From positions 4,098 through 36,097 of the forward strand of contig JBHLRO010000028.1 of the NCBI GenBank assembly GCA_048882505.1: DNA of 32,000 bases, given 5' to 3'. The position numbers were made by a program, and so were the translations under genes. Below the pieces are notes generated by a model. It was not told the DNA's origin. It was given only the letters and a program-made list of their open reading frames with translations, and did not search any database. Below are positions 1-32,000 of the stretch, one piece after another. The stretch's first letter is position 1; every line of letters begins with the position of its first letter. Source of the DNA: Candidatus Thorarchaeota archaeon (lineage in GTDB: Archaea; Asgardarchaeota; Heimdallarchaeia; Hodarchaeales; Hodarchaeaceae).

Positions 1-556
1 CAAGATCTGATGCCCTTGCCAATGTACTAGGGGCAGGGTTGTCTAGAAAGATATAGGTCATCATTAGGCCAACAGTGCTAGCGACGCGGTACATATACAG
101 GTCTAATTCTTCATCAGTTTTGTATTCCTTCTTTATTAAGTCCATACGAACACCTTCTATTAATTCATGCATGTATTCGATCGGAATACGATGTTTACGA
201 ATTGTGTCTCCGAAGGCCTGTAAAATCGGCTCCGATGACGTGTACCCGTGAGCTAATCGTGTAATCGTTTCTTTGAGATTATCTAGTTCCGCATTAATAG
301 CCTCATTGGATGTGCCGTCCGGCGTCTCATCTACGATGTCATCGGTCAAACGACAGAATGCATATAACGCGGCAACAGATTTACGTTGCTCTGAGGGGAG
401 AAACCGGGACGCGAAGTAGAAAGACTTACTGTGGATTTCCATCCACTCCAGACAATGATTATAGCTTTCTTCAAGAGATTCCTTGACAAGATTGAACCTA
501 TTATTCCAAGTTTCTGGAATTAACCCATAGTTCGTCTGTTCATGTGTTGAATACAT
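1..556 (-). CDS. crtB: Phytoene synthase, partial (3' end runs off the window)
   Basis: Not in the ORF track; translated by hand from ATG at 556: MYSTHEQTNYGLIPETWNNRFNLVKESLEESYNHCLEWMEIHSKSFYFASRFLPSEQRKSVAALYAFCRLTDDIVDE...IEGVRMDL...ELDLYMYRVASTVGLMM. It has the SKSFYFAS, LYAFCRxxDDxVD (DDxxD) and YxxxVAxxVG motifs of squalene/phytoene synthases, stays open to base 1, and is divergent from crtI. Confidence 0.95.
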   Translation of the reverse strand, partial: MYSTHEQTNYGLIPETWNNRFNLVKESLEESYNHCLEWMEIHSKSFYFASRFLPSEQRKSVAALYAFCRLTDDIVDETPDGTSNEAINAELDNLKETITRLAHGYTSSEPILQAFGDTIRKHRIPIEYMHELIEGVRMDLIKKEYKTDEELDLYMYRVASTVGLMMTYIFLDNPAPSTLARASDL

Positions 557-610
557 CGTTTTGTCACTTACGAGAGTTTTATTTCTTGAGTAGGGCTTTT
601 TTCCACATTA

Positions 611-663
611 TTTATAAACTTCATGAAGCGATATTCATTTCATGAAATATATGAATTTTCATG
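611..663. promoter_or_regulatory. Divergent crtB/crtI promoter region: palindromic TATA box plus repeated TTCATG motifs
   Basis: TTTATAAA at 611-618 reads the same on both strands. TTCATG occurs at 620, 639 and 658, and TTTCATGAAA at 638-647 is a perfect palindrome. Confidence 0.5.
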
Positions 664-687
664 TAATCAGGGTCAGTAGAAAATAAA

Positions 688-2286
688 TTGATGAAAATAC
701 CTAAAACTGAAATAAATACTATCGGAGACGTATTTCCAATGATTAAGGAAGAAAATGGAAGATTTAAAACCCACAAAGACCAGGTCATCATTATTGGTTC
801 GGGTTTCGGGGGTTTAGCAGCAGGAATCCGTATGCAGAATGCTGGTTTCAAGGTTAAAATACTGGAAAGGCGAGATCAAATCGGTGGTAGAGCTGGAGTC
901 TATAAGATTGATGGATTCAGCTTTGATGCTGGACCAACAGTGATAACGGCGCCTTTTATATTTGAAGATTTATTCAAATTGGCAAACCGTGATATAAATA
1001 ATTATATGGAGCTTTTACCGGTAACACCGTATTATCGAATTCATTTTGATGATCAAACTTATTTTGATTATGGTCATCCCGAAGATAATATTCCTCAAAT
1101 CGCGGAAATGAGTCCAAAGGACGTAGAGGGGTATGAAAAGATGCTGGAAGCCATTGAACCTATATTCAAAAAAGGGTTCCAAGAGCTCTCGTTTAAACCC
1201 TTTACAACGTTCTCTAGCATGCTTAAGGTTGCTCCTTCGTTACTTAAGCTTCAATCATATCGCTCCAATTACAATTTTGTATCAAAGTACATCAAAAATG
1301 AAAAATTACGCCGTGTTTTCTCATTTCATCCCCTCCTCATAGGGGGAAATCCCTTTACTGTCCCTTCAATTTACAGCTTGATCCAGTATTTAGAAAAGAC
1401 ATATGGGGTTTGGTTTGTCAAGGGTGGAACGACAAGTCTTGTTCACGGACTTGCTACTCTTTTTACCGAATTAGGTGGAAAAATCATATTAAATGCTGAA
1501 ATCTCAGATATTAACATAGAGAATGGCCGAGTTACTGGAGTAACAACTGAGGATGGGCATAAATATCCGTCTAATACTGTGATTTCGAATGCCGATGTTG
1601 CATTTACCTACACCAAACTGATAGAGAGCAAATGGCGTAAAAAGAATTCAGATAAACGCTATAAAAAGGCAAAATATAGTATGGGACTCGTGGTCATCTA
1701 CTTTGGAACCAAAAAACAATATCCAGACATGAAACACCACACAATACTTCTAGGAAGTCGTTATAAAGGATTACTTGAGGATATATTCAAGAATAAAGTT
1801 TTATCGGATGATTTTTCTAGTTATTTGCATGTTCCAACTCGAACAGACCCCAGCCTAGCTCCAGAAGGCCATGAAACCTTTTACATCCTAATTCCAGTAC
1901 CTCATCTGGATTCGGGAGTGAATTGGGAGGAGTTAGCTGAGCCCTTCAAAGAAAAAGTCTTTACTTTTTTGGAGGAGAATTACCTTCCTGATCTCAAGGA
2001 AAATTTGGTTGTCGAAAAGGTGTTCACTCCGCTAGATTTTCACACCGAATACCTCGCTACCAAAGGATCGGGATTCTCTCTTGAACCTATTTTTACTCAA
2101 TCGGCTTGGTTCAGACCTCATAATCGATCAGAAGATATAGAGGGTCTTTACTTCGTGGGAGCTGGAACTCATCCCGGTGCTGGCCTCCCTGGCGTTGTTT
2201 CAAGTGCTAAAATCACCACAGATCTAATTCTGGAAGATCTTAATGGTGGTTCACCTAATCTTGCCCCTGGAGCTTCCATTAATTAA
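688..2286 (+). CDS. crtI: Phytoene desaturase (CrtI family); start at TTG 688 or ATG 691
   Basis: N-terminal Rossmann motif IIIGSGFGGLAAG...ERRDQIGGRA, then FDAGPTVIT, FHPLLIGGNPF and the C-terminal signature GLYFVGAGTHPGAGLPGVVSSAK; neighbours are crtB and a lycopene cyclase. Confidence 0.95.
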   Translation: MMKIPKTEINTIGDVFPMIKEENGRFKTHKDQVIIIGSGFGGLAAGIRMQNAGFKVKILERRDQIGGRAGVYKIDGFSFDAGPTVITAPFIFEDLFKLANRDINNYMELLPVTPYYRIHFDDQTYFDYGHPEDNIPQIAEMSPKDVEGYEKMLEAIEPIFKKGFQELSFKPFTTFSSMLKVAPSLLKLQSYRSNYNFVSKYIKNEKLRRVFSFHPLLIGGNPFTVPSIYSLIQYLEKTYGVWFVKGGTTSLVHGLATLFTELGGKIILNAEISDINIENGRVTGVTTEDGHKYPSNTVISNADVAFTYTKLIESKWRKKNSDKRYKKAKYSMGLVVIYFGTKKQYPDMKHHTILLGSRYKGLLEDIFKNKVLSDDFSSYLHVPTRTDPSLAPEGHETFYILIPVPHLDSGVNWEELAEPFKEKVFTFLEENYLPDLKENLVVEKVFTPLDFHTEYLATKGSGFSLEPIFTQSAWFRPHNRSEDIEGLYFVGAGTHPGAGLPGVVSSAKITTDLILEDLNGGSPNLAPGASIN

Positions 2287-2288
2287 AC

Positions 2289-2296
2289 GGAGGAGG
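2289..2296 (+). promoter_or_regulatory. Shine-Dalgarno site of crtY
   Basis: GGAGGAGG 4 nt upstream of ATG 2301 and 2 nt after the crtI stop, consistent with an operon. Confidence 0.7.
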
Positions 2297-2300
2297 ATAT

Positions 2301-3134
2301 ATGTTAACCTACTTAGATTTTCTTATCTATTTCATTTTTTTACCCTTTTTTGGGGTTTTCCTCATAAATTTATTTGAATCACGTAGGAAAAAAGGCAAAA
2401 AACAGACGTTATTAGGAATTAATCCCGTGATGGGGCTTTTTATTTTAAGTACAATTGCTTTAATTTATACTACGCCTTGGGATAATTATTTGGTGGCAAC
2501 AGGTGTTTGGTTTTATGAACTAAATCAGATTTTGGGGATCATCATTGGTTTTGTACCAGTCGAGGAGTACATCTTTTTTGTTGTCCAACCCCTATTGGTC
2601 GGTTCAATCGTCATATGGGGTCTAAATTATTATCAACCCAGCTCAATACAACCAAAAAGCAGATCCTTAATAAGATCAATCGGTTTCTTGACGTTTTTCT
2701 TACCGTGGATTCTCTCTCTCATCATTTTTATTTTAGATTTTCCGAATGGAACGTATTTAGCGTTAATCATTATGTGGTTTTTCCCTCCTATTCTACTCCA
2801 ATTGGGATTTGGAGCTGATATTCTCTGGAGTCATCGAAAACTCGTTTTACTCGCGATCCTCATTCCATCCCTTTATCTCTCCGTGGTTGATGCATACGCA
2901 ATCTTCAATGGTGTGTGGACGATAGCTCCAACAACCTCTTTAGGCATTTTGATTGGTGGAGTTCTGCCATTAGAAGAAATGGTTTTCTTTTTTGTCACAA
3001 ACATTCTGATTGTCTTTGGTTTTATACTACTGATGGATGTTCATAGTCAAAAACGGATGAGATCATTAGTAACGTTCCTGAAAAACGTGTTATTATACAG
3101 ATTTATTGGTAAAGAAAAGAGAACCGTGTCATAA
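2301..3134 (+). CDS. crtY: Membrane-type lycopene cyclase with two tandem cyclase domains
   Basis: Two copies of the CrtYc/d-CarR-type motif: PWDNYLVATGVWFY...GFVPVEEYIFF and VDAYAIFNGVWTI...GVLPLEEMVFFF. Hydrophobic protein, in an operon with crtI. Confidence 0.9.
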   Translation: MLTYLDFLIYFIFLPFFGVFLINLFESRRKKGKKQTLLGINPVMGLFILSTIALIYTTPWDNYLVATGVWFYELNQILGIIIGFVPVEEYIFFVVQPLLVGSIVIWGLNYYQPSSIQPKSRSLIRSIGFLTFFLPWILSLIIFILDFPNGTYLALIIMWFFPPILLQLGFGADILWSHRKLVLLAILIPSLYLSVVDAYAIFNGVWTIAPTTSLGILIGGVLPLEEMVFFFVTNILIVFGFILLMDVHSQKRMRSLVTFLKNVLLYRFIGKEKRTVS

Positions 3135-3146
3135 GAGTGAATAATC

Positions 3147-3623
3147 ATGTCTAAAGTGCAATCCAACTCGATTTTGAGAATAAATCTATCTAAATCTTAT
3201 TTTCGGGTAGTAATTCTCCTCACATATCTATTGGGGATATCATTAATGCTGGTGCGGATTATCACCAACAGTACGTTTGCTGAGCTTATACCTTTCTGGT
3301 ACGATGCATTAGTAGCATTAGGAGGGATTTACGGAGGTGGATTATTACTATTGGCGCTAAGGAAATCAAAAATAGTCATTTCTCACCCCGTAGACAGATT
3401 TGCTTTCTATTTAATTGCATTTCACTTATTGGCGGCAACAATTGGGCATGTTGCTATGATTTTAATCCAAAACCATGAGATACTGAACCTCATTTCTCTT
3501 GAAATGGTATATCTCCTTCTCGGAGGAATGATCACACTAACATTGTACAGTTTCAGAATCAAAGGGGATTACCACAAGGAAAAGTCCACGAAGATTCCCA
3601 GTATTAATCCGTACAAACAGTGA
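3147..3623 (+). CDS. Hypothetical 4-TM membrane protein, third gene of the crtI-crtY operon
   Basis: Starts 12 nt after the crtY stop on the same strand; four hydrophobic segments; His at positions 80, 93, 101, 110 and 143. Confidence 0.75.
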   Translation: MSKVQSNSILRINLSKSYFRVVILLTYLLGISLMLVRIITNSTFAELIPFWYDALVALGGIYGGGLLLLALRKSKIVISHPVDRFAFYLIAFHLLAATIGHVAMILIQNHEILNLISLEMVYLLLGGMITLTLYSFRIKGDYHKEKSTKIPSINPYKQ

Positions 3624-4015
3624 TTTCCTATACTTATGTAAACAAATTTTGGATAGGAGAAAAGATTATTGCCAGTTAACCATTTATGGACAGGTGCTAA
3701 CGTTACCAGCCACACAATCAGTGCATATGTTACCCCTACCACCACTAATATGTTTTCCATTTTCAACAAACTTACTAGAACAAGAAAGGGAATGGCGAGT
3801 AATCCCCCATTGAAGAAATGGAGCAGATATACCAAGATGTTCGTTTCTTGGATTGGCCTTCCGAGGAATTTTTCTATCATACCTTTCGACTCATCCCACT
3901 CTAAAACACCTTGAAATCCCCATTTACGCCAAACGAGAATATTTCCAATTGACATAATCCCAGTCGCTAATATTCCCATTATAAATCCTTTAACGATTAG
4001 AAAAAAAATGTCCAT
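3569..4015 (-). CDS. Hypothetical 4-TM membrane protein (DUF1440/DUF2938/DUF6789-like pattern), paralog of the next gene
   Basis: 148 aa with four hydrophobic helices and the motifs GILATxxM, LHxxNG, YALxxW, HKxLTG and HxLYG. Its 3' end overlaps the convergent gene by 55 nt. Confidence 0.75.
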   Translation of the reverse strand: MDIFFLIVKGFIMGILATGIMSIGNILVWRKWGFQGVLEWDESKGMIEKFLGRPIQETNILVYLLHFFNGGLLAIPFLVLVSLLKMENILVVVGVTYALIVWLVTLAPVHKWLTGNNLFSYPKFVYISIGNHCLYGLILGIFVDFSLW

Positions 4016-4032
4016 ACAAGCGCCACTTCATG

Positions 4033-4446
4033 TTAGAATAGCCATAGAAGAATTCCGGAATAAAGAAGGTGTGAAAAGAAGCTCGTAAGAAGCTGTCCTC
4101 TTTGTTGGAGGATATTCTCTCCAGTAATGGGTTTATGAATTAGAAGGAGTCCAATCCATAACATTAGGGCATAAACAAGTGCAAGCAAAGGAGTCATTGT
4201 AATTTCAAATACCCACAGAACTATACCTAAGGCGGTTGCCCCTAACACTCCATGAAGATAATGTAAAGGAGTTGCTTTCCAATATAATTCTTCCCAAGAG
4301 TAGCTCGGAAATATTTTAGTCAGCAAATGGGCATTTTCATAGAATTCGGGGACAATTCTTTTGTCATAACGCCAGATTAACACCAGCTGTGGGATTGTCA
4401 TGCTCGTAGTAGCTAGGATACCAATAATAACCCATCTGATTATCAA
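4033..4446 (-). CDS. Hypothetical 4-TM membrane protein, paralog of 3569..4015
   Basis: 137 aa, TTG start with AAGGAG upstream; shares GILATxxM, LHxxHG, YALxxW, HKxITG and HxLY with its neighbour. Confidence 0.75.
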   Translation of the reverse strand: MIIRWVIIGILATTSMTIPQLVLIWRYDKRIVPEFYENAHLLTKIFPSYSWEELYWKATPLHYLHGVLGATALGIVLWVFEITMTPLLALVYALMLWIGLLLIHKPITGENILQQRGQLLTSFFSHLLYSGILLWLF

Positions 4447-4505
4447 TTGTAGTTTACTCTCCTTATAGAAAAAAAAATCCGAAATAATTCTCTGGAGAAC
4501 CCATT

Positions 4506-4940
4506 ATGATTCCATCCTCATCCAAAATGATTTATAAGACTCCTTATTTTTGGCCTCGCTTTTGGCTTCTGCTGGCTGGCCTCCATCCAATAGTTGTTGG
4601 AATTTTATTATTGCTTCGGGATCTGTTTTTCTCGTGGCCATTGATCAACCTACAAATACCCAGTCCACGATTATATGGTGATGTATCAGCGGCCTTCTTA
4701 ATTTCCATAGGTGTGTGGCTCATTTTTACAGCCTATAAATACCCCGATCCTGGTGCAGTGCATCTTTGGATCATTCCTGCTGGTTCAGCTTTAGGCCGGG
4801 TAGTTTACTTTTCATTTACAGTTGTTGGGCTTTTTAATAGAACTAACGAGTTCATTTACTTTCTTTTAGGTCTCTCAGACGTCCTTTTTGCTATCATTTT
4901 GCTCTGGGTCACCTATATAATGCGTAAGACCTTGAAATAA
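4506..4940 (+). CDS. Hypothetical 4-TM membrane protein
   Basis: 144 aa, four hydrophobic segments with intramembrane D/R residues (YGDVSAAF, LGRVV, LSDVLF); GGAGA upstream of the ATG. Confidence 0.7.
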   Translation: MIPSSSKMIYKTPYFWPRFWLLLAGLHPIVVGILLLLRDLFFSWPLINLQIPSPRLYGDVSAAFLISIGVWLIFTAYKYPDPGAVHLWIIPAGSALGRVVYFSFTVVGLFNRTNEFIYFLLGLSDVLFAIILLWVTYIMRKTLK

Positions 4941-4979
4941 ATTCTTGATGATACCGAGATCACCGATATAAATCGCTAC

Positions 4980-5969
4980 TTACCTTAAATGGTTGCCAGT
5001 TTGATTTTCAGCATCGTCAGTATGGCAAATCTCCATGATGGTTCGACCAATGAGAGGAATAAATTGCCATCTATAAGGTGTCTTGCGAAAAGGAAAATTC
5101 TGAATTGTGGTAGGATATTTTTGATACATTCGAAAAGCCACAAATGCTAGGTACGGTCCAAAGATGAGGCCAAACGCTAATGCTGTCAGAAAGTTCCAAC
5201 CATAAGTAAAAGTTGTTCCTCGTAGTGTAAGTGCCTGGGCATACTCTGGCCGACCGTGGGTGGTCGGGTAAGTGAAACCCACCCCAATCTGGGAGGCTCT
5301 AAACCCTCTGAGCTTTGCAGATGCAAAACTAGTAGCTAGAAGAATTCGATTTCTAATGGCGATGAAGTGAACAGGGGTTGCATGGATTGTTCCAAAGCGA
5401 TTGATTACAGCAATGTAAAGAAAGTGAGCTCGCCGTAAAACGGATTGCTGGCTGGATGTAAGAAGATTCTTAGTTCTGAGTCTTGGAAGGACCGTTATTG
5501 GAAAGAAATTTCTGGGCAAGTTCTTAGGAAGAGGCCGCCATCGATAACTACCAAAACGAATCCCCGACCAGTAACTTGCACGATAAGGATTCAAAGTCAC
5601 ACGAACTAGCTCCCGACCCGCCCACATTGATTTGAATGCTTTAAAGTGTTTATTTCCCCTGAGGAGGGTGTCAAAAGGATAAGCTTCCCATGATTCAATG
5701 GAAGCGATTAAAAAAAGGCCTTTATTGTCATTGGGATTGGATTTTGTGGATTTATGAGTCACTAGTGTGACAGTTCGGTAGTATGTTTTACTCAAATAAA
5801 GAGTGGAAAGGGTATCCTTTGGAAGCAGGATCTCAAGAGCGGTGGAATGAATTATATGAACGTAGACGGGCGAAAAGACAATTTGCTTTCCAGGATCACG
5901 TTGACACAGAACAGCTTCGGGGTTACCCCTAAACCAGGTAATCAACTGCTTTGGTATGTGAATTCTCAA
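4980..5969 (-). CDS. Protein with PNPOx-like (split-barrel flavin-binding) domain(s), probably tandem
   Basis: The second half, LRRAHFLYIAVINRFGTIHATPVHF...LATSFASAKLRGF, matches the PNPOx-like pattern (xGxPHxxPVxF...SxK). The first half shows a weaker similar pattern. TTG start with a TATA-like TTATATA about 20 nt upstream. Confidence 0.55.
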   Translation of the reverse strand: MRIHIPKQLITWFRGNPEAVLCQRDPGKQIVFSPVYVHIIHSTALEILLPKDTLSTLYLSKTYYRTVTLVTHKSTKSNPNDNKGLFLIASIESWEAYPFDTLLRGNKHFKAFKSMWAGRELVRVTLNPYRASYWSGIRFGSYRWRPLPKNLPRNFFPITVLPRLRTKNLLTSSQQSVLRRAHFLYIAVINRFGTIHATPVHFIAIRNRILLATSFASAKLRGFRASQIGVGFTYPTTHGRPEYAQALTLRGTTFTYGWNFLTALAFGLIFGPYLAFVAFRMYQKYPTTIQNFPFRKTPYRWQFIPLIGRTIMEICHTDDAENQTGNHLR

Positions 5970-6139
5970 CTTAAAAAGCCTATATAAGCGAAGAAAACAC
6001 CTGTTTTATAAGAATCAAGATGCTTAGTCAGGTTCTCCCAATAACGATACTATTTAGAAACTTAAAATGTCTACATTCGCTTTGCTGATTTAGGTACTTT
6101 TACGGTAGAACCAGCAGATATAAGATTAAGAGAACCAAC

Positions 6140-7024
6140 TTGCTAGAATGGGATTTAACTGTGAAGAATTTTGTTGTAGATATTCTAGATGAAGATACTT
6201 TTCACCTAGCCCTGCCTCCATTCATCAAAGCCATGGGTTTTGCAGAATACTATGGAGACGAGCAAGAAATAGAAGAATGGATAGCAAACAGCATTAGGAT
6301 GTTTTATAAGAAAGGACGTTTTCATTGTGTGGGAGTGCGAGAGAGTCAAGGTGGAAACTCTGCCAATTATGTAGGGTTTTCCTCATTGATTCCAGTAGAG
6401 ACGACAGGGTGGATTCCATATGTAGGGGTAGATTCCAATTTTCAGGGTAGGGGATTAGGAAGAAAACTAATGCTGAAGGTATTGGAAATAGCTCGAGAAA
6501 TTCCATTAGAAACAATTGAACTCTGTTCATCCCAAGCGGGAATTCCGTTTTACCAGTCTCTAGATTTCAAGGCAAACTATCCGATCTGTGGATATGATAT
6601 TGTAGAACCAAGGAAGAACTCCAAGCAGGAGTTGCAGATTGACACGACAATGCCTGATTGGATTCTTAAAAAGGACAGAGAGGTGGTAGGTATTGACCGC
6701 CAGAAATTATTTCAGATCCATAGATACGACCAGGTGCCAATTATCAATGATCCAGGCCATGGTTATGGTTTTTTATACAAAACAAGAATCGGCCCCATCA
6801 TAGCGGATTCTCTAAGCTTGGCTCAGGAGATCCTTCTGAAAGCCATTGAATTGGGAGCCACATCGTTAATTTTGGTTGAAGACGCTCCCCTGAAAAAACA
6901 ATTAAAAGACGTCGCGACCTTAAAACCTCAGCCATTGTTAGATAATTTAAAAATGACCTTTGGAACCCCACTTCAACAAGATTTATCACGGTTATATGGT
7001 CTCAGAAGTGTAGCATACGGATGA
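6140..7024 (+). CDS. GNAT family N-acetyltransferase with a second degenerate GNAT-like domain
   Basis: Acetyl-CoA binding motif VGVDSNFQGRGLGRKLM and GIPFYQSLDF; C-terminal DRxxxxxDR...IGPIIADS...YG pattern typical of two-domain GNATs. Confidence 0.8.
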   Translation: MLEWDLTVKNFVVDILDEDTFHLALPPFIKAMGFAEYYGDEQEIEEWIANSIRMFYKKGRFHCVGVRESQGGNSANYVGFSSLIPVETTGWIPYVGVDSNFQGRGLGRKLMLKVLEIAREIPLETIELCSSQAGIPFYQSLDFKANYPICGYDIVEPRKNSKQELQIDTTMPDWILKKDREVVGIDRQKLFQIHRYDQVPIINDPGHGYGFLYKTRIGPIIADSLSLAQEILLKAIELGATSLILVEDAPLKKQLKDVATLKPQPLLDNLKMTFGTPLQQDLSRLYGLRSVAYG

Positions 7025-7317
7025 CTCCCAGGAAAACGACACTCATACAATAATAAATACGATTGGCGAAAATGAGATCAATCCAGAGTGTGGCACCCCT
7101 CTTTTAACCACAATACTGGTATTATCAATGATTCGATTCTGTAAATGTTGCACCGAGTCTTTTGAGATGGCCCCAGCTGAAGGGCCTTTCTTTTCTCGCG
7201 CACGTACCTTTCTGCATCTGTCCACCTAGGTTTTACTATTGAAATAGTAAATAAATACATATACAGGAAGGATTGACAATTTATAGAAGCAAAAAAAGGA
7301 TAAACGAGTAGGAAATC

Positions 7318-8043
7318 ATGCAAAGTGAAAAAGATAGGTCATTTCTAAAATATGAGATAACCGGCGGGCCAGCATTTTCGATAGTCAGAATTTTCCTCGA
7401 ACAACCTGGTCAACAAGTGCGCGCGGAAGGGGGTGCGATGGTTTATATGGACGGCCATATCCAGATGGAAACAAAATCAGCAGGGGGAGTTATGAGAGGA
7501 TTGAAACGCAAGTTTTCAGGAGAATCCATGTTTCAAAACTTCTTCTCACTTCCTGATGGAGTTCCTCCTGGGATGGTGGCATTTGCTCACGGAGCACCAG
7601 GTGATATTATTCATCTCCATCTAGAAAAAGGTGAAGAATGGGTACTCAGCCAGGATGCGTATATTTGTGGAACTCCCAGTATTGAGGTAACTTCGAGATG
7701 GGGAGGCGCAAAAGGTTTGTTTGGGGGAGAAGGTCTCGTATTGACCAAGATAATGGCAGAGGCTGAAGGTGATGTTTGGATAGGGGGGTATGGCTTTGTA
7801 GAACGTCACGATCTAGAATCCAACCAAGAGTTCGTAGTAGATAATGGAGTTTTGATGGCAGTACCGGCCGATATGCACGATAATGCAAGAATCTCTAAAG
7901 TTGGGGGTACTAAAAGCTTGGTATTAGGAGGAGAAGGAATTGTTATACGATACACGGGTCCAGGTGTTGTTTACACCCAAAATCGTGAGATAGGCCTGTT
8001 GGCCGCACTTCTAAAACCCTACCTACCAGTACCTAGGGGATGA
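7318..8043 (+). CDS. AIM24 / TIGR00266 family protein
   Basis: YEITGGPAFS, VRAEGGAMVYM, GLKRKFSGESMFQNFF, LFGGEGLVL, LVLGGEGIVIRYTGPGVVYTQNR: the three-repeat AIM24 pattern. Confidence 0.9.
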   Translation: MQSEKDRSFLKYEITGGPAFSIVRIFLEQPGQQVRAEGGAMVYMDGHIQMETKSAGGVMRGLKRKFSGESMFQNFFSLPDGVPPGMVAFAHGAPGDIIHLHLEKGEEWVLSQDAYICGTPSIEVTSRWGGAKGLFGGEGLVLTKIMAEAEGDVWIGGYGFVERHDLESNQEFVVDNGVLMAVPADMHDNARISKVGGTKSLVLGGEGIVIRYTGPGVVYTQNREIGLLAALLKPYLPVPRG

Positions 8044-8127
8044 TTTCCCCTTGTTTTACTTTGACCGAATCTTAAAAGATATCAGAAAGGAGATATGACC
8101 ACAGGATAAGAGACGGGGAATGAACTT

Positions 8128-9075
8128 ATGAAATTTTGTCCTGCCTGTGGAATGGAAAATTTCGAGGGAAGTGTTTATTGTGGAAACTGTGGTCATAAAT
8201 TTCCTGGAGAACAACAGGAAAGTAGTCCTCAGCCGATTCAAACTCCATCTCAATCTTTTCTATCAGTCGATTCGTCAAGGATATCCTATGCCAGACCTTC
8301 ACCTTACATTCGACCTCCTCGTATCCAGTATATGAATTTGATAACCCACAGGAACTATCAAAATCTAATTAATGGCAGCACAGCTTTTGCACTCGGACCG
8401 ATTATATCTCTGGTCCTTGGAATAATCTTGGTCGGAGATGAAAGTAGTTTATCTACATTTGTGAATCAATTAGTCGATCTTAGCGCATTAGCTCTGTTTG
8501 CATTTGGAATTTACTCGATATCTCAATTAGAACCAGTTTCATTAAACAGACAAGTCAAGTATGTACCGCTCTTAATAATACTCCATGCAGGGATTGGATT
8601 TATCGGGGCTGTAATGACCGAATCCATCCTCACGATTCCCGAGGACGTATCTTTAGAGGGGCTGAGATCGTTTATTTATCAAGGAATATTGATTTCAATA
8701 CTTATGACAGGTTCAGCCTTTATTTTCCTGATAGGAGCCCATAGCTTCACTCAATGGTTTGAAGAATTCATAACCTTCTTGGGAGCTCCCCATAATGCTA
8801 CGACAAGCCGCATCAGGTGGTGTGCCATATGCGAGGTAATGGGGTCATTATTACTCGTGGCAACATATGTGATGTTTCTAAGTGGATTGGAAACCCTCTC
8901 ACTATCGACTATCCAAAATGGCCAAACAGTTTTAGTTTTAGCAACCTTAATTTTCTTTGCAGCAATTATTCTACAAGTAGCAGGGGGATATAAGGTTTTC
9001 ACACAGTTAAATAATATAAAAATGGGGAAGTATGATGGAACCTATCAAGAACATATCATCGAAAAATATAGATAG
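8128..9075 (+). CDS. Zinc-ribbon multi-pass membrane protein
   Basis: N-terminal MKFCPACGMEN...YCGNCGHKF (CxxC-x10-CxxC), a Pro/Gln/Ser-rich linker, then about 6 hydrophobic helices. Confidence 0.8.
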   Translation: MKFCPACGMENFEGSVYCGNCGHKFPGEQQESSPQPIQTPSQSFLSVDSSRISYARPSPYIRPPRIQYMNLITHRNYQNLINGSTAFALGPIISLVLGIILVGDESSLSTFVNQLVDLSALALFAFGIYSISQLEPVSLNRQVKYVPLLIILHAGIGFIGAVMTESILTIPEDVSLEGLRSFIYQGILISILMTGSAFIFLIGAHSFTQWFEEFITFLGAPHNATTSRIRWCAICEVMGSLLLVATYVMFLSGLETLSLSTIQNGQTVLVLATLIFFAAIILQVAGGYKVFTQLNNIKMGKYDGTYQEHIIEKYR

Positions 9076-9119
9076 GGTTTAATTCTGAGTCATGTTTTGG
9101 TAAAGATTCCTACGTCCTC

Positions 9120-9803
9120 TTATCTTAAATTCGTTCCGCATTTTTCGCAGAACAGCCCATCGGACCGAGTCCCACAGAGTGGACAGATGACCCATCGAGA
9201 ACTCTTGGGATATGATGGAGAATCGTCAAATACGAAATCTCCGGGATCTCTCCCTGATACATGCTCGAGGGGATCATCTGAGGGGATAGAACGGTCGCGA
9301 GAAGTGACTGCCCAGATGATGGCCAATATGATACTACTGATAAGGACGCCAGTACTGTAAAACACAAAGGTAAGTTCAGTGATTCCGAACAGACCGGCAA
9401 TGAACGACTGCTGAAGGGTGATTTTCACCGTTCCGATTCTATCAGATTGAAATTCATCATACTGAAGGTAATAGTCCCCCTCTTTCTCAATTCTGACCGA
9501 GGTAAGCATGACCACTGAGAAAGTACTCTCTCCGTCAAATGAGAATGAAATGAAAATAGGAGAAACGGTACCTGACCCATCAATCGAGATGAGAATGATT
9601 TCACCTGAACTGAATCCATATACGTGATTCTCACCTACGGCATTAATCGAATAATACCCTTCTTTCAGATGGAATGTAGGGCTAATTGAGGATTGACCAA
9701 TATCTAGCACTCCAAAGGTGGTCTGAAAGAGAAATAAGTTTAAGAATCCGAATATCATTCCAAATATACTAATACCAATCAGCAATTTTGGTAACGATCT
9801 CAT
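9120..9803 (-). CDS. Membrane protein with C-terminal zinc ribbon
   Basis: N-terminal TM/signal segment, a beta-rich middle, a second TM helix, and C-terminal ICPLCGTRSDGLFCEKCG. Confidence 0.8.
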   Translation of the reverse strand: MRSLPKLLIGISIFGMIFGFLNLFLFQTTFGVLDIGQSSISPTFHLKEGYYSINAVGENHVYGFSSGEIILISIDGSGTVSPIFISFSFDGESTFSVVMLTSVRIEKEGDYYLQYDEFQSDRIGTVKITLQQSFIAGLFGITELTFVFYSTGVLISSIILAIIWAVTSRDRSIPSDDPLEHVSGRDPGDFVFDDSPSYPKSSRWVICPLCGTRSDGLFCEKCGTNLR

Positions 9804-9913
9804 GTCATCGCCTTTCCAAAGAAGAAAATTGAATTGATAAAGTAGATCAAGTAATAACCTATGAATTTGGCTAATAAGAATTTCGATATCCGACCACTGT
9901 AGATTGTGAGTAG

Positions 9914-10972
9914 GTGGTAGAAATTAAAGTTACGACATTTGAAGACGTAAAAGACCTTCTAAGGATGAACATTGTTTCAGCAGCCTTAGGAACTGCCTTT
10001 GAACTGAAGTTATTTGAGATAATCAATAACCACCCCCAAGATGCGCGAAAAATCGCGGAGACCTTTGATATACCACTAGATCGTGTTTACTGGTGGCTCG
10101 AATTGCTAGTTGGATTAGGGCTTTTAGAACAGGACAGTGGTACTTATTCCATTTCTCCTATCACGCGATCTGCCGTTTTTGAGAGCTACAGCGCAGAAAC
10201 CTGGGCGCAATTGGCCCAGTATGCACGAGAAGGGTATCGAATAGGTGATAATCTCGTATTCCACATTTCCCATCCGAAGTCGGTGTGGGCATCTCAGGGA
10301 TTGAGTCCACCTGATTGGTTTAAACAAATCCAAAAGGATCCGACGCGTGCACGACGTTTTACATATCTACTTTACGAACTGCATCTTCCGTTGGCAAAAA
10401 CGCTGGCCCAAACATTAGAAATGACGGGTGTGAGACAAATGATGGATTTAGGTGGGGGATCAGGGGTCATGTCGTTAATGTTACTAGAACAACATACTAG
10501 TCTCAAAGCAGTAGTCGTAGACATACCAAATGTTTGCGTTGTAGGGAGGGAAATCGCCGATAATACAATCGTAGCGAATCGTATTGAATATAGGGCACTG
10601 GACTTCATTCATGATGAATTACCAACTGGTTTTGATCTGATACTTCAATGTGATGCGGGAATTCATACTGAAACTTTCTTTCAGAAGTTGTATAACGTGT
10701 TGAATAAAGGGGGGCAGTTGGTAATTGTTGATTGGTGGAATCGTGGAATTACAGACTCTCAACCCGTACCTGACACTTCTCTCCAACGGAGAATGAAGCA
10801 ATTTGAAAGTTCACTACAAGTTCCCAGATTGCCTATTACAACTGGAACAGAGGTGGCGACAAATATTAAAAGCCGTTTATTTCAGGTTGGATTTAGGGAT
10901 ATCTCATTAGACACACTAGAGGATGAAACTACAATTATTAGGTCTAAAAAACCGAGACAAGGTGTAGAATAG
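9914..10972 (+). CDS. SAM-dependent O-methyltransferase (Methyltransf_2 / ASMT-BchU-like) with dimerisation domain
   Basis: N-terminal SAALGTAFELKLFEII...LELLVGLGLL dimerisation/wHTH pattern, motif I MMDLGGGSG, VVVDIPNV, LNKGGQLVIVD; GTG start. Confidence 0.85.
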   Translation: MVEIKVTTFEDVKDLLRMNIVSAALGTAFELKLFEIINNHPQDARKIAETFDIPLDRVYWWLELLVGLGLLEQDSGTYSISPITRSAVFESYSAETWAQLAQYAREGYRIGDNLVFHISHPKSVWASQGLSPPDWFKQIQKDPTRARRFTYLLYELHLPLAKTLAQTLEMTGVRQMMDLGGGSGVMSLMLLEQHTSLKAVVVDIPNVCVVGREIADNTIVANRIEYRALDFIHDELPTGFDLILQCDAGIHTETFFQKLYNVLNKGGQLVIVDWWNRGITDSQPVPDTSLQRRMKQFESSLQVPRLPITTGTEVATNIKSRLFQVGFRDISLDTLEDETTIIRSKKPRQGVE

Positions 10973-10975
10973 AGC

Positions 10976-11341
10976 ATGGCGGGTATTATCTTCTTAAAAA
11001 CACAAAACCTAGAAAAAATTCGCGATTTCTACACATCAATGATTGAAGCAACTGTGTGGGTCGATCAAAAAGATTGTATCATCTTTAAGCATGATAACTT
11101 TCTGTTTGGATTTTGCGAAGGATTTAGGATAGATAAATACGGGTTGTTAACATTCTTCTATCAAACTATCGAAGAAGTAGATCGAATGTATGACAGACTG
11201 CGAAATATTACGACTACCCAACCAACAAGAAATGAGAGATACCGAATTTACCAATTCTTTGCCAAGGATCCAGAAGGCAGAGACTTAGAATTCCAAAATT
11301 TTTTGCATGAAATCGATTTTAGCTGGGATTTTTATAGCTAA
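10976..11341 (+). CDS. VOC / glyoxalase-bleomycin resistance family protein
   Basis: IIFLKTQNLEKIRDFYT ... EEVDRMYDRL ... YQFFAKDPEGRDLEFQ; starts 3 nt after the previous stop. Confidence 0.85.
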   Translation: MAGIIFLKTQNLEKIRDFYTSMIEATVWVDQKDCIIFKHDNFLFGFCEGFRIDKYGLLTFFYQTIEEVDRMYDRLRNITTTQPTRNERYRIYQFFAKDPEGRDLEFQNFLHEIDFSWDFYS

Positions 11342-11362
11342 AAAATCATAAAACATCACTAT

Positions 11363-11878
11363 TTGATGTTTCAAGGGCCAACAAGGATTTTGACCAGAGT
11401 GAAAGTAATTCAAGAACAATTAAAGAAATATGACGTCGTACAAATAGAAAATTTACTGCGAGGGAGTAAGAATCCTGTAACATTAACGTATCTATCAAAA
11501 GCAAAAAATATTCCTGTTACTGTTCCCATTTGGACTTTTTTTTATGAAAATAAGTTCTACTGTTTTGCAGGAGGTAAATCCAAGAAAGTTCAAGCAATTA
11601 GATCAGGAAATACTGCTGTTTCCCTTCTAATTATTGATAGAAAGTTTTACCCTCATCCTGAATCCGATTTTATGCCATATCTAGGAATCATGGGAGAAGC
11701 TAGAATCTGCACCTACCTGGATAATCCCAAAACGGCATGGATCCATCAGCAGTTGCTGTTAAAATATGACCCCAATCTTTCTCAAGAATGGATAAGAGTA
11801 TTATACGATAAAGTTGAAGGTAGACCTGAGGAGGATTGGTTGATAGAAATAACTCCCACTGATTACTTCTCGTATTAG
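11363..11878 (+). CDS. Pyridoxamine 5'-phosphate oxidase-like (split-barrel) protein
   Basis: VTLTYLS...PVTVPIWTFFYENKFYCFAGGKSKKVQAIRSGN.AVSLLI...GIMGEARI pattern; start at TTG 11363 or ATG 11366. Confidence 0.7.
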   Translation: MMFQGPTRILTRVKVIQEQLKKYDVVQIENLLRGSKNPVTLTYLSKAKNIPVTVPIWTFFYENKFYCFAGGKSKKVQAIRSGNTAVSLLIIDRKFYPHPESDFMPYLGIMGEARICTYLDNPKTAWIHQQLLLKYDPNLSQEWIRVLYDKVEGRPEEDWLIEITPTDYFSY

Positions 11879-11935
11879 GAACTCACAAACGCGGTTCCTA
11901 GGCTTTGTTTGTATCTGGCAGGATGATGAAAGGAA

Positions 11936-12646
11936 TCAAGGGATCGATTCATCTAGTTTTACCAACCAATGATGGATGGGAGCCATCTTTTGGCAATGAT
12001 TAAAACATTGGTCAACCAGCTCAACTGTTTTGAGTGTAGATACGCTGATCTGCGGAGAAATAACATAAAGACCATTGTATTTCAACAAATCAGCTCGCGG
12101 GTGAGAGGAATCAAATCCTCTTGGAACCCGCTTGTAGTGACTCCCCCCAATTTTATAGTCTCCGGCTTGGTGGACAGAATCAATGGCTTCGACTAATTCG
12201 TGTCCCGTATCATCGGAAACAACTGCTTCACGAAAAGCAGCTAGATGTTGTTTGGAAAAAGCATGCATACCCAGATATAGTCCTGCTCCAGTCATGTCCA
12301 TGCCAAAAAAGATACCAGGATGTTGCATTTTCTTGCCCAGGCCTTCCCAGAAAATCACACGAAAACGGGTATTATACGGGGACTTATCCTTACTAAAACG
12401 AATATCTCTGTGAACTCGCATAATCGAACCACGTCCATTTGTTTGAGGATCATAGCGAAGACCAGAGGAGATCTTTTTGAGCCGCTCGCCTAAGGTAATT
12501 ACAAAACTTTGCCCAGGATCAAGGAGGTACTTTTGATAGTCCGCCTTACGCGCTTGAAACCATTCTCGGCTATTATTTAATTTCAGATCAGCTAAAAACT
12601 GCAACCCTTCTTCAGGAAACCCATCAAAGGTATTATTACTTGACAA
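11936..12646 (-). CDS. DUF2461 / TIGR02453 family protein
   Basis: FLADLKLNNSREWFQARK..Y, SIMRVHRDIRFSKDKSPY and YKRVPRGFD..HPRADLLKY are hallmark motifs; TTG start with GAGGT upstream. Confidence 0.9.
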   Translation of the reverse strand: MSSNNTFDGFPEEGLQFLADLKLNNSREWFQARKADYQKYLLDPGQSFVITLGERLKKISSGLRYDPQTNGRGSIMRVHRDIRFSKDKSPYNTRFRVIFWEGLGKKMQHPGIFFGMDMTGAGLYLGMHAFSKQHLAAFREAVVSDDTGHELVEAIDSVHQAGDYKIGGSHYKRVPRGFDSSHPRADLLKYNGLYVISPQISVSTLKTVELVDQCFNHCQKMAPIHHWLVKLDESIP

Positions 12647-12968
12647 TCGAATACCTCAAGATATCGAGTTGGTTTAATCAATAGGTTCCTATTTATATCC
12701 GACCAACTAAGAGAGAGATCAGTGTAACGCTATATATCTACCCTTTCTTACCAGAATTTAGAGAATTCTGTCCATTATTCGAAAATCCTGGCAAATCTGA
12801 CAGAAAAGGCCTTGAAATCCTTATCTAACTAATCATTTAACTAAGGACCAAGGATTAATTCATCTGTGTGAAAAGAACTCGAAAAGGGTTTAGCTACACG
12901 GGTCTTATCGTGGAAAGAAAAAAGCAATTTACGATTACATTCCATTTGGGACTTTCGAAACTGGTTTT

Positions 12969-13163
12969 CTAACGGATTTTTTCGTACTCTCGATACCTGT
13001 CATAACGCTCCCTTTTCCGATAGTACTTTCCCAGTTTGTGTTTTGTCAGCAGATAGGATATCGATCCAGGATTCATCCCGAACAGGGCTCCTATCAGGGC
13101 ATGGAAGGCGCTTCTGGTGACTTCTTTTTCCAATTCTCCCTTTTTCTTCTTCATTGGTTCCAC
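12969..13163 (-). CDS. Small basic hypothetical protein (copy 1 of the duplication); likely start ATG 13154
   Basis: MKKKKGELEKEVTRSAFHALIGALFGMNPGSISYLLTKHKLGKYYRKRERYDRYREYEKIR; the second copy keeps the same amino-acid pattern, which supports a coding origin. Confidence 0.45.
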   Translation of the reverse strand: MEPMKKKKGELEKEVTRSAFHALIGALFGMNPGSISYLLTKHKLGKYYRKRERYDRYREYEKIR

Positions 13164-13252
13164 TCTCGAGAATTGCTGCGTGAAGAGAACCTCTTCATGT
13201 CTGGCATTATCAATGATATTTCATTTAATTTGAGAGTTTTGAAACTAGTTTT

Positions 13253-13433
13253 CTAACGGATTTTTTCGTACTTTGGATACCTAATTATCGCTCCTTCTCC
13301 CCATAGCGCTTTCGCAGCTTATGTTTAGCAAGCAGATAGGATAATGACGCCGGATTCTTGAAAGATAGACCAAAAAACTCTCCGAAGGATGTACTAGCTA
13401 GTTCCTTCTCTAGTTCTCCTTTTTTTTCTTCAT
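13253..13433 (-). pseudogene. Disrupted second copy of the small basic ORF
   Basis: Reads KKGELEKELASTSFGEFFGLSFKNPASLSYLLAKHKLRKRYGEKER*. Relative to copy 1 it is 1 nt short in the A-run after the ATG (8 A), has a premature TAA, and has a further 1-nt deletion before the conserved YEKIR* tail. Confidence 0.6.
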
Positions 13434-13808
13434 TGGCTTTTGCTCTTGGCCTTTTTAGTTTAAGAGTTATTGGTTCTTTGTAACACTAGGCATAATCGGC
13501 GGCTTAAATATGCTGTCATTCCGGAATTACTCTTAAAATGCTTTTGATCGATCTTTTTTGTCTAGTAAGTCCTTTAAGTCTTTTCGTTTTCTCAAGTTCT
13601 TCTACTTCCAGTTAGGCTTCCATGAATCCATCACCTAATGCCAGCTGGTTCAGCTCTGTGAATTTTTCTCCATAGTTGCCATGCTGTTGAGATGCTCATG
13701 ACATGAAAAGGTATGGAAACTCCCTGCCTAAATTTTCTGTCTGGGACCCCCGATTCTGAAAAATGTCGGGTCATCCTTAAATTCATTGAAATTACATGAT
13801 GCCATGGA

Positions 13809-16271
13809 ATGACACAGGCACTAGTTGAAAGGTTGAATGCAAGAACGATTGAAGGGGATCTGTATCGTTTAATACCTGAGAAACCTGAATTCGTTCAATG
13901 TTATGCGTGTGCTCATTACTGTAAAATTAGGAACAATCGTTCTGGCATATGTAAAATCAGATTCAATGACAATGGGGTCCTGAGAGTTCCGTATGGCTAT
14001 GTGGGCGCATGGCAGTGTGATCCGATTGAAAAAAAACCCTTTTTTCACGCGTTTCCTGGAACCCATGCCATGTCCTTTGGAATGCTGGGATGCGATTATC
14101 ACTGTGGGTATTGTTTTACAGATGATACTGTTGTCATAACTGATAAAGGCCCTGAAACATTTAAACAGTTATTTAACTCTGTTGATGCTATTCAAGAAAC
14201 TCACGATGGATACATTGGTTTTAAAAACGACCTTAGAGCTATCACTTCTTCTGGTAAATTGAGAGATGTAAAGGGTATATTTAAACATAAATATAAAGGG
14301 AAGATGGTAAAAATAAATCCCCTATATTTACCAGAAATAAAGTGTACAAGTGATCATGAAATTTATGCCACCACTAACCCTAATATTAAACCAGGAAAAG
14401 TTAAAGCGAAACAATTAACAAAAAATCACCTTCTTGCAATTCCACGAAGCTATTCTTTTTCTTCGCCCCAGCTTGTTAAAGTCGATCAAGTCCTAAATCA
14501 GCATGAATTCAACTTCAATCCTAGGTGGAAATTATCTGTTGAAGAACGTAATTTTATCATGTCCGAAACTGAAAAAGGAAAATCATCTAATGAAATAGGA
14601 GAAACACTAGGGAAAAGTGGTTCATATATTCGGCATGTTAGAAGCAAAATGAGGAAGGGATTAGGCTTAGATAAAAGAAAAGGAAAAATCATCATTGAAG
14701 ATAATAAAATGAGATTTTCTAACGAACGTAGACCAGGAATCCCTGTTGAAATTCAATTTGATGTTGACACTGCGAGGTTATTTGGACTTTACTGTGCGGA
14801 AGGATGTGTTGTAACTGATGAAAGCAGACCTAATAGCTATAAAACCAATTTCACTTTTTCACATGAGGAAGAACATTTTGTAAAGGAAGTACGAAATTTA
14901 ATTACAAAAATTTTTGGCATTAGTGCAAGGAAAGTAATTAGAGAAGATACCATAGCGGTTGCGGCAGGGAAAACTTCGATTGGACTATTATTCAAATATT
15001 TAGTTGGAGTTAAAGCTCTTGAAAAGAAAGTTCCGGAGTATTTATTCGATGCTCCAAGAGAAGTGGTTGAAGCCTTTGTTAATGCATATATAGATGGTGA
15101 TGGCCATAGGTACGAAAGTAGTAAGGTTTCATCTAGTACTGTTTCAATTGATCTAGCTTATGGTATTGCTTGGCTAGTTTTAAAACTAGGATATTTACCC
15201 TCCATATATATTAATAAAATGCCAGAAAAAACAGAAATACTAGGAAGGGAAGTAAATCAAGCTGAATTTTTGTATAATGTGGTTTGGTATGAGAATTCAA
15301 ATGTTGAAAGAGAATTTCATGTTACTGATGAGTATTTTTTGATACCAATTAGATCATTGAGTCAATTTGACTTTGATGATTATGTTTACAATATGGAAGT
15401 AGAGAATGAACACAATTATCTAGCAGGATTCTTTTTGGTAGCTAATTGTCAAAATTGGCTTACGTCTCAAGCTCTAAAGGATCCCCGAGCGAGCGCCAGA
15501 TCGACGGTTAATGATATCACCCCACAGGAGTTTGTAAACAAAGCCCTGGATCTTGATGCGAGAGTGGTAACATCTACGTATAATGAACCGCTGATTACGT
15601 CTGAGTGGGCTGTAGCAATCTTCAAAGTGGCACGGGAAAAGGGACTAGCGACTTCGTACGTATCTAACGGGAATGCCACCCCCGAAGTTTTAGACTATCT
15701 AAAACCCTATTTGGATCTATATAAAATTGATCTGAAGACGTTTCAAGATAAGAACTATCGAAAGTTAGGGGGAACGTTAGAAGCGGTTCTTAAAGGGATC
15801 AAAGGTGTCTTTGAGAGAGGAATGTGGTTAGAAATAGTTACATTAATTGTCCCGTCTTTTAATGACTCTGATGAGGAACTACAACAAATCGCGGAATTCA
15901 TTGCAAACATTTCCCCTGATATCCCGTGGCATGTGACCGCATTTCATAAAGATTATAAAATGACAGATCCAGACAACACTTCTGTCGAAACTTTAGTTCG
16001 TGCTGCAAAAATTGGCGAAAAGACTGGATTAAATTATGTATATGCAGGCAATTTGCCTGGTCAAGTGGGTAAGTTTTCTCATACACGATGTCCTCAATGT
16101 GAGCATACGTTAATTGCGAGACACGGTTTTGAAATCACCGACTTCGCATTAAACGTGAATTATGAAGAAAAAAAGGGATATTGTCCTAAATGTGGAGAAC
16201 AAATTCCAGGGAGATGGGAAGAACCTCCAGAAAGAAACTCACGGCTTCATTTTAGTCGATTTCTCAGTTGA
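13809..16271 (+). CDS. amrS: AmmeMemoRadiSam system radical SAM enzyme, intein-containing precursor (820 aa; about 375 aa after splicing)
   Basis: VQCYACAHYCKI...GICKIR, DPIEKKPFFHAFPG...SFGMLGCDYHCGY|intein|CQNWLTSQ, TYNEPLITSEW, YVSNGNATPE, DLKTF, WLEIVTLIVP, IPWHVTAFHKDYKM, YVYAGNLPG and a C-terminal CPQC...CPKCG match this family. Confidence 0.92.
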   Translation: MTQALVERLNARTIEGDLYRLIPEKPEFVQCYACAHYCKIRNNRSGICKIRFNDNGVLRVPYGYVGAWQCDPIEKKPFFHAFPGTHAMSFGMLGCDYHCGYCFTDDTVVITDKGPETFKQLFNSVDAIQETHDGYIGFKNDLRAITSSGKLRDVKGIFKHKYKGKMVKINPLYLPEIKCTSDHEIYATTNPNIKPGKVKAKQLTKNHLLAIPRSYSFSSPQLVKVDQVLNQHEFNFNPRWKLSVEERNFIMSETEKGKSSNEIGETLGKSGSYIRHVRSKMRKGLGLDKRKGKIIIEDNKMRFSNERRPGIPVEIQFDVDTARLFGLYCAEGCVVTDESRPNSYKTNFTFSHEEEHFVKEVRNLITKIFGISARKVIREDTIAVAAGKTSIGLLFKYLVGVKALEKKVPEYLFDAPREVVEAFVNAYIDGDGHRYESSKVSSSTVSIDLAYGIAWLVLKLGYLPSIYINKMPEKTEILGREVNQAEFLYNVVWYENSNVEREFHVTDEYFLIPIRSLSQFDFDDYVYNMEVENEHNYLAGFFLVANCQNWLTSQALKDPRASARSTVNDITPQEFVNKALDLDARVVTSTYNEPLITSEWAVAIFKVAREKGLATSYVSNGNATPEVLDYLKPYLDLYKIDLKTFQDKNYRKLGGTLEAVLKGIKGVFERGMWLEIVTLIVPSFNDSDEELQQIAEFIANISPDIPWHVTAFHKDYKMTDPDNTSVETLVRAAKIGEKTGLNYVYAGNLPGQVGKFSHTRCPQCEHTLIARHGFEITDFALNVNYEEKKGYCPKCGEQIPGRWEEPPERNSRLHFSRFLS
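14112..15446 (+). mobile_element. Intein (445 aa) with LAGLIDADG homing endonuclease and an internal HTH-like segment
   Basis: Starts CFTDDTVVIT (block A), has CTSDHEIY (block B TxxH), LFGLYCAEG and AYIDGDG (LAGLIDADG blocks C and E), VYNMEVENEHNY (block F), and ends LVAN followed by Cys+1. Removing it restores CDYHCGYC (CxxxCxxC). Confidence 0.95.
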
Positions 16272-16303
16272 TCATTTATGGGAAGACGTAGGATTAAGGA
16301 CGA

Positions 16304-17119
16304 TTATTTCAAAATTTCATTGAGAGAGGCAATTTCATTCGGGAAATTCTTCTTCAATCGGTTTTTCTTAAGATTCTCCCTAACAATAAAATTGATATCG
16401 GGGTCATTAACTCCTATCAGGTGTTTCATATAACTGAAGCCTTCTTCAGGGATTGCTTGGGTGACAACACTTAACGTATAACATAGTCCTTTTCTCAAAA
16501 CCTTGAATTTTTCGGACTTACGTTTCCTTGTCTCATTGATCCTTTGGAAGATAGACTTATGCAAATTTAACGCTAATTGGGGAATATTATTATTGCCTAA
16601 TGCACTAGGATGAGCCACTGCGGCCGCGACTGCTCGCATTTCGAGCCAATTGCTATTATTAATCCAATGTTCAAGCTCATGAATCAGTAGTTGTCCTCTC
16701 TGTAATAGGATTCTGCCCAGTGCAGCCGCAACTGCCTCCCTCATTCGCCATCGCGGATCACTAGCCAATTCTCTTAATATGATGATTGATTTTTTGAAGT
16801 AATCATCGGAAATCGCTCCTATCGAGCCAAGAGCTCGTGTCCCACAAAAAGGAATCATTTCTCTTGGATCATTTGTCGGAGCTTCCGTCGAAGACATCTT
16901 AGTCAATCCTACGCTCAGATTCCATATACCATCTAAATGATCTGTAAATTCCTCTTCAATGATATTAACGAAAGCTGATGCCATTTCAAGGTTGCCTCTA
17001 CGGCCAGGGAGGTTACTATTCTGTATAAAATATTGAGTAATCGGGATATCGTCCCAGGTACTCAAAAAATCAGTGAGAAGATCTTTAAGGTCTTTTTTAT
17101 GGGTATCAGTTTTTCTCAA
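16304..17119 (-). CDS. Hypothetical all-helical HEAT-repeat / AlkD-like protein
   Basis: NSNLPGRRGNLEMA, LASDPRWRMREAVAAALGRI, WLEMRAVAAAV and FIVRENLKKNRL resemble HEAT-type repeats; TTG start with AGGT upstream. Confidence 0.6.
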   Translation of the reverse strand: MRKTDTHKKDLKDLLTDFLSTWDDIPITQYFIQNSNLPGRRGNLEMASAFVNIIEEEFTDHLDGIWNLSVGLTKMSSTEAPTNDPREMIPFCGTRALGSIGAISDDYFKKSIIILRELASDPRWRMREAVAAALGRILLQRGQLLIHELEHWINNSNWLEMRAVAAAVAHPSALGNNNIPQLALNLHKSIFQRINETRKRKSEKFKVLRKGLCYTLSVVTQAIPEEGFSYMKHLIGVNDPDINFIVRENLKKNRLKKNFPNEIASLNEILK

Positions 17120-17371
17120 GTCATTACCTTCTCAAAAAAGAGGGATCCTTAAGGTAGGCATCCATTCCTTCGGGGTGTGATAAAACCTACTGAAAGTTTG
17201 CTTTTGGGAAACAGACTTCAAACGATCCTCTAAGTTCCAAAAATCCTAGAAGAAGAAATTATAAGAGGATTTGTAAGAACAGGTGATTTTGTTGAGAATA
17301 TCCTTGGGAATGCATTACAAACAGGCCATTAGAACAATAGATAGGCAATACGAATGCCTGGAGGTCAGTTC

Positions 17372-18847
17372 ATGGAAACAAAACATAGATATCAATGGTA
17401 TCAAAGCATATATGACAATTTTTCCAAGATAAAAGAAGAAGCACGAAGAATAGCCGACGAACTCGGCGTAACTAAGGTCAAAGATCGTTTTGGATTATAT
17501 CCTGGCGCATCTTCTTCACCAGGTCCCCTGCCAAATTATGTACTCAACGAGATAATTGAAGCTAACAAGCGAGTCATCCCCGTGCGAAAAGTAGAGGATG
17601 ACCTCCGTAATGTCGTTAAGGACATTTATGGAGATGAATATGACGCAGCAGCAACAAACACTTGTGAAGCCGCTCTTCGAGTAGCGTTTGAGCTATTATT
17701 TGCTCCTCCAATATTAAGAGCAGGTGAGACATATAAAGGTAGATACATTACTCCGTATGGTGAAGATTCAGAATATATTGCAGGATATGGAAGACCTTTC
17801 CCCCCCAAATACAAAAACATATTTGTAGATAGGTCGGTAACAGGCGGAGAAGTTGCAGTAGAAGCGAAAAGCCTTCCTAACTTAGAATCAGTACTTGTGA
17901 GATTTGTAGGGGCCAAATACGAAGTTCATGGAATAAAATACAACCCAATTCCACTATTAACCCGTACTAAAACCAGCCAAACGCTAGAACGGATTGCCAA
18001 GGTGGCAGATCGCCATAAGTTGCTTTTAACAGGATTTGCCACCTTGGGGTACGATACCCCAGGATATGGATACGCGGAAAAAGACCAAAATGGAATTTCA
18101 GTTCTAAAGAAGGGCATTGGCAAATTGGCAGAAGGTTACGATCTGCCTTACTTATTGGATGGGGGAGGTGGGATGCCTGTGATTGGACTGGGTCCTCAAG
18201 ATGTGAACGGGGATATTATGATGTGGAGTATGGATAAATCAGCTCGGGCACCTGCCAGTGGTTTAGTTGTTGGTAAAGAGGAAATCATGGTTCCTATTCG
18301 AAAAGGATTAGGATTAGGGGGACAACGATATGGTGAGGTCTCATCGCATGGAAAAGCACGCTATAGTATGATGGATCCTGGTCGCGACACGGTTATAGGC
18401 TTGATTGCTGTTTTAAAGATGCTTCGCGATAACCCAATGAAAATTAAACGCCCAATCGATGAATACCATAAAATTATCGTGAATGAATTCAAGGCCTTGG
18501 AACCGAGCAGATTTCGTGAGAAGTTGATTATAACCAAGAGCTACACGATGGGAGGCACCGAATTAAATTATGAACAAACCTGGGATGGGGAACGCAGGGG
18601 GATTCCACTCTTTAACATGGAGGATATGTTTGCAAACACCAATCCAATAATGGTGGCTCTCGATGAGATGGGTGTGGGCCTTGGGGCAACTATTTATAGT
18701 GGAAATATGTTTCTAACACCAGGTCTGGGAACCCTTGATGAAGAAGGAGACCTTGTGAAAGAAAGGGCGAGTTTGGCGATTCAAGCTCTTGTTAAATCGG
18801 TAGAAATAACCTGCAAATACGCGGGGTTGAACGTATCAAGGGTTTGA
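17372..18847 (+). CDS. Fold-type I PLP-dependent enzyme, SelA-like family, function unknown
   Basis: WSMDKSARAPASGLVVG aligns with the SelA-type FSGDKLLGGPQAGIIVG PLP-lysine loop; also LLDGGGG (PLP-binding Asp) and TNTCEAAL. GGAGGT at 17360-17365 favours ATG 17372 over the track start 17354. Confidence 0.65.
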   Translation: METKHRYQWYQSIYDNFSKIKEEARRIADELGVTKVKDRFGLYPGASSSPGPLPNYVLNEIIEANKRVIPVRKVEDDLRNVVKDIYGDEYDAAATNTCEAALRVAFELLFAPPILRAGETYKGRYITPYGEDSEYIAGYGRPFPPKYKNIFVDRSVTGGEVAVEAKSLPNLESVLVRFVGAKYEVHGIKYNPIPLLTRTKTSQTLERIAKVADRHKLLLTGFATLGYDTPGYGYAEKDQNGISVLKKGIGKLAEGYDLPYLLDGGGGMPVIGLGPQDVNGDIMMWSMDKSARAPASGLVVGKEEIMVPIRKGLGLGGQRYGEVSSHGKARYSMMDPGRDTVIGLIAVLKMLRDNPMKIKRPIDEYHKIIVNEFKALEPSRFREKLIITKSYTMGGTELNYEQTWDGERRGIPLFNMEDMFANTNPIMVALDEMGVGLGATIYSGNMFLTPGLGTLDEEGDLVKERASLAIQALVKSVEITCKYAGLNVSRV

Positions 18848-19081
18848 GGATCTGTTAAAACACATTCTAGCTGAAAATACTGGCCTTGACACTTGTTTAA
18901 TCGTACTTAGGTTGTTTTCTACCAAACTAGTGCTCTTAAATTCACAGCCTTTAGGTTAGAGTACTTCATTCTCATTTTCGGTACCCATAAAAACGAGAAA
19001 TTCAAAACAAGTTTTTTAACCAGACGGGGGAAAGATGGGAAAATTGTCCTCATAATAAGTTAGAAAAGGTGAAATCGAATT

Positions 19082-20425
19082 TTGAGAATAACTACGAAGA
19101 AATTTTTTGTTCTGTTGTTTGTAATGTTTCTGATTACGTCTTTTGGGCATGTATCTGCGGCTCAAAATCCGTTCAGAGGTATAACCACAACAACAGATGG
19201 ACATCCCACATGGGACTCCGATATGATCAATATCGAACAAGTTGAGGAAACGGGGAAAGGTGTGTATGTTGCCGTCCTTGATACGGGTCTTGTGCCAAAC
19301 TGGATGGATTATTTTCCTGAAGAACGAATTGCAACTGAGTTCGGGATAGGATTTTATCAACCAGTGACCATTCGACCTGATGGATCGGATTTTGAAGTAG
19401 GTGAGTTACACACCACGACGTACATTGGGAGCGTGGGCTCAACTCATGGTACGCATGTTACCAGTACGATCATTGGTTATTTCTATGATGCAAATGCGGA
19501 TACATTTGGTGGTTGGCCTTTAGATCCGCTAATTGTCAGAGGTATCGCCCCTGATGTTACCATCATTCCAGTAAAAGTCCTAGCAGATTATACTTTTCCA
19601 GGATTGGGTGCTGGACTGGGTCAAAAGATCGTGTTTGGGACTGATAGTATGGTAGCCGCAGGTATAGACTATATCACGGACCTTAAACTCAGTGGAGCCC
19701 TTGGAGATTCCCCTGTTGTCATTTCAATGAGCCTAGGTGGCCCGTCTCTTTCACCAGTTGAGAAAAATGCTATTGATAACGCCATTGCAAATGGAGTTAT
19801 TGTGGTTGCTGCCGCTGGTAACGAAGGAACAGATGGAATGAGTTTTCCAGGCGCTTATGCCCCAGTAATCTCTGCAGGTGCATCTGGTTGGACTAAGGAA
19901 TGGTTGCTACCTGATGATGGCCCATTTTACCGTCTATGGTGGCTCCAAGAGAATCCATATGGTTGGAATGACATTCCAGAACCTGCTCCTGTGGATGAGG
20001 TTTATGTTACTAATTTCAGCAGCCGAGAGTTGCCTGGACAAGAATTGGATGTGCTAGCCCCTGGGAGTTGGGTTCGTGGACCGTTTCCTGGATTTCCAGG
20101 TTACAGCCATCTCCCATGGTGGTCGGAAGGAATAGGTGACTTTGCAGGTCTTAATCCGGGTAACTTCTACTATGTAGGTGGGACCAGTATGGCGACCCCG
20201 CACGTATCTGCAGTGGCAGCGTTGATGCTTGAAAAAAACCCCACACTAAACCAAGCAGACATTGAATCTATCCTGAAGTCTACAGCTCTTCCCATTCCAG
20301 CTCCTGATAGTCGATCTGGTGTTTTTGTACCATTTGCCCCATTTTTTGTAACTTTCGCATGGGATACCGATGCAACTGGAGCGGGATTAATCATGGCAGA
20401 CGCGGCTCTAGCTGCGATACCTTGA
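19082..20425 (+). CDS. Secreted S8 (subtilisin-like) serine peptidase
   Basis: Signal peptide MRITTKKFFVLLFVMFLITSFGHVSA; catalytic motifs VAVLDTG, HGTHV and GTSMATPHV; oxyanion-hole motif AAAGNEG. TTG start with GGTGA upstream and an in-frame stop just upstream. Confidence 0.95.
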   Translation: MRITTKKFFVLLFVMFLITSFGHVSAAQNPFRGITTTTDGHPTWDSDMINIEQVEETGKGVYVAVLDTGLVPNWMDYFPEERIATEFGIGFYQPVTIRPDGSDFEVGELHTTTYIGSVGSTHGTHVTSTIIGYFYDANADTFGGWPLDPLIVRGIAPDVTIIPVKVLADYTFPGLGAGLGQKIVFGTDSMVAAGIDYITDLKLSGALGDSPVVISMSLGGPSLSPVEKNAIDNAIANGVIVVAAAGNEGTDGMSFPGAYAPVISAGASGWTKEWLLPDDGPFYRLWWLQENPYGWNDIPEPAPVDEVYVTNFSSRELPGQELDVLAPGSWVRGPFPGFPGYSHLPWWSEGIGDFAGLNPGNFYYVGGTSMATPHVSAVAALMLEKNPTLNQADIESILKSTALPIPAPDSRSGVFVPFAPFFVTFAWDTDATGAGLIMADAALAAIP

Positions 20426-20449
20426 TTAATCTACTAGAATCCCCCTTCC

Positions 20450-20466
20450 TTTTTTTCTTTTTTTTT
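20450..20466 (+). terminator. Oligo-T terminator after the S8 peptidase gene
   Basis: TTTTTTTCTTTTTTTTT 25 nt after the stop codon; oligo-T tracts are archaeal-type intrinsic terminators. Confidence 0.6.
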
Positions 20467-20685
20467 GTCCATAGCATGCTTAAGCGGATTAAGATAACAT
20501 ACATTTACACGATGGAATCAAGAGAGGAAAGCAATTCAAGAGGGAGGTTATGAATGACGATCCCAGAACTAGTTAAGTCCTTAATACTTATTTTGGTCAA
20601 GAATGTGCATCTGCTGGCCTTGTCGTGTCCCCCCAGATATGTCTTATTTAAGTTAATGCGAGAATCTGTGGTTAAAAGAGGGAAT

Positions 20686-21987
20686 TTAAGCGTTTCTAGA
20701 GTGTGGGTACTTGATAAAGTAGAAGTTCAAACCGCCAATGAAACGAAAGATCATCACGACAATAAGCATGGCATATATTGTTTCCCATTTGCCAATAATA
20801 GTTACCAAAAGTTCTGTAGTTATTCCCATTAATAAAGATCCAACGAATGTGGACAATCCCATGATTAGGGAAAAAACTCCGATATACTGTCCTTTAGATT
20901 CTTCTGGAGCAGAATCGATGATATGAGCGTTCATTGCTATGTAATACAGTCCAAACCCAAATCCTCCAGCCAGATTGGCGAGCGCCATTTCATACCAGTT
21001 TGTTGCAAAAAACAAGACTAGAGGAATCAAGAACATCAACCTTCGGCCCCAAAAACCAATTCTTTTTCCATATCGGTCAATAGCTGATCCACCTATCATC
21101 AACGAGATGATCTGAAATCCCATAAAGGTTGCCCACATCAATGAGTTTTCGGAGGGCGACGCATATCGTTCCCGTATGAATCCAAAGATTGGCCAACCGA
21201 GAGACATGCTAAAGTCCATAAATGCGCAGATAATTATAAACCGCCGAAAATCACGGTTTTCCTTTAATGGAGATAGTAGCCTTTTGATTTGATCCAGATA
21301 ACTAGATTTCGAAGAAACTATTCCCGTTTTCCTATTCATGTCAGCAGATCTCCCCAAGAATAGGGAAGAAATCCCAGCAAGTAAGAACGCAATTGAAGCA
21401 ATACGAAAAATAATGGCGTATTGGGCGGCATAATCTACATTAAGCAAACCAACTCCCCAGCCCATGACAATTAATGCGAGGAATGCACACAAAACCCCTA
21501 TAGTGGAGATTTTCCCTAGAAATGATCCCCGATTTTCCGAGGTCGAGATATCTCCCAAATACGCAATCCAGGCGGGGGCAAAAATGCCAAATGCGGTCGA
21601 ATAAATAATCATTGCTAATAAAAATACGAAGGGATCCGTGATATCGGGAAAGATGAAACTAATAAAGGCCGAAACAAGCAACCCCACCAATAAGAATATT
21701 TTCCGCCCAGATTTGTCCGACCACCTCCCGAAGATCGATTGAGTAGCCAATTGAAGCAGATTTCGAAGACTTATCATGATTGAGATAAGGAAGGGGGAAG
21801 TCTGAATAAAAACGGCGTAAATCAGAGCATAGGTTCTATTGATCCCATCACCTAGAACTCGGCCAATTTCAACAAGGGAAATGACTGAAAATCGGCCATT
21901 GGAAGAAGGCAAGGGTAGAGAATGTTCGCTTAATGGGGGTTCCAAGTCTAAAGATCTGATTCTATCCACATCAGAGAGCCTAGTCAA
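20686..21987 (-). CDS. Major facilitator superfamily transporter
   Basis: About 12 hydrophobic helices; motif A FGRWSDKSGRK and its C-half copy GSAIDRYGKR; ENRGSFLG and ESKGQYIG. Substrate cannot be determined. Confidence 0.92.
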   Translation of the reverse strand: MTRLSDVDRIRSLDLEPPLSEHSLPLPSSNGRFSVISLVEIGRVLGDGINRTYALIYAVFIQTSPFLISIMISLRNLLQLATQSIFGRWSDKSGRKIFLLVGLLVSAFISFIFPDITDPFVFLLAMIIYSTAFGIFAPAWIAYLGDISTSENRGSFLGKISTIGVLCAFLALIVMGWGVGLLNVDYAAQYAIIFRIASIAFLLAGISSLFLGRSADMNRKTGIVSSKSSYLDQIKRLLSPLKENRDFRRFIIICAFMDFSMSLGWPIFGFIRERYASPSENSLMWATFMGFQIISLMIGGSAIDRYGKRIGFWGRRLMFLIPLVLFFATNWYEMALANLAGGFGFGLYYIAMNAHIIDSAPEESKGQYIGVFSLIMGLSTFVGSLLMGITTELLVTIIGKWETIYAMLIVVMIFRFIGGLNFYFIKYPHSRNA

Positions 21988-22318
21988 TAAGGCTTTAACT
22001 CTTAGGACGATGTGAGCAGAGAGAGACGGAGGAAAATGAAGAGACTAGTAGAAAGATAATATTAAAAATGGTATTTTTAAGAGAATAATCTTAAAGTAGA
22101 AACTTCTAGGAGGATTTTGATATATCCTTCTCACATATCGGTGTGTTTCTTCATATTCAAGCGAAATTCAGCCAATATTAGTGCTGACATTTACATTTAG
22201 TTCCAAATTTAATCCAATGTCAGGATTAAAAGTCAAAAAAGTGATTTCTACAATCGTGAACTCAGTTTAGACGAAAGATTTTCTATGAAGCTGGGATAAT
22301 AAGAGGAGAAAGCATGGT

Positions 22319-25231
22319 TTGGCAAGTAAAAAATTAAGGAACAGATTAAAACTTGTTTTAAAGAAGATCTTTCAATTTGAGGATATGGATCTGGATTTTG
22401 GGATTTATCGTATCCTTAATATCAAGAAAAAGGAAATTTCCGATTTTATTGATAAGGAATTATTTGAGGTAATTGAAAAGGAATTAGGGAAATCAGAGAC
22501 GGAAGAGGTAGTCGAAAGGCAGATTTGTGACCATATGATCAATTTCTTTTTACGATACTACGACAATGGCGATTTTATATCTAAACGACGATATTCTAAA
22601 ACGAAGAAGTATGTAATACCCTATAACGGAGAAGAAGTTTATCTATATTGGGTAAACAATGACCAATATTATGTGAAAACAAGTGAGGATTTTAAAAATT
22701 ACAGATTCATGATCGACGGCCTAACAGTTGAATTTAAACGGATCAATGACGAATTTGAAGTAAGAGGAATTAGTATTACGAATTCGGAAAAGAGATATTA
22801 TATTTTTAGGGGATTAGGATTTGAAAAATCTGTTAACACATTGGAACTGAAATTTGCCTATCGTGGATTGACAGAAAAGGAAATTGAAGCGATCAAAACT
22901 ACCCTAAACAAGAATTCTATAAAAAAGGAATATGTCAACGCCTTCAACATCAAGAATGTTCTTGATCAAACCAAAACCACGGTTTTTCCCAAACTAGCCA
23001 AGAAGCACCTCAAAATGAATGGGGAGGAATCAGAGCTTTCTGAGCTCGCCTGGCATTTAAACAGATATACAACCAAAAACACTTCTGATTATTTTATTCA
23101 CAAGGATTTGAGAGGTTTCTTAAATCAAGAATTGGACTTCTATATTAAGAGCGAGATATTTTCTATTACCGATTTCGAATTAGAAGCAGAAAAATCTCTT
23201 ATAACGAAAATTGTCCCCGCGTTCAAAACTATATGCCAAAAACTAATAATATTCCTGGCTCAAATAGAGGATTTTCAGAAAAGACTGTGGGAAAAGAGGA
23301 AATTTGTCATTTCAACGAATTATTGTTTGACTTTGGATCATATTCATGAAAAGCACTACCCTGAGATTCTGGCGAATGAAGAACAACTAAGGGAATGGAG
23401 AACGTTATTCAATATTGATTTCGAGGAAATAAAGAGAGAACGGGGATCCAAGAACATAACTGACAATGGTGGATACCGTAACATTGATTTTCTTAAGAGA
23501 TTTCCAACATTAGTTCTCGATACCAGATTCTTTGATTCGGAATTTAAATATCGGATACTAAGTGAAATTAGGGAATTGGATAGCAGCATTAATGGAATAT
23601 TAATCAAGTCCAATAATTACCATGCATTAAATCTAATTCTCAACAAATACAGAGAAAAGGTAAAATGCTGCTATATTGATCCCCCGTACAACACTGGCAA
23701 TGATGAATTCCTATATAAAGATAATTATCGTCATTCCAGCTGGCTTACGATGATGTATGAGCATTTGATGTTGGGGAGGGAACTTCTTAACGATGAAGGG
23801 TCTCTTTTTGTGAGTATCGATGATAATGAAATGGACCATTTACGGTTATGTCTTGATCACGTTTTTGGTCGTGATAATTTTATCGAGCAATTGACTATTG
23901 TATCAAATCCCAGAGGGAGATCTTTAAGAAAATACATTTCTTCGGTTCATGAGTACTGTTTGGTATGCGCAAAGAACATTGAAGCCGAATCAATCTATGG
24001 ACAAGAGCCAGATAAAAAAAGGAGAGCACACTATAACGAAATTGATGAGCTGGGACAGTTTCGATGGTTAGAATTACGAAACAGAAATCCAAAATTCAAT
24101 GCCAAAAATAGGCCAAACCTGTTTTTTCCTATTTATGCCAATCCTGTTACATATGAAGTATCTTTGACTGAAAAGGAAGATTGGATTAAAGTAGAACCGC
24201 TAGATAGCAAGGGGACTGAAGATTGTTGGACTTGGGGGAAGGAAAAGGTACGTAACAATCTCAAATTTCTAAGGGCGAAGAAAACAAAGAATATGAACTG
24301 GATTATCCAAAGAAAAGATTATTTACATAAAGAAGATGGTACAATTAAGTTGAAAAAGCCGTTTTCGGTTTGGGATGAGCGAGAGATGAATACTGAAAAG
24401 GGTACCGAGATATTACGACATCAATTTGGCTATTTACCTTTTGATTTTCCAAAATCCCCATTTTTCATACAAAAAATTGTCGAGATATCCACTCGTTCAA
24501 ATAATCAGGAGATAATTCTAGATTACTTCGCTGGTTCAGGGACAACTGGGCAAGCCGTACTTAATCAAAATAAGAAGGATAAGGGAACACGAAAGTTTAT
24601 ATTGGTGGAAATGGCGCAATATTTCGAATCTATTCTATTGCCAAGAATAAAGAAGGTGATTTTCTCAGAAAATTGGTTAAATGGTGAGCCACAAGATAAA
24701 AATGGGATTCCTAGGCAAATCCTCAAATATCAATCTTTGGAACAATACGAAGATTCATTGCTCAATATCGAGTTTGTTGAGCCAAGATCAAGTGTAAAGG
24801 AGTCTAAAGATTATAAATTAAAATATATGTTGGATTATGAAACGAGTACCAATAATATCTTCTTGAATCTTGATTTTCTAGACAATCCCTTTGGTTACAA
24901 GCTAAAAATAGAAGAGAACGGCAAAACAAGGGAGGTTAACGCGGATCTCGTTGAAACATTCAACTATCTTGCAGGAATCGATGTTAATTTCATTTATTTA
25001 AAAAATGATGCCGAAATTAGGTATATTTTTATAAAAGGACAACAAGGAGAAAAGTCAGTATTTGTGGTCTGGAGGAACAAGCCTGAATCCTTCAATCCTG
25101 AGCGTGATAAAGAATTTGTTGAACGAGAGATCGCTAATGACAAATACGATGAAGTGTTTGTCAATGGTAACTCTCTCATCAGAAATGCCAAACCAATCGA
25201 TGTTGTTTTTAAGGAAGAACTGTTCAGGTGA
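22319..25231 (+). CDS. mod: Type III restriction-modification methyltransferase (Mod, long form, beta-class amino-MTase)
   Basis: Motif IV YIDPPYNTG precedes motif I ILDYFAGSGTTGQAV; also N-terminal FQFEDMDLDFGIYRILN, LFVSIDDNE and LESLEQYED-like KYQSLEQYEDSLLNI; 6 nt upstream of an SF2 helicase gene; GAGGAG upstream. Confidence 0.9.
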   Translation: MASKKLRNRLKLVLKKIFQFEDMDLDFGIYRILNIKKKEISDFIDKELFEVIEKELGKSETEEVVERQICDHMINFFLRYYDNGDFISKRRYSKTKKYVIPYNGEEVYLYWVNNDQYYVKTSEDFKNYRFMIDGLTVEFKRINDEFEVRGISITNSEKRYYIFRGLGFEKSVNTLELKFAYRGLTEKEIEAIKTTLNKNSIKKEYVNAFNIKNVLDQTKTTVFPKLAKKHLKMNGEESELSELAWHLNRYTTKNTSDYFIHKDLRGFLNQELDFYIKSEIFSITDFELEAEKSLITKIVPAFKTICQKLIIFLAQIEDFQKRLWEKRKFVISTNYCLTLDHIHEKHYPEILANEEQLREWRTLFNIDFEEIKRERGSKNITDNGGYRNIDFLKRFPTLVLDTRFFDSEFKYRILSEIRELDSSINGILIKSNNYHALNLILNKYREKVKCCYIDPPYNTGNDEFLYKDNYRHSSWLTMMYEHLMLGRELLNDEGSLFVSIDDNEMDHLRLCLDHVFGRDNFIEQLTIVSNPRGRSLRKYISSVHEYCLVCAKNIEAESIYGQEPDKKRRAHYNEIDELGQFRWLELRNRNPKFNAKNRPNLFFPIYANPVTYEVSLTEKEDWIKVEPLDSKGTEDCWTWGKEKVRNNLKFLRAKKTKNMNWIIQRKDYLHKEDGTIKLKKPFSVWDEREMNTEKGTEILRHQFGYLPFDFPKSPFFIQKIVEISTRSNNQEIILDYFAGSGTTGQAVLNQNKKDKGTRKFILVEMAQYFESILLPRIKKVIFSENWLNGEPQDKNGIPRQILKYQSLEQYEDSLLNIEFVEPRSSVKESKDYKLKYMLDYETSTNNIFLNLDFLDNPFGYKLKIEENGKTREVNADLVETFNYLAGIDVNFIYLKNDAEIRYIFIKGQQGEKSVFVVWRNKPESFNPERDKEFVEREIANDKYDEVFVNGNSLIRNAKPIDVVFKEELFR

Positions 25232-25237
25232 GAATAA

Positions 25238-27682
25238 ATGGGAAAAAGGGATCATAGAAAACTTCAGAACTATCTGATCTTGAACAGATTCATCTCTTCA
25301 TTTTTCTCATTAAAGAACATGGCAGAATTTAGAAAAGAACTAAAAAACGTACAGAAAGGGATTAGTTCGAACAAAAAGTTTTTCTTTACCGAAATTGTGC
25401 AAACCCTGCCCATTTCTGATGAATTTCGTCTCAAGCTGGATTTTTATGATGAGAATATTCAACAATATCTCAAAAGGATTAATACCAAACGAAAACCTCC
25501 TATTGACCTTACGTATTTTCAATATCTAGCGATTTTGTTCACAGAAATCTACCTTGATAACTTCTTCAACAATTTTGATTTGTTCTATCACGACTATGTA
25601 CGATTTGTCGTTGAACAAAACCATATAGAAACCCCAAATAGTTCTAATCCATATCCCAAACCTAAGAAGGGAAATATGCGAAAATTATGTTATTGGTCTG
25701 CCACGGGTAGTGGTAAGACCCTTATCATGCATTTTAACATGCTTCAGATTTTAAAATACACGAATCACAAATTCGACAACATGCTTCTTGTTACCCCTCC
25801 TGGTGACACTCTATCTTCGCAACACATTGACGAATTAGTCCATAGTAGCATCAAGAATAAACGGTTTGATAAGAAACAATCAGACATAGCAGATTATTTT
25901 ACGGATATGTATGTTCAAGTTATAGAAATTTCTAAAATAAAGGAGGAGGTCACCTCTCAAGACGGATTATCAGTCCCAGTGGAGGTTTTTGGGGAAAACA
26001 ATCTGGTTTTTGTTGACGAAGGGCATAAAGGGCATTCTTCGGAAGCCAAGGTTTGGCGAAGTTTAAGGGAACAATTAGTGGGCGAAAAGGGCTTTACATT
26101 TGAGTATAGTGCGACGTTCGCTGAAATTTCAGGGAAGGATGAGACATTTAATGAATATGCGTCCACAATTATTTTTGCCTATCGTTATCGATCTTTTTAC
26201 GAGGATGGATATGGTAAAGATTATTCAATCCTTAATTTAAAGAATGCGAGAGACTATGGAGATGAATATTTTACAGGAGCCCTACTTTCGTTATATGAGC
26301 AAAAACTTTACTTTAAGAATTATCAAACGGCGGCTAAAGAATTTTTAATTAATAATCCCTTAATGATCTATGTTGGAACCTCGGTGAGTGGGAAAAGAAA
26401 TCGGTCCGATGTTTTTTTTGCGTGTAAGTTCTTTTCTCAATTTATCAGGGGTAGGAATAAGTATGAGAACTATATTAAAGATATTCTAACAAATAAATCT
26501 AGTCTACTGGATGAAAATAACAAATCCATTTTCCAATATAAGTTTCAATATCTGAAAGACCTTATTGGAACGAACCAATTACAGCTCGGTGACATTTATG
26601 CTGATATGCTTGAATTATTGTTTCATTCAACAACCTCAACCAAGATCCGCTTTATAGAGATTAAAAAAGTAGAGGGAGAGATTGGATTAAAATTGGGGCC
26701 GAAATATTTCGGATTAATCAATATTGGGGATGTTGCGACATTCTTAAAACTCGTTGAACAGGAAGATGATTTTATACATGGGCAACCAACCCACCTAGAA
26801 GAATCATTGTTCAAACAAATAGAGGAAGAAGCATCACCAATAAATTTCCTCCTTGGCTCCAAGAAGTTTAGTGAAGGGTGGAATTCATATCGTGTCTCGT
26901 CAATGGGGTTACTAAACATCGGAAAAAAGCGAGGCGCCCAAATCATGCAAATATTTGGACGCGGTGTACGTTTGAAGGGTTATAATAATCTTCTGAAGCG
27001 TTCTTATGCAATCAAAAGCGATCCACACGGTAACATCAGTATAAATATTCCCCAATATTTCACTATTCTTGAAACCCTGAATATTTTTGGTCTTAATGCC
27101 GATTATATGGCGATATTCCGAGAAAATTTGAAAGAAGAAGGATTAGCAGAATTCGGGATCTCCAACGGTTTAAGAAAGTTTGATGGTTTAAAAGAAGCTC
27201 AAACTTATTTAAATTCGCCTAAAATGTCTAGTATGTTCGAAAATCAGGTACAAATCACCTCATTGCAGCATTCAATCCCTGAAGTTAGAATTGATCTGGG
27301 TTCAAAGATAGGCTTTCTTGATTCTCGGAGAAATGATCCCTCTTCCTATCTGGAAATGCCCCAAGAACGGATTCGATTAAGCGACAATATCCTTGAAATT
27401 GTTGATTTTCAGGAAGTTTATCTCGAACTTCTCAAGTATAAATCCCTGAAAAAATATTTTAACCTTTATTTTACTCAGAAAGACTTGATTCATTTTTTAA
27501 AATCAGGTAATTACTCCATTTATGGCAATAAAGCGGTTTTTACTCTACATGCTTTCGAAGACTTGGATAAGATCAATAAAATCCAAGGTTACATTATCCA
27601 ACTATTAAAAGCCGTTATTGATAGCTTGTATAGATACAACAAGTCACTTTGGCATGAGAAAACCAAACCTAGACCTAATTAG
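25238..27682 (+). CDS. res: Type III restriction enzyme Res-like SF2 helicase/ATPase, apparently lacking the C-terminal nuclease domain
   Basis: Walker A WSATGSGKT, Walker B FVDEGHKG, motif III FEYSATF, KKFSEGWN and QIFGRGVRL. No PD-(D/E)xK-like motif is visible in the last 200 aa or so. Confidence 0.85.
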   Translation: MGKRDHRKLQNYLILNRFISSFFSLKNMAEFRKELKNVQKGISSNKKFFFTEIVQTLPISDEFRLKLDFYDENIQQYLKRINTKRKPPIDLTYFQYLAILFTEIYLDNFFNNFDLFYHDYVRFVVEQNHIETPNSSNPYPKPKKGNMRKLCYWSATGSGKTLIMHFNMLQILKYTNHKFDNMLLVTPPGDTLSSQHIDELVHSSIKNKRFDKKQSDIADYFTDMYVQVIEISKIKEEVTSQDGLSVPVEVFGENNLVFVDEGHKGHSSEAKVWRSLREQLVGEKGFTFEYSATFAEISGKDETFNEYASTIIFAYRYRSFYEDGYGKDYSILNLKNARDYGDEYFTGALLSLYEQKLYFKNYQTAAKEFLINNPLMIYVGTSVSGKRNRSDVFFACKFFSQFIRGRNKYENYIKDILTNKSSLLDENNKSIFQYKFQYLKDLIGTNQLQLGDIYADMLELLFHSTTSTKIRFIEIKKVEGEIGLKLGPKYFGLINIGDVATFLKLVEQEDDFIHGQPTHLEESLFKQIEEEASPINFLLGSKKFSEGWNSYRVSSMGLLNIGKKRGAQIMQIFGRGVRLKGYNNLLKRSYAIKSDPHGNISINIPQYFTILETLNIFGLNADYMAIFRENLKEEGLAEFGISNGLRKFDGLKEAQTYLNSPKMSSMFENQVQITSLQHSIPEVRIDLGSKIGFLDSRRNDPSSYLEMPQERIRLSDNILEIVDFQEVYLELLKYKSLKKYFNLYFTQKDLIHFLKSGNYSIYGNKAVFTLHAFEDLDKINKIQGYIIQLLKAVIDSLYRYNKSLWHEKTKPRPN

Positions 27683-27861
27683 AAGCTTTATGAAATGAAT
27701 TGAGGAGGATGGGGGGCAAATAGCCAGTTGTTGATGCTGCTGACTCATTAAATCAACCAATCTAGCAAGGATCAGTTCTTTCACAATTGGTAACGTCAAA
27801 ATCCTGATGAGAGATTCTAAACATGAAGCATCTGGTTTAACCTATTTTTGACGCACAAATA

Positions 27862-30800
27862 TTATTCAGGTTTTTTCTGAAAATTCTGCCTAAGCTTTTC
27901 TAGCATATTACTGGTGATTTGGGCTAATCTTTGCCGGTATACGACCCCTAGAGCCAACAGAGCAATACTTGGTACCCCGATGAATGCAAGAAGTAAGTTG
28001 GGACTGAGAGGGTTTAATGGCTCGGGATCCATCCCATCATTCCACCCGTCATTGTCTGAATCAGCGTCTAATGGATCAGTTCCTATCTCAAGCTCTTTTG
28101 AGTCGATTAATCCGTCATCATCGGTATCAGGATCCCGGGGATCCGTGAAATAGATGAAAATTTCGTCATAATCCTCTAACTCATCTTTATCGGTGTCGAC
28201 TTTGGCGGGATTTGTCCCATATGTGTATTCCGCAGAATCATTTAGACCATCATTGTCAGAATCGAGATCAAGTAGATTATCCAGTCCATCCTTATCAGGA
28301 TCCCCTGCAGGATCCTCGTCCCAAAATTCGAAGTAATCTCGTTCAGCACCATCCCAAAGTCCATCTTCATCAGTGTCTTCTTCGTAATAGAACGTCCCAA
28401 AAACGATGGTCTCTTCGTAATCTGTGAGATTATCATTATCATAATCATAATCCCAGCCATCTAATTCACCGTCATTGTTTTCATCAGGATCCAGAGGATC
28501 CGTCAGGTAGAAGTTGACCTCGACCCCATCATAAATCCCGTCGTCATCGGAGTCTGGATCAATGGGATCGGTAAGATAGAGATTTATCTCTTGTGGATCG
28601 GTCAGACCGTCATTATCGGTATCATTCAAGAAGGGATTGGTCTTATAGAGATTGTATTCATCGCCATCCAACAAGCCGTCGTAATCTGTATCGTTATTCA
28701 ATGGATGAGAATGTAGAATAGATTTCTCAAACCCGTCTGTTAAACCATCTTTATCCGTATCATAATCCCGAGGATCGGTCTTGTTTACTAGAAGAGTGGA
28801 ATTTTGATACGATATCAGTACCTCAAACTTGTCGTTTAATTGATCATTGTCAGTATCGAAGGAGGTAGGACTGGTGTGATAAATGTTAATTTCATCAAAG
28901 TCGCTTAATCCGTCTTCATCCGTGTCTCTTCTGTTTGGGTTGGTTGCATTAACTTCAGTTCCATCTAAAAGCCCATCCCCATCGGTATCATTCTTTAAAG
29001 GATTCGTTATTACTGGCATGGAGATGGCTTCAAAATTATGACTTGGAAATTGAATGAATGTATAGTTTGCCATTCCATACTTTTCTTGTCCTTCGGTTAA
29101 CCCATCATTATCAGTATCAGGGATGATTGGGTTAGTAATGTAACCACCCCTAAGCGCAGCTATGCTTGTATATTGCGTTTCTCGTGTCATCTGAACTTGA
29201 AGGGGAGGGGCATCACCATTACCAATAATTGCCACACCAGTACGTTGTCTGACATCATAGATTCGCTTTGAGAACCAATTCCAACTGTAGATTTCCTCGA
29301 AATCACTAATCATATCGCCATCGGTATCGGGGTGCATGGGATTGGTAACAACAGTGAGGTTGTTGTTCATAACGGTCATGTTGATTCCACCGACCTCAAC
29401 GCCATCGATCAGCCCGTCTCCATCCGTATCTTTGTCGGTCGGGTCAGTATACCAATTGTATGGTATAATTCCATTCACTTCCTCTCCATCCTCTAATCCA
29501 TCGTCATCAGAGTCACTATCCAATGGATCTGTATAGAATAGGATTTGTTGATCAAGACCCGTAAAAGGATCTGTGTAGTTAAAGCCATAGCCATATACTT
29601 CATCATAGTCTCCCATTTGGTCACCATCAGAGTCATATACTGTAGGATTGGTTCCTCGCGCCATCTCTTCTCCATCTAGCAATCCATCGTTATCAGAATC
29701 AGCATCTTGAATTCCCGTGATTATATCACCATCATAATTGCTAAACTGCGTGAAGCCGTACGGGAGGAAATAGTTAACTTCATGTCCATCATTAATGCTA
29801 TCGTTGTCACTATCGGGATCCCTAGGAAAGCTATTCCAGATCAGTACTTCTTCGCCATCGGTTAAACCATCGTCGTCCGTATCAGCGATATTAGGATCAG
29901 AAAAAACCATCATGGGAATAGAGACACCGGTGCCGTTCCATTCAATCATGACACCATTAATCTCCTCAATATCTTTTAGACCGTCCACATCAGTATCATC
30001 TGTTGTGGGGTCGGTGTGATATGTCAGAACTTCTATACCGTCTGATAAGCCATCTGAATCGGTATCACTTAATGTACTGTTGACAATTGGTTGGTCATAT
30101 CCTGTTAACGAGGCTTCGGTTCCATCTAACAGTCCATCGTTGTCAGTGTCATTGTCCATTATGCCTGTAAGGGAGTCGGCATCAAAATTGCTATCTCGGG
30201 TAAAATTAGATTGTGTTAAGATCGTATCATTGAAATAAGCGACTTCAGAACCGTCCGTTAACCCATCTCCATCACTGTCTTTATTTGTAGGAATACTTCG
30301 CCAATAATTGACCTCCAGTCCGTCAGAGATACCATCTTCATCCGTATCAGGAATTTGCGGATTAGTGTTGTTCCTGTACTCATAGACGTTTAATAATCCG
30401 TCCCCATCGGTATCAGTCACATTATCAGTTGCGACATTTTTATTTAGACCATTGTTATCTTCCCAAAGATCTGGCATCCCATCATGATCGCTATCAGCCC
30501 ATTTATCATCAGATGGATCTGTTAAATTAAAAGTATATGTAGCATTATTCGCTTCAAATTCTGCTCCGTCACTTACGCCACCACCATCAGAATCGAAATC
30601 CAAAATTCCTTTGATACCATCGCTGTCATAATCGCTGTTTTCATCAAACCCACTGACGAGTGTGTTGAAGTAAGAAATCTCGTCCCCATCCAAGAACCCA
30701 TCAGCGTCACTATCATTTATCAGAGGTTTACTTGACCAAACATTCACTTCATCCCCGTCAATCAGATTGTCATTGTCAGAATCTACATTAGTTGGATCCG

Positions 30801-32000
30801 TTCCATGAACATAGATCTCGTTATCAGCTAGACCATCCCCATCGGTATCAGTAACGTTTGGTTTTGTCAGGTATGGATTTGTAGGTGTAATCTTAACTTC
30901 CTCAAAATCATTTACACCATCCGTATCGGTATCTATAAAACGAGGATGACTATAGAATACGGTGGATCCTATCAGGGTTCCAGTTTTGACTTCATAGAAG
31001 TCTGTTAGGCCATCCCCATCGGTATCATTCAGATTGGGATCGGAGGTGACCGTGCCAATTCCTGGAACAGCTTTTCCAAGAATTTCCTCTCCATCAGTGA
31101 GCCCATCGCCATCAGTGTCCGTCTGATTCCACAGAATAGAGTATCTTCGCAATTCATCAAAGTCAGAAATTCCATCAGTGTCGGTATCAGTAAGTAAAGG
31201 ATCTGAGTTCAACACAACTTCCTCCTTATCATGTAGTAAATCCCCATCACTATCGGCATTCATAGGATCACTAAAGACTGGTCTTGTATTTCCATTAACG
31301 GTTATTGAAAGCGTGCCCTTGACTTCCTGATTATCTGTAAGCCCATCTCCATCTGAGTCTTGTTTAAGAGGATCAGAGGTGTAGCTATGGGGATTCGCTC
31401 CATTTACTTCTTCGCCATCGGTTAACCCATCATTATCGCTATCTGGATCCAACACATGGGACTTGTTATCCCCATCATAATCACCCAATGGATCGATGTA
31501 TCTCCCTTCAAAATAACTAACTTCCGCGCCGTCAGTTAGGCCATCATTGTCCGAGTCAGGATCCGTGGGAAAAGTGAAATAGACCGCCAATTCAACGCCA
31601 TCGGGAAGGCCATCATTATCGCTATCGGCATTATTGGGATTCGTACCAATCTGGGTTTCAAAGCTATCAGTTAACCCATCACCATCAGTATCGGGATTCA
31701 TTTGGTGTCCTTCGGGAGACAGGGGTCCGATTTTCCATACTTTCGCCCAACCTGCTTTTAAATCCTTGAAAGGCCACGGCACATCGACTTCATACCCGAA
31801 GTCCAATGATAATGTGAAAAAATTACCCTTACTGGTAAAGTGCGATGATAATTCAACTTCTGCTCCCCCTCCTATATCCACTATTCGTGTATCTATATAC
31901 ATGGAGACTCCAAAAAATATCGCTTGAACAAATTCATCATCTCCGTCATTATTTAGGAAGATTTCGAATTCTGCCCCCAAGTAGGGGGTAAGTTTGGCTC
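27862..32000 (-). CDS. Giant membrane-anchored surface protein with TSP3-like Ca-binding repeats, partial (5' end lies beyond the window)
   Basis: The frame stays open from 31980 to the window edge (...AKLTPYLGAEF...), so the track start is not the real start. About 48 DxDxDG-type units, then the TM helix LLLAFIGVPSIALLALGVVY and a basic tail RQR...QKKPE. Confidence 0.9.
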   Translation of the reverse strand, partial: AKLTPYLGAEFEIFLNNDGDDEFVQAIFFGVSMYIDTRIVDIGGGAEVELSSHFTSKGNFFTLSLDFGYEVDVPWPFKDLKAGWAKVWKIGPLSPEGHQMNPDTDGDGLTDSFETQIGTNPNNADSDNDGLPDGVELAVYFTFPTDPDSDNDGLTDGAEVSYFEGRYIDPLGDYDGDNKSHVLDPDSDNDGLTDGEEVNGANPHSYTSDPLKQDSDGDGLTDNQEVKGTLSITVNGNTRPVFSDPMNADSDGDLLHDKEEVVLNSDPLLTDTDTDGISDFDELRRYSILWNQTDTDGDGLTDGEEILGKAVPGIGTVTSDPNLNDTDGDGLTDFYEVKTGTLIGSTVFYSHPRFIDTDTDGVNDFEEVKITPTNPYLTKPNVTDTDGDGLADNEIYVHGTDPTNVDSDNDNLIDGDEVNVWSSKPLINDSDADGFLDGDEISYFNTLVSGFDENSDYDSDGIKGILDFDSDGGGVSDGAEFEANNATYTFNLTDPSDDKWADSDHDGMPDLWEDNNGLNKNVATDNVTDTDGDGLLNVYEYRNNTNPQIPDTDEDGISDGLEVNYWRSIPTNKDSDGDGLTDGSEVAYFNDTILTQSNFTRDSNFDADSLTGIMDNDTDNDGLLDGTEASLTGYDQPIVNSTLSDTDSDGLSDGIEVLTYHTDPTTDDTDVDGLKDIEEINGVMIEWNGTGVSIPMMVFSDPNIADTDDDGLTDGEEVLIWNSFPRDPDSDNDSINDGHEVNYFLPYGFTQFSNYDGDIITGIQDADSDNDGLLDGEEMARGTNPTVYDSDGDQMGDYDEVYGYGFNYTDPFTGLDQQILFYTDPLDSDSDDDGLEDGEEVNGIIPYNWYTDPTDKDTDGDGLIDGVEVGGINMTVMNNNLTVVTNPMHPDTDGDMISDFEEIYSWNWFSKRIYDVRQRTGVAIIGNGDAPPLQVQMTRETQYTSIAALRGGYITNPIIPDTDNDGLTEGQEKYGMANYTFIQFPSHNFEAISMPVITNPLKNDTDGDGLLDGTEVNATNPNRRDTDEDGLSDFDEINIYHTSPTSFDTDNDQLNDKFEVLISYQNSTLLVNKTDPRDYDTDKDGLTDGFEKSILHSHPLNNDTDYDGLLDGDEYNLYKTNPFLNDTDNDGLTDPQEINLYLTDPIDPDSDDDGIYDGVEVNFYLTDPLDPDENNDGELDGWDYDYDNDNLTDYEETIVFGTFYYEEDTDEDGLWDGAERDYFEFWDEDPAGDPDKDGLDNLLDLDSDNDGLNDSAEYTYGTNPAKVDTDKDELEDYDEIFIYFTDPRDPDTDDDGLIDSKELEIGTDPLDADSDNDGWNDGMDPEPLNPLSPNLLLAFIGVPSIALLALGVVYRQRLAQITSNMLEKLRQNFQKKPE
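28040..31692 (-). repeat. Protein-level tandem repeat array, consensus D[TS]DxDGLxDxxE...[TS][DN]P
   Basis: About 48 units counted by eye in the translation. Unit length ranges from 13 to about 70 aa because of insertions; the units are diverged at DNA level. Confidence 0.9.

Follow-up and report, generated by a model that had tools for sequence, protein, structure and literature searches.

What interrupts amrS in the window (the whole analysed stretch, 32,000 nt of a contig from a Candidatus Thorarchaeota archaeon), and does the place of the interruption, inside the cysteine motif of a radical SAM enzyme, call for a regulatory explanation? The gene (13809–16271, + strand) forms one frame that stays open over 2463 nt and specifies a precursor of 820 amino acids. 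A profile search assigned the host protein to the AmmeMemoRadiSam-type radical SAM enzymes (TIGR04337, 255.7 bits; cut-off 220), with the match falling in two stretches, one on each side of a 445-residue class 1 intein (14112–15446, +) that runs from Cys1 to Ala-Asn. The N-extein (13809–14111, +; 101 residues) contains a Cys-rich N-terminal segment along with the first and second cluster cysteines, covers profile positions 11–88 of TIGR04337 and ends in Tyr(-1). The C-extein (15447–16271, +; 274 residues plus stop) combines the radical SAM core with a CxxC...CxxC ribbon at its C-terminal end, and by itself scores 55.3 bits against PF04055 and 194.9 bits against TIGR04337. From the sequence we infer both splicing and endonuclease activity, and we consider it highly likely that the insert is a splicing-competent, mobile intein carrying its own LAGLIDADG homing endonuclease, lodged in an Asgard amrS paralog directly before the third [4Fe-4S] cysteine of the CxxxCxxC motif.

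The junctions can be read codon by codon on the + strand. The first motif cysteine (TGC, 14091–14093) and the second (TGT, 14103–14105), which occupies position -3, precede Tyr(-1) (TAT, 14109–14111) and the intein's Cys1 (TGT, 14112–14114); at the C-terminal junction (15444–15449), the intein ends GFFLVAN with Asn445 (AAT, 15444–15446), and Cys+1 (TGT, 15447–15449) is followed by QNW. An earlier note on this DNA had placed an intein inside the radical SAM motif, with cysteines at -3, 1 and +1, and both the location and the three cysteines are as it described: the host sequence is split between GCDYHCGY and CQNW, directly before the third cysteine. The precursor thus reads CDYHCGYC/FTDD and the predicted spliced product CDYHCGYC/QNW, in which the cluster motif is made up of CDYHCGY plus Cys+1. 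The note had also stressed that the precursor displays CxxxCxxC. The motif is indeed there, but it is not special, because a Cys1 intein placed ahead of a Cys+1 will always generate it. The same residues form a C-G-Y-C, that is Cys(-3)-x-x-Cys1, at 14103–14114 (+), as in redox-trap inteins of the Pab MoaA type.

The insert carries the hallmarks of a class 1 intein, namely Cys1, Cys+1, a block B TxxH, a C-terminal Asn and matches above curated cut-offs to PF14890 (Intein_splicing, 46.4 bits; cut-off 35.8), TIGR01445 (intein_Nterm, 34.8; 24.5) and TIGR01443 (16.4; 15.6). A further match, to PF14528 (LAGLIDADG_3, 45.8; 22.5), marks the endonuclease, and the profile scores for intein and host lie far above chance expectation. 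Among PDB sequences, the intein matches PI-PkoII best (E 6e-19) and also VMA inteins and the MJ0781 KlbA intein, and an AlphaFold2 model gives pLDDT values mostly of 85–97 across precursor residues 102–546, which constitute the intein. Block B of the HINT splicing domain reads T-S-D-H (14346–14357, +), with T79 and H82 in intein numbering; these two and N445 are conserved in at least 95% of 177 full-length relatives, and Cys78, just before T79, in 89%. The usual but non-obligatory penultimate His is replaced by Ala444, which may slow Asn cyclisation; residues at this position in the 177 relatives include Ser (122), His (27), Ala (13) and Lys (13), so that Ala is a minority state.

Two LAGLIDADG motifs, each with its acidic residue, have the make-up expected of a homing endonuclease at sequence level. 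Motif 1, LFGLYCAEG (14778–14804, +), contains the predicted catalytic Glu, E230, and motif 2, AYIDGDG (15084–15104, +), the corresponding Asp, D330; residues G225, Y227, C228, A229, E230 and G231 of the former and G329, D330 and G331 of the latter are conserved in at least 95% of the 177 relatives. Between the N-terminal part of the HINT domain and the endonuclease lies an inserted helix-turn-helix segment (14529–14624, +), modelled by AlphaFold2 as three helices (precursor residues 244–282). It matches HTH_38 (PF13936) weakly, at 18.4 bits against a cut-off of 27, and a precomputed match to the same family is present in some relatives too; this segment is probably a DNA-recognition region.

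How unusual is such an insertion? The earlier note had proposed surveying amrS homologs for inteins at this site and for intein-free alleles, and a survey of this kind found both. Long homologs numbered 1027. Of the best 120, 119 have an intein at the junction seen here, 109 of them with both junctions visible, and 76 empty alleles were collected from other genomes. Hundreds of amrS homologs, mostly bacterial, have an intein there. Of the proteins that could be parsed, 171 have full-length inteins and 46 have mini-inteins (46/217 without an endonuclease). A search with the intein alone returned 375 matches, the best 120 of which all lie in amrS-like hosts, and related inteins (30–40% identity) sit at the CxxxCxx/C position in canonical AmrS, PFL-AE-like and HpnJ-like B12 radical SAM proteins, as well as in four other Asgard genomes. 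An intein before the third cysteine of a radical SAM motif is not an unusual arrangement. In its own Asgard genome the window's intein is the only one detected, and within a radiation of bacterial inteins its sole grouping partner is an archaeal metagenome copy (65% identity, with NreA as the neighbouring gene).

The closest comparison comes from G016, a species of the same genus with an empty amrS allele at the syntenic locus. Across the site the G016 ortholog reads GMLGCDYHCGYCQNWLTSQALKDP, which is exactly the N-extein joined to the C-extein; this empty junction is identical to the predicted product, in which Cys+1 would serve as the third cluster ligand. The 76 empty alleles of other genomes likewise equal the predicted spliced sequence, and over 48 bp of target DNA they hardly vary at first and second codon positions. 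In a tree of exteins, the window's amrS is sister to the G016 empty allele (SH-aLRT 100), a topology that may reflect gain in the window's lineage or precise loss in G016 alike. Sliding DNA identity between the two alleles revealed no co-conversion tract beside the junction. Across the tree, full, mini and empty states are intermixed, with at least 25 changes over 130 rows and 9–13 changes forced per state by well-supported branches; near-identical exteins occur as full, mini or empty. Such intermixing matches a selfish homing element and not a retained regulator. The persistence of mini-inteins without an endonuclease (46/217) is also compatible with some retained benefit.

A contig that was bacterial contamination or a chimeric assembly, bringing a bacterial intein-bearing gene into an archaeal bin, would agree with the mostly bacterial membership of the amrS clade and the intein family (Acidobacteriota, Chloroflexota) and with a bin contamination estimate of 3.7%. 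Against this, the genes flanking amrS on both sides are syntenic with G016, in tblastx segments up to 86% identical, and the gene itself has an ortholog there (80% identity). One 8.3-kb contig in the probable source run spans the whole examined stretch, and the occupied allele is present also in contigs of a second, independent study, one of which bridges the N-terminal junction with 1 mismatch in 1490 nt. We regard a misassigned contig as an extremely remote prospect. No contig joining the exteins across the intein as an empty allele appeared in four runs; contigs drop rare variants, and this result is not a measure of absence. Separately, in run X3, whose contigs are shallow and possibly mix strains, extein pieces seem to diverge by ~4% and intein pieces by ~1–2%, a difference given no weight here.

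The intein is AT-rich relative to its genome, with 33.0% GC and 21.6% GC3 compared with coding-window means of 41.9% (sd 3.0) and 38.1% (sd 4.3); 0.3% of coding windows are as low in GC and none in GC3. This shift was considered as stand-alone proof of recent transfer and set aside, because intein GC3 falls below extein GC3 at 10 of the 11 loci compared in this family. Neither the Rfam scan nor the tRNA scan of the window gave a match.

An intein could also be in place and yet no longer splice, leaving the gene effectively dead and its function covered by a second amrS paralog without an intein on contig C30. The penultimate Ala in place of His would fit such decay, as would the higher TIGR04337 score of the paralog (353.8 bits) and the location of the AMMECR1 (C11) and Memo (C4) genes, which are linked to neither amrS copy (C28 and C30). 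Yet the 820-codon frame is intact, and Cys1, T79/H82, Asn445, Cys+1 and the acidic residues of both LAGLIDADG motifs are all in place, while a non-His penultimate residue is the majority state in this intein family. The exteins, moreover, remain undamaged in frame and 76–80% identical to the G016 ortholog (N-extein, equal length and 76% DNA identity; C-extein, 80%). We judge a dead intein very unlikely.

For an active intein, we propose the following course. The amrS message would be translated as the 820-residue precursor, which would be inactive as a radical SAM enzyme because 445 residues part ligand Cys2 from ligand Cys3. An N–S acyl shift at Cys1, aided by the block B Thr and His, would be followed by transfer of the N-extein to Cys+1 and cyclisation of the terminal Asn, giving a 375-residue enzyme with a native CDYHCGYCQNW and a free endonuclease. 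The latter could then cut empty alleles at the highly conserved DNA site and copy the intein into them. The insertion site would follow the logic of a selfish element, which requires a Cys at +1 and here finds near-invariant codons around the motif; such codons would keep targets conserved across species and make imprecise loss lethal to the gene. Selfish homing alone explains the insertion site. The homing cycle of LAGLIDADG inteins, exemplified by Sce VMA1 (PI-SceI), runs through invasion, fixation, endonuclease decay and loss. The amrS inteins resemble it in the presence of full, mini and empty alleles among close relatives and in a highly conserved target, the evidence here being comparative only.

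Could the position nevertheless have been selected as a switch? The earlier note had suggested that splicing is gated by redox state or Fe-S binding, and it had cited the P. abyssi MoaA intein, in which a native Cys(-3)–Cys1 disulfide blocks splicing until reduced; this precedent is indeed reported (Callahan et al. 2011, via PMC3922620 and PMC10663303). By analogy, oxidation would form the Cys(-3)–Cys1 disulfide, or splice-site cysteines would bind metal or Fe-S, and thereby block the first step, an effect selected as regulation of enzyme maturation. The CxxC of Cys(-3) and Cys1 is present in the precursor, a Cys1–Cys+1 disulfide has its own precedent in the Pab PolII intein (PMC3922620), and oxidation-sensitive splicing through either disulfide is chemically plausible. 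The only low-confidence parts of the AlphaFold2 precursor near the junction are the cluster loop (95–98) and residues 549–565, which may therefore be flexible segments able to rearrange. Mini-inteins lacking the endonuclease persist at the site in many lineages. Several observations weigh on the other side. No sequence feature is specific to a gate: Cys(-7), Cys(-3) and Cys+1 are set by the host enzyme, intein or none, and Cys1 is the commonest intein nucleophile. At positions -6 to -1 and +2 to +6, 223 occupied alleles and 77 empty ones draw on identical residue sets, with no sign of extein adaptation to the intein in this comparison; Gly at -2 is commoner in the occupied alleles, in samples that are non-independent. 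Occupancy is patchy, with all three states found even among near-identical exteins; the sister species G016 lives without the intein, and the same genome holds an intein-free amrS paralog.

A redox gate is unnecessary for explaining the arrangement, and we think it unlikely that a block of this kind, under which the oxygen-sensitive enzyme would mature only in a reduced or Fe-S-replete cell, was selected as regulation. A broader possibility is that Cys-7, Cys-3, Cys1 and Cys+1 gather in the unspliced precursor, because the intein fold brings Cys+1 beside Cys1, and there bind an Fe-S cluster or metal that masks both nucleophiles. This reading, which would make such masking a general property of the large intein family at the third cysteine of radical SAM motifs, is speculative and quite improbable. 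We return to the mobile, splicing-competent intein as the reading of this locus.

Known systems place it further. The P. abyssi MoaA intein and the window's intein are both of class 1, reside in oxygen-sensitive radical SAM enzymes and combine a catalytic Cys1 with a Cys at -3; they differ in host family, the window's host being of the AmmeMemoRadiSam type. We take the P. abyssi MoaA intein to be inserted at the same motif cysteine. Among the best 120 longer proteins matching the genome's own MoaA (L097), no intein-bearing MoaA was found, almost all being eukaryotic MOCS1-type MoaA–MoaC fusions. Allelic amrS inteins of uncultured Acidobacteriota and Chloroflexota share the insertion point (GC-x-HC-x-Y/C...N/CQNW) and the architecture, including the HTH segment, at ~50% identity between inteins and ~60% between exteins; the window's copy differs in its Asgard host and its penultimate Ala. 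The bacterial homologs are annotated as 'radical SAM protein' or 'pyruvate formate lyase activating enzyme' (NCBI, JGI). For tetraether lipid synthase Tes, another radical SAM enzyme, there is a curated model of an intein-containing form (NCBIfam NF045703, an 'exception' model). This model aligns in one collinear match with residues 95 (the first motif Cys) to 613 of the window's protein, across the intein, which on model comparison suggests an insertion point in Tes that is identical or very close; at 48 bits the match is far below the cut-off of 1700, and the host enzyme is therefore not Tes.

The earlier note knew of no characterised intein in the AmmeMemoRadiSam family, and its statement agrees with the open literature searched, where intein is nowhere paired with AmmeMemoRadiSam or with formate lyase activating, and AmmeMemoRadiSam appears only in passing. 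The locus adds one more case to a kind already known; specific to it are the Asgard host and the empty partner allele in G016. The third radical SAM cysteine emerges as a landing site widely used by one homing intein family, in several subfamilies and in both prokaryotic domains. Occupied in the window and empty in its sister species, the syntenic locus supplies a natural pair of alleles directly usable for homing-endonuclease and splicing assays. Redox control of splicing has been shown once, in P. abyssi MoaA (PMC3922620, PMC10663303), and the hundreds of variants with an obligatory Cys(-3)-x-x-Cys1 beside Cys+1 offer a test bed for the generality of redox or metal control. If splicing is unconditional, the amrS intein is one more selfish element at a conserved site; if the four thiols do bind a cluster or metal in the precursor, radical SAM maturation would be linked to cellular redox state or to the supply of Fe-S.

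The amrS gene of the window is an uninterrupted 820-residue open reading frame on the forward strand (13809..16271), read directly from the sequence. Its product is an AmmeMemoRadiSam-type radical SAM enzyme: TIGR04337 matches the host protein with 255.7 bits (cut-off 220 bits) in two stretches that flank an insert, and the Radical_SAM Pfam match covers residues 552–698. An earlier note had placed an intein within the CxxxCxxC motif at 14091–15449; this span runs from the codon of the first motif Cys to that of Cys+1, and every residue named there is present. Reading along the forward strand, the first motif Cys (TGC, 14091–14093) is followed by GAT TAT CAC, the second, at position −3 (TGT, 14103–14105), by GGG, and Tyr −1 (TAT, 14109–14111) adjoins the intein Cys1 (TGT, 14112–14114). 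The intein ends in ...GFFLVAN, with the codon AAT at 15444–15446, and Cys+1 (TGT, 15447–15449) precedes CAA AAT TGG. Profiles PF14890 (46.4 bits), TIGR01445 (34.8 bits), and TIGR01443 (16.4 bits) all exceed their cut-offs, which identifies the insert as an intein.

The intein is 445 residues long, begins with Cys1, and ends in block F/G as ...VYNMEVENEHNYLAGFFLVAN. Block B reads T-S-D-H (14346–14357, forward strand). A LAGLIDADG endonuclease lies within it (PF14528, 45.8 bits), with both motifs, LFGLYCAEG (14778–14804) and AYIDGDG (15084–15104), on the forward strand and retaining their acidic residues; a helix-turn-helix match was weak. Conservation reaches at least 95% for each of C1, T79, H82, E230, D330, and N445 across 177 aligned full-length relatives. 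Every testable defining feature of a class-1 intein with a LAGLIDADG endonuclease was found except the penultimate His, which is not obligatory: the residue here is Ala, and among the same relatives it is S in 122, H in 27, A in 13, and K in 13, making non-His the rule. Sequence similarity links the splicing part to the MJ0781 (KlbA) intein and the endonuclease part to PI-PkoII and the archaeal VMA inteins. An additional thiol near the active site, Cys78 (14343–14345), directly precedes the block B Thr (C-T-x-x-H) and is kept in 89% of the relatives. When the complete precursor was modeled with AlphaFold2 on a 43-homolog alignment, the mean pLDDT was 85.2, with high confidence across the intein; three helices are predicted at residues 244–282, the helix-turn-helix segment, and low-confidence segments lie by the junctions at 95–98 (the CDYH loop) and 549–565 (just past Cys+1).

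The earlier note had also proposed surveying amrS homologs at this site, and both occupied and intein-free alleles were found there. A search with the C-extein, restricted to proteins of 451–1435 aa, returned 1027 matches; among the best 120, 109 carry both junctions at exactly the window's position (GC-x-x-HC-x-Y / C-F/L... and ...N / CQNW), 10 are cut short at the N terminus with the C-junction visible, and one is intein-free. The parsed proteins comprise 171 full-length inteins (~445 aa) and 46 mini-inteins (~158 aa). Where records give a source, it is Blastocatellia, Pyrinomonadaceae, Vicinamibacteria, Chloroflexota, Anaerolineae, or Handelsmanbacteria. The intein alone as query gave 375 matches, the best 120 all in amrS-like hosts of ~800 aa.

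When 1.84 billion cluster representatives were searched exhaustively with HMMER, 4804 matched at E values up to 0.001, and their flanks revealed related inteins (30–40% identity) at the same CxxxCxx/C position in other radical SAM proteins. These hosts include a canonical AmrS (P0259, with 437.6 bits for its C-extein on its own), divergent PFL-activase-like proteins, and an HpnJ-like B12-binding radical SAM protein (P0321). Four other Asgard genomes in a set of 400 carry inteins 34–35% identical at this motif position in other paralogs, and the curated NCBIfam model for an ‘intein-containing Tes’ radical SAM protein gives a collinear alignment that starts at the first motif Cys, crosses the intein, and continues into the C-extein. 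Two further proteins, P0262 (946 aa) and the fragment P0285, hold two inteins in one motif (GCNWL / C-HPAG...VVHN / CRY / C-FLPG...VAN / CQNF): a mini-intein before the second Cys and a full-length LAGLIDADG intein before the third, three residues apart.

Orthologs of the window's gene occur in only 5 of 40 relatives, all intein-free. The closest, from the same-genus genome G016, is 76% identical over the N-extein and 80% over the C-extein; its junction is identical in protein to that of the window, the DNA around the site agrees at 74 of 90 nt, and the neighbors on both sides are the same genes. The predicted spliced product matches the sequence of natural empty alleles. Relative to G016, the window carries ~1.85 kb extra upstream of amrS (11936–13808), comprising a DUF2461 gene (11936–12646, minus strand) and a 1.16-kb stretch (12647–13808), strongly T-rich on the forward strand, with no open reading frame of at least 100 aa and no Rfam or tRNA match. 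Across 76 empty alleles, the 48 bp around the site are near-invariant at first and second codon positions, as a LAGLIDADG enzyme needs in its target. The occupied allele also appears in contigs of a second, independent study, one of which spans the N-junction, mismatching at 1 of 1490 nt. In one sequencing run, X3, a variant strain is represented by contigs (13725–16245) in which the intein occupies this position too; their extein pieces diverge by ~2–5% and their intein pieces by ~0–3%, at a depth of 3–5x and from possibly mixed strains, a contrast that may be a hint that the intein has recently spread among strains.

The distribution of the element is patchy. On a 130-row extein tree, the full, mini, and empty states require at least 25 changes, and near-identical exteins differ in state (L021 full, L059 empty, P0039 mini). 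The window and G016 form a sister pair (SH-aLRT 100) that adjoins bacterial clades; the four remaining Asgard orthologs fall elsewhere. The amrS of L050 (JAIWHF010000019.1, labeled Methanosarcinales archaeon, coverage 0.42) is near-identical to its counterparts in two Anaerolineales MAGs (branch lengths 0.018–0.067, SH-aLRT 100), which suggests a binning error or very recent transfer. In the tree of inteins, the window's copy forms a pair with the 65% identical P0002 (SH-aLRT 100), from a 5.7-kb metagenome contig of 30.6% GC with an archaeal NreA gene as neighbor, and this pair is nested among bacterial amrS inteins. The intein has 33.0% GC and 21.6% GC3, whereas the two exteins have 41.5–42.9% and 34.7–38.6%; among 1047 coding windows of the genome, only 0.3% reach so low a GC and none so low a GC3. 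Because 10 of 11 loci examined in this intein family share the shift, it is a family trait and is ruled out as a clock.

Genes for a full-length actin (440 bits) and the archaeal ribosomal protein L19e are present in the genome (4.3 Mb, 94.5% complete), as fits an Asgard archaeon. By PF14890 and TIGR01445, the amrS intein is the only one detected. A second amrS paralog on contig C30 (353.8 bits, 37% identity) is intein-free, and AMMECR1 and Memo genes are present, unlinked. The only other LAGLIDADG match is a free-standing endonuclease on contig C2 (~361.7–363.2 kb; L108:1458–2999, minus strand; PF03161, 54.4 bits) with N-terminal helix-turn-helix domains and without an intein splicing domain. 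The genome's MoaA (L097:1501–2484; G000:C1:118223–119206) is intein-free, with the motif CNLRCSYC, and along almost all of its length it shares 40–45% identity with the MoaA portion of eukaryotic MOCS1 fusions.

The observation in the earlier note holds; its interpretation, a redox- or Fe–S-responsive splicing switch, is supported in part. In the Pab MoaA intein of P. abyssi, a native Cys(−3)–Cys1 disulfide is reported to block splicing until reduction (PMC3922620, PMC10663303), and the Pab PolII intein is reported to form a Cys1–Cys+1 disulfide (PMC3922620). Since the C-x-x-C spacing here is that of the MoaA precedent, oxidative trapping in vitro would be unsurprising. No sequence feature tells a selected switch from a by-product: the enzyme itself dictates the three extein cysteines, occupied and empty alleles have similar flanks, and the sister species lacks the intein. 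We consider an adaptive gate unlikely. That precursor and product both carry CxxxCxxC is true, but automatic for any Cys1 intein inserted before Cys+1. The more specific form, in which the four gathered cysteines bind a cluster or metal, we consider more improbable still.

The site is explained by what a selfish intein needs, namely a +1 nucleophile and a DNA target that the host cannot change. Judging from its sequence, the precursor would have no radical SAM activity, splicing by the canonical four-step class-1 route would restore CDYHCGYCQNW, and the released endonuclease could home into empty alleles. The window's intein would work like any LAGLIDADG homing intein, and its alleles are the amrS inteins found in uncultured Acidobacteriota and Chloroflexota. 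Among inteins that have been studied, it comes nearest to that of Pab MoaA, described in reviews, whose insertion point may be the same cysteine; among curated ones, the Tes intein model is nearest. Element type, site, and the notion of redox control are already known; what is new is the host domain—an Asgard archaeon with an element whose relatives are mostly bacterial—and a clean occupied/empty species pair in the window and G016.
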